NCBI GenBank assembly: GCA_022561875.1 | Contig: JADFQJ010000001.1 | Span: 96,501 to 160,500 of the forward strand | Reading direction: 5' to 3' | DNA from: Bacteroidota bacterium | GTDB lineage: Bacteria; Bacteroidota; Bacteroidia; Bacteroidales; VadinHA17 | DNA: 64,000 bases | In this document: one piece after another, positions 1-64,000 of the stretch | How the letters are laid out: each line of letters begins with the position of its first letter | How positions within the stretch are numbered: position 1 is the stretch's first letter | Made by a program: the position numbers and the translations under genes | The notes under the pieces: model-generated | Told to the model about the DNA's origin: nothing | Database searches by the model: none | Seen by the model: the letters and a program-made list of their open reading frames with translations, nothing else

Positions 1-162
1 AAGGAATTCGAGTTTTCGTGCATTACTTTGGAACCCGTTAAAACGTTCAAGCTCAGATGCAGAAAAATTAACCTGATCGAGAAGCAACTGAATATCTTCA
101 GTAATCTCCCAGATTCCCAATAAACTTCCATCTTCCAAGGTTTTTTTCAGGATCACTGCCAT
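1..162 (-). CDS. 4'-phosphopantetheinyl transferase superfamily protein, N-terminal part (runs off window start)
   Basis: Not in the ORF track. Manual translation from ATG at 162 gives MAVILKKTLEDGSLLGIWEITEDIQLLLDQVNFSASELERFNGFQSNARKLEFL, open to position 1. The GIWEITE...RKLEFL pattern and the position after gldD fit the Bacteroidota Sfp-like family. Confidence 0.7.
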   Translation of the reverse strand, partial: MAVILKKTLEDGSLLGIWEITEDIQLLLDQVNFSASELERFNGFQSNARKLEFL

Positions 163-232
163 GATTAACAACCCTTTTTCTTCCAGAAAAACCGGAGCAA
201 GATACTAAAAAATATATCACCAAATCCGCGAT

Positions 233-883
233 TTATTTTTTCCAGTTCACAGTTTCTATCAGGTGTACAATATCCTCTTTAATAAAAGCTATCACAGGTG
301 CAAGGGAATCTTCATCAGGCTCTGTCATGAAGTACAAGGCACCTCTTAAATAATGATATGTGCTGTCTGTTAACCAGAATTGCACAGAAGAGGCTGCATC
401 TCCGCGAATATCGTACAATATACCATAAACTCTGTTCTCTTCGTTTTGGTAAAAATCTTCATTAATAGCATCTGCTTTTATCGTGTGTTTATAAACCAGG
501 ACATGAGCATCTTCAATCATCTCTTCGAGATTGCCGTTAACCTGTTTGTAGCTAATATGTATATTAGCATTATATTCCGGATAAGATATGTTAATCCAGC
601 ATGGTTCAGAGTTTAAATCGGTATCAGCTGTAATTTTTGAGTAGAACGGATACTCAAAAGTATAGTGGCAAGCAGAATCGAAAAGACGGTAGTTTTTTTG
701 TGGCAGGTCGATCCTGAAATATCCATGCGGCTTTGGAATTGTTTGTTTTTTACATGCCGATCCACTTAACAGAAAAGCCAGCAAAAAAGAAATGAACAGG
801 ACCGGTATACCGGATATTTTAATGTATAGTAATTTCAAAATTATTCGTTGCCTTTGCGAAGCTATGTTTTTATTTCTTTTCAT
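233..883 (-). CDS. gldD: Gliding motility lipoprotein GldD
   Basis: Lipobox (LSGSAC) followed by PKPHGYFRIDLP; HTIKADAI, GDAASSVQF and YLRGALYF motifs; directly downstream of gldE. Start uncertain (883/889/907). Confidence 0.9.
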   Translation of the reverse strand: MKRNKNIASQRQRIILKLLYIKISGIPVLFISFLLAFLLSGSACKKQTIPKPHGYFRIDLPQKNYRLFDSACHYTFEYPFYSKITADTDLNSEPCWINISYPEYNANIHISYKQVNGNLEEMIEDAHVLVYKHTIKADAINEDFYQNEENRVYGILYDIRGDAASSVQFWLTDSTYHYLRGALYFMTEPDEDSLAPVIAFIKEDIVHLIETVNWKK

Positions 884-2219
884 CTTCATCCTTTGAAAAA
901 CCTTCAATTTTGACTTTTACTTCTTTAATACGACGGTTATCTACCGAGGTAACGTTGAATACAAAGTTCCTGTATTTAATTACATCATCTTTCGCAGGAA
1001 TTTTTCCTTTTATTTCAAGAATAAGTCCGGCGATTGTATCAGCTTCACCTTTTACCTTATCAAAAATATCAACATCTGATCCGGTAATCTTGTAAAAATC
1101 ATTCAGTTGTGTTTTTCCTTCAAACAGAAAAGTATGTTCGCCAAGCTTCTTGTAAGTAATTTTTTCCTCGTCATATTCATCTGTTATCTCACCCACGATT
1201 TCCTCCAGAATATCTTCCAGCGTTATTAATCCGTGTGTCCCTCCGTATTCATCCAGAACAATGGCCATATGTATCTTTTTGGTCTGGAATTCTTCAAGAA
1301 GGTCATTTATCTTTTTTATTTCAGGTACAAAATAGGGTGGACGAATAAGAGATTGCCATCTGAAAGTATCAGGTTTGTGCATATGGGAAAGGAGATCTTT
1401 TATATACAATATTCCTTTTATGTTGTCGAGTGATTCAACATAAACAGGTATCCTTGAGTAGCCTGAAGAGATGATATCAGGCAGAAGCTCTGTAAATTTC
1501 TTATCGATATTAATTGCAAAAATATCCATTCTGGCTTTCATTATCTCTTTTACATCAATATTCCCAAATCGTACAATGCCTTTAAGGATTTCTTTATCTT
1601 CAATCATTTTGGTTGATGGAAGATCGAGTGCTTCAGACAGATCATCCATGGAAATACTCTCCTTTGACCGGGGAAATTTTTTCCGGATAATGGATGTTGA
1701 TGATATCAGGACCAGACTTATTGGTTTAAAAATTTTATCCAGAATTATAAGAGGTAAAGCCATTAACCTGGCAAATTTTATTGCAAATTGTGTTGCATAT
1801 ATTTTGGGAAGGATTTCCCCGAAAAACAAAAGAAGGAAAGTGATGATCACCACCCGGAAAACAAAACCGGGCACCCTTACTTCTGATAGATCAACCACTC
1901 TGTTGATAATATAGTTTGATATTATTACTATTCCAACATTAACAAAATTATTGGATATAAGGATAGATCCAAGTAACCTTTCAGGCATTTTATATAATCT
2001 CAGGATCCGGTCTGTCTTCTTGTCTTTTTCCTGGTTGAGCTTATTAATATCTGCCGGTGAAAGTGAAAAATATGCGACTTCCGATCCGGAAATGAGCGCT
2101 GAACATATAAGCAGCAGGATTAGTACTGTTAGCCATATAAATATATCCGGGTCAAAAGGGTAGAAAAAAATTTTGCTGCTTATTAGCGGCATCCACGAGT
2201 AGGGATCATCTGTTTCCAA
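870..2219 (-). CDS. gldE: Gliding motility-associated protein GldE (CNNM/DUF21-CBS-CorC hemolysin-like)
   Basis: SGSEVAYFSL, FGEILPK, tandem CBS (YSRIPVY, DEYGGTHGLITLEDILEEIVGEI) and CorC tail; located between ssb and gldD. Confidence 0.9.
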   Translation of the reverse strand: METDDPYSWMPLISSKIFFYPFDPDIFIWLTVLILLLICSALISGSEVAYFSLSPADINKLNQEKDKKTDRILRLYKMPERLLGSILISNNFVNVGIVIISNYIINRVVDLSEVRVPGFVFRVVIITFLLLFFGEILPKIYATQFAIKFARLMALPLIILDKIFKPISLVLISSTSIIRKKFPRSKESISMDDLSEALDLPSTKMIEDKEILKGIVRFGNIDVKEIMKARMDIFAINIDKKFTELLPDIISSGYSRIPVYVESLDNIKGILYIKDLLSHMHKPDTFRWQSLIRPPYFVPEIKKINDLLEEFQTKKIHMAIVLDEYGGTHGLITLEDILEEIVGEITDEYDEEKITYKKLGEHTFLFEGKTQLNDFYKITGSDVDIFDKVKGEADTIAGLILEIKGKIPAKDDVIKYRNFVFNVTSVDNRRIKEVKVKIEGFSKDEDEKK

Positions 2220-2255
2220 ACTAAATGAAAATATGTTAATTTCTTATTTGATGGA

Positions 2256-2741
2256 CTAAAAAGGCAAATCGTCTTTTCCTTCGGCGGTTAAAGTATCCTG
2301 GTTATCAGATTCACCAGCGGACCGGTCCTTTTCGGGAGCTGTATTATCCTGCTTATCAAATTTATCAACAGGTGTATCTTCATCAGAGGGAGGTGGAACA
2401 TTGTTTCTGTCACTCTTGCGTCCCAGCATTTGCACATTGTCTCCGATAATTTCTGTAATATAACGTCTATTTCCATCCCTGTCATCGTACGACCGTGTTC
2501 TTATCTTTCCTTCTATGTATAGCTGAGTCCCCTTGTTTACATATTTTTCAACCACTTCGGCTAATCCTCTCCACATAACAATATTATGCCATTCAGTGTT
2601 TGTAACCTTTTCACCTTGTTTGTTCTTATACGTTTCACTTGTTGCAAAAGGGAAGCTGGCAACTACTACCCCGCTGTCCAAATATCTCACATCAGGGTCT
2701 TTTCCAACATTACCTACCAGAATTACTTTGTTTATCGACAT
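2256..2741 (-). CDS. ssb: Single-stranded DNA-binding protein
   Basis: INKVILVGNVGKDP, TEWHNIV and acidic C-terminal DDLPF. Confidence 0.97.
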   Translation of the reverse strand: MSINKVILVGNVGKDPDVRYLDSGVVVASFPFATSETYKNKQGEKVTNTEWHNIVMWRGLAEVVEKYVNKGTQLYIEGKIRTRSYDDRDGNRRYITEIIGDNVQMLGRKSDRNNVPPPSDEDTPVDKFDKQDNTAPEKDRSAGESDNQDTLTAEGKDDLPF

Positions 2742-2763
2742 AATGTTTAATTTCTTTTAATTG

Positions 2764-2771
2764 CAAAAATA
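2764..2771 (-). promoter_or_regulatory. Bacteroidota sigma-A -7 box for ssb-gldE-gldD
   Basis: TATTTTTG on the minus strand matches TAnnTTTG, about 22 nt upstream of the ssb ATG. Confidence 0.55.
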
Positions 2772-2815
2772 GTAAAAAAAATAGTTAAGTATTTCGTTTA
2801 TTGTTGGAAATCTTT

Positions 2816-2823
2816 TATATTTG
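2816..2823 (+). promoter_or_regulatory. Bacteroidota sigma-A -7 box for hup
   Basis: TATATTTG(CA) matches TAnnTTTG, about 53 nt upstream of the HU ATG. Confidence 0.6.
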
Positions 2824-2876
2824 CACACTTGATGTAGAATTCATTGTAATATGTTGATAACTAAAGATTTTAAAAA

Positions 2877-3164
2877 ATGACAAAAGCAGACATTGTAAAC
2901 GAAATTTCGAAAAATACCGGTATTGAAAAGGTAACAGTACAAAAGACAATTGAGGCTTTCATGGAAACAGTTAAAAATTCACTTGTCAAAGATAAAAATG
3001 TTTATCTTCGTGGATTTGGCAGTTTTATTGTGAAAAAAAGAGCTAAAAAGACTGCAAGGAATATTTCAAAGAATACTACTATAATTATTCCTGAGCATTT
3101 TATACCTGCCTTTAAACCTTCAAAAACATTTGTCGGCAAGGTGAAGAATAATGTAAAACGTTAA
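2877..3164 (+). CDS. hup: DNA-binding protein HU / IHF family
   Basis: MTKADIV, VYLRGFGSF, KTARNI and PAFKPSK motifs. Confidence 0.93.
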   Translation: MTKADIVNEISKNTGIEKVTVQKTIEAFMETVKNSLVKDKNVYLRGFGSFIVKKRAKKTARNISKNTTIIIPEHFIPAFKPSKTFVGKVKNNVKR

Positions 3165-3203
3165 TAGCGATTTCTGATAATTACCTCGCAAATTAGTTGA
3201 TTT

Positions 3204-3296
3204 ATGCCTAGCGGAAAGAAGAAAAAGAAGCATAAGATGTCGACGCATAAGCGTAAGAAGCGCCTGAGGAAGAACAGGCATAAAAAGCGGAAATAA
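3204..3296 (+). CDS. Small basic ribosomal protein bS22-like (AURKAIP1/COX24 family), 30 aa
   Basis: Below the ORF-track cutoff. Manual translation: MPSGKKKKKHKMSTHKRKKRLRKNRHKKRK*, matching the family pattern K..HK.KK..R..RH. Confidence 0.85.
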   Translation: MPSGKKKKKHKMSTHKRKKRLRKNRHKKRK

Positions 3297-3339
3297 AAAT
3301 CCGTTTCCTAATTCATTTATTAATGTGTTTTTACTGTTG

Positions 3340-3367
3340 AACCTGAAGGCGTATTTGCCTTTAGGTT
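3340..3367 (+). terminator. Stem-loop between the bS22-like gene and rng (terminator or processing site)
   Basis: AACCTGAAGGC-gtattt-GCCTTTAGGTT, an 11-bp stem with one G.U pair; the T tail is weak. Confidence 0.45.
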
Positions 3368-3424
3368 TAATTATTTGTGGTGTGGTGGACAAGTATATGG
3401 TTGATAAATTAACCTGAGGATATT

Positions 3425-4975
3425 GTGAGCCAGGATTTTGTTATTGATTTCTCTCCCTTTGAGATAAATAGCGCCCTTCTTGAAAACAAACAATTAGTTG
3501 AATTTAAGAAGGACAAGACTGATCTTAAGTTTTCCGTTGGAGATATTTATCTTGGAAAAGTAAAAAAGATAATGCCCGGACTGAATGCTGCATTTATTGA
3601 TGTAGGGTATGGGAAAGATGCTTTTTTGCATTACCTGGATCTCGGGCCGCAATTCGGTTCGCTGAAAAAATATCTTGGTACTGCTATTAGTCGTCAAGGT
3701 AAAGTCCCGTCATTACATCGTTTCAAAAACGAACCGGATATCAATAAAAACGGGAAGATCAGTGATGTCCTGAAGGTTTATCAGTCCGTTATCGTTCAGA
3801 TTACAAAAGAACCTATTTCGACAAAAGGACCCAGACTGAGCTCTGAAATATCTCTTGCCGGCCGGAATCTTGTACTTATGCCCTTTTCTGATAAGGTTTC
3901 TATTTCTCAGAAGATTGAATCGCCAGAGGAAAAAAACCGGCTAAAAACCCTTCTGCAGAGTATTAAGCCCAGGAATTATGGTGTGATTGTAAGAACAGCA
4001 GCTCAGGGTAAAAAGGTGGCACTTCTTGACTCTGAGTTACGTAACCTGGTTGTCAGCTGGGAAAAAGTTTTTTTTCAACTGAAAGAAGTTACTTTACCGA
4101 AATTAATGATTGGCGAACTTAACCGCACAGCTGCTCTTCTGCGGGATATCCTTAATGTTGATTTTTCCAGTATCAATGTAAACGACTATTCTCTCTACAG
4201 GGAGGTGAAAGAATATATTAAAACCATTGCCCCTGAGAAAGAAAAGATCGTAAAGCTTTATATGGGTAAAACTCCCATTTTTGACCAGTTCGGAATAACT
4301 AAACAGATTAAAGCGCTGTTTGGTCAAACCGTCTCTTTTAAAAACGGGGCTTATCTTATAATTGAACATACCGAAGCCATGCACGTTATTGATGTGAATA
4401 GCGGAAACCGGTCAAAATCCGGAAACGATCAGGAAGCAAATGCTCTGGATGTTAACATGGCTGCTGCTAAAGAGATATCAAGGCAGCTACGTCTACGGGA
4501 TATGGGCGGAATAATTGTAATCGACTTCATTGATCTGCTTTCGGCTAAGAACAGGAATACGGTTCTTGAGAAGATGAAGGTAGAAATGAAAAACGACCGT
4601 GCAAAACACAACATCCTTCCGTTATCCAAATTCGGACTTATGCAAATCACTCGCCAACGGGTCAGGCCTGAGATGAACATTACTACAACAGAAAAATGCC
4701 CTGCCTGTCATGGTTCCGGAAGTATTACTCCCTCATTACTATTCACCGAAAAACTCGACGACCAAATCAAGAATATTGTAAAAGATCTCAAGGTATCAAA
4801 ACTTATATTAAAGGTGCATCCAATTATTGCCGCCTTCCTTACCAAAGGTATCTGGTCTTTGAATCTACAGTGGAGCTTAAAATATAAGTGCAGAATTAAG
4901 ATAAGGGAAATTCAAACCTATAATTTCCTGGAATATCACTTTTTCGATAAGTTTGGTGACGAAATCACAAAGTAA
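3425..4975 (+). CDS. rng: Rne/Rng family ribonuclease
   Basis: S1 domain (GDIYLGKVKKIMPGLNAAF), catalytic IDVNSG, RLRDMGGIIVIDFID and Zn-link CPACHG; GTG start. Confidence 0.92.
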   Translation: MSQDFVIDFSPFEINSALLENKQLVEFKKDKTDLKFSVGDIYLGKVKKIMPGLNAAFIDVGYGKDAFLHYLDLGPQFGSLKKYLGTAISRQGKVPSLHRFKNEPDINKNGKISDVLKVYQSVIVQITKEPISTKGPRLSSEISLAGRNLVLMPFSDKVSISQKIESPEEKNRLKTLLQSIKPRNYGVIVRTAAQGKKVALLDSELRNLVVSWEKVFFQLKEVTLPKLMIGELNRTAALLRDILNVDFSSINVNDYSLYREVKEYIKTIAPEKEKIVKLYMGKTPIFDQFGITKQIKALFGQTVSFKNGAYLIIEHTEAMHVIDVNSGNRSKSGNDQEANALDVNMAAAKEISRQLRLRDMGGIIVIDFIDLLSAKNRNTVLEKMKVEMKNDRAKHNILPLSKFGLMQITRQRVRPEMNITTTEKCPACHGSGSITPSLLFTEKLDDQIKNIVKDLKVSKLILKVHPIIAAFLTKGIWSLNLQWSLKYKCRIKIREIQTYNFLEYHFFDKFGDEITK

Positions 4976-7063
4976 ATGATGAAAAGAAGTTACACCATAA
5001 CCCTGATATCACTTCTGTTAATAAGTGCAAATGCCCTGTTTTCCCAGATCCTCGATCCAGTGGATTGGGGGTTTACCTATAACAAAACGGCAGAGAAAGA
5101 GTATGAGCTGATTTTTACGGCTAATATTGATGATACCTGGCATCTGTATTCGCTGAATTTGCCAGACGGAGGACCAATACCTACTTCTTTCACCATAAAC
5201 GAGTCAGATCATTTTGAGTTAATTGGAGAAGTTGAGGAAATTTCAGAAGCAAAGGAAATATACGATCCCAGCTTTGACATGAACGTGAAACTTTTCAGTG
5301 ATGAAGCGGTTTTTATTCAAAAGGTCAGACTTCTAACAGATGGGGCTGTTACAATTACAGGAAGTGTTGAATTTATGAGTTGTGACGACAAAAGATGCTT
5401 ACCTCCCAAAGATGAGGAGTTTATATTTAAGCTTGAATCGACAGATGTAGTACAGGTTAAAGATACCGAGACTGAAACCAGGGAACAAGACGGGAACAGT
5501 ACGGAATATTTTCAAAGCAAGGTTGATCTGAAAAGTGGAGCAGTTGAAGAAACCGGAGCTATAGTTAATGCTTCAGGTGCAAAACCAATCAAGGAAGGTT
5601 CATCCATGCTGGTTTTTTTCTTTCTGTCAATGCTTGCCGGATTTGCCGGTATTCTTACCCCTTGTGTATTCCCCATGATTCCAATGACTGTTGCTTTTTT
5701 TAGTCGTGGAGACAGTAGCCGTGGAAAATCACTTGCACAAGCCTTTATTTTCGGACTATCAATTATTATGATCTATACTTCGATAGGTCTGATAGTATCA
5801 CTGACTAGTGCAGGTGCTGATTTTGCCAGCAACCTAAGTACGCACTGGATCCCTAACCTGATTTTCTTCCTGCTGTTTATGGTTTTTGCAGCTTCATTTT
5901 TCGGAATGTTCGAGTTGGTTTTACCAAACAAATTGATAAACAGGGCTGATAAGCAAGCAGACAAGGGGGGTTTTATAGCTGCATCCTTTATGGGGCTTAC
6001 TACTGTTCTGGTTTCATTCTCATGTACCGGACCAATAATTGGCGCATTGCTTGTGGAGGCAGCCAGTGGCGAAGTGATAAAACCAACACTGGGAATGTTC
6101 GGATTTTCTGTAGCATTCGCTTTACCTTTCACACTGTTTGCGATTTTCCCCTCATGGATTAATAATCTTCCCAAATCAGGCGGATGGCTCAATTCGGTTA
6201 AAGTTGTGCTTGGATTTATTGTGCTCGCCTTTGGCTTGAAATTCGTCTCAACTATTGATCAGGGCTACCATCTGGGTATTATGAGCAGGGATATTTTTAT
6301 TGCACTCTGGATAGTGATATTTAGCTTAATGGGACTCTATTTGCTGGGGAAAATAAAGTTTGCTCATGATAGTGAGGTCCCTTTTCTAAGTGTTCCAAGA
6401 TTGGTTTTTGTAATAGCTACTTTCACTTTTGTGGTCTATCTGATCCCCGGATTATTTGGTGCACAACTAAAAGCTGTTTCCGGTTTGTTGCCCCCAAAAA
6501 CAGCTCAGAAATTTGATCTTAAATCAATAATATTCAACACTTCTGATGTAACTTTTTTAAGTAATTTGAATGAACCGGGTGCATTATGTGAAGAACCTGA
6601 ATATGCTGATTTTCTGCATCTGCCACATGGTTTAACAGGGTATTTTGATTACCGGCAAGGTCTTGCATGTGCGAAAGCTTTGAATAAACCGGTGTTTCTG
6701 GATTTTAAAGGCCATGCCTGTAGCAATTGTAAAGAGATGGAAGCAAAAGTCTGGTCTGATCCTGATGTGCTTAGACGATTGAAAGAAAATTTTATCATTG
6801 TTGCACTTTATGTTGACGACCGAACGAAATTGGCTGAAGAAGAATGGATTACATCTCAATATGATGGGAAAATCAAGAAAACTATCGGTAAAAAGAATGC
6901 TGATTTTCAAATCTCCCGGTTCAGGACAAATACACAACCGTATCACGTTATACTTGATCACAATGAGAATGTACTGGTTATGCCAATGACATTTAATCTG
7001 AATATCGGTGAATATATTGATTTCCTGGATGCCGGTCTTGAAAAGTTTGAAGAAGGGGAATAA
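4976..7063 (+). CDS. dsbD: Thiol:disulfide interchange protein DsbD family
   Basis: Signal peptide, N-domain CDDKRC, membrane domain LTPCVFP...FSCTGP and thioredoxin-like CSNC. Confidence 0.9.
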   Translation: MMKRSYTITLISLLLISANALFSQILDPVDWGFTYNKTAEKEYELIFTANIDDTWHLYSLNLPDGGPIPTSFTINESDHFELIGEVEEISEAKEIYDPSFDMNVKLFSDEAVFIQKVRLLTDGAVTITGSVEFMSCDDKRCLPPKDEEFIFKLESTDVVQVKDTETETREQDGNSTEYFQSKVDLKSGAVEETGAIVNASGAKPIKEGSSMLVFFFLSMLAGFAGILTPCVFPMIPMTVAFFSRGDSSRGKSLAQAFIFGLSIIMIYTSIGLIVSLTSAGADFASNLSTHWIPNLIFFLLFMVFAASFFGMFELVLPNKLINRADKQADKGGFIAASFMGLTTVLVSFSCTGPIIGALLVEAASGEVIKPTLGMFGFSVAFALPFTLFAIFPSWINNLPKSGGWLNSVKVVLGFIVLAFGLKFVSTIDQGYHLGIMSRDIFIALWIVIFSLMGLYLLGKIKFAHDSEVPFLSVPRLVFVIATFTFVVYLIPGLFGAQLKAVSGLLPPKTAQKFDLKSIIFNTSDVTFLSNLNEPGALCEEPEYADFLHLPHGLTGYFDYRQGLACAKALNKPVFLDFKGHACSNCKEMEAKVWSDPDVLRRLKENFIIVALYVDDRTKLAEEEWITSQYDGKIKKTIGKKNADFQISRFRTNTQPYHVILDHNENVLVMPMTFNLNIGEYIDFLDAGLEKFEEGE

Positions 7064-7095
7064 GCAGAAAGCATTTTCCTAAACGCACATGTCAT

Positions 7096-7136
7096 ACCCG
7101 CCAAGCGGTTTAAAACCGCTAGGCGGGTTTCTTTTT
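7096..7136 (+). terminator. Intrinsic terminator / REP-like palindrome after dsbD
   Basis: ACCCGCCAAGCGGTTT-A-AAACCGCTAGGCGGGT long GC-rich stem followed by TTCTTTTT. Confidence 0.75.
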
Positions 7137-7197
7137 ATCGAACCGGAAAAATATATTCATTTGTTAGTTTTTCTAACCACTTCATCCTTCCAATGGG

Positions 7198-7234
7198 TTT
7201 CGTGCTACGTGTGTTTCGTGTTACGAGTTATGAG
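7198..7234. repeat. Degenerate heptamer tandem array
   Basis: TTTCGTG CTACGTG tg TTTCGTG TTACGAG TTATGAG. Confidence 0.45.
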
Positions 7235-7269
7235 TTGATGAATTTTAAGCATAATAAGTATACGGAATA

Positions 7270-7382
7270 TTGCGAACAAAGTGAAGCAATCTCTCCCGGC
7301 TTTCCGTAAAGCTCATGATAGTCTATTTATTTGGCATTCTGGTTGTTCTTGAGAGATTGCTTCGTCACTACGCTCCTCGCAA
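7270..7382. repeat. Palindromic REP/MITE-like element (TTGCGA...GAAGCAATCTCTC / GAGAGATTGCTTC...TCGCAA)
   Basis: Perfect 13-bp inverted repeat at 7283-7295 / 7351-7363, plus outer TTGCGA/TCGCAA arms, around a 55-bp spacer. Confidence 0.7.
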
Positions 7383-7418
7383 AATCCTTTTTTACTCTTT
7401 AAAATCCGGTTAAAACTG

Positions 7419-7465
7419 CCTCCTTCGTTACAAAGTCCACCTTCACTGCGTTACGGCGGACAAAG
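7419..7465. repeat. Nested short palindromic repeat
   Basis: Inner GTCCACCTTCACTGCGTTACGGCGGAC (7435-7461) is flanked by ACAAAG direct repeats and preceded by the half-element CCTCCTTCGTTA; related to 63198-63250. Confidence 0.5.
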
Positions 7466-7493
7466 CATTATTATGGATAAAATCTTTCCCTAA

Positions 7494-7526
7494 ACCATTG
7501 TATGACTATTATATGACCATTGTATA
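7494..7526. repeat. 11-bp tandem repeat x3
   Basis: ACCATTGTATG ACTATTATATG ACCATTGTATA. Confidence 0.6.
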
Positions 7527-7652
7527 ACTTCTTTAATGACTTCCTGCAATGCATCACCACAGCACAACTCTAAGTGCTTAAAAAAAAGTAACAATGGACA
7601 AAATAGACTATATTACAAGCATGGTGTTCTGTGGAGAGTATACGTTTGAAAT

Positions 7653-7763
7653 AGTGCGCTTTAGCGTACTTTTTCCAATAATCATCATTTGATTTAAAAG
7701 TCAGCTGAAGCTGACTAATACATTATTGTAATGTGCTTATTTACACCATACTGAAGCATGGTG
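7653..7763. repeat. Cluster of three short hairpins sharing a CT(G/A)AAG centre
   Basis: AGTGCGCTTTAGCGTACT (7653-7670), AGTCAGCTGAAGCTGACT (7699-7716) and CACCATACTGAAGCATGGTG (7744-7763), spaced about 45 bp apart. Confidence 0.6.
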
Positions 7764-7863
7764 CTGGTTTTACTGACCGCTTATTGTAATCTAACGTGAG
7801 TTCGAAATAAATATAAACTGTTAAAACGGTTACCGGTTTATGGGATGGTTTGTGTTATAACCA

Positions 7864-8289
7864 CTAACAGCTGACATTCAAAGTCTTAATATATGTTTCA
7901 GGAGTTAATACTCCTGATTCACTTTTTTTATAATCTTTCAAATTCCTTGTTAATATTACACTAATGTTACCATGTTTTCTTGCTGAAAAGTTTTGCAAAG
8001 CATCCTCAAAATCATTAAATCCGGAATTTAAGGCATTCATAACTACTTCCTTATCCATAATCAAAACATCAGTAATCAGGAGTAATTGTTTTAATTTATC
8101 AATCACTTTGTTATGCTTTGCTGTTTGCCTCAGAAGATAGTAAGCATTACTACAAATAACCGGTGTTACAAAGCCTTTTATTTTGTTAGATTCACATAGA
8201 GAAATAATCTTCGTTGCATATTCGGAAAACGGCTGTCTGTCAAAGAAAAAATCAAGAATTACATCTGTATCTATAAGTACTCTATCCAT
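7864..8289 (-). CDS. PIN-domain (VapC-like) toxin
   Basis: VLIDTDVILD, DFEDALQ and ILTRNLKDY acidic PIN motifs; 1 nt downstream of the antitoxin gene. Confidence 0.88.
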   Translation of the reverse strand: MDRVLIDTDVILDFFFDRQPFSEYATKIISLCESNKIKGFVTPVICSNAYYLLRQTAKHNKVIDKLKQLLLITDVLIMDKEVVMNALNSGFNDFEDALQNFSARKHGNISVILTRNLKDYKKSESGVLTPETYIKTLNVSC

Positions 8290-8290
8290 T

Positions 8291-8539
8291 TTACAAATAT
8301 TTTTCTGATAATTTCTTTGTCAACTCTTTTTTATAGTCAAAATCAACCGGAGCCTTAAATGAGCCTCTTAGGGATTTTGCTATTGGAGTCGGTTCTATTG
8401 CAGCTTTATCATTCTCACTTATAATAATCTTAAAATAATTCTCTACAATATCAGAGAGGCTTCGACCTTTTCCCTTTGCATACCGCTTTGCCTTTTCTAT
8501 GAGAGTTTTCTCAATTGTTAATGTTAATTTTGTATTCAT
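8291..8539 (-). CDS. Ribbon-helix-helix antitoxin (DUF6364-like)
   Basis: MNTKLTLTIEK...AKRYAK..GRSLSDIVENYF; directly upstream of the PIN gene. Confidence 0.82.
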   Translation of the reverse strand: MNTKLTLTIEKTLIEKAKRYAKGKGRSLSDIVENYFKIIISENDKAAIEPTPIAKSLRGSFKAPVDFDYKKELTKKLSEKYL

Positions 8540-8751
8540 AACACTCCTTTTTTAAAATAAAACTATACGTGTAAAGTTACAAAAAATATCTCAAAACCCG
8601 TATGTTATTTTCAAATATTGCACGTGCTTCACCTGCCTGGTGCTAAAACATTATTGGCGATAGTTGCATTTTTACTTAATTACCAAATCATCGGGATTTT
8701 GTCTGCAAACCCAGATAGAATGAATTACTATATCATTTCTGTCAGTCAGTA

Positions 8752-9051
8752 TTAGAGTTTAATTGACAGTCGTAATTGTCCTCCAAAACCAAGTTTAACG
8801 TTTTTTTACAAAGTCGAAATACGTACTTCTATAATATTATTCTCTATTTTTGAAATATAAGATTTTGTTGTTCCGCATTTCTCCGCAAGTTTTTCTTGTG
8901 TCAAACCTTTTTCAAGTCTGGCTTCACGAATTAACACTCCAATTTTAAATGTATCATAACCCGCTTCTAATTTGTTACGTTTTGGAGTCGTGAGTTTACC
9001 GTAATGTTCTTCTTTGAACTGCTCAAGTGTTTTAATTCTATCATTTTTCAT
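8752..9051 (-). pseudogene. HigA-like XRE HTH antitoxin with premature stop
   Basis: [34 protein letters not shown] at 8806-8808 interrupts a frame that continues KNVKLGFGGQLRLSIKL* to 8752, a typical C-terminus for this family. Confidence 0.75.
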
Positions 9052-9100
9052 TGTAATATTCCTCCTTAATTTTTAATGCTTTTTCTATTTCATTTTTCGG
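9041..9100 (-). pseudogene. 3' remnant of a RelE/HigB (Gp49-like) toxin gene
   Basis: Manual translation [19 protein letters not shown], overlapping the antitoxin start. It resembles the ...KTPxxEIEKA tail of this family; no matching sequence is recognisable upstream. Confidence 0.7.
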
Positions 9101-9270
9101 TGCCTTAATTTATTGTCCATAATGCAACATTATCAATTACTTTTTTTCAATGAAAGATCAAATATTTAAACTAATACTTATTTATAATTGCAATGTTTTA
9201 CATGGAATGATGTTAATGCGAAAAATGCTCTGGCTTATCAGGCATGGGGTATTGATTTGTTCACGCTTCT

Positions 9271-9795
9271 TTATTCTTCAACTATCTTGCGTATTGAATC
9301 GGGCAATTGGTCTGCCAAATGAGGATAAGTCTCTACCAAACGAATAATGTCTGCCAGATCTTTCTGTCGTTTACTCTTGCGCCGTTGCTTGTCTGAATAT
9401 GCCCAAATCTTGCCCTGTATCACATCCTCTACAATTGCGACTTTCATTTCATATCCGAGCACAGAATGAATTACTGCTCTGACAATGAAATTCTGATACC
9501 TTTGATCAATCTGGAGTTGTATCCTTAAGTCAGATTTGTTGCTGCTAAGGTTTATACTATGTGCAAAACGTTCAATCTTGAAATGGACTTCAACGGCTTT
9601 GCAGGCTGTTCCAATGTCATTTATAGCTACTACAATATCAAGGTCAAGGCTGACAACAGGCTCTGCATAGGCATTCACAGCAAGTCCGCCAATTACGCAG
9701 TAGTCCACATTGGCTGTTGATAGTGCATCAAGGAATATTTGGATAACATCTTCATCGCAATTAGATACTGCCTTGAAGAATTCCTTTTTGGTCAT
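9271..9795 (-). CDS. Pol-beta-superfamily nucleotidyltransferase (AbiEii/DUF6036-like)
   Basis: YCVIGGLAVNAY...SLDLDIVV (GG + DxD) and C-terminal KRQKDLADI. Start may be 9828, 9822 or 9795. Confidence 0.7.
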   Translation of the reverse strand: MTKKEFFKAVSNCDEDVIQIFLDALSTANVDYCVIGGLAVNAYAEPVVSLDLDIVVAINDIGTACKAVEVHFKIERFAHSINLSSNKSDLRIQLQIDQRYQNFIVRAVIHSVLGYEMKVAIVEDVIQGKIWAYSDKQRRKSKRQKDLADIIRLVETYPHLADQLPDSIRKIVEE

Positions 9796-10109
9796 TTTAT
9801 TTACTATTATGTTGTCAGTCATGAACATATATTCTACGGCAAATTACAATATAATTCCAAATAAAACAATAAAAAACGGATTCCAAATACTACTCTTTTT
9901 TAATAAATATAATCTCCGGAGCCTTTTTGATATACTTCCTGTTTTACACACTTAAATTTTCGGGTTTTGTATAAGTTTGTATTTCTCTCTTCTGGTTTTC
10001 TATGTGCCATAGTTTAAAACTTAATCACTGCTTTAATCATCCGTGATTATTTTCCATTTATTATCTTTGGCGCTTAAAAATTTCAAATTATAGCTTGACT
10101 TTGCTCTTA

Positions 10110-10169
10110 TCTTCATGATTCACGACTCACGATTCACTCTTCCCTTTTGACTTTTTACTTTTGACTTGA
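10110..10169 (-). repeat. Heptamer-built intergenic repeat, copy A
   Basis: Minus strand TCAAGTCAAAAGTAAAAAGTCAAAAG-GGAAGA-GTGAATC GTGAGTC GTGAATC ATGAAGA. The first 26 nt are 25/26 identical to 15748 and 30086. Confidence 0.75.
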
Positions 10170-10171
10170 TA

Positions 10172-10564
10172 CTAGTTTACACTTCTCACTATCCTTGTCA
10201 TTCTGGTCTCCGCGTAAGCATGGAAAAAGCCAAGTGCGCCTCCTTTGATATTCGTTTCAGGATTTGCCGGGGCAGGTTCAAATGGGCTATCACTGTATTT
10301 TGTTTCTTTCAATATTGAAAGGCAATAGTTAAAATAATCCCCGGGAACAGATGCCATGATAAGTGTTACGCGACTCCCTGGTTCCGCTTCGATCGCATGA
10401 ACTTTCATCCCTGACAGATAATTGCCGTCAATAAGATCATCGTTGGCAAACCGTAATTTGTCCAGACTTGTTGTTACCAGATTGCGGTCTTTCATTAGAC
10501 CCCAGTAGTAGTAATTGTCTCCGGGTGGTTCCTGTGCGTATAAGAAAACGGCAACAAATTTCAT
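10172..10564 (-). pseudogene. C-terminal fragment of a DUF4249-like protein
   Basis: QEPPGDNYY...DDLIDGN...PANPETNIKGGALGFFHA resembles the DUF4249 C-terminal half. There is no signal peptide and no room upstream (lnt stop 13 nt away). Confidence 0.6.
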
Positions 10565-10577
10565 CCGATAAACTGGG

Positions 10578-12215
10578 TTAAGATTTTTTTATAATTTTCC
10601 CGGATGTCAGGAAATTCACCAGGGTATATGCTAAAAGAATTATAGTAAAAAAATCAGAAACTCTGCCCAGGTAGTCTCCGTGCTCAACGTAAAATGTTAT
10701 TTTCCTGTTCAGGTTTAATGATGACCGGATAACATCAGTCACCCACCATTCAGTAGGCTGCAGAATCTCGCCCCGTTGATTTATAAAACATGAAACTCCT
10801 GTATTAGCAGAACGGGCAACACTTCTCCTGGTTTCGATAGCCCTGAGACTGGAGTAAGTGAGGTGCTGCTTATATCCTGACGTATTCCCCCACCACCCGT
10901 CATTTGTGATCACAAATATTATATTTGCGCCTTTATGAATATACCGGGTCACATACTCTCCATATATTGATTCATAGCAGATTAAGGTTGCAGCTTTTGC
11001 TTTAGCCCCTGGCTCATCAAGTGTAGTTCTGTCTTTTTGTGTACCGTAACCACCGGTGGTACCACCCAGGTCAACAATAATGTTTTCCAGAAATTTAAAC
11101 AGATGAGGATAAGGCATTTTTTCAACTCCAACAACCAGTTTCGACTTATGGTATAGTTGAATATTCCCTGACGAATCAATCTGCATACCGGTGTTATAAA
11201 CATCATAATACATATCAGCATCGCTTAATTTCCTTACGGTAGAAGAAAGTTTCTCTCCTCTTTCATATCTCTTAAAAGATGTAATACCGATAACAAATTT
11301 TATTCCCGGATATTTTTCAACATAACCTTTGATCCTTTTGATGCTGGAATTTTGAGAAATAGTGCTTTCCCAGATATAATCATTGACGGATGTTTCCGGG
11401 GCAATAACATAATCTGTCTCTTCATCAACCAAAGAATCGGCAAGATTCAGGATTATACTAAGTTGTTTGTAGTTTGAGAGACCTCCGAATTTATCATTGT
11501 ACGGGTCAATATTAGGTTGAATAATCACAATTTCATATGGGTCTTTCGATTCTTCGTAGGAATAAAACAGGATGGTTGAAACAACCATAGGAATAAAAAT
11601 AAAGCCGGCAGCAAAAAGTATCAAAGTGATCTGTTCCCGTAAAACTTTTCCTTCCAGGTAATTAGTAATGATTCTAAATAGCAGGATATTGATTATGATA
11701 ATCCACAGAGTACCACCCAGAGTGCCGGTATATTCGTACCATTGAATAAAGAGAATATCTTTTGCCAGCCCGTTTCCGAGGTTGAGCCATGGGAATGAAA
11801 TTTCGGCATTCAGGTAAAAATGCTCAAACGCTATCCAGTAAATAACAAGACTGAAATATCCTAACTTATGTCCCAGGCGCCTGTGGGTTATATGAAATAA
11901 CCAGAGTACTAATGAAAACAAGGATGTATTGAGAAGAATGGCAATAATTGCACCCGCAATAGTGGCATTATAAATCCAGAAAATTGACAGCACATTCCAG
12001 ATAATAAAAGAAAGAGAAAGATAAAGAAAGAAGACCTTTGATTTGAATTTCTCCCGGTGCCGGTAAAAATATCCTTCAACAAAGAGCAAAGGAATGATCG
12101 CTATCAGAAGCACCAAACCGGAGCACCAGCTTGTCCATGCCAGGCTTAACAGTATTCCGCTAAAAACTGAGGTAAAAGCAAGTATCTTTTTATTCATTTT
12201 ACCGGTTTCTTTCAA
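10578..12215 (-). CDS. lnt: Apolipoprotein N-acyltransferase
   Basis: Multi-TM N-terminus with FPWLNLG; nitrilase triad APETS / HKSKLVVGVE / LICYES; ITNDGWWG and ARSANTG. Confidence 0.92.
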   Translation of the reverse strand: MKETGKMNKKILAFTSVFSGILLSLAWTSWCSGLVLLIAIIPLLFVEGYFYRHREKFKSKVFFLYLSLSFIIWNVLSIFWIYNATIAGAIIAILLNTSLFSLVLWLFHITHRRLGHKLGYFSLVIYWIAFEHFYLNAEISFPWLNLGNGLAKDILFIQWYEYTGTLGGTLWIIIINILLFRIITNYLEGKVLREQITLILFAAGFIFIPMVVSTILFYSYEESKDPYEIVIIQPNIDPYNDKFGGLSNYKQLSIILNLADSLVDEETDYVIAPETSVNDYIWESTISQNSSIKRIKGYVEKYPGIKFVIGITSFKRYERGEKLSSTVRKLSDADMYYDVYNTGMQIDSSGNIQLYHKSKLVVGVEKMPYPHLFKFLENIIVDLGGTTGGYGTQKDRTTLDEPGAKAKAATLICYESIYGEYVTRYIHKGANIIFVITNDGWWGNTSGYKQHLTYSSLRAIETRRSVARSANTGVSCFINQRGEILQPTEWWVTDVIRSSLNLNRKITFYVEHGDYLGRVSDFFTIILLAYTLVNFLTSGKIIKKS

Positions 12216-13103
12216 TCAGGAGATGGTAATTAGCTTTTGTCTGTTCACAAGATAAATACCAACCAGGATAACAGTGATCCATAACAAATGGTCGACAGGA
12301 AATGATTCTCCGTCAACAACTCCCCACATAATAGCAAATACAGGAATGATATATGTTACAGATGCGCCAAAAATTGCCGATGTATATTTTATCAGGATAT
12401 TGAACAACATTACCGCAAAAAATGAGCTGAAGATAGCAAGGATTGAAATGTAACCCAGGCTTGGCAGATAATTTCCCGTGTTAACTGCACCCGAGAAATC
12501 TGTAAACAATAAATAAATCCCGGCAAATGGTCCTATAAAAAAGAACGACAAAGCTGCAATTGAAACACCATTCATCTCATGGAGCTTAAATTTAATTTCA
12601 TTAACACTGATACCGTAGCAGATAGTTGCAATGATAATGTAGATAGCATAGCTGTTATCTCCAAGTGAAATGTTTTGCCAGTTATTTATTAACCCAAAAG
12701 TACCTATTAATCCCAGGAGTATCCCTGCAATATTAATAAACAGTATCTTGCTTTTGTAAAATAAAAACCCCACAAAAAGAGTAAACATAGGTGTAAGAGA
12801 ATTCAGCATGCCGGCAAGTGAACTGTCAATCCTGGTTTGTGCCTTGGTGAATAAAATTGCAGGAATGGCATTCCCGATTATCCCAATAATTAACAAAGAA
12901 AGAATATTCTCTTTTTTTAACTTATTAATATGTTTAATTGCAATCGGAAGAAAAGCAAGGTAAGATATGAAAATGCGCAAAGCAGCTACCTGATTATTTG
13001 TAAATGCCTCAAGTCCTCTTTTCATCAGTATGAACGATGAACCCCATATCAAAGACAAACCCAGTAAAACAATCCACTGCCAGATTTTTTTGTTCAGATC
13101 CAT
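12216..13103 (-). CDS. DMT/EamA family transporter
   Basis: IWGSSFIL, 10 hydrophobic segments, duplicated EamA repeats. Confidence 0.9.
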   Translation of the reverse strand: MDLNKKIWQWIVLLGLSLIWGSSFILMKRGLEAFTNNQVAALRIFISYLAFLPIAIKHINKLKKENILSLLIIGIIGNAIPAILFTKAQTRIDSSLAGMLNSLTPMFTLFVGFLFYKSKILFINIAGILLGLIGTFGLINNWQNISLGDNSYAIYIIIATICYGISVNEIKFKLHEMNGVSIAALSFFFIGPFAGIYLLFTDFSGAVNTGNYLPSLGYISILAIFSSFFAVMLFNILIKYTSAIFGASVTYIIPVFAIMWGVVDGESFPVDHLLWITVILVGIYLVNRQKLITIS

Positions 13104-13116
13104 CAGATTTTTCCTA

Positions 13117-13124
13117 CAAAGATA
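13117..13124 (-). promoter_or_regulatory. -7 promoter box for DMT-lnt
   Basis: TATCTTTG on the minus strand, 13 nt upstream of the ATG. Confidence 0.55.
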
Positions 13125-13135
13125 AATTAATTAAC

Positions 13136-13254
13136 TCAAGGCAAAAGGCAAAAGGTAAAAGTGAAGATTGAGTCGTGAATCGTGAACGTTTGGCGTTAAC
13201 CAAACCTCACGAACGGATAGTGGGAAGGATTGTGGGAGCGAGTAATCGTGAAGA
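13136..13254 (+). repeat. Heptamer-built intergenic repeat, copy B, with 57-bp insertion
   Basis: TCAAGGCAAAAGGCAAAAGGTAAAAG-TGAAGA-TTGAGTC GTGAATC GTGAA[13187-13243]AATCGTGAAGA; colinear with the reverse complement of copy A. Confidence 0.7.
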
Positions 13255-13353
13255 GTAAAAAGTTTAAAATTTTAAGGTTCAAAAAGCAAAGCACAAGGTT
13301 TGTCATACACCCAACTCGTTGCTCTTTGCTTCTATGTCCCAAGCACCCGGCAA

Positions 13354-13376
13354 ACCAGTGACCAGTAACCAGTAAC
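13354..13376. repeat. Heptamer tandem array
   Basis: ACCAGTG ACCAGTA ACCAGTA AC. Confidence 0.6.
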
Positions 13377-13471
13377 TTGGACTAATTATCTAACCGGGGA
13401 ATAACATATAGGTGCATAACAATAAAAAGGAATTTCTAAAAAAATATTAATCCGGTTAAAATATAAGGCGC

Positions 13472-13479
13472 TATCTTTG
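13472..13479 (+). promoter_or_regulatory. -7 promoter box for aldehyde dehydrogenase
   Basis: TATCTTTG ending 7 nt before the ATG at 13487. Confidence 0.5.
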
Positions 13480-13486
13480 TTAAGTC

Positions 13487-14920
13487 ATGAAGGAATATAA
13501 AATATATGTTAACGGAAGGTTTGTGACTACAGAAACTTTTCTGAATGTTATAAACCCATATAACAATAAGGTGTTTGCTAAAACGTACCTTGCGGGCCGG
13601 GATGAGCTGGAATATGCCATCGCGGGAGCTGAATCAGTTAAAGAAGAAATGCAAAACCTGCCATCGCACCGTCGATATGAAATACTCAGGCAGATATCAG
13701 ATACAATTAAGGAAAAGCGAAAAGACCTGGCACATGTACTTGCTGCTGAGTCAGGTAAGCCTTTACGGTATGCACTGGGAGAGATTGACCGTGCTTCTCA
13801 AACTTTTCTGGTGGCAGCCGAAGAGAGCAAAAGACTGCCGGGCGGGTATATTTCCATCGACTGGACTCCAAAAGGTGAGGGGAAAGAGGGTTGGATCAAA
13901 TATTTCCCCATAGGAATGGTAGCGGGGATATCTCCTTTTAATTTCCCATTGAATCTTGCGGTTCATAAGATTGCTCCGGCAATTGCATCGGGTAATACTA
14001 TTATTCTGAAACCGGCAAGATCAACACCCTTATCAGTACTGCAACTGGCAAAGATCATCGATAAAACCACCCTTCCAAAAGGCGCCGTTTCTATTTTGCC
14101 AATGGATAGAAAAGCCGGAAATCAACTTGTAACTGATGAAAGATTTAAGTTGTTGAGTTTTACCGGTTCGCCTGCTGTTGGATGGAAAATGAAAAAGGAT
14201 GCCGGAAAAAAGAAAGTTTTGCTTGAACTTGGAGGAAATGCCGGTGTGCTCATTGCAGAATCAGCTGATATTAACCTGGCAGTTGAAAAATGTCTGGTTG
14301 GCTCCTTTGCCTATTCAGGGCAGGTTTGTATCCATGTGCAGCGGATATTTGTTCAAAAGTCTGTTTTTGAGAAGTTTAGCACAAAATTTGTGAGAAAAGC
14401 ACAAAAACTCAAAGCAGGAGATCCACTTGATCCGGGAACCGAGATCTCTGTAATGATAGATGAAGAGAATGCTGCCAGGGTTGATGAATGGGTGAAAGAG
14501 GCAGTTAGTAACGGAGCAAAGATACTATGTGGTGGTAAGAAAAGTGGAACGTTTTTTGAACCGACGGTTTTAACAAACACCAAACCCGAAATGAAAGTTT
14601 GTGCTCTTGAAATATTCGGTCCGGTAATAACCCTGGAGAAATTCAGTGATTTCGGTGAAGGGCTTAAATCGGTGAATAATTCTGAGTTTGGTTTGCAAGC
14701 CGGGGTATTTACCGGCAGATTGAATGAAATGGACAGGGCATTCAACGAATTAGAGGTTGGCGGCGTAATACTTAATGATGTTCCGACCTTCCGTGTTGAC
14801 CATATGCCATATGGGGGGGTAAAGAATTCCGGTCTTGGCAGAGAAGGAATCAGACCGGCTATATTTGAAATGATGGAACCAAAGTTGCTTGTTAAGGCAA
14901 AAGTGAAGAAAGGTGAGTAA
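13487..14920 (+). CDS. NAD(P)-dependent aldehyde dehydrogenase family protein
   Basis: ISPFNFP, FTGS, LELGGN (catalytic Glu), GQVC (catalytic Cys), EIFGP and PYGGVKNSGLGREG. Confidence 0.93.
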   Translation: MKEYKIYVNGRFVTTETFLNVINPYNNKVFAKTYLAGRDELEYAIAGAESVKEEMQNLPSHRRYEILRQISDTIKEKRKDLAHVLAAESGKPLRYALGEIDRASQTFLVAAEESKRLPGGYISIDWTPKGEGKEGWIKYFPIGMVAGISPFNFPLNLAVHKIAPAIASGNTIILKPARSTPLSVLQLAKIIDKTTLPKGAVSILPMDRKAGNQLVTDERFKLLSFTGSPAVGWKMKKDAGKKKVLLELGGNAGVLIAESADINLAVEKCLVGSFAYSGQVCIHVQRIFVQKSVFEKFSTKFVRKAQKLKAGDPLDPGTEISVMIDEENAARVDEWVKEAVSNGAKILCGGKKSGTFFEPTVLTNTKPEMKVCALEIFGPVITLEKFSDFGEGLKSVNNSEFGLQAGVFTGRLNEMDRAFNELEVGGVILNDVPTFRVDHMPYGGVKNSGLGREGIRPAIFEMMEPKLLVKAKVKKGE

Positions 14921-15046
14921 GGTGAGTGGGAAAGTAGTTGAGTAAGGAAGAGTATAAAAACAGTTAAAAAAATGAATTTATATGTGGTGACAGGATAATA
15001 TCCTCAGGTTTATCTAATTATTTATTACTTTTACGATTTTTAATCT

Positions 15047-15072
15047 GGAAATTGAAACCGGTTTCAATTTCC
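15047..15072. promoter_or_regulatory. Perfect 26-bp palindrome, putative operator
   Basis: GGAAATTGAAACC|GGTTTCAATTTCC, with no spacer, 37 nt upstream of the LysE gene. Confidence 0.55.
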
Positions 15073-15109
15073 TTCGTATGAAACAGGGAACAGTATTTAT
15101 TGGAGTATT

Positions 15110-15745
15110 ATGGAAGAGTTGTATTATTTGCTAAAAGGTATTATAGTGGGATTAGTTGTATCAATACCATTGGGTCCGATGGGAATTTTATGTGTGCAAC
15201 GGACACTGAATAAAGGAAAATCCTCCGGTTTCTTTTCAGGTATGGGCATAGCAACAGCTGATACTATTTTTGCTTTAATTGCCGGGCTTGGAATATCTTT
15301 CATTATTCAATTTCTCAGAGAACAGCAAATGACCTTTCAAATAATCGGAGGGTTGTTTATTGCATTCATTGGTGTGAAAATATTCATAACTAATCCGGTA
15401 AAACAATTTAAAAAACACAGAAGAGAAGGTAAGAACCTGTTTGAAGACTTTATCTCAATTCTTTTTCTGGCTCTTTCTAATCCGTTTACCATTTTCCTTT
15501 ATATCGCCATTTTTGCCGGACTGAATTTACATGATGTATCTTCGAGCTATTCATCTGCCTTGTTTGTTGTGGCAGGTATTTTTATGGGAACATCCCTTGG
15601 TTGGTTTGTAATAAGTACAGTTGTTAATCGTTTCAGGACAAATATTCGTTTAAGGAGACTAATGTGGATAAACCGTATTGCCGGCTTAACGATTATTCTT
15701 TTCGGAGTTTTTGCGATTTGTAGTTTGTTTATTCTGCCAATTTAG
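15110..15745 (+). CDS. LysE/RhtB family exporter
   Basis: SIPLGPMGILCVQRTL, G.G.ATAD and LSNPFTI motifs; 6 TM segments. Confidence 0.9.
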   Translation: MEELYYLLKGIIVGLVVSIPLGPMGILCVQRTLNKGKSSGFFSGMGIATADTIFALIAGLGISFIIQFLREQQMTFQIIGGLFIAFIGVKIFITNPVKQFKKHRREGKNLFEDFISILFLALSNPFTIFLYIAIFAGLNLHDVSSSYSSALFVVAGIFMGTSLGWFVISTVVNRFRTNIRLRRLMWINRIAGLTIILFGVFAICSLFILPI

Positions 15746-15747
15746 TG

Positions 15748-15828
15748 TCAAGTCAAAAGTAAAAAGGCAAAAGCTTGCCACGTGAAATGCGATGAAGGAG
15801 CATATTTCACTGTGAGCAAAATTATAAT
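15748..15828 (+). repeat. Heptamer-built intergenic repeat, copy C, with palindromic insert
   Basis: TCAAGTCAAAAGTAAAAAGGCAAAAG (identical to 30086-30111), then an insert with GTGAAAT...ATTTCAC arms, then GCAAAATTATAATA. Confidence 0.75.
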
Positions 15829-15989
15829 AAGTCAATGCCTAAATAACGTTGACCTTTTTGTTATAAATTTTACCTGCTAAATTATATTACTAATTGTACT
15901 GGTAAATACAAAGTGTTTGCAAAACACAATTCTCTTAGAATCACGTAACAGTCATGTTGATAGGTTAATAGAAATATTAACGTTAACTA

Positions 15990-16013
15990 AAATACCTATT
16001 TAAATACCTATTT
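15990..16013. repeat. 12-bp direct tandem duplication
   Basis: AAATACCTATTT x2 upstream of the dipeptidase gene. Confidence 0.55.
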
Positions 16014-16131
16014 AAATCATTTTTCATGCTCATTAAAGTCGGGATTAATAAAAAAAGACAGAAGAATATCGTAAACTACCGGGAGGATTAATTATTTTTA
16101 AAGCTTATACAAATTTAAGAACGAATCCGTT

Positions 16132-17370
16132 ATGTTTAAATTAAGAACCAACCTGTTGTTATTTTTATCAGGTATTTCAATTTTACTGGTTTCATGCAAC
16201 ATGAATGAAGAAAATCTCACTGAGAAAGCAGTTAAAATCCATGATCAGATTCTCACTGTTGACACCCATTGTGATACTCCAATGAGATTGTTGCGATCCG
16301 GTTTTAACCTTGGTGAGAAGCATGACTCAAGAGAAGGTGGAGGCAAATTTGATTTCCCGAGAATGAAGGAAGGAGGGCTAGATGCTATATTTTTTGCTGT
16401 GTTTATCGGGCAGGGAGACCGTACCGAAGAAGGGAATGAAAAAGCAAGAAATTATGTCATGGAAATTTTTGATGCCATTTTAACATCTGTTGACGAAAAT
16501 AAAGATATTGCTGCAATAGCAACTTCACCTGAAGATGCATATGAGATTGAAGATAAAGGGAAACGTGCTATCTTTATTGGGCTAGAGAATGGATATCCTA
16601 TTGGCAATGATTTAAGCCTGATTGAAAAGTATTATGGAATGGGTGCCAGGTATATTACATTGTGTCATACAGGTAATAATGATATTTGCGATTCATCTAC
16701 CGATTCTGACGGCCCCGAACATAATGGCCTAAGCGATTTTGGAATCAATGTGGTTAAAGAAATGAATCGCCTGGGAATGATGGTGGACGTTTCACATATT
16801 TCTGATCCGGCTTTTTATGATGTTCTGGAAATTTCCAATGCTCCGGTAATTGCATCACACTCATGTGCAAGAACTTTGTGTGATAATCCGAGAAATCTTA
16901 CGGATGATATGCTCAGGAAATTGGTGGAAAATGGAGGGGTTATTCAGATTTGTTTCGTTTCTGAGTATCTTAAAACTCCTGAACCATTTCCCGAAAGAGA
17001 CTCTGCAAAATATGCTTTGCGTGAAAAGTATAAGAATTTTCAAAACCTTTCTGATACGGAAATGGATAGTGCCAGGGCTGAATGGTATGCTATCGACAGG
17101 GAATTCCCTCCTGAGCTTGCAACTGTTGCCGACCTGGTTAATCATATCGACCATATTGTTGATCTGATTGGTATTGACCATGTTGGAATCGGGACTGATT
17201 TTGATGGTGGAGGTGCACTAAAAGATTGCTATGATGTGAGCGAAATGGGGAATGTAACCCTTGAACTTTTGAAACGGGGATATACACCAAAAGATATTGA
17301 GAAGATCTGGGGTGGAAATTTAATGCGTGTATTCCGTAAAGTCAGGGATATTGCTGAGAAAGAATCTTGA
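16132..17370 (+). CDS. Membrane dipeptidase (peptidase M19), lipoprotein
   Basis: LLVSC lipobox; DTHCD, GLENG, DVSH, ASHS and GIGTDFDG motifs. Confidence 0.92.
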   Translation: MFKLRTNLLLFLSGISILLVSCNMNEENLTEKAVKIHDQILTVDTHCDTPMRLLRSGFNLGEKHDSREGGGKFDFPRMKEGGLDAIFFAVFIGQGDRTEEGNEKARNYVMEIFDAILTSVDENKDIAAIATSPEDAYEIEDKGKRAIFIGLENGYPIGNDLSLIEKYYGMGARYITLCHTGNNDICDSSTDSDGPEHNGLSDFGINVVKEMNRLGMMVDVSHISDPAFYDVLEISNAPVIASHSCARTLCDNPRNLTDDMLRKLVENGGVIQICFVSEYLKTPEPFPERDSAKYALREKYKNFQNLSDTEMDSARAEWYAIDREFPPELATVADLVNHIDHIVDLIGIDHVGIGTDFDGGGALKDCYDVSEMGNVTLELLKRGYTPKDIEKIWGGNLMRVFRKVRDIAEKES

Positions 17371-18756
17371 TTAAGCGGTAGTGCCAGCTTCCTGTTTCCT
17401 GAACCAGGAAAAAATTTCATCCATTTCCGTAATTATAGAATTGTGGATATCTGACAAGGATAATAATTGCTGATCCTTTCTGGTATGTAGTAGGAAGAAC
17501 CTCCAACCGGTTCTGAGTTTCTTTACACGGTCTGAATAATAAAAAGCAAAAGCTCCGGATACCGGTAGGCTAAGAAAATACCCTGCTGTGTAAATACCGG
17601 ATAAAGGAAGCAAAGAAACCAGAAGTGTCTGGATCAGGTAAAACAATGGGAAAAGTATCATTGAAACAACAAATTTTATCGAATTGTGAAACTGCTTTTC
17701 TTTGATTTTACCTGAAAGCCATTCCGGGATATAGAATGGAAGGAAGTTGTTAATAAAACCATATATAAAAACCGGCAGGAATAACAGAGCAGCCAGACTT
17801 TTAAGTAATAGATTGATCAATGATGAGGGTCCGTTTTCAAGAACCTGGTGGTCAATATTTAGCTTTGTGCTCAATTGTGTGAATTGTTCAACCTTTTCAT
17901 GCAAATTATCCAGTCCGTCACCGAATTTATCGTGGTATTTATTGAGGACATTAACGGTTTTTTGATCCAGTTCAAGGGCTAAAGGTTGTTTGTACTCGTT
18001 AATTCCCTGATTTTTCGCCATTTTACTGCCATAAATAAGCCTGATTCTATTATAAAGATCATAATAACGGCTGGTTTCAATATGCAACATCAGTTCCTTT
18101 AACCTGTCACTGATCTCCTCCTTCAATGCTCTCATTCCTTTTTGGGGGTTTTCGAGATATAATTCTTTGAATTTCCTGACTTCAATTGGTTTGCCGAATT
18201 TGATAACTAATGTGCTTCTTATTTTTTGGTGGCTGCTGTAATCGAGTCCAACAGGAATAATCTTTATGTTGAGGTTGAAGTTCGTAGATTCTTCCGATTG
18301 AAAAGCTATACGGCATATTCCCTTTTTTAAAACCTGAAGACGTCTGAATTTTGAATGGTTCCCTTCAGGAAGTATTATCAGTCCGTTCTTGTTTTTGATA
18401 ACATCAATGGTTTTATCAAAGGTCTTTTTATTATTTCCGATAGTGTCAATACCATCCCTGATTCTGTAGATAGGCAACATCTTGAACAGATACAAGAGAT
18501 TTGCTATAAAGGGTTTATTAAAAATGTCTGACCGCGCCACGAAAACCGGCTGTCTTTTCAGGTTAGTGGCAACAGCAAAAGCATCCATCAAAGAACTCTG
18601 GTGATTTGGTGCAAATATCAGATGTCCATTTTGGGGTATGTTCTCTTTATTCAGGACTATTATTTTTTTATAAAAGACATTGTTTTGCCAGAAGCTCACC
18701 CATTTTCTGAGGAGATCATATCTCAACGACCATTTTTCAATATTCTCAATACTCAT
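17371..18756 (-). CDS. PlsC-family acyltransferase with C-terminal membrane domain
   Basis: NHQSSLMD (HxxxxD), FVAR, LPEG and IIPVGL motifs. Confidence 0.88.
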   Translation of the reverse strand: MSIENIEKWSLRYDLLRKWVSFWQNNVFYKKIIVLNKENIPQNGHLIFAPNHQSSLMDAFAVATNLKRQPVFVARSDIFNKPFIANLLYLFKMLPIYRIRDGIDTIGNNKKTFDKTIDVIKNKNGLIILPEGNHSKFRRLQVLKKGICRIAFQSEESTNFNLNIKIIPVGLDYSSHQKIRSTLVIKFGKPIEVRKFKELYLENPQKGMRALKEEISDRLKELMLHIETSRYYDLYNRIRLIYGSKMAKNQGINEYKQPLALELDQKTVNVLNKYHDKFGDGLDNLHEKVEQFTQLSTKLNIDHQVLENGPSSLINLLLKSLAALLFLPVFIYGFINNFLPFYIPEWLSGKIKEKQFHNSIKFVVSMILFPLFYLIQTLLVSLLPLSGIYTAGYFLSLPVSGAFAFYYSDRVKKLRTGWRFFLLHTRKDQQLLSLSDIHNSIITEMDEIFSWFRKQEAGTTA

Positions 18757-18827
18757 AGAAACAAGTTTTAAAAACAGGTAGAAAGATATAAAATTCCGGT
18801 AATTGTAAGAAATCTGCCTTTTGAATA

Positions 18828-19370
18828 TCAGATTTCCATCTTTTCCTCTTCCACCTTTTTATAAATAACTGCAAGGCCTGCCAGGAGTTGGCTGAAAGTT
18901 GCAAATGCTGTTTGCGTAGCAGGGTTTACTTCAATCCCTTCAAGCCGCATTAAAAGAAGGAAATAGAGTCCGTTAAAACAAACCTCAATATCGTTATCAA
19001 TTAACTGTTTCAACTTTTTTTTAAACTCTTCAATGTGTGGCCGGGCCAACCGGTATTTCTGATTGTACTGAGTTTGTTCGGAGGCATTAAGTAAACGGGA
19101 ATGCAGATCGTTCATCTCATTAATGATCTCCATAATGAGCCGGAGGTGCCCCTTTTCCCTGAGTCCTTCTCTGATCATCATATTGATCAAACCCTCATAC
19201 CATGACCGGATCTCATTTTTGATTTGCTGAGGTTGCACGAATCTACGTATGATATTACGGTCAATTTTATCAAGATCAAACCCGTTCGCTCTGATCAGAT
19301 CCTCAATTTCCCACATATACAGTACATATTCGGCTATATTGTTTTTTCTTTTTCCCCGGGCTATTATCAT
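18828..19370 (-). CDS. DUF4924 family protein
   Basis: NIAEYVLYMWEIEDLIRA and EKGHL motifs of this Bacteroidota family. Confidence 0.8.
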   Translation of the reverse strand: MIIARGKRKNNIAEYVLYMWEIEDLIRANGFDLDKIDRNIIRRFVQPQQIKNEIRSWYEGLINMMIREGLREKGHLRLIMEIINEMNDLHSRLLNASEQTQYNQKYRLARPHIEEFKKKLKQLIDNDIEVCFNGLYFLLLMRLEGIEVNPATQTAFATFSQLLAGLAVIYKKVEEEKMEI

Positions 19371-19459
19371 AAAAATTCCTGGTTTTCCGTTCTTGGTTTT
19401 AATTTTCAGTTTTCAGTTTTGTTATCTGGTTTCTCAACCTTAGTCTTCTTCACAAGGTT

Positions 19460-19855
19460 TCATGTCGGAAAAGGGTCTTTATAATTATCAATAATCCTTC
19501 TTTCTTTTTTGGTAGGCCGGCCATCACCCCTTTTTCTGTAGCCAAATCCGGGTAATTCTTTAACTTTTAACTTGTCAAATTCCTCGCGGGGGGTTAAGTC
19601 TTCAAAATATTCTTTAGCCAGTTTTGTTGAAAGTCTTTTGCCGGGCAATCCTTTTATCCTGTAAGTAAAGACGACAGGTAACTTTTTAACTTTTATTACA
19701 TCATCCGAAGAAACATTTCTGGATGGTTTTGCAGGCAGTTCATCAATAAAAATTTTCCCTTTTCGGCAGGCTGCAGCTGCCATACTACGTGTTTTGTAAA
19801 TCCTTACCGCCCAAAGCCATTTATCAATCCGGACTTTTTCCCCGTCAGCAACCAT
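19460..19855 (-). CDS. hslR: S4-domain RNA-binding protein / Hsp15
   Basis: RIDKWLWAVRIYKTRS...GRPTKKERR. Confidence 0.9.
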   Translation of the reverse strand: MVADGEKVRIDKWLWAVRIYKTRSMAAAACRKGKIFIDELPAKPSRNVSSDDVIKVKKLPVVFTYRIKGLPGKRLSTKLAKEYFEDLTPREEFDKLKVKELPGFGYRKRGDGRPTKKERRIIDNYKDPFPT

Positions 19856-19953
19856 TTATGTTTATGTTAAGTTTTTTATTGTCCTGAAAAATACAAAATC
19901 AAGCCGGTGAAATCAAAAAGCAGAACAAATGAGTGAAAAAGTGTCTGCCGGAA

Positions 19954-20520
19954 TCATTTTTTCCGGTTATAAAGATTCATAGTGCGTTTAATTCCAATTG
20001 TACCGAAACTCCGGATAATTTCAACAGACTTATTTACCAACCCGGTGAGTTGTTTTTCTTCCTCATTTGTCCATTTTCCTAAAACATAATTAACCTGGGC
20101 TCCCTTGCCAAACTCACTGCCAATACCAAAACGCAGACGAGCATAATTATTGTGGCCTAAAATTGTTGAAATGTTATTTAATCCGTTATGCCCGGCGTCA
20201 CCACCACGAGACCTTAGTCTGAGTGAACCGAAAGGTAAGGAGAAGTCATCAACTAAAACAAGCAATTTCTCAACAGCTATTTTTTCTTTTTGTAACCAGT
20301 AGTTTACTGCTTTCCCGCTCAAATTAACGTAAGTTGTAGGTTTTAACAGGACAAAAGTGCGTCCTTTATATTTATATTCACCCCTGAAGCCATAGCGTTT
20401 ATCCTGAAAATCAATATTGGACAACCCGGAAAGAGCGTCCAATATTGTAAATCCGATATTATGGCGTGTATTCTGATATTCTCCGCCAAAATTTCCTAAC
20501 CCTGCGATCAGAAATTTCAA
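19954..20520 (-). CDS. pth: Peptidyl-tRNA hydrolase
   Basis: AGLGN, TRHNIGF, KPTTYVNLSG and GHNGL; TTG start. Confidence 0.96.
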   Translation of the reverse strand: MKFLIAGLGNFGGEYQNTRHNIGFTILDALSGLSNIDFQDKRYGFRGEYKYKGRTFVLLKPTTYVNLSGKAVNYWLQKEKIAVEKLLVLVDDFSLPFGSLRLRSRGGDAGHNGLNNISTILGHNNYARLRFGIGSEFGKGAQVNYVLGKWTNEEEKQLTGLVNKSVEIIRSFGTIGIKRTMNLYNRKK

Positions 20521-20537
20521 AATAAGGGGTTATTTAA

Positions 20538-21239
20538 TTATTCAGATTTTTCTTCTTTCCGGTCTTCTTCCGGCTTTTCTTCAACTGCTTCAGCACCTTC
20601 AGCTGCTGCTTCTCCTTCAGCAGGTTTAGCTTCAGCCACAAGTTCAGCCTTTTTAGCCTCGATATCTTCAATAGCTGTAAGCATAGCTTTGGAGACAATT
20701 CTGGCTGAAACTATTGAAATAATCATTGCCCCTGAAGAGTCGAGAAATTCCAATCCTTCGAATTCAATATCTTCAATCCTGATTGTATGACCAATATCAA
20801 ACTCGGTAATATCTATTTCAATAAACTCAGGGAAGTCTTTAGCAAGACCTCTGACTTTAAGGTGTCTTCTTCTGATACGTAGTCTTCCACCGGCCTTTAA
20901 GCCGACTGATTCACCAACAATCCTGACAGGGATATTAATGATCACAAGTTGATCGAGGTCAAACTCTTTAAAGTCAGCATGGATGATCTTATCAGTTACC
21001 GGATGAAACTGAAGGTCCCTGATAACCGCATTGTGAATATCCCCTCCTATATCAATTTTCAGAAAATATACATTTGGTGTATATACAATATCTTTGAAAT
21101 TAAGTTCAGGCATAGAAAAATGTATGGTTTCTTTACCTCCGTACATTACACAAGGTACTTTTTCTTCCATTCTTAATTTCCTGGAGTGTTTTTTACCTGT
21201 ATCCTTCCTTTTAGTACCTTTTAACTCGATCGTTTTCAT
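20538..21239 (-). CDS. rplY: 50S ribosomal protein bL25 / Ctc (long form)
   Basis: VPCVMYG, LQFHPVTDKIIHADF and TL5-like C-terminal domain with acidic tail. Confidence 0.95.
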   Translation of the reverse strand: MKTIELKGTKRKDTGKKHSRKLRMEEKVPCVMYGGKETIHFSMPELNFKDIVYTPNVYFLKIDIGGDIHNAVIRDLQFHPVTDKIIHADFKEFDLDQLVIINIPVRIVGESVGLKAGGRLRIRRRHLKVRGLAKDFPEFIEIDITEFDIGHTIRIEDIEFEGLEFLDSSGAMIISIVSARIVSKAMLTAIEDIEAKKAELVAEAKPAEGEAAAEGAEAVEEKPEEDRKEEKSE

Positions 21240-21256
21240 TTTACTAAATTTTGGTT

Positions 21257-21318
21257 ATGCTACTCAAGGATTGTTTAATATTTTTAATTCTCAGTCAACA
21301 ACAATCCTCCCATCACAC
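21257..21318 (-). promoter_or_regulatory. Candidate bL25 ribosomal leader (5S rRNA loop E mimic)
   Basis: mRNA reads GUGU-GAUGGG-AGGAUUGUU-(24 nt)-AACAAUCCU-UGAGUA-GCAU: a perfect 9-bp helix with a GAUGG/GAGUA internal loop and a 4-bp closing helix, ending 17 nt before the AUG. Confidence 0.65.
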
Positions 21319-21347
21319 GTTAGTAAATAACTGATTTTTACGGGGTG

Positions 21348-21355
21348 CAAATATA
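21348..21355 (-). promoter_or_regulatory. -7 promoter box for rplY-pth
   Basis: TATATTTG(CA) on the minus strand, implying a 5' UTR of about 100 nt. Confidence 0.6.
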
Positions 21356-21360
21356 ATAAC

Positions 21361-22299
21361 TTATTGTATAAAACTATCACTAATTGATTGATAATTGTAA
21401 ACTTTGTCGATCACCTCAGCAAAAATTTTAGCCACGGAAAGCACTTTAATTTTGTTTGATTCCTGTTTTAAAGGAATAGAATCAGTTACGAGGAGTTCTT
21501 TGATTGGTGAGTTTTCGATTCTTTCATACGCAGGACCTGACAGGATCGCATGTGTTGTAGCTGCACGGATACTTTTTGCTCCTTTGTCCATCATCATACG
21601 TGCAGCTAAAGTGATAGTCCCGCCGGTATCAACCATATCGTCAACAATAACAATATTCTTGTCCTTCACATCACCAATTACCTGTATCTCATCAACATAA
21701 TTTGCTTTTTTTCTTAATTTATAGCAAATAACCATTTCAGATTTAAGAAATCTGGAATAAGCATTAGCCCGTTTTGTTCCTCCCATATCAGGTGCCGCAA
21801 TTACCAGATCTTCAAGGTTGAGGTTTTTAATATATGGTACAAAAAGTGATGAGGCAAAGATATGATCAACCGGAACGTTAAAAAATCCCTGAATTTGATC
21901 GGCATGGAGATCCATGGTCATTACACGGTCAACTCCGGCAGTGGTGAGAAGATCGGTTACCAGCTTAGCCCCGATTGAGACCCGTGGTTTATCTTTCCTG
22001 TCCTGACGGGCAAACCCGTAATATGGGATGACCGCAACGATATTGTATGCAGAAGCTCTTTTGGCAGCATCGATCATCATCAATAACTCGAACAGATTAT
22101 CCATAGGTGGAAATGTTGATTGCATTATATAAACATTACAGCCTCTTACTGATTCATCATATGAGGGCTGAAACTCACCATCGCTGAATTCCACCACGGA
22201 ACTTTTACCAAGTTCACTTCCGAAATTTTTAACGATCTTCTCTGCCAGGTAGCGTGTTGCTCTACCTGAAAAAAATTTTATAGGAGCTTTGATTTCCAT
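21361..22299 (-). CDS. prs: Ribose-phosphate pyrophosphokinase
   Basis: FSDGE, YYGFARQDRK, MDLHA, PDMGG and VDDMVDTGGT. Confidence 0.97.
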   Translation of the reverse strand: MEIKAPIKFFSGRATRYLAEKIVKNFGSELGKSSVVEFSDGEFQPSYDESVRGCNVYIMQSTFPPMDNLFELLMMIDAAKRASAYNIVAVIPYYGFARQDRKDKPRVSIGAKLVTDLLTTAGVDRVMTMDLHADQIQGFFNVPVDHIFASSLFVPYIKNLNLEDLVIAAPDMGGTKRANAYSRFLKSEMVICYKLRKKANYVDEIQVIGDVKDKNIVIVDDMVDTGGTITLAARMMMDKGAKSIRAATTHAILSGPAYERIENSPIKELLVTDSIPLKQESNKIKVLSVAKIFAEVIDKVYNYQSISDSFIQ

Positions 22300-22330
22300 T
22301 ATTATTGATTTGAATGATGCCTGAAGGTGA

Positions 22331-22338
22331 CAAAGTTA
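22331..22338 (-). promoter_or_regulatory. -7 promoter box for prs
   Basis: TAACTTTG on the minus strand, 31 nt upstream of the ATG. Confidence 0.5.
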
Positions 22339-22419
22339 ATAATCTCTCTATATTTGAATGTATCGGAATTTCAAAATTATTCGTTGATTAATAATAACCG
22401 AAATTAGTGTTAATATCAA

Positions 22420-23028
22420 TCAAATATTGCTTTTTAAATATCTGTTATTCTTTTCAATAAAGTCAAGTATTTCATTTTTTCCCAGTTTTTTTCTTACTGA
22501 AGTGTTAAAAATGTCGGGGAGAAATTCCCAATGCAGTAACAGCTCTTTCTTATAACTAAAAGTATTCTTTTTCAATTCGTTTTCAGAAAGCTTATCTGTT
22601 TTGGTAAAAACCATCACAAAAGGAATCTGGTTGTGCCCGAGAAATTCCATAAACAAAACATCATTTTTTTGTGGTGGGTGACGGGAATCAAGAAGTACAA
22701 ACAAACATATTAAATTCTCTCTTTTCAAAATATAGTTTAAAGTTGTCTTATTCCATTGCTTCTTGATATCCTTTGAAGCTTTTGCGTACCCGTAGCCGGG
22801 AAGGTCAACAAGATACCAACTCTCGTTTATCAGGAAATGATTAATTGTTCTTGTTTTTCCGGGAGTTGTAGATATTTTAGCCAGCTTTTTTCTGCCTGTG
22901 AGCATATTTATGAGAGATGATTTGCCAACATTTGACCTGCCGGTGAATGCATATTCCGGGTAATCAGGCGGAGGGCACTGACCTAATTTCGCACTACTTT
23001 TGATATATTCCGCGTTTTTAATGATCAT
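22420..23028 (-). CDS. yihA: Ribosome biogenesis GTPase YihA/EngB
   Basis: GRSNVGKSS, TPGKT, DLPGYG and TKTDK. Confidence 0.95.
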   Translation of the reverse strand: MIIKNAEYIKSSAKLGQCPPPDYPEYAFTGRSNVGKSSLINMLTGRKKLAKISTTPGKTRTINHFLINESWYLVDLPGYGYAKASKDIKKQWNKTTLNYILKRENLICLFVLLDSRHPPQKNDVLFMEFLGHNQIPFVMVFTKTDKLSENELKKNTFSYKKELLLHWEFLPDIFNTSVRKKLGKNEILDFIEKNNRYLKSNI

Positions 23029-23074
23029 TTTAATCCTTTAACCCATTAACTCATAATTACTAATTATTCCGGGG

Positions 23075-24055
23075 TCAGGGAATAAATACTTCAATAATTT
23101 TTGACTCGCCCCGGGGGTCAAAGATTATATTATCGAGAGATGCAGGTATTAAAACAGTTTCGCCAATGTCAATATGTTCCTTGTTTTTATTGTAATATAT
23201 TGATAAGCCGCCTTTCAGACACATAATGATAACAAATGAATCAATCAGCGAATAGTCTTTTTTAACAGGTTTGTTGAAATCCAAAATGGTTGTCTGGAAA
23301 TAGTCACATTCTGCAATGGTTATAGATTGGTTTTTCTTTTTTTCATACAGTGTTTTGTAATTGTCAGATACAGAGAAGTCTAAAGCGTCAAGTGCAAGTT
23401 CAGTATGTAGTTCTCTGCTGTTACCATTCTTGTCCTTTCTGTCCCAGTCGTAAATTCTATAGGTGATATCTGAAGTTTGCTGTATCTCGGCAAGGAGTAT
23501 CCCTTTTCCGGTAGCATGCACCCTGCCTGCAGGAATAAAAAACACTTCTCCGGTCTCTGCTTTTTCAATATTAAGAATTTGCGTAAGGCGACCTTCCCGG
23601 AGATATTCCTGGTATTTTTGTTTACTGACTTCATGTTTGAACCCGGTGATTATACTTGAGTCTTTATCAGCCTGAACGATGTACCACATCTCGGTTTTGC
23701 CATACGCATTATGCCGCTTGCGGGCAAGTTTATCATCCGGATGTACCTGAATGGATAGTACTTCGTTCGCATCGATAAACTTAACAAGCAGGGGAAATTC
23801 AATTCCGAATTTTTCAAACATTCTATCTCCAACCAGATCACCCATATATGCCTCCATAAGTTCCTGAAGGTTGCTTCCCGCGAGCTTACCGTTTGAAACA
23901 ATGGAAATATTTTCCCGGACTCCTGATATCTCCCAGCTCTCACCAATTTTTATATCATGAGGGCAGTCTTTACCCAGGATAGTATTTAATTTGTTACCAC
24001 CCCATATCTTTTCTTTAAAAATGGGCTTGAATTTTAACGGGTACAAGAAATCCAT
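23075..24055 (-). CDS. manA: Mannose-6-phosphate isomerase, class I
   Basis: IWGG, GESWE, LSIQVHP, GKTEMW and EIQQTSDITYR. Confidence 0.93.
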   Translation of the reverse strand: MDFLYPLKFKPIFKEKIWGGNKLNTILGKDCPHDIKIGESWEISGVRENISIVSNGKLAGSNLQELMEAYMGDLVGDRMFEKFGIEFPLLVKFIDANEVLSIQVHPDDKLARKRHNAYGKTEMWYIVQADKDSSIITGFKHEVSKQKYQEYLREGRLTQILNIEKAETGEVFFIPAGRVHATGKGILLAEIQQTSDITYRIYDWDRKDKNGNSRELHTELALDALDFSVSDNYKTLYEKKKNQSITIAECDYFQTTILDFNKPVKKDYSLIDSFVIIMCLKGGLSIYYNKNKEHIDIGETVLIPASLDNIIFDPRGESKIIEVFIP

Positions 24056-24069
24056 TGTTTAATTAAAGG

Positions 24070-24402
24070 CTATTTTCCAAACTTTTTTTTTCTTTTTCTT
24101 TTGATCTCATAATCAATCACAGCCTTGGTTTTTGAGATCATGCTGATCTTTTCCCTGGCAAAAATATGGTCGGGATGATTAAGATAGGTCTGAAGTTCTT
24201 CCCGGTTTCTGAAGGTTGCGTCAATTACTACATCAAAAGCACAATTTGAAGTGTTGAAATTCAATCCTACCTGAAATGAAAAAATTTCCTTGATATTATC
24301 TTTTAACACCTCAAAAGTAGATTTAATCTCATGGGCTTTCTTAAGTTTATCTTCTTCACTTTCGTACTCTTCGATCTTAAACATAATTATGTGCTTGATC
24401 AT
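24070..24402 (-). CDS. Dabb family (stress-responsive A/B barrel) protein
   Basis: MIKHIIMFK...YLNHPDH...VIDYE. Confidence 0.85.
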   Translation of the reverse strand: MIKHIIMFKIEEYESEEDKLKKAHEIKSTFEVLKDNIKEIFSFQVGLNFNTSNCAFDVVIDATFRNREELQTYLNHPDHIFAREKISMISKTKAVIDYEIKRKRKKKFGK

Positions 24403-24474
24403 TTTTGAATTATTTTTAATTAATTAGTACTTTGGTTCAGGTTTTAAAACTTAACGGGCTAAAGTAATGAAAAT

Positions 24475-25107
24475 ATGTTAATAGTAGGTATCGCCGGAGG
24501 TACTGGCTCGGGAAAAACAACAGTTGTTAAAAAGATCATAGAAAAATTGCCGGAAAACGAAGTGGTTGTAATAACTCAGGATTCATATTATAAAGATAAC
24601 AGTCATCTTCCTATTGAACAGAGGCAGGAGATAAATTTTGACCATCCGGGTTCAGTTGAATTCCCATTACTAATCAATCATCTGGAAAAGTTAAAAAATG
24701 GAAAGATTATTGATATGCCAATTTATTCCTATCTTACATGTACAAGAGCGGATGAGACAGTTAAACTGCAGCCGAAACATGTAGTTATCGTGGAAGGTAT
24801 AATGATACTTACTCATGAGAAACTCAGGGAGATGCTGGATATCAGGGTGTTCGTCGATGCAGACGCCGATGACCGGTTAGCCCGTGTTATGAAAAGAGAT
24901 ATTGTTGAGCGTGGACGTTCAGTTGATAAAGTACTTGAGCGTTACGAAAAAACCGTAAAACCTATGCATCTGCAGTTTATCGAACCTTCAAAAAGATTTG
25001 CGGATATAATTGTTCCGCAGGGTGGAAATAATGAAGTGGCTATTAGTATTTTAACCTCAATTATTGAGAAAAACCTTTTAAAATCATCCGGGAAATCAGA
25101 TATCTGA
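24475..25107 (+). CDS. udk: Uridine kinase
   Basis: GIAGGTGSGKTT, QDSYY, NFDHP, RDIVERGR and FIEPSKRFADII. Confidence 0.96.
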   Translation: MLIVGIAGGTGSGKTTVVKKIIEKLPENEVVVITQDSYYKDNSHLPIEQRQEINFDHPGSVEFPLLINHLEKLKNGKIIDMPIYSYLTCTRADETVKLQPKHVVIVEGIMILTHEKLREMLDIRVFVDADADDRLARVMKRDIVERGRSVDKVLERYEKTVKPMHLQFIEPSKRFADIIVPQGGNNEVAISILTSIIEKNLLKSSGKSDI

Positions 25108-25125
25108 ATCTAAATAATTCTTTTT

Positions 25126-25857
25126 ATGCTTAGCGATATCCAATTACATTCTGTTCTGTTTGTTGATATTGAAACAGTACCTTCACAGGCAGCTTATGAA
25201 GAGATGCCATTACACTTCAGGGAACTTTGGGAAAAGAAATCTTCATATTTCAGAAAGGAAAATGAATCGGCTGAAGATGTATTTCAAAGGGCAGGAATAT
25301 ATGCAGAATTTGGAAAAATCATATGTGTATCAGTGGGTTATCTTTACCTGGACGGACAAAACAGGACAATTAGAATAAAATCCTTCTTTGGTGATGATGA
25401 AGAAAAGTTGTTAATCGGGTTTTCTGATTTATTGAATAATTATTCCAAAAAGAATAAACTTTCCCTGTGTGGACATAATGGAAAAGAATTTGATTTTCCT
25501 TACCTGGCACGCAGAATGCTGATCAATGGTATAAAGCTTCCAAAAGTGCTGGATATGGCAGGTAAAAAACCATGGGAAGTTAGTTTTATTGATACCATGG
25601 ATCTGTGGAAATTCGGAGATTACAAACATTTTACCAGTCTCGATTTACTCACACGGGTTTTTGGAATTCCAACCCCTAAGGACCAGATGGACGGTAGTAT
25701 GGTAGCTGATGTCTATTATAAGGATCATAATATCAAGGCTATTGTAGAATATTGTGAAAGAGATGTAGTGGCGGTAATACAGCTTATACTAAAATTCAGG
25801 GGGGAAGAAATAATTCCGCCTGAAAAGATAGAATCTGCAACACAATTTGAGGAGTAA
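25126..25857 (+). CDS. 3'-5' exonuclease (DEDDy, PolB-like)
   Basis: DIETVP (ExoI), GHNGKEFDFP (ExoII) and YCERDV (ExoIII). Confidence 0.88.
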   Translation: MLSDIQLHSVLFVDIETVPSQAAYEEMPLHFRELWEKKSSYFRKENESAEDVFQRAGIYAEFGKIICVSVGYLYLDGQNRTIRIKSFFGDDEEKLLIGFSDLLNNYSKKNKLSLCGHNGKEFDFPYLARRMLINGIKLPKVLDMAGKKPWEVSFIDTMDLWKFGDYKHFTSLDLLTRVFGIPTPKDQMDGSMVADVYYKDHNIKAIVEYCERDVVAVIQLILKFRGEEIIPPEKIESATQFEE

Positions 25858-25866
25858 GTAATACAA

Positions 25867-25946
25867 ATTGCGGATTGTTGATTGCGAAGGGCGAATTTAT
25901 GATTCTAACATTAACATCCGAAATCCGACAGCCCAAACCCGAAATT
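25867..25946. repeat. Inverted pair of degenerate heptamer arrays
   Basis: ATTGCGG ATTGTTG ATTGCGA AGGGCGA ATTT ... ACATCCG AAATCCG ACAGCCC AAACCCG AAATT, between convergent genes. Confidence 0.55.
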
Positions 25947-25955
25947 AAAAGAATT

Positions 25956-27728
25956 CTATTCTGATTTAATAAACTTCTTAACCCATACCCGGTTCATATT
26001 TCTGAGGCGAATAAAATAGATGCCTCCCTTCAGTCTGCTTACATCAGTATTAACGACTGTTCCTCCATAAGGAATATTTATCTTATCTGAACAGCTTAAA
26101 GTTCTTCCATCAATACTGATTATCTCAATGGTAAATAACCCGGGTATCTCCGGTTTTATTTCAATATACAGAATCCCGGACACAGGATCAGGGTAAAGTT
26201 TCAATACCTGCTGTTTATCAACCCATTCTTCAGTAATACCGTAACTTACGGGCACCAACTTGATCTGCAATTGATTACTCTGATAATTTATTACGTCGAT
26301 ACTGTCAAGTTTCTTTTCCTCATACCCGTCAGATGTGATACTCAAATTATATTTCCCTTCGGTAAGCAACCTGATAAATTCTCCTGTAATCGAATCAGAG
26401 TACACATGTGAACTGTCCTGATCATGTTCCTCAATCCATATCTTAGCGGGTAATGGTTGTCCGGTAACAGAATCGGTAACTTCACCATGTATTCCATACA
26501 AGGCCTGGGAGATATAATTGAGAAACGACCGGTAGTTATAATTCCAAAGATCATCCAGGTCATTTTCAGGTGTGATATATGAATTATCAATCTCAATAGT
26601 CACTTCCCTGCCCTGAAGAAAATAGGTTACATAATCCTGCCTGCCACCGTTGATCATATACCAGTTACCGCCTAATATAAATCCACTGGAGGCAGGGTTA
26701 GTAAAATAGCCGCCTGGACTAAAAAATTGGGCTGTATCTGCATATTCCTTGCTAACAAGCTGAAACCAGTTATCATCGGGATGGGGAAGATGAAAGGATT
26801 GTTCATTCTCATCATAAGTTTGCCAGGTATCCCAGGGATAATTCACCACTTCAGCTCCCGAGTGGAAATTTGCCGAGATCACAAAATGGTGTTTTGCCAT
26901 AAACTCCATCATGGAAGTTGTTTCCGGCTCATATTCACGTCCATCCGGATGCGGACCATCTTCCGGATCCGGAAAGTTCCGGTTCAGGTCTGCTGAATTT
27001 GCATTCCGGCGGGTAGCGCCGGAAACGGTATGGTTACCACCGGCATATGTGCCATCAGGATTTGCCAGGGGATTGATCCATATCTGAAGATTATTAACTA
27101 AAAACGCACCATTTTTACTGCTGGAATAATTTTCAAGCAGATAATCTATCAATCTGAGCATCAGGACATATCCTCCTGTTTCGTTACCGTGCATTGTTGA
27201 TGTAAGTAATACTTCAGGTTCATTTTCGGGTTCGGTAACGTTATCTGATATTTTCACCACTAACAAAAGTCTGCCCCCGACGCTATATCCGATTGTATCG
27301 ATCATGCAGATATCGGGGTATTTTGAAGCAAAATCGTGCATTATCGAATCATACTCTTCATAAGTGGGATAGGTTTGCCAATCCTCAACAACACCTTTAT
27401 AATCCCCCGGTGCATAATGATATACAGCAGGAGGAATTACAATATATTCTTTTCCAAGCTCAAGGAATTTGATAAACTCATCCGCACTGGCATTGCATGT
27501 GACGACATTGCCATCGACATGAACAACAGAGAGGATCTTAGATAATTTGTTAATTAATTGCCGATCATTGCAGATTAACTTCAGATCAACCTCTCCCCTT
27601 TCTTTAAGGTATTTTGCAGCTTCTGTAGCATAATTGTCCGGTTGTCCATAAACCGGATACATAACATGTAAAGTAATTATTACTAGACTAAAAATATGTT
27701 TAAGGATACTTTTCACAGCCTCAGACAT
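25956..27728 (-). CDS. M14 zinc carboxypeptidase with T9SS type A C-terminal sorting domain
   Basis: HGNE, NPDG, RRNAN..DLNRNF, NFHSG and carboxypeptidase regulatory-like domain; CTD LYPDP...GIYFIRL...KKFIK. Likely start is ATG 27728, since the ORF-track start overlaps ychF. Confidence 0.9.
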   Translation of the reverse strand: MSEAVKSILKHIFSLVIITLHVMYPVYGQPDNYATEAAKYLKERGEVDLKLICNDRQLINKLSKILSVVHVDGNVVTCNASADEFIKFLELGKEYIVIPPAVYHYAPGDYKGVVEDWQTYPTYEEYDSIMHDFASKYPDICMIDTIGYSVGGRLLLVVKISDNVTEPENEPEVLLTSTMHGNETGGYVLMLRLIDYLLENYSSSKNGAFLVNNLQIWINPLANPDGTYAGGNHTVSGATRRNANSADLNRNFPDPEDGPHPDGREYEPETTSMMEFMAKHHFVISANFHSGAEVVNYPWDTWQTYDENEQSFHLPHPDDNWFQLVSKEYADTAQFFSPGGYFTNPASSGFILGGNWYMINGGRQDYVTYFLQGREVTIEIDNSYITPENDLDDLWNYNYRSFLNYISQALYGIHGEVTDSVTGQPLPAKIWIEEHDQDSSHVYSDSITGEFIRLLTEGKYNLSITSDGYEEKKLDSIDVINYQSNQLQIKLVPVSYGITEEWVDKQQVLKLYPDPVSGILYIEIKPEIPGLFTIEIISIDGRTLSCSDKINIPYGGTVVNTDVSRLKGGIYFIRLRNMNRVWVKKFIKSE

Positions 27729-28818
27729 TAAATCGAATACGCAAAATATCACCGTCTTCAACGGTATAGTTTTTACCTTCAATATATAATTTCCCTGCTT
27801 CACGGCATTTATGTTCAGAGCCCAGTGACACAAAATCGTTATATTTCATCACCTCAGCCCGTATAAATCCCCTTTCCATATCGCTATGGACAATGCCTGC
27901 AGCTTTCCGGGCATTAGTATCCTCTTTTATTGTCCAGGCTCTGATTTCCTTAGTTCCCATCGTAAAAAAAGTTCTTAATTTAAGCAGTTTGTATGCTGAC
28001 CTTACGAATTTATTCACACCGGGTTCAGAAAGGCCGACATCTTTTAAAAAATCATTTCTGTCACATTCATCCTCTAATTCTGCAATTTCGGCTTCCAGGC
28101 CTGCAGCAATAATAAGTAATTCAGTTTCCTCGTCTTTCAGCGCTTCCTTCACCATATCCACATATCGGTTCCCGGAAACTGCCGATTTTTCATCCACATT
28201 ACACACGTACATTACCGGTTTTGCAGTAAGTAAAAATAAATCCTCAACATATTTTTTTTCTTCATCACCTAATTTCAATGACCGTACCCGCTGAAAATTC
28301 TCCAGGTGATTTTCAATCATACGCAGAACTTCGGCATTCTTTCCAGCATTTTTATCGCCTGATTTTTCTACTTTCTCAATTTTTTCCAGCTTCTTTCCGA
28401 CAGATTCAAGATCCTTTATCTGAAGTTCGAGTTCTATTGTTTCAATATCTCTGACAGGATCAACAGATCCTTCGATATGAGGCAGGTTTTCATCATCGAA
28501 ACATCTGAGCAGATGGATCAGCGCATCGGCATTGCGAATATCATTCAGGAATTTGTTCCCAACGCCTTCACCCCTGCTTGAACCCTTTGTAAGACCAGGT
28601 ATATCTACGATCTCAACTGTTGTTGGAACAACCTTTTCCGTTGTTTGCAACTTTTCAAGTTCCTGAAGCCTTTGGTCAGGCACTTTAATAATCCCAATAT
28701 TTGACTTTATTGCACTGAATGCAAAATTTGTTGTTTCCCCTTTTACAGGTGAAATGCAATTGAACAAGGTTGTTTTTCCTGTATTTGTGACCCCGATTAT
28801 TCCACAGTTCAATGCCAT
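27721..28818 (-). CDS. ychF: Redox-regulated ATPase YchF
   Basis: GVTNTGKTT, VDIPGL, GEGVGNKFL, HSDMERGFIRAE and TGS tail VEDGDILRIRFNV. Confidence 0.93.
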   Translation of the reverse strand: MALNCGIIGVTNTGKTTLFNCISPVKGETTNFAFSAIKSNIGIIKVPDQRLQELEKLQTTEKVVPTTVEIVDIPGLTKGSSRGEGVGNKFLNDIRNADALIHLLRCFDDENLPHIEGSVDPVRDIETIELELQIKDLESVGKKLEKIEKVEKSGDKNAGKNAEVLRMIENHLENFQRVRSLKLGDEEKKYVEDLFLLTAKPVMYVCNVDEKSAVSGNRYVDMVKEALKDEETELLIIAAGLEAEIAELEDECDRNDFLKDVGLSEPGVNKFVRSAYKLLKLRTFFTMGTKEIRAWTIKEDTNARKAAGIVHSDMERGFIRAEVMKYNDFVSLGSEHKCREAGKLYIEGKNYTVEDGDILRIRFNV

Positions 28819-28869
28819 ATTTCTTTCCTTTATTCAGTCACAAAATAACATTTTAAACCGTTACAAAAA

Positions 28870-29247
28870 AAAGCATGGAGTAATTTAGAAAACTTCAGGG
28901 GCGATTCGAAGCTGTTTACATGGCTGTTCAGGATAGCGACTAATGAAGCCCTCAGCCACCTGAAACGGTCGAGAAGAAAAACCTGGATTCCTTTCATCGA
29001 TTTAGAGAAAAAAATGGAAAACACCCTGGAAGGGGATAACTATTTCGATGGTGATGAAACTCAGCTAAAGTTTCAAAAAGCCATATTAAAACTCCCGGAA
29101 AAGCAACGGCTTGTTTTCAATATGAAATATTTTGATGAAATGAAGTATGATGGAATTGCTGAGATACTTGGTACTTCAGTTGGAGCCCTGAAGGCTTCGT
29201 ATCATCATGCAGTAAAAAAGATCAAAAAAATTTTAGTTAATGATTAA
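28870..29247 (+). pseudogene. ECF sigma-70 factor, 5'-truncated
   Basis: The frame upstream of ORF 29014 reads KAWSNLENFRGDSKLFTWLFRIATNEALSHL (region 2), followed by region 4 LPEKQRLVF...SVGALKASYHHA. In-frame stop at 28846 with no start codon before region 2, so region 2.1 is absent. Confidence 0.8.
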
Positions 29248-29296
29248 TCTTTTTTAACTTTTTAGTGTCAAATAATTGCAGGAAGGATCAATAAAT

Positions 29297-29659
29297 ATGA
29301 AAAACACATCCGAACAAAAGTTCTCTTGGCTGAAAAAGGAAAATCCTTTCAGGGTTCCGGATAATTATTTCGACAAGCTACCGGAAAAGATACAGGTTAA
29401 CATTCATGCACGCGAAAAAGCAGCCAGTAAGCCTGTAACCCGGATTGTTAACTACGTAAAGCCTCACCTGGCACTTGCTGCTGTTATTCTTGGCTTTGCC
29501 CTGATAGGATATACCGGGTTCAGATACTTTATCAACAGGAATTCGGAATCGCAAATCAATTATAAAACATATATATATGAAAGCTTCAAAGAATTGGCTG
29601 TTTTATTGCCTTATTTTATTTTTCCTGGGACCCCGGACGGTTTTTTCACAGGATTATAA
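29297..29659 (+). pseudogene. Putative anti-sigma membrane protein, C-terminus apparently deleted
   Basis: ENPFRVPDNYFDKL plus one TM helix, typical of the gene after this sigma factor. After about 29557 the frame reads the next gene's AT-rich leader and overlaps that gene by 83 nt. Confidence 0.55.
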
Positions 29660-30047
29660 AAAAATTCAGGAACTCCAGGCACAAAAGGTAGGTTTTTTTA
29701 CTAATAAACTACAATTAACAACTAAGGAAGCCCAGGAATTCTGGCCTGTATATAATGATTACCAGGCACGTAAAAATAAAATCATTCAGGACAGAAGAAG
29801 CACAACCCGTTATTACATGCAGAATTTCAACAATTTATCTGAGAAGGAAATTGAAGAGATAACCGGAAAGTACATTCGTCTTATGAAAGAGGAGTCTGAC
29901 CTGTTACAAACATACCATGAGAAATTCAAAGAGGTTCTGCCTATCAGGAAGGTAATGAGGATTTATGTTGCTGAAGAACAATATAAAGCTTTTCTTCTCC
30001 GTCAGCTCAGGAACAGGCGTATAAATCAAGGTAAACAAAATTTTTAG
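29577..30047 (+). CDS. Secreted helical protein associated with the ECF sigma locus
   Basis: Signal peptide; KVGFFTNKLQLTTKEAQEFWPVYN motif. Confidence 0.75.
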   Translation: MKASKNWLFYCLILFFLGPRTVFSQDYKKIQELQAQKVGFFTNKLQLTTKEAQEFWPVYNDYQARKNKIIQDRRSTTRYYMQNFNNLSEKEIEEITGKYIRLMKEESDLLQTYHEKFKEVLPIRKVMRIYVAEEQYKAFLLRQLRNRRINQGKQNF

Positions 30048-30085
30048 AGAAATCCGTTACATTTCATTTTTTCACAATGCTGGTT

Positions 30086-30111
30086 TCAAGTCAAAAGTAA
30101 AAAGGCAAAAG
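30086..30111 (+). repeat. Heptamer-built intergenic repeat, copy D
   Basis: TCAAGTCAAAAGTAAAAAGGCAAAAG, identical to 15748-15773. Confidence 0.75.
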
Positions 30112-30349
30112 TATAATATACTGATAATACGTCCAATATACAATGATTTTCCGTCTGTTTATCGTTGATACGACACTATTGTACTTTATCAGAATATTCA
30201 TCAAATCATAATATATCTATTTTTTAGTTATTAATATGTGTTTTTGTTTAGGAAATTGGCTCAAAACAAATGAAATTCATGCAATTTAGAGGTGCCAATA
30301 TTTTCGTTTTCATGTTTTTCTAATGATATAAGAATATCGATAAGTTTTG

Positions 30350-31873
30350 TTAATCCAGATCCCCAACAATTTTTTCTACCTCTTGAAGTATTTCACACGA
30401 TTTAACAAGCTCTTTCATCCTTGTATGGTCAGGGTATAAAGGTCTGTCAATATCAAGAAAATCAACATATTTTCTAATCACCTCTTTTGCCTTTTTTACT
30501 CCTTTTCCAAATTTATACTCTCGAAAATCCAGGGCTTGTGCAGCAGCCATCAATTCAATTCCAAGTATTCCGTATGCATTGTCAAGTATTTGTGAGTTTT
30601 TAATTGCGGTATTCATTCCCATTGAAACAAAATCTTCCTGGTCGGCCGCTGCGGGAATAGACTGTATGGATGCAGGGGATGATAATATTTTTTGTTCCAC
30701 TATTTGCATAGCAGCGGTATACTGACTTAGCATCAATCCGGAAAACATACCCGCTCCTTTAGTAAGGAAAGCCGGCAATCCAACGCTAAGAGCGGGGTTA
30801 TTCAATCTGTTCATTCTTCTCTCAGACATCACACAAATCATGGTAATAGCTATCCCGGCCATATCCATAGGTAACGATACAGGTGTACCCTGAAAGTTGG
30901 CTCCGGTAAGTTGCATGTCTTCTTCAGGAAAGAACACAGGGTTATCACCCACGCCATTAAGTTCAATTTCAACCTGTGAACGGGCATATGCCAGTGCATC
31001 ATGAGCAGCGCCGATTACCTGGGGAGTTGATCTCATGGAATAAGCATCCTGTACTTTACACTTTATATTTCCATTAATCAGGTCGCCATCTTTAATAAGT
31101 TTCTGAATTGCTCTGGCACTTCGGACAGCACCTTTAAAACCTCTTGCTTCGTGCAGCTTCGGGGTATATGGCTTCATATTGGCTTTAAGCGCTTCCAATG
31201 ACATAGCAGCTGCTATCTCAGCCTGTTTAAGCAAGTTACTGGCATCATAAATAAACAAAGCACTCATTGCAGTCAATAAGTTTGACCCGTTTATGGTGGC
31301 TAAACCATCTCTTGCTTCCAATCCGGGTATTGCAATTCCCGCCTTATCCATGGCTTTTTTCCCTTCCATCAACTCACCCTTGTAGTATGCTTCTCCTTCA
31401 CCGAGTAATAACAAGGCGATTTGTGCCATCGGAGCCAGATCACCGGATGCTCCAACAGAACCCTTTTGACAAACAAAAGGAGTAACACCTTTATTGAGCA
31501 TTTCAACGAGTGTTTCTGTGATTTCGGACCGGCAGGCTGATCTGCCATTAGCGTGAACGTTTATTCTGCCTAACATTGCTCCTCTGACATATTCAACAGG
31601 CGCCGGATCCCCTATGCCGGCAGCATGATTATAGATCAGGTATTTCTGAAACTGTTTAATCTGATTGTCATCAAGAACAACTTCTGAAAACTCTCCTATT
31701 CCGGTATTTACTCCATACATGATCTCTTGTGCCTTAATTTTCCTTTCAAGCATCGCCCGGCAGTTTTTAATCCTTTCTTTTGCACTGTGATGCAATTCAA
31801 CTTTTTCATTATTGCGCGCAACGTTTACAAGTTTTTCAATTGTCAGGTTTTTTCCTGTTATAACTAATGACAT
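30350..31873 (-). CDS. hutH: Histidine (aromatic amino acid) ammonia-lyase
   Basis: YGVNTGIG, MIO-forming GSVGASGDLAP, QDAYSMR, DNP and QEDFVSMG; His retained in YNHAAG. Confidence 0.85.
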   Translation of the reverse strand: MSLVITGKNLTIEKLVNVARNNEKVELHHSAKERIKNCRAMLERKIKAQEIMYGVNTGIGEFSEVVLDDNQIKQFQKYLIYNHAAGIGDPAPVEYVRGAMLGRINVHANGRSACRSEITETLVEMLNKGVTPFVCQKGSVGASGDLAPMAQIALLLLGEGEAYYKGELMEGKKAMDKAGIAIPGLEARDGLATINGSNLLTAMSALFIYDASNLLKQAEIAAAMSLEALKANMKPYTPKLHEARGFKGAVRSARAIQKLIKDGDLINGNIKCKVQDAYSMRSTPQVIGAAHDALAYARSQVEIELNGVGDNPVFFPEEDMQLTGANFQGTPVSLPMDMAGIAITMICVMSERRMNRLNNPALSVGLPAFLTKGAGMFSGLMLSQYTAAMQIVEQKILSSPASIQSIPAAADQEDFVSMGMNTAIKNSQILDNAYGILGIELMAAAQALDFREYKFGKGVKKAKEVIRKYVDFLDIDRPLYPDHTRMKELVKSCEILQEVEKIVGDLD

Positions 31874-32062
31874 AACTAAATTTTTAAATAAAAATTACCG
31901 GATAAAAGTAGCTATTAATTAAATATTGTAATAAATATACTATCTGTTGGAAAGCATACTCATTATCAAAATCATTCAACAGACATAAAACAAGCTTTAA
32001 CGGTGAAGTAAAGTCTTGGTGAAAATTGTAAAATTCCTCGTTTCAGAATTGATGCAGAACAG

Positions 32063-33430
32063 TTATAATAGTTTTTCAATTAACTCATCAAGTGTAATTT
32101 GCTCCTGACCCCCGGTTTTCATATTTTTCAGAGTAATTACACCGTTTTTTATTTCATCCTCTCCAACCAGGGCAACGTACCCGACATTTTTTTGGTTGGC
32201 ATAATTCATCTGCTTTTTTATTTTTACCTTATCGGGAAACAATTCAGCTCTGATTCCCGATTTACGTATTACATCCAAAAGAGGAAGACAAAATTTTTCT
32301 TCCTTTTCCCCAAAATTTACAAACATAAGGGTTGTTGTTAACATGGTATCTTCAGGGAACTTGCCATTTTTCTCCATCACATCGTAAATACGGTCGGCAC
32401 CAAAACTTACCCCCACACCGGAAACATCATTCAGCCCAAAAATTCCTGTCAGGTCATCATATCTTCCTCCACCACACAAGCTACCCATCTTCATTTCAGT
32501 TGAATTTGCTTCAATAATTACTCCGGTGTAATAGTCCAATCCCCTGGCAAGGGTCAGGTCAAGAATCGGGTCAGCCTCAAGCTCAAGAGGTTCCAGATAA
32601 CTAAACAAACTTTTCATTTCAGACACCCCTTTTCTGCCGATTTTAGAACCGGGAAGAATTTTCTTCTCCAATTCATTGAGTTTTTCCTCTGCTGTACCAG
32701 AAAGGCTAAGTATCGGCTGTAACTCACGGATAGCTCTTTCCGAGACACCCTTAACAGCCAACTCTTCGTTCACTTTATGAACCCCAACCTTATCCAGCTT
32801 ATCAATTGCAATAGTTATTTGAGTAATCTTCTCCGTTTCGCCAATCACTTCGGCTATTCCACCAAGTATTTTCCTGTTATTTATCCTGATCACTATTTTC
32901 ATATTCAGGTTTTTAAATATCTCGTCGATAATCTGGATCTGTTCAACCTCATTTAAGAGAGAATTACTACCAATAACGTCGATATCACACTGAAAAAATT
33001 CCCTGTAGCGTCCTTTCTGTGGTTTGTCTGCTCTCCACACAGGCTGTATCTGATAGCGTTTGAAAGGAAAGGTGATCTCGTTCAAATGTTGAACAACAAA
33101 TCTTGCAAACGGAACTGTAAGATCATATCTGAGTCCTTTATCAGACAAGGAGGCTTTAAGTTTATTTATATCCCTTTTAATAATTTCATCATCAGAAACC
33201 CCTGCAAGGTAATTCCCTGAATTCAGTATCCGGAAAAGCAACCGGTCTCCTTCCTCTCCATATTTACCCGTAAGAGTAGATATTTGCTCCATAGCAGGAG
33301 TCTCAATAGGCATGAATCCGAAACGCAGGAAAACGTTCCGTATGGTATCAAAAATATAGTTTCTTTTAACCATCTCGCCGGGTAAAAAGTCACGTGTCCC
33401 TTTTGGTATTGAAGGTTTATCTTTTGCCAT
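32063..33430 (-). CDS. hisS: Histidine--tRNA ligase
   Basis: [33 protein letters not shown] and GGGRYD. Confidence 0.97.
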
Positions 33431-33483
33431 CAGGTTTATTTTTTATAGTATACAAAAACAGAAGTATTTCAAAAAAACGTACA

Positions 33484-34335
33484 TCAGAACCTGCATAATC
33501 GTTTAAAATCTCTGGGAAGCAGGCCATCAGGTCTTTTTGAATTAATTGTATGGTAGTTGTAAAAATACATCCGGGCATCATCAGCACCAAAAAGCATTTT
33601 GTAACAACGGCCCTCATTTTCTGATACTCCCGGCCCCACCTTGTGCAGTACCACAATATTTTCAGTCTTTTCTTTTATAACCTGCTCGATTTCATTCCCG
33701 GATACAATTTTCACTTTATAAGGATAATAATCTGCAATTTTTTGCATAGTATTAACTTCCGGGCTAAGGTCGTTTTTCAGCACCAAAATCGTTTTATTCT
33801 CCAACATCGGGATATTTTTATTGTAATATTTCAGCTGCTCAAGTGCTTCAATATCCGGATTTTCGCTGATTTGGGCCACTCGTTTCTGCACAAACCTGAT
33901 TATAAGGGGCAGATAATACCCGTATTCTTCTTCCTCTTCACCAATTATATAGAGCGGTATTGAACAAAACTCAGGCATTCCTGCAATAGCCTTGGTTTTA
34001 GTCCCCAATAACAGATTTAGAAAAACCCATTGTGCATTGGATTTGTCCTTTTCGAAGCTTGTCTGAATAGGAACCAGGAAAGAGTATTGCTCATCCCTTC
34101 TTTTTTCATTAAAATCCTTTGCTGAAACAAATTCAAATTCTGTTATATTCCAAAACTCGTTAACTGCCGTTTTAATATAACTATTAAAAGAGGAAAACAT
34201 GTTGTCTTCAAGTACCACCAGGGTTTTTGTATTCATTAGTTTTTCGGCATCACGGGCAGTTGGAAAAGCAGACTGGGTATTTGCATTATATACAATAATT
34301 AATGTAAAGCAAAAACCAAATATCAGTGTTCTCAT
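33484..34335 (-). CDS. Hypothetical secreted protein
   Basis: 283-aa ORF with signal peptide, co-oriented with its neighbours; no family recognised. Confidence 0.75.
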   Translation of the reverse strand: MRTLIFGFCFTLIIVYNANTQSAFPTARDAEKLMNTKTLVVLEDNMFSSFNSYIKTAVNEFWNITEFEFVSAKDFNEKRRDEQYSFLVPIQTSFEKDKSNAQWVFLNLLLGTKTKAIAGMPEFCSIPLYIIGEEEEEYGYYLPLIIRFVQKRVAQISENPDIEALEQLKYYNKNIPMLENKTILVLKNDLSPEVNTMQKIADYYPYKVKIVSGNEIEQVIKEKTENIVVLHKVGPGVSENEGRCYKMLFGADDARMYFYNYHTINSKRPDGLLPRDFKRLCRF

Positions 34336-34414
34336 TGCATATAGGGATTTATAGGTTAATAATATCAGTGAATAAATTTCTTATTTTATTTAAATATATT
34401 ATCGGATTCTTTTT

Positions 34415-35101
34415 TCATTTAGCTGGTAAATAGAAGGGATTTCTTTCATTAAACTTCCGGATGTACAGGAATTTCAGCTGTTTTCTCTTTCTTCTGCTAA
34501 GTTTCATGTATTCATCATGAAGTTCAGCATCACGCATCAGGGCCAGACCAACATTTTCATAATTATACTCCATTACCTTGCCACTTTCAAAATCGAGCAT
34601 ATACTGGCGAAGCTCAGTTTTGGAATATGTCATCCTGCGGGAAGGATAGTGAAGATAATCATAATAGTAGCTACGGTAGAAATAGGGATCGTAATATCGT
34701 GTTTCATAAGTTTTTACAAAAGCTACAAAATGACAAATACCTCCAACAATGGTAATACGGTGAAAATCATCTTTTAGTTGAATGTAAAGCACCCCATTAC
34801 GCGAATAACCCCAGATATTATCTTTCTTTACCTCTTTTCGCATTACATATTCATCATAATAATAAATAATTTCTTTCTCTAATACTTCCTTGAAGAATTT
34901 ATCATCATTAAAATCAACTGCTGTAAGTATTCTGGCTTTTGGTATTGGATGATTGTTACGAACCTGGTCGAAATTAAAAAAGATACCCTCAATGAATTTA
35001 AAATCGGGATTGAATTCAGCCATGTTCCCGGCATCCTGTCCGTCAAGGACAGATGGAGTAAGCAGAATCAACCCCAGTATATTAATCACATATCTAACCA
35101 T
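34415..35101 (-). CDS. Hypothetical secreted protein (Tyr-rich)
   Basis: 228-aa ORF with signal peptide and upstream promoter box; no family recognised. Confidence 0.75.
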   Translation of the reverse strand: MVRYVINILGLILLTPSVLDGQDAGNMAEFNPDFKFIEGIFFNFDQVRNNHPIPKARILTAVDFNDDKFFKEVLEKEIIYYYDEYVMRKEVKKDNIWGYSRNGVLYIQLKDDFHRITIVGGICHFVAFVKTYETRYYDPYFYRSYYYDYLHYPSRRMTYSKTELRQYMLDFESGKVMEYNYENVGLALMRDAELHDEYMKLSRRKRKQLKFLYIRKFNERNPFYLPAK

Positions 35102-35129
35102 ATCTCTATTTTTCCTATAACTTCAATAA

Positions 35130-35137
35130 CAAATTTA
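35130..35137 (-). promoter_or_regulatory. -7 promoter box
   Basis: TAAATTTG on the minus strand, 28 nt upstream of the ATG at 35101. Confidence 0.45.
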
Positions 35138-35246
35138 GTATTTTTCATCCCCTTTCAAAATCAATTCATTGATACAATTGTGGTATTTATTGTTTTTTTA
35201 GTATTTTTATGTTTAAGAATGAAACCAACAAAACATAATAGAGATA

Positions 35247-36920
35247 ATGAGCATTTTTGATTTTTTATACCGGTATATTACAAAAAAGATTGATAAAAGA
35301 AAACCAGCTGTCAATAAAGACGACTATTTTCTGTTCAATATTGGTTCCTGTTCGTTTATTTTAGTCCTCATAATTTTTGGAACAATTGATTTGTTCGAAG
35401 GAAAGATGACTTATGGATTTTATAATTTTGGAGTTGGGATAACCGTTCTGGGATTTTTGTTATGGTATCTCCATGCATTTAAATATGAGCTTATTTCCAC
35501 ATTCGTAATCTCCTTGCTTGCTTTATGGTTAACAGCGGTATTGTTGCTGACAGAAGCAGAATATATACTGTTTTGGTTTACTCTTTTCCCGCCAGTTTCT
35601 ATTTTATTCCTGAAAAAGAAAAACGGAAGTATTCTTACAGGGCTGACTCTGTTAATTTTGCTGTTATTGTTACTTACACCTGTTACTACACTGAATCTAA
35701 TAATTTCACCCCGTTCAAAACTTATATTTCTTTTTGTCTATATTCTTCTTTATGGCATCAGTTATTACCTTAAAATTATTCACACCTGGAATATAAATAA
35801 ACTAATAAACACACAGGAGGAGGCAATAGAAGCAAATATTGCCAAGGATGATTTCATCTCAAAAATATCACACCAACTCCGGACTTCCCTTAACAATATT
35901 GTTGTCCTTGAAAAGATGATAAGTGATTTAATACCAACAGACAAACAGAAAGAATTACTGGATACTCTTATCGCTTCGACGAATAATCTTGTTGATGTTG
36001 TAAATAACATTTCCAACTTGCCGGGTATTGATATCCATTATAAGGAGAGGGGGAAAATAAAGTTTGACCTCTTCTCAACACTCTCGAATATCATGGATCC
36101 TTTCTCCGCTGAAACAAAAAAGAGTGTTGATTTCCATGTTAATGAATTTAAAAATTTTAATAGTGAAATAATTGGAGATCCGGTTCTGGTGAAACAAATC
36201 TTATTAAATATTCTTGAAAATATAATATATGATAAAGAAGACAAAAAGCCACAAATAACTATTTCTGTTACAAATCAAAAAGAAACATCCGATAATATTG
36301 TATTGCTTTTTATTATTGAAACCAACCGGTCAATATCTTACAATGAGGTCTTAAATAATAAATCGCTTGTTGATACACAGAGTGGTGAGTTCATTGATTT
36401 CTCAATTTCAGAAAAGCTCATTAATATTTTTGGAGGAAAATTGAAATATGAGAAACAAGAAGAACAGTTCCGGTTTGTATTCTCACTTGAATTCCAAAAA
36501 GTAGTTCATAAAGAAGTAGTTACTGTCAAAAAAGAAAAAGTTGACCTGATCGATTCAAATATCATGATAGTTGAAGATAATGAAATAAACCAGCAAATAA
36601 TGAAATTAAGCCTGATTAAGCTGGTGAAAAATGTTGATATAGCAGAAAATGGGAAAACAGCTCTTGACTTGTTCGGATTAAACAGATACGACCTTATTCT
36701 GATGGATATTCAAATGCCAGTAATGAATGGAATTACAGCAACAAAAAAAATCCGTGAAATTGAGGAAAGCACAAACACTCACACTCCAATAATAGCTATT
36801 ACTGCAAATGCGATGCTTGGTGATAAAGAGACATGCCTTTCAGCCGGTATGGATGACTATCTAAGCAAACCCTACCAGATGGAAGATCTTATCACCAGTA
36901 TGAAGAATCTTCTGTCTTAA
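35247..36920 (+). CDS. Membrane hybrid sensor: degenerate histidine kinase plus intact receiver domain
   Basis: About 6 TM segments; H-box ISHQLRTSLN; eroded N/G boxes; receiver IVEDN...LMDIQMP...ITANA...SKP. Confidence 0.85.
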   Translation: MSIFDFLYRYITKKIDKRKPAVNKDDYFLFNIGSCSFILVLIIFGTIDLFEGKMTYGFYNFGVGITVLGFLLWYLHAFKYELISTFVISLLALWLTAVLLLTEAEYILFWFTLFPPVSILFLKKKNGSILTGLTLLILLLLLLTPVTTLNLIISPRSKLIFLFVYILLYGISYYLKIIHTWNINKLINTQEEAIEANIAKDDFISKISHQLRTSLNNIVVLEKMISDLIPTDKQKELLDTLIASTNNLVDVVNNISNLPGIDIHYKERGKIKFDLFSTLSNIMDPFSAETKKSVDFHVNEFKNFNSEIIGDPVLVKQILLNILENIIYDKEDKKPQITISVTNQKETSDNIVLLFIIETNRSISYNEVLNNKSLVDTQSGEFIDFSISEKLINIFGGKLKYEKQEEQFRFVFSLEFQKVVHKEVVTVKKEKVDLIDSNIMIVEDNEINQQIMKLSLIKLVKNVDIAENGKTALDLFGLNRYDLILMDIQMPVMNGITATKKIREIEESTNTHTPIIAITANAMLGDKETCLSAGMDDYLSKPYQMEDLITSMKNLLS

Positions 36921-38158
36921 TATGGCAAAGGTCTGATCCCAATCACAAGCATATCATCCACCTGATCGTTTTTCCCTTTCCATGCCTCGATACTTTCTTC
37001 CAGAAAATCTTTTTGTTCCTGTAATGGCAATTTATGGATAGTAAGTAACATATGCCGGAAACGTCTGTACATAAACTTCTTCCCATTTGGACCTCCAAAC
37101 TGATCAGGATATCCATCTGAAAACAGATAGATCATATCACCCTTTTCAAGAGAAATAGAATGGTTGGTGAATTGATTTTGCTCATGCAATTCATGTTTTA
37201 AACCAATGGAAAAGCGATCAGCTCTGGTTTCGATCAGTTTGTTATCCCTGATCAGATATAAAGGATTGAAAGCTCCTGCATATTCAAGTTGTCTTTTCTC
37301 GCAGTCGATAACACAAAATGAAAGGTCCATTCCATCTTTTAACAAATAGTCTTCCTCCTCTCTGTGAAAAGTGTTTTCAATTCCCATACTAAGAATGTTC
37401 AGTATTTCGGATGGTTTTTCAACACCCTGAACTTTAATGATATTTCCCAGGATATCAAACCCTATCAACGACATAAAAGCACCCGGTACGCCATGTCCTG
37501 TACAATCAACCGCGGATACAAAAACCTTGTTGTTCCTTTCAGTAATCCAGTAAAAATCACCACTTACAATATCTTTGGGCTTAAATAATATGAACGAATC
37601 CGGAAGCAACTTTTTAAACAGCTGGTCTGAAGGTAACAGAGCCTCCTGAATTTTTCTTGCATATTGAATGCTTGATGTGATGCTTTTATTCTTTATAGAC
37701 AATTCCCGTCTTTGTCTTTCTACTTCTTTTGAAGCTATCTCTTTTTCTGTTAATATCAGGTTTGCTTTACGCAGACTCTTTGTACGGTATTGACTAAGTA
37801 TATAAATCAGCAAAATAATCACAATCCCGTAAATAAAATATGCAATATCGGTTTGCCAAACAGGGTCAAATTCGATCAAGCCGTTAAGTGTACTTATCCA
37901 TAAATTGCTCCCTGCATCTTCAATGATCCCGAAAATGGCATAATCTGGCAATCCATGTTCTTCTGAATACACAATAAAAGTTCCTTTCTGTTTGCTGAAT
38001 TTGAACAGGCCATTAGATGTTCCTATCCATTATGTTCCTGTCTGGTCTTCGAAAATTTCTCTTACCTGATTATCACTTAAGCTTGTCTGATCATCCTCTA
38101 TAAATGCAAATCTCTGAAATATTTCCAGTTCCCTGTCAAAAAAGAAAGTAATTCCGGT
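36917..38158 (-). pseudogene. Beta-propeller sensor / SpoIIE (PP2C) phosphatase, truncated
   Basis: Intact PP2C domain (VSGDFY, DCTGHGVPGA, DGMD, FSDG, DDM). The upstream frame has propeller repeats SLSDNQVREIFEDQTGT*WIGT with a stop at 38030-38032, has no N-terminus, and jumps directly EFDP|VWQT into the TM helix. A residual ORF from GTG 37972 could still be translated. Confidence 0.75.
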
Positions 38159-38159
38159 A

Positions 38160-40061
38160 CTATTTATCTATAACACCCGCACCTCCGGGAAAGAGCATCT
38201 TTTTCAATTTGGTTGAAGGAGAATGGACAAATTTTCCTAATCCCAGCGTATTCCATTTCTTATCTATGGTTTTTATTGTTGTATCATCTGAAACAATCAC
38301 ATTTGGCCATTCCCGTTCAAACTGGTCATGTTTAGACTTCCTGGTTGCATCAACGATAAGACAGTATGTTTTGGTTTCAGTTTTGTTTACCCGGATGTCC
38401 CGTTCTGGTTCAATATTTCCGACTGCAACCCATACAAGCAATGAAATATCATTCATATCCATACCATGATCAACCAGAACAAGAAGCTTTATTCCGGGAA
38501 CAGATACTTTATCCAAAAGATATTGTCCTGTTTCATGAGGTTGTTCATGGTCATTTTTCCTGATTGACACAAATAATGCAGGTATTTTTTTCCTTAAAAG
38601 GGAAACATTTACTCCGGATATTTTTTGTTCCAGTCCGGCATATTTTAATATCTTATCAATTTCAATCTTACTAAACAATGACTGTTTTACTGTTTCTTTG
38701 GCTATGGTATTTGTAGCATCAATACATAATTTACTGCCATATGCGAATTGCGTCGATGAGTGGTCGAGAATATCAAGAGGGCCTTTACTATAGTGAAGGT
38801 CTCCGGGTACTACAACATTTTCAAATATATAGTTGGCAAGCTCCTGATAATTATGAATATCAATTTCCTTACCGGTAATTACCATTATTTTTGCAAACAT
38901 CATCTGGCCGGCACCCAGAATGGCATTCATAACTTTTTGTGTTTGACCCTGGAATGTTTTATTAATCTTTATGATAGTCAGGTTATGCGCAACCCCTTCG
39001 GGAGGCATGTCCATATCCAATATTTCAGGGATCATGGTCAATTTCATTGGCATCAGGAATATCCGTTCAGTAGCCTTAATGATCCAGGCATCTTCCTGTG
39101 GGGGAATACCGACTATTGTTGCCGGATAAACTGCATTATTTTTATTAGTGATACATGTAACATGAAATTTCGGGAACCAATCAGGCAAGGAATAAAATCC
39201 TGTATGATCACCAAAAGGCCCTTCCCATGCCAATTCTTCATCAGGATCAATATATCCTTCGATAATAATATCTGCTTCAGCAGGAACTTCAAGATCATTT
39301 GTAATACATTTTACCAGATCAACTTTCTTTTTCCGAAGGAAACCTGCCATCATATACTCATCAATATTGTCAGGAAGCGGGGCGGTTGCACTGTAGGTAA
39401 GTACAGGATCGCCTCCGAGAGCAACGGCAACGGGCATTTTCTTTGCCATAGCTTTGTACAGATTATAATGGCGTGCACCTGTTTTATGGGGGTGCCAGTG
39501 CATACCGGTTGTTGTCTTGTTGAAAAGCTGCATCCTGTACATTCCCACATTCCTGGCATTATTTTCAGGATCACGGGTAATAACCATGGGCAGGGTAATA
39601 AACCGGCCACCATCTTCGGGCCAGCATCTCAGAACAGGGAGTATGTCAAGATCAGGGTTTTTGTGAATTACTTCCTGGCATCTACCCTTACCTGACACAA
39701 CTTTAGGCATCCATGATCCCATTGTTTTTAACAAGGGCAGAAGTTTGAGTTTCTTCCATATATTTTCGCGGGGTCTGGTCAGCTGCCTGAATATTGTTTC
39801 AATTTCTTCTCCTATTTTATCAAGGTTATCCGTACCAAGAGTAAGGCAAATACGTTTATTCGATCCCATAGCATTGATCAAAACAGGAAATGCAGTTCCG
39901 GTATTTTCAAACAACAAAGCTTTTCCTCCTCCTCCTGATTTGGAAACCCGGTCGGTAATTTCAGTTATTTCAAGTTCCGGATTAACATATTCTTTGATGC
40001 GGATAAGTTCATTGTTTTCTTCAAGTATATTAATAAAATTTTTCATTTCTTCAGATGCCAT
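38160..40061 (-). CDS. UbiD-family (menaquinone biosynthesis) decarboxylase
   Basis: LEITEI, WPEDGGRFIT, RNVGMYRMQ, EGPFGDHTGFY and GIPPQED. Start is 40061 or 40046. Confidence 0.9.
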   Translation of the reverse strand: MASEEMKNFINILEENNELIRIKEYVNPELEITEITDRVSKSGGGGKALLFENTGTAFPVLINAMGSNKRICLTLGTDNLDKIGEEIETIFRQLTRPRENIWKKLKLLPLLKTMGSWMPKVVSGKGRCQEVIHKNPDLDILPVLRCWPEDGGRFITLPMVITRDPENNARNVGMYRMQLFNKTTTGMHWHPHKTGARHYNLYKAMAKKMPVAVALGGDPVLTYSATAPLPDNIDEYMMAGFLRKKKVDLVKCITNDLEVPAEADIIIEGYIDPDEELAWEGPFGDHTGFYSLPDWFPKFHVTCITNKNNAVYPATIVGIPPQEDAWIIKATERIFLMPMKLTMIPEILDMDMPPEGVAHNLTIIKINKTFQGQTQKVMNAILGAGQMMFAKIMVITGKEIDIHNYQELANYIFENVVVPGDLHYSKGPLDILDHSSTQFAYGSKLCIDATNTIAKETVKQSLFSKIEIDKILKYAGLEQKISGVNVSLLRKKIPALFVSIRKNDHEQPHETGQYLLDKVSVPGIKLLVLVDHGMDMNDISLLVWVAVGNIEPERDIRVNKTETKTYCLIVDATRKSKHDQFEREWPNVIVSDDTTIKTIDKKWNTLGLGKFVHSPSTKLKKMLFPGGAGVIDK

Positions 40062-40091
40062 TTGAATCCGGAAATCAAACACAAGATACAA

Positions 40092-40120
40092 AAAAAGGCA
40101 TTCTTGAAGAATGCCTTTTT
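40092..40120 (-). terminator. Intrinsic terminator after citrate synthase (bidirectional form)
   Basis: AAAAAGGCATTCT-TGA-AGAATGCCTTTTT perfect inverted repeat. Confidence 0.8.
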
Positions 40121-40148
40121 CACATAGGATTATTAGATATCACATAGT

Positions 40149-41456
40149 TTATTTCTTAAATGCGATATCTTCAATCATCTTTGTTGAAAGTGATTTAGGT
40201 CTTTCAATAGGATATCCAAGAGCACGGTCCCATATAATATTGGATAATACACCAATAGAACGACCGATACTGAAAAGAACAGTATAGAAATCGTATTCAC
40301 GTATTCCATAATACCACTGGATAACTCCTGACTGAGCATCAACATTTGGCCAGGGGTTCTTAGCTTTTCCATGTTCTTTCAGAATATCCGGCACAACCTG
40401 GTACAATGAATCTACATATTTAAAGATCTGATCATCTGGCAGATGCTTCAAGCAAAAATCCCGCTGGGCTTTATATCTGGGATCGGTCTTCCTCAATACG
40501 GCATGACCATAACCCGGAATTACCTGTCCTGAATTCAATGTATCCCACACAAACTTTTTCATCTCTTCTTCACTTGGTGTTTTACCACCCATTTTTTCCA
40601 TAACTCCCTGTATCCAGCGAAGCACTTCCTGATTTGCCAGGCCGTGCAATGGACCTGCAAGACCATTGACCATTGCTGAGATTGCATAATAAACATCTGA
40701 CAGAGCACTGGAAACGAGGTGTCCTGTATGAGCACTTACATTTCCACTTTCATGGTCACTATGGAGGATAAAATACAATCTTGACATATCGTCATAAGGT
40801 TTATCAATGCCCATCATATGTGCAAAATTCGCACCGAAATCCAGATCAGGATTTGGAGGTATAATATCCCCATTCTTATATTTTTTCCTGTAGATATAGG
40901 CGCCTATCTCAGGCAATTTAGCAAGCAGATTCATAGAATCTTCGTACGTTGGATCCCAATAGACCATCTTGCTGATCCCTTTCTGATAACCTTTAACAAA
41001 TTCAGATTCTTTTTCCATAGAAAGTACGGCTGTAGAAAACATCACCATGGGGTGAGTTCCATCAGGAAGTGCATCAATAACATCAAAAACATACTTCGGT
41101 ACTACTTTCCTATGATTGAATTCCTCGGCAACCTCATTAACCTCATTTTCTGTTGGGAGATCACCGGTTAAAAGAAGATAAATAAATCCCTCAACAAAAG
41201 GTGTTTCTGAACCATCTTTTGGTTTAGGCAATTTTTCAAGGACTTCAGGTATTGTATAACCTCTGAATCTAATCCCTTCATAAGGGTCAAGGTATGAGAT
41301 ATCAGTTACCAGGCATTTTATGCCACGCATACCACCAATTAGTTTAGCAATTGTAACATCACCTACAACCACATCTCCATATTCCTTAATCAGTTTTGTG
41401 GTTCTGGGACGCCAATTTTCAATCTTTTCCTGTAATTTTTTCTTTAAGTTAGACAT
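40149..41456 (-). CDS. gltA: Citrate (Si)-synthase, eukaryote-like type
   Basis: GGMRGI, HSDHESGNVSAH, GLAGPLHGLANQEV, PGYGHAVLRKTDPR and NPWPNVDA. Confidence 0.93.
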   Translation of the reverse strand: MSNLKKKLQEKIENWRPRTTKLIKEYGDVVVGDVTIAKLIGGMRGIKCLVTDISYLDPYEGIRFRGYTIPEVLEKLPKPKDGSETPFVEGFIYLLLTGDLPTENEVNEVAEEFNHRKVVPKYVFDVIDALPDGTHPMVMFSTAVLSMEKESEFVKGYQKGISKMVYWDPTYEDSMNLLAKLPEIGAYIYRKKYKNGDIIPPNPDLDFGANFAHMMGIDKPYDDMSRLYFILHSDHESGNVSAHTGHLVSSALSDVYYAISAMVNGLAGPLHGLANQEVLRWIQGVMEKMGGKTPSEEEMKKFVWDTLNSGQVIPGYGHAVLRKTDPRYKAQRDFCLKHLPDDQIFKYVDSLYQVVPDILKEHGKAKNPWPNVDAQSGVIQWYYGIREYDFYTVLFSIGRSIGVLSNIIWDRALGYPIERPKSLSTKMIEDIAFKK

Positions 41457-41561
41457 TTTTTAAAGGTGTTTTTGATTATTAAAATGATTATTTTCATTAA
41501 AAATAGGTGATATACCCTTTAAAACCTAAGATATTTATATGCTGTAAATCAGGTTTAAAAT

Positions 41562-41596
41562 AAAAAACAGGGAGTGGCAACTGTCATCCCCTGTTT
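41562..41596 (-). terminator. Intrinsic terminator after eno
   Basis: AAACAGGG...CCCTGTTT stem with a 6-T tail on the minus strand, 22 nt after the eno stop. Confidence 0.7.
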
Positions 41597-41618
41597 AAAA
41601 GTTATTTAGAAAATATTT

Positions 41619-43422
<1,804 letters not shown>

Positions 43423-43456
43423 TTCTCAAAATTCGATTACCTGTTATTCACAATAA

Positions 43457-44449
43457 TTATTCCTTATCCAACTTATATTTACTTGTATCCATACCAAAAT
43501 TAAGATTCATTGACTTCAAGAGATCTTCAAGTTCAGTAAGAGATTTTTTTCCAAAGTTTCTGAACTTAAGCAAATCATTCTTGTTATACTTAACAAGTTC
43601 TCCCAAAGATTCCACCTCTGCTGCTTTCAAACAGTTCAGGGCACGAACTGACAGGTCAAGGTCGATAAGTTTTGTTTTAAGTAACTGCCTCATATGAAGC
43701 ACTTCCTCATCAAACTCTTCATTGGCAAATTTTTCATCTGTATCCAAAGTTATCTTCTCATCAGAGAAAAGCATAAAGTGAAAGATAAGTATTTTTGCTG
43801 CTTCCTTCAGTGCTTCTTTAGGAAATACGGAACCATCTGTCTGTATTTCCATAATAAGCTTTTCATAGTCGGTCTTTTGCTCTACCCTGAAGTTTTCAAC
43901 AGAATATTTAACATTCTTAATAGGGGTAAATATTGAATCGAGAGCAATTAACCCATATTCCGTTTCAGGTGGAGCATTTTCTTCAGAAGGTACATAGCCC
44001 CTGCCTTTATTAATAGTGATCTCCATTTGAAGTTTTACGTCAGGTTCTAATCTGCAAATAACATGATCAGGATTCAGGATCTCAAAGCTATTGAGAAATT
44101 CGGAAAGATCCCCTGCTTTGAATTCATTTTTACCTGAAATGTTAACCGTTATCTTCTCGTTATCAACCTCTTCAACCTGTTTTCTAAACCGGATTTGTTT
44201 CAAGTTAAGAACAATATCGGTAACATCATCTTTAACACCTTTTACAGTTGAAAATTCGTGATCGATACCGTTAATCTTAACAGTTGTAATTGCATACCCT
44301 TCAAGCGAAGAAAGGAGAATTCTTCTCAAGGCATTTCCGATAGTAATCCCATATCCGGGTTCTAAAGGACGAAATTCGAATTTACCGAAGGTTTCGTCCG
44401 ACTCAACCATTATTACTTTATCGGGTTTTTGAAATGCTAATATGGCCAT
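43457..44449 (-). CDS. rpoA: RNA polymerase alpha subunit
   Basis: [30 protein letters not shown] and NFGKKSL. Confidence 0.98.
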
Positions 44450-44467
44450 AAGTTACTTCTTAAAATG

Positions 44468-45076
44468 TTATTTTGAATATAATTCGACTATCAATTTTTC
44501 TTTGATGTTCTCAGGAATTTCTTCTCTTTCAGGCACATTTAGAAATTTGCCTGCCATTTGGTCCTGGTCCCATTCGAGCCAGGATGAATGAGAATAACGT
44601 ATAGATTCAAGGGAATTCAATATTACCTCTATAGATTTTGATTTTTCACGAACACCAATAATATCGCCAGCCCTAAGTGAATAAGAGGGTATATTTGCAA
44701 CCTTTCCATTCACTGTAATATGTTTATGAGATACCAGTTGCCGGGCTCCGTTCCTGGATGGGGCTATTCCTAAACGAAATACTACATTATCAAGTCTTGA
44801 CTCGAGCAGTTGAAGCAATACCTCACCTGTAATACCCTTACTTCTTGAAGCTTTATCAAACATATTCGCAAACTGACGCTCCAACACGCCATAAGTATAT
44901 TTAGCTTTTTGTTTTTCTTTAAGCTGTATTCCATATTCAGAAGTTTTTCTTCTTCTTTTGTTTGCTCCATGTTGTCCCGGGGGATAGTTCTTTTTCTCAA
45001 AGGACTTATCGGGTCCGTAAATAGGATCACCAAACTTCCTTGCAATTTTCGTTTTTGGTCCAATATACCTTGCCAT
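44468..45076 (-). CDS. rpsD: 30S ribosomal protein uS4
   Basis: [17 protein letters not shown] and IVELYSK. Confidence 0.98.
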
Positions 45077-45122
45077 TTATTTTTCTTTTATTTAAATATT
45101 AAAACTTCTTATAAAAAATAAA

Positions 45123-45512
45123 CTAAACTCTTCTTCTTTTTGGTGGTCTGCATCCATTGTGTGGCATAGGAGTAATATCCATAATTTCGGTCACCTCAAT
45201 ACCATTTGAATGAATGGTCCTTATAGCAGATTCTCTTCCTGATCCAGGACCTTTAACATATACCTTTACTTTTCTTAAACCAGCGTCATAGGCCGTCCTG
45301 GTACATTCCTCAGCTGCCATTTGGGCCGCATAAGGGGTATTCTTCTTAGAGCCTCTGAATCCCATTTTACCTGCCGATGCCCATGATATCACTTGTCCCG
45401 AGTTATTAGTCAGAGAGATAATAATATTATTAAATGAAGCGTGTATATGGGCTTGCCCGTAAGGTTCTACCTTAACCACTTTTCTTCGTGACGAAACTTT
45501 CTTTTTAGCCAT
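45123..45512 (-). CDS. rpsK: 30S ribosomal protein uS11
   Basis: ASFNN, TPYAA and [13 protein letters not shown]. Confidence 0.98.
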
Positions 45513-45520
45513 AGTTTAAT

Positions 45521-45898
45521 CTATTTTGTAGCTTTCTTTTTATTGGCAATCGTTTTCCTTCTACCTTTGCGGGTTCTTGCATTATTTTTTGTGTTTTGAC
45601 CTCTTACAGGCATTCCTATACGATGACGAATACCACGGTAACTACCAATATCCATCAATCGTTTTATGTTCATCTGTGTTTCTGAACGCAATTCTCCTTC
45701 CAGTTTGTATTCATCATTCAGAATCTTTCTTATTATGTTAAGCTGGTCATCAGACCAATCCTTAACTTTCATGTCCCTGTCAATTCCAGCTTTATCGAGG
45801 ATTTTACCTGCGTTACTTTTTCCAATACCGAAGATATAGGTTAAACCTATTTCCCCTCTTTTTTCATTTGGTAAGTCAACTCCTACTATTCTTGTCAT
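45521..45898 (-). CDS. rpsM: 30S ribosomal protein uS13
   Basis: [14 protein letters not shown] and [14 protein letters not shown]. Confidence 0.98.
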
Positions 45899-45934
45899 AA
45901 AAACCTGTAATTAATAAATTATATTAACTAATTA

Positions 45935-46051
45935 TTATCCTTGTCTTTGTTTGAATCTGGGGTTCTTCTTATTGATCACGTAAAGTCTTCCTTTTCTTCT
46001 GACAATTTTACAGTCAGAACTACGTTTCTTTATCGATGCTTTTACTTTCAT
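45935..46051 (-). CDS. rpmJ: 50S ribosomal protein bL36 (Zn-free type)
   Basis: Manual translation: [38 protein letters not shown]. Confidence 0.95.
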
Positions 46052-46069
46052 GGTCGAACTATTATTCTG

Positions 46070-46288
46070 TTATTTGTATCTAAATGTTATTCTTCCCTTA
46101 GTAAGATCGTAAGGTGACATTTCAACCTTAACTTTATCTCCGGGAAGTATTTTAATATAATGCATTCGCATTTTACCGGAAATATGAGCAGTAATAACGT
46201 GTCCGTTTTCTAATTCAACACGGAACATCGCGTTTGACAGAGCCTCAATTATTGTTCCATCCTTTTCAATTGATTGTTGTTTCGCCAT
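46070..46288 (-). CDS. infA: Translation initiation factor IF-1
   Basis: [24 protein letters not shown]. Confidence 0.98.
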
Positions 46289-47072
46289 TACTAATAATTT
46301 TATTTTCTAATACTTCATCGATAAACCGGAAAGTGGTTAATACATCAGCTTTCCCTTTATCGATGGCAACGGCATATTCAAAATGTGCCGATGGTTTATT
46401 GTCCAATGTACGAATGGTCCAACCATTCGTTTCCTGAATAATACTTTTTATCCCCATATTTATCATGGGTTCAATACAAATTACAAGTCCTTTTTTCAAT
46501 TTAACACCTTGTTTCCGGTTTCCATAATTAGGAACCTCCGGTGGTTCATGCAGGTTTTTTCCGAGTCCATGTCCCACCATTTCTCTGACAACAGAAAAAC
46601 CACCTCTCTCTGCATGCTTCTGGACAGCAAAACTGATATCTCCAAGCCTGTTACCATGAACTGCCTGTTCAACACCTTTCTCCAATGATTCACGGGTATA
46701 TTCAAGTAATTTCATCGCTTTCCCGTCAACCTCACCAACAGGGAAAGTAAAGGCAGAATCTCCGTAAAATCCATTTTTAATAACACCACAATCAACTGAA
46801 ATAATATCTCCCTCTATTAAACTGTATCCTGAGGGTATTCCATGAACTACCTGGCTGTTAACCGAAGTACAAAGGGTATTGGGAAAACCATTATATCCCT
46901 TAAACCCGGGTTCTGCTCCATAGCCTCTGATATATTCCTCGGCAATAATATCAAGCTTTTGTGTTGTTATACCCGGTTTGATATACTTAGCCAGCTCAGC
47001 AAGTACTTTTGATACAAGCAGGTTGTTCTCCCGAAGTATTTCAATCTCCCTGGAAGTTTTGTAATTTAACAT
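46266..47072 (-). CDS. map: Methionine aminopeptidase type I
   Basis: VVHGIP, DCG...GDSA, GHGLG..LHE, IEPM and SAHFE. Confidence 0.96.
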
Positions 47073-47086
47073 CAAAGAACTCTTAA

Positions 47087-48421
47087 TTATATAATAGCAG
47101 CACTACCTGACCTGCCTTTTATTCTGCCGGATTTCATCAACCCGTCATAGTGACGCATCAGCAAATGGCTTTCAATTTGTTGCAATGTATCCAGAACAAC
47201 ACCAACTAAAATCAGCAGTGAGGTTCCTCCGTAGAACTGAGCAAATTGTCCTGAAACACCAAGATTAACAGCAAATGCCGGCAATATTGCAACCAGGGCA
47301 AGGAAAAATGATCCCGGCAGGGTTATCCTTGACATAATTGTATCAAGAAATTCAACTGTTTTACGTCCCGGTTTAACTCCCGGTATAAATCCTCCGTTCT
47401 TTTTCATATCCTCAGCCATCTGGTTAGGATTAATGGTAATTGCAGTATAGAAATATGTAAACAGTACGATCATAATGCCAAACGTAAGACTATACCAAAA
47501 ACCATACATGTTTGAAAACGCAGCTGCAAATCCCGATACTGATTCTGAAGATGCATATCCAATAAGCATTATTGGTAACATCATTATTGCCTGTGCAAAA
47601 ATTATAGGCATTACACCTGCAGCATTAACTTTTAAAGGTATATATTGACGAACTCCTCCATATTGTTTATTTCCCACTATTCTTTTTGCATATTGGACTG
47701 GTATTCTTCTTGTACCCTGAACAAGCAGAATTGTTCCGAGTACTACTATGAAAAGGAACACAAATTCAAGCAGTAGTACGACTAATCCGCCTGAGCCACC
47801 GATCCGTGTACCAAATTCAAATATCAGAGATGCAGGGAGACGCGAAATAATACCTATCATAATAATCAAAGAGATACCATTACCGATCCCTTTATCGGTT
47901 ATTTTTTCACCAAGCCACATTACAAACATTGTTCCGGTGGTCAGGATAATCACTGATGAAATAGTAAAGAATGCCCCTTTGATCACAAATGCAGTTTCAG
48001 GCAGTTGGGCATGCAGGTTAGCAAGATATGTTGGGGCCTGAAGAAATAAAATACCAACTGTAAGATACCTGGTAAGCTGGTTTATTTTCCTTCTTCCACT
48101 CTCTCCTTCCTTTTGCAATCTCTGGAAATATGGAACAGCAATTCCCAGCAATTGTATCACAATTGATGCGGATATATAAGGCATGATGCCAAGTGCAAAA
48201 ACCGATGCTTGTGAAAATGCTCCACCTGAAAACATATCCAGCAATCCCATAATCCCATCCTTTGTCTGCTGCTGCAGATTTTCCAGTTGTGAAGGGTCAA
48301 TACCCGGGAGAGTAACATATTTACCCAACCGGTAAATTAATAAAATACCAAGAGTATAAAGTATCCTTCTACGAAGATCCTCGATCTTAAAAATATTCTT
48401 TATGGTATTAATTGCTTTCAT
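47087..48421 (-). CDS. secY: Preprotein translocase SecY
   Basis: ALGIMPYISASI, GIGNGISL, AGVMPIIFA, IPGVKPG and GGTSLLI. Confidence 0.98.
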   Translation of the reverse strand: MKAINTIKNIFKIEDLRRRILYTLGILLIYRLGKYVTLPGIDPSQLENLQQQTKDGIMGLLDMFSGGAFSQASVFALGIMPYISASIVIQLLGIAVPYFQRLQKEGESGRRKINQLTRYLTVGILFLQAPTYLANLHAQLPETAFVIKGAFFTISSVIILTTGTMFVMWLGEKITDKGIGNGISLIIMIGIISRLPASLIFEFGTRIGGSGGLVVLLLEFVFLFIVVLGTILLVQGTRRIPVQYAKRIVGNKQYGGVRQYIPLKVNAAGVMPIIFAQAIMMLPIMLIGYASSESVSGFAAAFSNMYGFWYSLTFGIMIVLFTYFYTAITINPNQMAEDMKKNGGFIPGVKPGRKTVEFLDTIMSRITLPGSFFLALVAILPAFAVNLGVSGQFAQFYGGTSLLILVGVVLDTLQQIESHLLMRHYDGLMKSGRIKGRSGSAAII

Positions 48422-48873
48422 TAAAAAGTTATTTTTTCAACAGTTCCTTTCCGGGATTCGATGGCTTCCTGTGCTGATTTTGAGAAAGCATGTGCTTTCA
48501 CATCAAGTTTCAAAGTCAATTTACCATTACCAAGAATTTTCACCATGGTTTTTCCGGAAACCAAACCAGCTTTAACCAGGGTTTCAACGTCAATTTTGTC
48601 TGTTTTTATCTTTTCCGCAAGAGCCTGGATTAAATCCAGATTTACACCTTTAAAGACTTTTCTAGTAGGATTTGTGAAACCATATTTCGGAACCCGACGT
48701 TGAAGAGGCATTTGTCCGCCTTCAAAGCCAATTTTCTTTGAGTATCCTGACCTTGACTTTTGTCCTTTATGCCCTCTTGTGGAAGTACCACCTCTCCCGG
48801 ATCCCTGACCTCTTCCAATCCTTTTTGCTTTCCTGGTGGATCCTTCTGCCGGTTTTAAATTACTTAAATCCAT
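48421..48873 (-). CDS. rplO: 50S ribosomal protein uL15
   Basis: GRGQGSG, RGHKGQKSR and FEGGQMP. Confidence 0.98.
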   Translation of the reverse strand: MDLSNLKPAEGSTRKAKRIGRGQGSGRGGTSTRGHKGQKSRSGYSKKIGFEGGQMPLQRRVPKYGFTNPTRKVFKGVNLDLIQALAEKIKTDKIDVETLVKAGLVSGKTMVKILGNGKLTLKLDVKAHAFSKSAQEAIESRKGTVEKITF

Positions 48874-48897
48874 AATAACTAAACATAAACATTATTC

Positions 48898-49077
48898 TTA
48901 TAATTCTTCAACTTTCACAAGGTGCTTAACTTTATAAACCATTCCTGCTATTTGCGGAGTAGCTTCCACTTCAACTGGACGATGCATTTTTTTCAGTCCA
49001 AGTGCTTCAAGTGTTTTTTTCTGACGCTTTGTACTGCCTATTTTACTCTTTATCTGTGTTACGCGTATCTTTGCCAT
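48898..49077 (-). CDS. rpmD: 50S ribosomal protein uL30
   Basis: Manual translation: MAKIRVTQIKSKIGSTKRQKKTLEALGLKKMHRPVEVEATPQIAGMVYKVKHLVKVEEL*. Confidence 0.95.
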   Translation of the reverse strand: MAKIRVTQIKSKIGSTKRQKKTLEALGLKKMHRPVEVEATPQIAGMVYKVKHLVKVEEL

Positions 49078-49095
49078 AAATAAAATTATTCTGAC

Positions 49096-49611
49096 CTAAC
49101 CGTTAAAAACTTTTTCCATTGAAATTCCTCTTTGCCTGGCCACAGAGTATGCATCTCTTAATTCAAGCAATGCTTTCATCGTGGCTTTTACCAGGTTGTG
49201 CGGGTTTGATGATCCTTTTGACTTTGCAAGGACATCTTTAACGCCGACGCTTTCAAGCACAGCCCTCATAGCACCTCCGGCTTTAACCCCGGTACCGCTG
49301 GATGCAGGCTTAATAAAAACCTTTGCACCACCATATTTCGCCAGTTGTTCATGTGGTATTGTACCGTTAATAATTGGCACTTTGATAAGGTTCTTTTTCG
49401 CATCTTCAATACCCTTTGCAATAGCAGTTGTAACTTCATTGGCCTTTCCCAATCCGTATCCAACTATTCCATCCTCATTACCAACAACAACTATTGCTGA
49501 GAAACTAAAGTTACGACCACCTTTGGTAACCTTTGTTACCCTCTGGATACCAACAAGCCGGTCCTTAAGGTCAAGATCACTGGTTTTTACTTTTCTAATA
49601 CCGTTCGACAT
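49096..49611 (-). CDS. rpsE: 30S ribosomal protein uS5
   Basis: [10 protein letters not shown] and GTGVKAGG. Confidence 0.98.
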
Positions 49612-49615
49612 AATC

Positions 49616-49975
49616 TTATATTTTTAATCCGTTTTCCCGGGCTGCATCAGCTAATGATTTAACTCTTCCGTGAAATAAATAACCGCCTCTGTCGAAAAAC
49701 ACTTCTTTAATTCCCTCTTTCTTACACTTCTCTGCAATTAATTTTCCGACGAGTTTTGCCTGTTCGGTCTTTGTAATATTCTTTTTACCGGCAACATCTT
49801 TCTCAAGAGATGATGCAACAAGCAAGGTATTGCCCTGATAATCATCTATTAACTGCACGGATATCTGCCTGTTACTCCTGAAAACAGACATCCTCGGTTT
49901 TCCGGTCGTACCCGATAATTTCCCCCGGATACGCATTCTTATTTTTTGTCTTCTTTCTCTTTTTGTTAAAGCCAT
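49616..49975 (-). CDS. rplR: 50S ribosomal protein uL18
   Basis: PRMSVFRSN and [12 protein letters not shown]. Confidence 0.98.
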
Positions 49976-49996
49976 AGCCTACTTCATTTTACACAA

Positions 49997-50548
49997 TTAA
50001 ACACTTGCAGTTTTTCCAGCCTTTCTTCTTATTTGTTCACCAACAAACTTAATTCCTTTCCCTTTATAAGGTTCAGGGGGACGAAATGAACGAATTCTTG
50101 CAGCTACCTGTCCAATAAGTTGTTTATCATGACTTTTCAAGGTTATTATAGGGTTTTTTCTTCGTTCAGTTAAAGTTTCGACCTTAATTTCCGGAGCCAA
50201 CTCAATATAAATATCATGTGAATAACCAAGGCTTAATTCTAACCTTTGACCCTTGGAAATAGCTTTGAAACCAACACCAACCAATTCCTGTTGTATCGTG
50301 AATCCTTCGAACACACCGGTAACCATATTATTTATCAATGAACGGTAAAGCCCGTGCATTGCTTTGTTCCGTTTCTGATCGTTAGACCTTTCGAAAACCA
50401 CCTGATTATTGTCAATCTTTACCTTTATCTCTTTGTTTATTTCCTGGTGTAATTCACCAAGAGGACCTTTAACAACAATCACATTATTATCCAAAGTTGC
50501 TGTTACTCCCTCAGGTAACTTAACTGGTAAAATTCCTATTCTTGACAT
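49997..50548 (-). CDS. rplF: 50S ribosomal protein uL6
   Basis: MSRIG and RPPEPYKGKG. Confidence 0.98.
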   Translation of the reverse strand: MSRIGILPVKLPEGVTATLDNNVIVVKGPLGELHQEINKEIKVKIDNNQVVFERSNDQKRNKAMHGLYRSLINNMVTGVFEGFTIQQELVGVGFKAISKGQRLELSLGYSHDIYIELAPEIKVETLTERRKNPIITLKSHDKQLIGQVAARIRSFRPPEPYKGKGIKFVGEQIRRKAGKTASV

Positions 50549-50559
50549 TTAAGAACCTC

Positions 50560-50955
50560 CTATTGTATGTAACATAAAACTTCACCACCAATATTCATTT
50601 TCCTGGCTTCTTTATCGGTCATCACCCCCTGTGAAGTTGAAAGTACCGCTATACCGAGACCATTAAGTACCCGGGGTAGTTTGTCGGCACTTGCATACTT
50701 CCTCAAACCGGGGCGGCTTACCCGTGTAAGTAATTTTATAGCCGGTTTTTTATTCTCCGGATTATATTTCAAAGCTATTTTAATAATCCCCTGAAGATCA
50801 TCATCCTCAAACTTATAATTAAGAATATAGCCTTTTTCAAAAAGTATTTTGGTTATATCTTTCTTAAGATTAGAAGCCGGAATATCAACCACTTTATTTT
50901 TGACCATTATGGCATTTCTTATCCTGGTAAGGTAATCTGCTATCGGATCTGTCAT
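50560..50955 (-). CDS. rpsH: 30S ribosomal protein uS8
   Basis: [19 protein letters not shown] and STSQG. Confidence 0.98.
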
Positions 50956-51006
50956 TTTCTGTTCTCTTTAAATACTTTATTCATGTTTTTTTCCGTACCG
51001 TGATAA

Positions 51007-51276
51007 TTACCAACTTGCTTTCTTAACCCCGGGGATCAAACCCATATTTGCCATTTCACGGAAGGTAATCCTGCTAATACCAAATTGTCTCATATATCCT
51101 CTTGGACGTCCGGTAAGGCTGCATCTGTTATGCAAACGAACCGGGCTCGAATTTCGTGGTAAACGACTCAAGCCAACATAATCACCTTCTGCTTTAAGTT
51201 TTGCCCTCTTTTCAGCATACTTATCAACAAGTTTCTTACGCTTTACTTCCCGGGCTTTCATTGATTCCTTTGCCAT
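51007..51276 (-). CDS. rpsN: 30S ribosomal protein uS14 (89 aa, Zn-free type)
   Basis: [11 protein letters not shown] and PGVKKASW. Confidence 0.98.
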
Positions 51277-51284
51277 AATAATTA

Positions 51285-51836
51285 TTATTTATTTTTTTTG
51301 AAAGGCATTCCAAATGCTTTTAATAACGCTAGCCCTTCTTCGTCTGTTTGAGCTGAAGATACAAATGATATCTGAAGACCTTGTATCTTATTAATTTTAT
51401 CAAGATTGATTTCAGGAAAGATTATCTGCTCAGTAATTCCAAGTGTATAATTCCCATGCCCGTCGAGCTTGTTTTTATTACCATTAAAGTCCCGGATACG
51501 TGGCATAGCAACACGGATAAGTCTTTCCAGAAATTCGTACATTCCATTCCTGCGCAAAGTAACTGTTACACCAATAGGCATATCTTTTCTGAGTTTGAAA
51601 TTTGATATGTCTTTCTTTGATTTGGTTTGCACAGCTTTCTGACCTGCAATAGTAGTTATTTCGCCAACTCCAATATCTACCAGCTTTTTGTCAGCAACAG
51701 CTTCGCCAATTCCCTGATTGATCACAATTTTCTGCAACCTTGGAACCTGCATCACCGATTTATACCCAAATTCTTTTTTCAACGCAGGAATTACCTCCTT
51801 GTAGTATTTCTTTTTCATGGCAGGCATGTATTCCAT
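51285..51836 (-). CDS. rplE: 50S ribosomal protein uL5
   Basis: KIVINQG, SNFKLR, PRIRDF and EQIIFPEI. Confidence 0.98.
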
Positions 51837-52159
51837 TACTTGATCTCCTCCCCTGATTTTTTTGAATAACGCACTAATTTATTATTATCATTGTATCTTC
51901 TGCCTATCCGGGTTGGCTCACCACTTGCAGGATCAATAAGCATAAGGTTTGAAATATGGATTGGCGCCTCTTTTTTTACAATCCCCCCTTGCGGGTTTTG
52001 AGCATCAGGTTTTGTATGTTTTGATATCATATTAACACCTTCCACAAGAGCACGTTGCGTTTTTCGATAAACCTCTAAGACTCTGCCCTGTTGATCTTTT
52101 GATTCGCCTGTATTAACAACAACCGTATCTCCTTTTTTTATGTGTAATTTATTCTGCAT
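51836..52159 (-). CDS. rplX: 50S ribosomal protein uL24
   Basis: [12 protein letters not shown] and EAPIHISN. Confidence 0.98.
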
Positions 52160-52177
52160 TTGAATATGCTTTTAAGA

Positions 52178-52543
52178 TTATAATACTTCAGGTGCTAATG
52201 AAATGATTTTCATATACTTCTCACGCAGCTCCCTGGGAACCGGGCCAAATATTCTTGTTCCACGAATCTCATTCACGTTATCCAGAAGAACCACAGCATT
52301 ATCATCAAAGCGAATGTACGACCCGTCTGGTCTACGTATCTCCTTTTTTGTTCTAACAACAACTGCTGTACTTACCATACCCTTTTTGGCTTCACCGGAA
52401 GGCAGAGCACTTTTAACGGTAACAATCACCTTGTCGCCAATTGAGGCATATCTTCTACCTGTACCACCTAATACCCGGATACAAAGGACTTCTTTTGCAC
52501 CCGTATTATCCGCCACAGACAATCTGCTTTCTTGCTGTATCAT
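52178..52543 (-). CDS. rplN: 50S ribosomal protein uL14
   Basis: [20 protein letters not shown] and SLAPEVL. Confidence 0.98.
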
Positions 52544-52545
52544 AG

Positions 52546-52803
52546 CTATTTAACTTTTTCAATTACTTCAACTAATCTCCAGGTTTTATTTTTGCTCAGA
52601 GGTCTGGTTTCCATAATCTTTACCAAGTCGCCGACATTGCACATGTTTCCTTCATCATGTGCAACAAATTTACTTTTCTTGTTAACGAATTTACCATATA
52701 TAGGATGCTTCATTTTTCTGTTTACAGCAACTATAATAGATTTCTCCATTTTATTGCTTACCACGAGCCCTGTTTTTTCTTTTCTCAAATTTCTCTTTTC
52801 CAT
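52546..52803 (-). CDS. rpsQ: 30S ribosomal protein uS17
   Basis: [14 protein letters not shown] and ETRPLSK. Confidence 0.98.
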
Positions 52804-52809
52804 AGAAAA

Positions 52810-53016
52810 TTAGCTGTTTGATTTCTCGTTTATTTCTCTTTGATGCAGAATTGTTTTTAACCTGGCAACTACCCTGCGACTCTCTTTTAATTTCACGGGA
52901 TTATCCAATGGTGACACTGCATGATTCATTTTCAGCCTGATCAGAAAATTCTGCTCATTTTCGATCCGTTCAATAATTTCCTTTGTAGTTAACTCTATAA
53001 TTTCAGATGCATTCAT
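52810..53016 (-). CDS. rpmC: 50S ribosomal protein uL29
   Basis: Position between rplP and rpsQ; LDNP...RRVVARLKT. Confidence 0.93.
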   Translation of the reverse strand: MNASEIIELTTKEIIERIENEQNFLIRLKMNHAVSPLDNPVKLKESRRVVARLKTILHQREINEKSNS

Positions 53017-53027
53017 CACAATATTGT

Positions 53028-53447
53028 TTATTCATAGTAATCATTCCGTACAACAAATTTTGTTGTAACCGGCAATTTTTGGGCCGCCAGTCTGAGTGCT
53101 TCTTTAGCAATAGCTATCGGTACACCCTCAGCCTCAATAATTATTCTTCCAGGAGATACCGGTGCAACAAATCCTTCAGGGGCACCTTTCCCCTTCCCCA
53201 TTCTAACTTCAGCAGGTTTTTTCGTTATGGGTTTATCAGGAAAAATCCTTATCCATATCTGACCGTCACGTTTCATGTAACGGGTTACAGCTTGCCTTGC
53301 TGCTTCAATTTGCCTTCCGGTAATCCATGCTTCCTGCAAAGTTTTAATTCCGAATGAACCAAAAGCCAGAGAGTATCCTCTCTTAGAATTACCTTTCATT
53401 TTTCCTTTCTGGCATCTTCTATATTTTGTCTTCTTTGGTTGTAACAT
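53028..53447 (-). CDS. rplP: 50S ribosomal protein uL16
   Basis: QIEAAR, IFPDKP and RMGKGKG. Confidence 0.98.
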
Positions 53448-53487
53448 CTCTTTCAGATTTCGTATGGTACTACTTTTCGGTCAATAC

Positions 53488-54177
53488 TTATCTTCTTCTC
53501 CTCGGTCCTCTTCTGGGACTCTTAGCCCCAATATTGGGAGAAAGGTCGCGTTTACCAACTATCTCACCTTTGCAGATCCATATTTTGACTCCTATCAAAC
53601 CCACTTTAGTAAGTGCCTCACCCAGAGCGTAGTCGATATCAGCCCTGAAAGTATGTAATGGTACCCTGCCTTCTTTATAAGTTTCCGTCCGTGCCATCTC
53701 AGTTCCACCTAATCTTCCTGAGATTAACACCTTAATTCCTTCAGCCCCCATTCTCATAGTTGAGGCAATAGCCATCTTAATAGCCCTCCGGTAAGAAACT
53801 CTCCCCTCAAGTTGCCTGGCAATGTTATTAGCAACGATAGTAGCATTCAATTCAGGTCGTTTTACTTCAAAAATATTAATTTGAACTTCCTTATTTGTAA
53901 TCTTCTTAAGCTCTTCTTTTAGCTTATCAACCTCTTGTCCTCCTTTTCCAATAATTATTCCCGGACGTGCTGTATTGACAGTCACAGTGATCATTTTCAG
54001 GGTTCTTTCGATAATGATCTTTGAAACATTTGCCTTTGCAAGACGCACATTCAAATATTCCCTGATCCTGGCATCTTCAACAAGTTTAAGGGTATAATCA
54101 TTACCACCGTACCAGTTGGAATCCCACCCTTTGATAATACCTAACCTATTTCCTATCGGATTAACTTTTTGTCCCAT
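53488..54177 (-). CDS. rpsC: 30S ribosomal protein uS3
   Basis: MGQKVNP, RPGIIIG, SGRLGG and [11 protein letters not shown]. Confidence 0.98.
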
Positions 54178-54603
54178 CTATTTATTGTTTGTTGAAAGTT
54201 CTTCAGTTAGATTTAAACTACCTAACACCAGTGTGACGTGGTTTGATCTTTTCTTAATTCTATGAGCCCTGCCTTGTGGCGCCGGACGTATTCGCTTTAA
54301 AACCCTTCCACTGTCAACAAATAATTCTTTAATAAAAAGATTACTATCTTCTACCCGTACTCCTTCATTTTTATTCTGCCAGTTTGCAATAGCGGAGAGT
54401 AATAATTTCTCCACTTTTCTCGAAGCTTCTTTCGGACTGTATTTCAGCAAATCAAGAGCTTTGTTCACCTCTTCACCTCTTACCATATCAACAACAAGTC
54501 TCATCTTCCTTGGAGATGTGGGGCAGTTTTTCAGAACTGCCAAATATTTATTCTTTTTTTCTTCCTTAAGTTTTTCAGCTCTGTTTCTTTTTTTTGAACC
54601 CAT
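54178..54603 (-). CDS. rplV: 50S ribosomal protein uL22
   Basis: [15 protein letters not shown] and PQGRA. Confidence 0.97.
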
Positions 54604-54646
54604 TTCCTATCTAGTTTATTCAAAATTTTTAAAAGCCCGGTATAAA

Positions 54647-54913
54647 TTACCTTTCTTTTCCACCATGTCCGCGGAAAATTCTTGTTGGTGCGAATTCACC
54701 AAGCTTATGCCCCACCATATTCTCTGTAATATATACAGGAATAAATTTATTTCCGTTATGAACAGCAACGGTATGCCCGACGAAATCAGGAGAAATCATC
54801 GAACGTCTCGACCAGGTCTTTACAACTTTCTTCTTGCCTGATTTGTTCATCTCCAAAATACGCTTCTCAATTTTATAATCAATAAAAGGACCTTTTTTAA
54901 GTGACCGGCTCAT
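54647..54913 (-). CDS. rpsS: 30S ribosomal protein uS19
   Basis: RSLKKGP, TWSRRS and MVGHKLGEF. Confidence 0.98.
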
Positions 54914-54939
54914 GATATTAATTCATTAAAATACTATTT

Positions 54940-55764
54940 CTATTTCTTTCTTTTAACAACGATATATTTGTCGGAATACTTTTTCCGTGGTCTGGTTCTA
55001 TAACCTTTTGCCGGAATTCCTTTTCTTGACCTTGGATGGCCACCTGAAGCTTTTCCTTCACCACCTCCCATTGGATGGTCAACAGGGTTCATTGCAACAC
55101 CACGTACACGCGGTCTTCTACCCAACCATCTGCTTCTACCAGCTTTACCAGATATTTCAAGGTCATGATCAGCATTTGAAACCGCACCGATAGTACCTTT
55201 ACAAGTTACCAGTACTTTCCTCGATTCACCTGAGGGTAGTTTGATAATGGCAAATTTCCCTTCCCTGGATGTCAATTGTGCATATAATCCCCCGCTTTTC
55301 GCAAGAACTCCTCCCCTGCCTGGCTGAAGCTCAATATTATGAATAACAGTTCCAAGTGGAATATCCGACAAGTAAAGAGCATTCCCTACATCAGGGCTTG
55401 CTCCTTTACCAGATTTTACAACATCATCCACCTTTAATCCATTCGGGGCAATAATATACCTCTTTTCTCCATCTTCATAAACTATCAAAGCTATCCGGGC
55501 TGTTCTGTTCGGATCATATTCAATGGTTTTTACCTTGGCCGACATCCCATCTTTGTCCCGCTTAAAATCTATCAGACGGTATCTTTGTTTATGGCCTCCA
55601 CCAATATATCTCATCGTCATCCTGCCCTGATTGTTTCTTCCTCCGGATTTCTTCAGCGGACGGATAAGGGATTTCTCAGGGGATGATGAAGTAACATCCT
55701 CAAATGTATCTGCCAGTTTAAATCTTTGACCCGGTGTAATGGGTTTAAATTTTTTTACAGCCAT
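54940..55764 (-). CDS. rplB: 50S ribosomal protein uL2
   Basis: EYDPNRTA and [17 protein letters not shown]. Confidence 0.98.
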
Positions 55765-55772
55765 AACAAACT

Positions 55773-56063
55773 TTAAATATTGCTGTAGAAGTCAATCTGA
55801 TCTCCTTCAGCTAATGTTATAATTGCTTTCTTATATGAATCAGTCTTGCCGGTCAAAACTCCCGATTTTGTAAGTCGGCTTTTGTTTTTCCCGCCATAAC
55901 GCATTGTATTTACAGATTCTACAGTAACTCCGTACATTTCCTCAACAGCTTTTCTGATCTGTATCTTATTGGCCCTTTTCTCAACAAAAAAACCATAGCG
56001 ATTATGATCTGCTGCCTGGTTTGTCATTTTCTCAGTTACTATAGGTTTAATTAATATATTCAT
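55773..56063 (-). CDS. rplW: 50S ribosomal protein uL23
   Basis: PIVTEK, ANKIQI and YKKAII. Confidence 0.97.
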
Positions 56064-56074
56064 AACAAAATTCT

Positions 56075-56707
56075 TTACTTAGTTGTAATAGTTTTGTTCA
56101 AAACATCAACAGAGCTTTCAAGAAGTATCAAAGTTGAAGCCCTCATTATTTCGTATGTATTTAAATCTGAAACGATTACAACCTTCGAGCTTTTCAAATT
56201 TCGCGATGACAAATATAGGTTTTTATTTTGTTCGGATAAAACGAAAAGCGATTTTTTATTAGAGATTTTCAATGATGCATTCAAATCAGCTAAAAGTTTA
56301 GTTTTCGGTTCATCGAACTTTACATCTTCCAACACAATAATACTGTTCTCTTTAGCCTTATATGAAAGCGCTGATTTTCTTGCCAGCTGTTTCACTTTTT
56401 TATTCATCTTGAAATCATAGTCCCTGGGCCTCGGACCAAAAACTCTTCCACCACCACGCATTATAGGTGATTTGATACTACCTGCTCTGGCAGTTCCTGT
56501 TCCCTTTTGTTTTTTTATCTTGACAGTACTTCCGCGAATTTCACCTCTTTCTTTAGTTTTATGTGTACCCTGCCTTTGATTGGCCATATAATGCTTCACA
56601 TCCAGGTATATGGCATGATCGTTAGGTTCAATCCTGAAAATTGAATCTATAAGTTCCACTTTTTTCCCGGTGTCTTTTCCTTCTTTATCTACAATTGGTA
56701 ATTTCAT
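56075..56707 (-). CDS. rplD: 50S ribosomal protein uL4
   Basis: [15 protein letters not shown] and GGGRVFGP. Confidence 0.98.
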
Positions 56708-57324
56708 TATTTCGTAATAATTAAATATGAACCATTGGGACCAGGTACAGATCCTTTAACTATCAATATATTGTCTTCAGGGATAATCTTCATCACTCTC
56801 AAGCTAATTGCCATAACCTGTTTTCCACCGTCTCTTCCAGCCATCCTCATCCCTTTAAAAACTCTTGAGGGGTCAGATGAACCACCCAGAGATCCTGGCG
56901 CTCTCTCGCGGTTGTGTTGTCCGTGAGTTTTATCACCCACACCTTTAAAACCATGACGCTTAACAACTCCCTGAAATCCTTTTCCTTTTGTAATACCTTT
57001 GACATCCACCCAGGTATCATCGTTAAACAACTCAACATCCAGGGTGTCTCCTAATTTCACATCATCACCAAAACCTGTAAATTCAATAAGTTTTCTTTTT
57101 GGTGTGGTGTTAGCTTTTTTGAAATGCCCTTTTTCTGGGTTTGAAGTCCGTTTTTCATTTTTATCATCGAACCCAAGCTGAACAACTTCATACCCATCTT
57201 TCTCTTTTGTTTTAATTTGAGTAATCACACATGGGCCAGCTTTTATAACTGTACATGGAATATTCTTTCCTTCCTCATTAAAAACGGAAGTCATTCCTAC
57301 TTTTTTCCCAATTAATCCCTGCAT
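56707..57324 (-). CDS. rplC: 50S ribosomal protein uL3
   Basis: [19 protein letters not shown] and KGSVPG. Confidence 0.98.
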
Positions 57325-57343
57325 TTTCCCTTCTTTTTAATAA

Positions 57344-57649
57344 TTACACTTTGATTTCAACCTCCACTCCACTTGGCAACTCCAGTTTCATTAAAGCATC
57401 GATAGTCTTAGGTGTTGAACTGTAAATGTCGAGGAGTCGTTTAAAAGAAGAAAGCTGAAACTGCTCACGTGACTTTTTATTCACGAACGGAGAACGCAAA
57501 ACTGTAAATACACGCTTATGTGTTGGTAATGGTATTGGACCACTAACAATCGCACCTGTGGATTTAACTGTTTTAACGATCTTCTCAGCTGACCTATCAA
57601 CCAGGTTATGGTCGTAAGACTTTAATTTTATTCTGATCTTTTGGCTCAT
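57344..57649 (-). CDS. rpsJ: 30S ribosomal protein uS10
   Basis: [16 protein letters not shown] and SREQF. Confidence 0.98.
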
Positions 57650-57659
57650 TATTATTCAG

Positions 57660-59765
57660 TTATACTAATATTTTTCCTTTTGAACTCTCAATTATCTCAT
57701 TTGATAGTACAGGAGGCACCTCGTCGTAGCGAGAAAATTCCATTGATGAAGTTGCCCTGCCTGACGTAATTGAACGCAGAACAGTAACATACCCGAAAGT
57801 CTCCATCAGGGGTACAATAGCTTTAATAACCCTTGCTTCCGACCTGGATTCCATACCCTGTACCTGTCCGCGTCTTCTATTTATATCTGAAATGATATCA
57901 CCCATGTATTCCTCGGGAGTTACCACCTCAATTGACATGATTGGCTCAAGCAGCACGGGGTTTGCTTTTTGTGTTGCTTTACGGTAAGCCATTCTGGCTG
58001 CAATCTCAAAAGACATACCATCTGAATCAACAGGATGGAAAGAACCGTCTTTTAAAACAACCTTTAGATTGTCCATTTTATAACCCGCCAAAGGACCATT
58101 AAACATAGCACTCCGGAACCCTTTTTCTATTGCCGGAATAAACTCTCTTGGCACATTACCACCTTTGATCTCATTAATAAATTGCAATCCTTCTTCACCT
58201 TTATCAACCGGCGAAATTTCAACAACGATATGGGCAAATTTTCCTTTTCCCCCTGTTTGCTTCTTGAAAATCTCTGTCTGTCTGATATTTATTGTAATCG
58301 CCTCTTTATAAGACACCCGTGGTATTCCCTGATTGCATTCAATATTAAATTCGCGTTTAATACGATCTATCAGTATCTCCAGGTGCAATTCTCCCATACC
58401 ACTTATTATTGTTTGTCCTGACTCTTCATCTGTCTTCACCTGAAAAGTCGGATCTTCTTCTGATAATTTTCTAAGAGCAATTTCCAGCTTATCTACATCG
58501 GCCTGTGTCTTTGGCTCAATCGCAATCTCTATAACAGGCTCGGGGAAAACCATTGACTCCAGAGAGATTGGTTGTTTTATATCACAAAGTGTGTCACCTG
58601 TTTTCAGAGATTTAAACCCTACTGCAGCGCAAATATCTCCTGCTTCAATCTTATCTTTTGGGGTCTGTTTGTTGGCATGCATCTGGTAAAGGCGGGTAAT
58701 TCTTTCACGTTTGTTGGTTCTGGGATTATATACTACCGAATTGGAATGGATAGTCCCTGAATAGACTCTTAAATACGCCAGTCTTCCAACAAACGGATCT
58801 GTTGCAATTTTAAAAGCCAGAGCAGCCATAGGTTGTTCATTATCAGGGCTTCTGCTGATCTCTTTATTATTTTTTGGATGAATTCCCTTAATTGGCCCTA
58901 CATCAAGCGGGCTTGGTAAATAACCGGCAATAGCATCCATCAGTCTCTGCACACCCTTGTTCTTAAAAGCTGATCCACACATTACAGGAACAATAGTCCT
59001 TTCAATTGTCGACCTCCTGATTACATCGCGAATCTCTTCAGAAGTGATTGAATTTGGATCTTCAAAATATCTTTCAAGGAGTGAATCGTCTGTTTCTGCC
59101 ACTGCTTCAAGCAGTTTTTCCCTCCACTCAGCAGTTTCATCTTTCAGGTTTTTAGGAATTTCAACCAGATTGTAATTCGTACCCAATGTTTCGTCATCAT
59201 ACCAAACTACGGCTTTATTGTCAATCAGGTCAATTACTCCTATAAAGGAATCCTCTGAACCTATCGGAATTTGAATAGGCACAGCATTTGACTTCAATTT
59301 ATCTCGTATTTGGTTTACAACTCCGTAATAATCTGCACCAACCCGGTCCATTTTATTAACAAATGCAATCCGGGGAACATTATAGTTATTGGCTTGCCGC
59401 CATACAGTTTCCGACTGCGGTTCCACGCCTCCAACAGCACAAAAAATAGCTACAGCGCCATCAAGCACTCTGAGCGATCTTTCAACCTCAACCGTAAAAT
59501 CAACATGTCCGGGAGTGTCGATAATATTAATTTTATAATCTGTATCCTGATATTTCCAGAAGGTAGTAGTTGCAGCCGAAGTTATTGTAATGCCTCGTTC
59601 CTGTTCCTGTACCATCCAGTCCATTTGAGCTGCCCCATCATGTACTTCACCCATACGATGTGTTATTCCCGTATAAAACAATATCCTCTCGGTAGTTGTT
59701 GTCTTACCGGCATCAATATGGGCCATGATCCCAATATTCCTCGTATATTTTAAATTCTTATTCAT
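57660..59765 (-). CDS. fusA: Elongation factor G (canonical)
   Basis: [23 protein letters not shown] and NKMD; located in the str operon. Confidence 0.98.
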
Positions 59766-59794
59766 TCTCAGATCAAACTCTTTTAAACAGCTGT

Positions 59795-60271
59795 TTAAAA
59801 CCTGAAATGCGCAAAAGCTTTGTTTGCTTCAGCCATTCTATGTGTTTCTTCTTTCTTTTTATATGCTCCACCTTCCTGATTATAGGCGGCAATTATTTCG
59901 GCTGCCAGCTTATCACTCATAGTTCTTCCTGTTCTTTTCCGGGAGAATTTAATCAGGTTTTTTATACTGATTGAAACTTTCCTGATAGGACGTACCTCCA
60001 ATGGAACCTGGAAGGTTGCTCCACCAATTCTGCGACTTTTAACCTCAACCTGCGGAGTAACATTTTCAAGTGCTTTTTTCCATATCACAAGAGGTGTATT
60101 TTCATCGTCTTTCACTTTCTCTTCTATAATATCCATAGCATTGTAAAAAATTTTATATGAAAGGCTTTTTTTTCCCCTCATCATCAGGTTATTAACAAAT
60201 TCTGAAACCAGGATATCATTATACCTTGGATCGGGTACCAAAAGTCTTTTTTTAGCTCTGGATTTTCTCAT
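59795..60271 (-). CDS. rpsG: 30S ribosomal protein uS7
   Basis: [12 protein letters not shown] and [12 protein letters not shown]. Confidence 0.98.
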
Positions 60272-60298
60272 TATCTGAATCCTTCAATGATTAATTAA

Positions 60299-60673
60299 TT
60301 ATTTTCTGGGTCGTTTTGTGCCGTACTTTGAACGCCGCTGGGTTCTCCCTTCAACACCGGATGTATCAAGTGCACCTCTGATAAGATGGTACCTGACACC
60401 GGGAAGATCTTTAACCCTTCCGCCCCTGATTAATACAATTGAGTGCTCCTGCAGGTTATGTCCCTCACCAGGTATATATGAGTTCACTTCCTTACCGTTT
60501 GTAAGCCTAACCCTTGCAACTTTCCTCATAGCAGAATTAGGTTTCTTCGGAGTGGTTGTATAAACTCTGACACATACCCCTCTTCTTTGAGGACAAGAGT
60601 CCAATGCCGGGGCTTTACTTTTTTCAACCAGACTTTTCCTCCCTTTTCGTACTAATTGCTGTATTGTCGGCAT
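60299..60673 (-). CDS. rpsL: 30S ribosomal protein uS12
   Basis: PKKPNSA and GGRVKDLPG. Confidence 0.99.
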
Positions 60674-60716
60674 ATAATCACGTATTTACGTTAAAAAAAA
60701 TTACTAAATTGGTGTG

Positions 60717-60724
60717 CAAAGGTA
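60717..60724 (-). promoter_or_regulatory. -7 promoter box for the rpsL operon
   Basis: TACCTTTG(CA) on the minus strand, 43 nt upstream of rpsL. Confidence 0.6.
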
Positions 60725-60889
60725 TTCTTTTTTTCCAAAAAACAAGAGTGATCGTTAATTAATTTTTAATCGAAACAACCTGGAAATCGGAGAGATTGTG
60801 ATTTGTTGTTTTTTGTTCGTTTTTTAATTTGGTTGCAAACAAAAGCTTTTTTAATAATAACAGGGCTATTGATTGTTGTGAAAAATTAT

Positions 60890-60897
60890 TAATTTTG
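60890..60897 (+). promoter_or_regulatory. -7 promoter box for EF-G2
   Basis: TAATTTTG, 59 nt upstream of the ATG at 60957. Confidence 0.45.
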
Positions 60898-60956
60898 GGA
60901 CGCAAAATTCAGAGATTATTGTACAATATCTTTAATTCAAAAATATTTAATAAACA

Positions 60957-63116
60957 ATGAAAACGTATCAGGCCGATAAGATAAAAAATATTGCCATTTT
61001 AGGAAATGCCGGTTCAGGCAAAACCACCCTGGCTGAAGCCATCCTGTTAACCGGAGGTATTATTAAAAGAAAGGGACAAGTTGAAAAGAAAAATACAGCC
61101 TCCGATTACAAAAGAGCAGAACAGGAAAACACAAGTTCTATTTTTTCCTCTGTTTTGTATACCGTTTATAATGATAATAAAATAAATATAATTGATGTCC
61201 CGGGTCTTGACGATTTTGTTGGAGGAGTGATATCCGGCCTGAATCCTGTGGAAACCGGCATTATGGTAATAAACGCCCAAAATGGTGTGGAAGTGGGAAC
61301 TGAGATACATTTCCGTCATTCAGAAACCCTGAAAAAACCTTTAATATTTGCCGTGAACCTCCTCGACCATGAAAAATCAAACTTTGAGAAAACTATCGAG
61401 TCTTTGAAGGAGAGATTTGGCAATAATATTGTACTTACTCAATTCCCTGTCAATGAAGGACCTGGATTCAACTCCTTTATCGATGTAATAAAGATGAAGA
61501 TGTATAAATATCCCAACGATGGAGGCAAACCCGAAATAACCGATATTCCATCAGATCATTTAGCCCATGCTGAAGATCTGCAAAATGAATTGATAGAAAA
61601 AGCAGCGGAAAATGATGAGGAACTTATGGAGATCTTCTTTGAAAAAGAAACTCTTGATGAAAATGAAATGCGAACAGGAATTAAAGAAGGACTTATCCAG
61701 AGAGGAATATTCCCTGTTTTTTGCATATCAGCAAAAAAAGATATCGGTATCGACAGATTGATGGAGTTTGTAGTAAACACGGCCCCGGCACCCGCAGATA
61801 TGCCACCACCTGTTAACGCTGAAGGAAATGAGATTAAATGTGACCCGAATGGCCCTGCATCTTTATTTGTTTTTAAATCTTCATATGAAGAGCATATCGG
61901 AGAAGTGAATTTCTTTAAAGTGATGTCAGGTAAAATATCTGAAGGAATAGACCTTATTAATACTATAACACAAAACAAAGAAAGGATCTCTCAAATATTT
62001 GTTGTGGCTGGAAAAAACAGGGAAAAAGTACCTGAAATGGTAGCAGGGGATATTGGAGCAACAGTAAAACTAAAGGAAACAAGAACTAATCATACACTGA
62101 ATATTGCCGGTGAAAACTGGGCATTTAATGAAATTGATTATCCTGAACCTAAATACAGAACCGCTATTAAGCCTTTAAGTGAAGTGGACGAGGAAAAGCT
62201 GGGTGAAGCTCTTCACCGAATGCATGAAGAGGATCCAACAATCCTGATCGAATATTCCAAAGAATTGAAACAAATTATCGTTTTTGGACAGGGAGAGCAC
62301 CACCTGAATATCCTGAAATGGCATCTGGATAATATTTTTAATATTAATTCAGAATACGTGCCTCCACGAATACCTTATCGCGAAACAATTACCAAAGCTG
62401 CACAAGCTAATTACAGACACAAAAAGCAATCGGGAGGAGCAGGCCAGTTCGGTGAGGTCTACATGATTATTGAACCCTTCAGAGAAGGAATGGATAACCC
62501 TAAACTATATAAAATCAATGGTCGTGATATCAAAGTATCAGTCAGAAAAAAAGAAGAGCATGATCTGGACTGGGGAGGAAAACTTGTTTTTTATAATTGT
62601 ATCGTTGGAGGTTCAATTGATGCCAGGTTTTTACCTGCTATTTTGAAAGGTATTATGGAAAAAATGGAAGAAGGTCCTCTTACCGGATCATACGCAAGGG
62701 ATATTTGTGTTGCCGTATATGACGGTAAGATGCACCCTGTTGATTCTAACGAGATATCCTTCAGACTTGCAGGAAGAAATGCATTCAGTATGGCATTTAA
62801 AAATGCAGGTCCGAAAATTATGGAACCTGTGTATGAAGTAGAAATTCTTGTCCCCTCAGACAGGATGGGAGATGTAATGAGTGACCTCCAGGGAAGACGG
62901 GGCATAGTGCTGGGAATGAGTAGCGAAAAAGGGTTTGAAAAAATCTCTGCTAAAGTGCCATTGGCCGAAATGAATAAGTACTCCACTGCACTTAGCTCTC
63001 TCACTAACGGAAGGGCTATATATACTATGAAATTCTTAGAGTATGTTCAGGTGCCAGGCGACCTGCAGGAAGAACTTATCAAAAAGTTTGAAGAAGAGGA
63101 AGAGGAAGAAAAGTAA
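60957..63116 (+). CDS. fusA2: Elongation factor G paralog (EF-G2 type)
   Basis: Full EF-G architecture with divergent G motifs (GNAGSGKTT, DVPGLDDF, NLLD) and a domain IV insertion after HKKQSGGAGQFG. Confidence 0.9.
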   Translation: MKTYQADKIKNIAILGNAGSGKTTLAEAILLTGGIIKRKGQVEKKNTASDYKRAEQENTSSIFSSVLYTVYNDNKINIIDVPGLDDFVGGVISGLNPVETGIMVINAQNGVEVGTEIHFRHSETLKKPLIFAVNLLDHEKSNFEKTIESLKERFGNNIVLTQFPVNEGPGFNSFIDVIKMKMYKYPNDGGKPEITDIPSDHLAHAEDLQNELIEKAAENDEELMEIFFEKETLDENEMRTGIKEGLIQRGIFPVFCISAKKDIGIDRLMEFVVNTAPAPADMPPPVNAEGNEIKCDPNGPASLFVFKSSYEEHIGEVNFFKVMSGKISEGIDLINTITQNKERISQIFVVAGKNREKVPEMVAGDIGATVKLKETRTNHTLNIAGENWAFNEIDYPEPKYRTAIKPLSEVDEEKLGEALHRMHEEDPTILIEYSKELKQIIVFGQGEHHLNILKWHLDNIFNINSEYVPPRIPYRETITKAAQANYRHKKQSGGAGQFGEVYMIIEPFREGMDNPKLYKINGRDIKVSVRKKEEHDLDWGGKLVFYNCIVGGSIDARFLPAILKGIMEKMEEGPLTGSYARDICVAVYDGKMHPVDSNEISFRLAGRNAFSMAFKNAGPKIMEPVYEVEILVPSDRMGDVMSDLQGRRGIVLGMSSEKGFEKISAKVPLAEMNKYSTALSSLTNGRAIYTMKFLEYVQVPGDLQEELIKKFEEEEEEEK

Positions 63117-63197
63117 GACATAAAACTTTTACGAACTAACTATTGTTGACTGCCGACTGCTTTTTTTCTCCTTACTTAACTCTCTCAATATTTCTTC

Positions 63198-63250
63198 GTC
63201 CACCGTAGCTTTCTCCGACCTCCGTAGTTTTTACGGAGGAGATAGCGAGG
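63198..63250. repeat. Nested palindromic repeat / possible bidirectional terminator
   Basis: GTCCACCGTAGCTTT[CTCCGA CCTCCGTA-GTTTT-TACGGAGG AGA]TAGCGAGG, between convergent genes. Confidence 0.55.
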
Positions 63251-63260
63251 ATAAATTTAA

Positions 63261-63287
63261 TTTTGCCAACTGCGTTTTGCCAACTGC
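63261..63287. repeat. 14-bp-period tandem repeat
   Basis: TTTTGCCAACTGC g TTTTGCCAACTGC; related TTGACTG CCGACTG at 63146-63159. Confidence 0.55.
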
Positions 63288-63344
63288 AAATTTTTCTTAA
63301 TTCGTAAAGATTAAGTTGACTCATCACAAGCTTTGAAACCAGGA

Positions 63345-63998
63345 TCAGTGTTTCTCGCGAAGGAGGTACACAATCCCCCTGTATTCTTTACCTTTATATG
63401 AAACATCATCGTAGCCTACCGCCCTTATGATATAGTAATATATACCCGGACTTGCATCCGATCTGCCATTTATTTTTCCATCCCATCCTTCCCAATCCTT
63501 TATATTTGCACCATGACCTGTATATTCATATATTTTTTTTCCAAGCCGGTTGAATATTTGAACATATATACTTTGTAACGAACGACCGGCAACAATAAAT
63601 CTGTCATTATATCCATCTTCGTTTGGAGTAAATACATTAGGGATATTAAGAGCAGAAGGATCAACCTTTATATACTGAAATTTAAATGTGTCAACACAGC
63701 CATCTTCACTTTTAGCAACCAGAACTACCTCATAATCAATATTCGGATCATAATAGGTATGAGGCTCCGGGGTCTCCAGTATGGAAATTGTATCATCGCC
63801 AAAACGCCATTCATACTCAACGGCATTCAGAGATTTATTTGTAAACGAAACCTCTAAAGGAGCTTCCCCTTCAGATGGGTCAGGCTCAAAATCCGCCTTC
63901 ACATGAATTGATTCATAAAACAAGGATGTCTCGTTTGAACATCCGAAACTATCGGTTACGGTAAGGTAAAACCATGTGTCCGCATAAGGAGGTTGATA
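63345..63998 (-). CDS. PKD-domain protein with T9SS type B (gliding motility-associated) C-terminal domain; 5' part outside window
   Basis: Frame is open to the window end; PKD (APLEVSFTNKS..YEWRFGD) and CTD IPNVFTPNEDGYND...IFNRLG...WDG...GIYYY. Confidence 0.9.
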   Translation of the reverse strand, partial: YQPPYADTWFYLTVTDSFGCSNETSLFYESIHVKADFEPDPSEGEAPLEVSFTNKSLNAVEYEWRFGDDTISILETPEPHTYYDPNIDYEVVLVAKSEDGCVDTFKFQYIKVDPSALNIPNVFTPNEDGYNDRFIVAGRSLQSIYVQIFNRLGKKIYEYTGHGANIKDWEGWDGKINGRSDASPGIYYYIIRAVGYDDVSYKGKEYRGIVYLLREKH

Positions 63999-64000
63999 CG

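Follow-up and report, generated by a model that had tools for sequence, protein, structure and literature searches.

A conserved RNA hairpin in front of the gene for ribosomal protein bL25 (rplY) in Bacteroidales carries the same letters as part of the binding site of that protein on 5S rRNA, and we consider it probable (about 0.7) that it is a new bL25 autoregulatory leader that partly mimics loop E and through which the protein would shut off its own synthesis. The window analysed is a stretch of 64,000 nucleotides from a Bacteroidota bacterium (Bacteroidales, VadinHA17; assembly GCA_022561875.1, contig JADFQJ010000001.1, positions 96,501 to 160,500). On its minus strand the genes run prs, rplY and pth, all three confirmed by Pfam. 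The original prediction had described, between a consensus promoter box and the rplY start codon, a perfect 9-bp helix that places GAUGG opposite GAGUA, followed by a G.U pair, closed by a 4-bp outer helix and ending 17 nt before the AUG, and this description proved correct at every coordinate. The parts of the locus, all on the minus strand, are the following.

21361 to 22299 (-), prs (ribose-phosphate pyrophosphokinase), the upstream neighbour, not part of the element.
21348 to 21355 (-), TATATTTG, matching the TAnnTTTG '-7' box of the Bacteroidota primary sigma factor (consensus as quoted in Ryan 2020, PMC7366714); the rplY transcript is predicted to start a few nt downstream.
21315 to 21318 (-), 5' strand of the outer helix (GUGU).
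21309 to 21314 (-), 5' strand of the loop-E-like core, GAUGG plus the G of the conserved G.U (alignment columns 9-14).
21300 to 21308 (-), 5' strand of the inner helix, AGGAUUGUU.
21276 to 21299 (-), apical loop of 24 nt, variable in length and sequence among relatives, in which predicted apical loops span 3-24 nt.
21267 to 21275 (-), 3' strand of the inner helix, AACAAUCCU.
21261 to 21266 (-), 3' strand of the loop-E-like core, the U of the G.U and then GAGUA.
21257 to 21260 (-), 3' strand of the outer helix (GCAU; GCAC or ACAC in most relatives).
21240 to 21256 (-), A/U-rich linker of 17 nt between hairpin and AUG, the presumed 30S landing site, without a Shine-Dalgarno sequence.
20538 to 21239 (-), rplY, with its ATG at 21239-21237, encoding a two-domain bL25 of the CTC/TL5 type with 233 aa.
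19954 to 20520 (-), pth (peptidyl-tRNA hydrolase), 17 nt downstream of rplY and probably co-transcribed.

The rplY product matches PF01386 (1.2e-24) and PF14693 (7.5e-21) and aligns with bL25 chains of solved ribosomes, although its C-terminal tail (20538-20680), about 45 residues long, rich in Ala, Glu and Lys and located beyond the TL5_C domain, is not covered by the closest solved homologues. Within the 62-nt hairpin (21318-21257) the juxtapositions are G21314.A21261, A21313.U21262, U21312.G21263, G21311.A21264 and G21310.G21265, followed by G21309.U21266. The 5S rRNA of the same genome reads GAUGGUA / GAGAGUA at loop E, and the five pairs named in the original prediction therefore carry the same letters in the same order. 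Considered as a single sequence, however, the resemblance is only weakly beyond chance. The two pentamers at a distance of 20-50 nt occur 5 times in the window against 2.4 expected, 10 of 100 shuffles reaching 5, and a loose descriptor consisting of the core plus 3 bp on each side gives 44 hits on both strands of the 2.77-Mb genome. The whole 121-nt spacer between prs and rplY does not fold unusually well (z -0.61), whereas the 62-nt hairpin alone does (-14 kcal/mol, z -3.05, 1 of 200 shuffles as good).

The comparative evidence is decisive. Among 30 bL25 loci from the genus, family and order, 23 carry the motif under a strict pattern and a 24th under a relaxed one, and their inner stems are quite different but still complementary. 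In one relative of the same genus (L006, of an 87%-complete genome) the promoter box and the A-rich linker are kept but the whole hairpin is cleanly missing, which is either a natural deletion or an assembly artefact, while the five other same-genus relatives keep it. A covariance model built from 15 of these sequences (R1) finds a single hit in the genome of the window even at E<=10, and that hit is the site described here. In a sample of 151 genomes of the order, 69 have a hit at E<=0.001, always exactly one, whereas PF01386 finds bL25 in 147 of the same 151 genomes. When both coordinate tables were compared by eye, 68 of the 69 hits lay on the same contig and strand immediately 5' of bL25, the remaining hit being situated at a contig end. 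As a test blind to structure, the pattern GTGTRATGGG-N(14-44)-AGTARCAC was scanned over one genome of each prokaryotic species and gave at least 120 stretches, of which 80 were inspected: 67 lie 4-35 nt 5' of a bL25 gene, 2 are Bacteroidales hits cut by a locus or contig end, and 11 occur in other taxa (Bacillus, Vibrio, Clostridia and others) with no bL25 nearby and, by eye, no complementary stem in their spacers.

On 51 model-aligned leaders, 8 of 16 pairs change on both sides, and the covariation score is 0.372 against 0.168 for shuffled alignments (0 of 500 shuffles reach it) and at most 0.123 when partners are slid. The six inner pairs (15-20 of the alignment) show 9, 18, 20, 18, 10 and 13 sequences changed on both sides, and RNAalifold predicts the same fold on its own. 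Although fitting the alignment to the model favours the structure, the complementarity is seen directly in the raw sequences. In contrast to the freely covarying inner helix, the core hardly varies: the first pair (column 9/84) is G.A in 40, A.A in 10 and C.A in 1 of 51 sequences, the following A-U, U.G and G.A are found in 51, 51 and 50, and AGUA on the 3' strand is invariant. The fifth pair is not invariant (GG 31, GA 10, GU 7, AU 2 and GC 1 of 51) and is followed by G.U in 44 of 51. The outer helix is nearly invariant as GUG/CAC, with G-C in 48 and GU in 2, U-A in 48 with one CG and one GC, G-C in 51 of 51, and U.G in 31, UA in 14, CG in 3 and CA in 3 sequences for its successive pairs, and in divergent members it compensates to GCG/CGC and GGG/CCC. 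The three C.A cases at column 8/85 (loci L010, L012 and L015) stand where other leaders have U.G, U-A or C-G; C.A and U.G wobble pairs can be isosteric, which hints that the geometry is constrained at this position. In the variable part, the tetramer AGCA occurs in 59 of 147 leaders, 55 of them at the predicted apical loop; about 10 are expected from shuffling, the loop in the window lacks it, and it may reflect shared descent or a second contact point.

For comparison with 5S rRNA we used 25 5S genes of the order, namely those of 30 loci whose loop E matched our search pattern. Loop E reads RAUGGUA (G 22, A 3) and GAGAGUA (24 of 25) in these genes, and helix IV is mostly CUGC...GUGG (17). The leader thus copies G.A, A-U, U.G and G.A between two helices, the first submotif and centre of the bacterial loop E motif, including the same G/A alternative at the first pair, which would fit an isosteric sheared pair. 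Coupling of the choice of G or A between leader and 5S of the same genome found no support. Of three genomes with A in 5S, of which two were compared, one (G031) has a leader with A and one (G027) has no leader, and two genomes with A in the leader (G070 and G064) have G in 5S. The second submotif (G.G, U.A and A.G), which completes the seven non-canonical pairs of loop E, is not reproduced: only 4 of the 7 pairs are conserved in the leaders, and the half next to helix IV is replaced by a conserved G.U and Watson-Crick pairs, so the mimic is partial. In the L25-5S complex (PMC15747; PMC1171714) the protein reportedly also grips the junction of loop E and helix IV. As bacterial loop E is nearly two-fold symmetric, the orientation of the mimic is ambiguous, identity to the 5S of the order being 13 of 22 in the register of the original prediction and 11 of 22 in the reverse register by our own count. 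In the reverse register the 5' strand GUGU|GAUG of the leader would stand for the 5S strand GUGG|GAGA and the outer helix for helix IV, which would explain why the outer helix is so conserved.

A second covariance model, R2, built from the 51 sequences, hits 3 of 4 same-order genomes and 0 of 147 genomes of other orders in a sample of the class (one of these genomes, G265, is unpublished), and 4 of 5 same-order genomes and 0 of 146 others in a sample of the phylum. Scanning 28 rplY loci of other orders without filters gave one doubtful local match of 13.7 bits (E 0.24) just 5' of the bL25 gene of locus L132, from another order of the class, which reads GAUGGGAAA...UUUUGAGUA with a GUU/AAC outer helix; two family relatives (L253 and L254) lack the motif and a third (L123) shows no clear one. 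Within the order the filters lose some members, as among 40 of the 78 genomes with bL25 but no hit, 6 carry the motif when scanned without filters and one or two more appear to do so by eye. By extrapolation, roughly half of the order has the element, the counts being drawn from samples of genomes that are related to each other, and it is therefore dispensable. The other genomes mostly have rplY right behind prs without a promoter box, or a box followed by a short leader. Many leaderless genomes (among loci L063-L099) share a different bL25 N-terminus (MKTVSMSGS...) and have rplY directly behind prs without a promoter box, and absence or loss of the leader appears to go with co-transcription from prs. 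In one locus without the motif (L078; G109:C71:3565-3703) the 3' end of a 5S rRNA gene and a terminator-like hairpin lie about 90 nt upstream of the bL25 start; the contig ends there, so the context is incomplete. Carriers are recorded as Muribaculaceae, Prevotella, Segatella copri, Porphyromonas, Odoribacter, Dysgonomonas, Proteiniphilum, Paludibacteraceae, Marinilabiliaceae, Tannerellaceae, Parabacteroides, Barnesiella, Bacteroides, Rikenellaceae and Labilibaculum, which include major gut, oral and rumen genera.

Context was examined in 147 distinct instances drawn from 242 loci, of which 182 had a bL25 match. The hairpin ends 13-18 nt before the AUG in 112 instances, and a TAnnTTTG box lies upstream in 144, mostly 18-37 nt before the motif. 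The linkers are 58.5% A and 26% U. Pairing between the 5' flank and the linker or AUG, suggested by the fold of the spacer in the window, was rejected, as the mean pairing probability over 134 leaders is 0.289 against 0.308 with a shuffled flank. A Pth homolog is present in 140 of the 147 loci, counted irrespective of its position relative to rplY, whereas prs is present in only 59.

In our view the hairpin is a cis-acting leader of the rplY(-pth) mRNA, specific to Bacteroidales, and probably serves as the operator for autogenous control by bL25, the N-terminal domain of which docks at loop E in 5S rRNA. When bL25 exceeds free 5S rRNA, it would bind this partial mimic, and as the base of the hairpin sits only 13-18 nt from the AUG and Bacteroidota do not use Shine-Dalgarno pairing (PMC10931766) but would initiate on an unstructured A-rich stretch, the bound 23-kDa protein, placed at the edge of the 30S footprint, would keep the 30S subunit off the mRNA by displacement, lowering synthesis of bL25 and, if pth is co-transcribed, probably that of Pth. 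The analysis itself demonstrates the RNA element, its structure, its specificity for rplY, its spacing and its likeness to loop E, whereas binding by bL25, repression and its mechanism, co-regulation of pth, the transcription start and the non-canonical pair geometries are inferred from sequence, the likeness to the rRNA site of the protein being only indirect support for binding. The interpretation of the original prediction, that excess bL25 binds a loop E mimic and represses rplY and possibly pth, is supported insofar as its computational expectations, which had been set as tests beforehand, were fulfilled: no Rfam family matches, orthologous leaders carry the motif with conserved core pairs and covarying helices, the element is tied to rplY alone, and autoregulation of rplY in Gammaproteobacteria, stated as background, is established (Aseev 2015, PMC4408793; Rfam RF03131). 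It requires correction in that the range is one order and not the phylum, in that only four non-canonical pairs are conserved, and in that binding, repression, pth co-regulation and the transcription start remain inference. A caution also comes from E. coli, where L25 represses its own translation but the purified protein did not shift its own leader in vitro (PMC4408793), so that autoregulation need not mean simple binding.

It seems unlikely, although nothing computed here separates the outputs, that bL25 binds the leader but acts by faster mRNA decay, Rho-dependent termination within the leader or trapping of the 30S subunit in an inactive complex. Both displacement and entrapment have been discussed for E. 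coli (PMC4408793), but the tight spacing to the AUG is what steric competition predicts and is not needed by decay or Rho models, and no terminator-like site is found on the minus strand of the spacer. About equally unlikely is a conserved 5' UTR element that works without bL25, as a stabiliser against exonucleases, a processing site or the target of another protein, its likeness to loop E reflecting convergent use of a common RNA building block. Loop-E-type submotifs do occur in other RNAs, the pentamers alone are not rare and only half of loop E is copied; yet a stabiliser needs no invariant non-canonical core while its helices drift, and the element occurs once per genome and only before the one gene whose product binds loop E, at a fixed spacing to the AUG.

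Two further possibilities are very improbable and were rejected. The AUG inside the core, present in all 147 instances by construction of the search pattern and also in the 51 model-aligned sequences, might start a leader peptide controlling rplY, but the resulting ORFs run from 2 to more than 22 codons, their frame relative to rplY is spread evenly (53/49/45), nothing beyond Met-Gly is shared, the AUG lies inside a helix without an A-rich upstream stretch, and changes on both sides of pairs fit RNA pairing rather than coding. An intrinsic terminator or attenuator of prs would agree with the location between prs and rplY in the window; however, no U-tract follows the stem, the tail being A-rich, the terminator scan of the minus strand of the spacer found no such site, a promoter box lies between the prs stop and the hairpin, and prs is absent from 88 of 147 motif-bearing loci.

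A bolder view, which we regard as doubtful, is that the two-domain bL25 of Bacteroidales recognises a half loop E in its own mRNA, which would be the first direct rRNA mimic for a 5S-binding protein and the minimal RNA determinant of bL25 recognition. The near-invariant outer GUG/CAC helix may then stand in for 5S helix IV in the reverse register, clamping the protein at the edge of the 30S landing site of an mRNA without a Shine-Dalgarno sequence, and competition between free 5S rRNA and the leader would set the output of both bL25 and Pth, tying assembly of the central protuberance to the supply of peptidyl-tRNA hydrolase.

Feedback control of ribosomal protein genes by rRNA mimicry is a textbook idea. 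For bL25, though, the only known leader, that of E. coli and its kin, shows no likeness to loop E and gave no band shift in vitro, so how L25 recognises its mRNA is open (PMC4408793). The element described here offers a small, clearly defined candidate operator whose core equals half of the best-studied L25 site, making this question directly accessible to binding, competition and mutation. It would be the first leader for the long (CTC/TL5-type) bL25, as a 2024 review ties autoregulatory features to the short form only (PMC10931766), and it would add a case of translational control in Bacteroidota. Rfam 15 has no match in the spacer at E<=10 and none in the whole window at gathering scores. 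Full-text searches found no description of a Bacteroidales rplY leader, and the B. thetaiotaomicron transcriptome paper (PMC7366714) does not mention ribosomal protein leaders in its main text, though its supplement might hold a mapped rplY start.

The L25 leader of Gammaproteobacteria (RF03131; Aseev, Bylinkina and Boni 2015, PMC4408793) is likewise a cis element in the 5' UTR of rplY, upstream of a start site without a normal Shine-Dalgarno sequence, and mediates negative feedback by L25 on its own translation, but it is unrelated in sequence and structure. RF03131 (gathering score 34.1 bits) recognises E. coli at 46.9 bits but nothing in the spacer at E<=10 or in the whole window at gathering score, whereas R2 finds nothing at the E. 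coli locus. The E. coli hairpin 'does not resemble' loop E, and this leader occurs in species with the short one-domain L25 (PMC10931766), whereas the element here goes with the long two-domain protein. With loop E and helix IV of 5S rRNA, the ribosomal binding site of bL25 (complex 1DFU; sequence quoted in PMC1920249), the leader shares letters and order for G.A, A-U, U.G and G.A, plus G.G in the window, with a helix on each side, but the flanking helices differ, the 5S model RF00001 has no match in 20900-21700 at E<=10 although it scores the true 5S gene of the genome at 79.7 bits, and the leader models do not hit 5S. The L13 and S4 motifs of Bacteroidia (Eckert and Weinberg 2020, PMC7247131) are also lineage-restricted, hairpin-type leaders before ribosomal protein genes of the same class, found by comparative genomics and with the ligand inferred from the regulated gene, but they have different genes, ligands and structures. 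This dedicated survey lists no L25 leader outside Enterobacteria, at least outside its supplement, where a motif seen and discarded might be found, and it reports that its S4 motifs in this lineage show no likeness to rRNA, whereas the element described here does.
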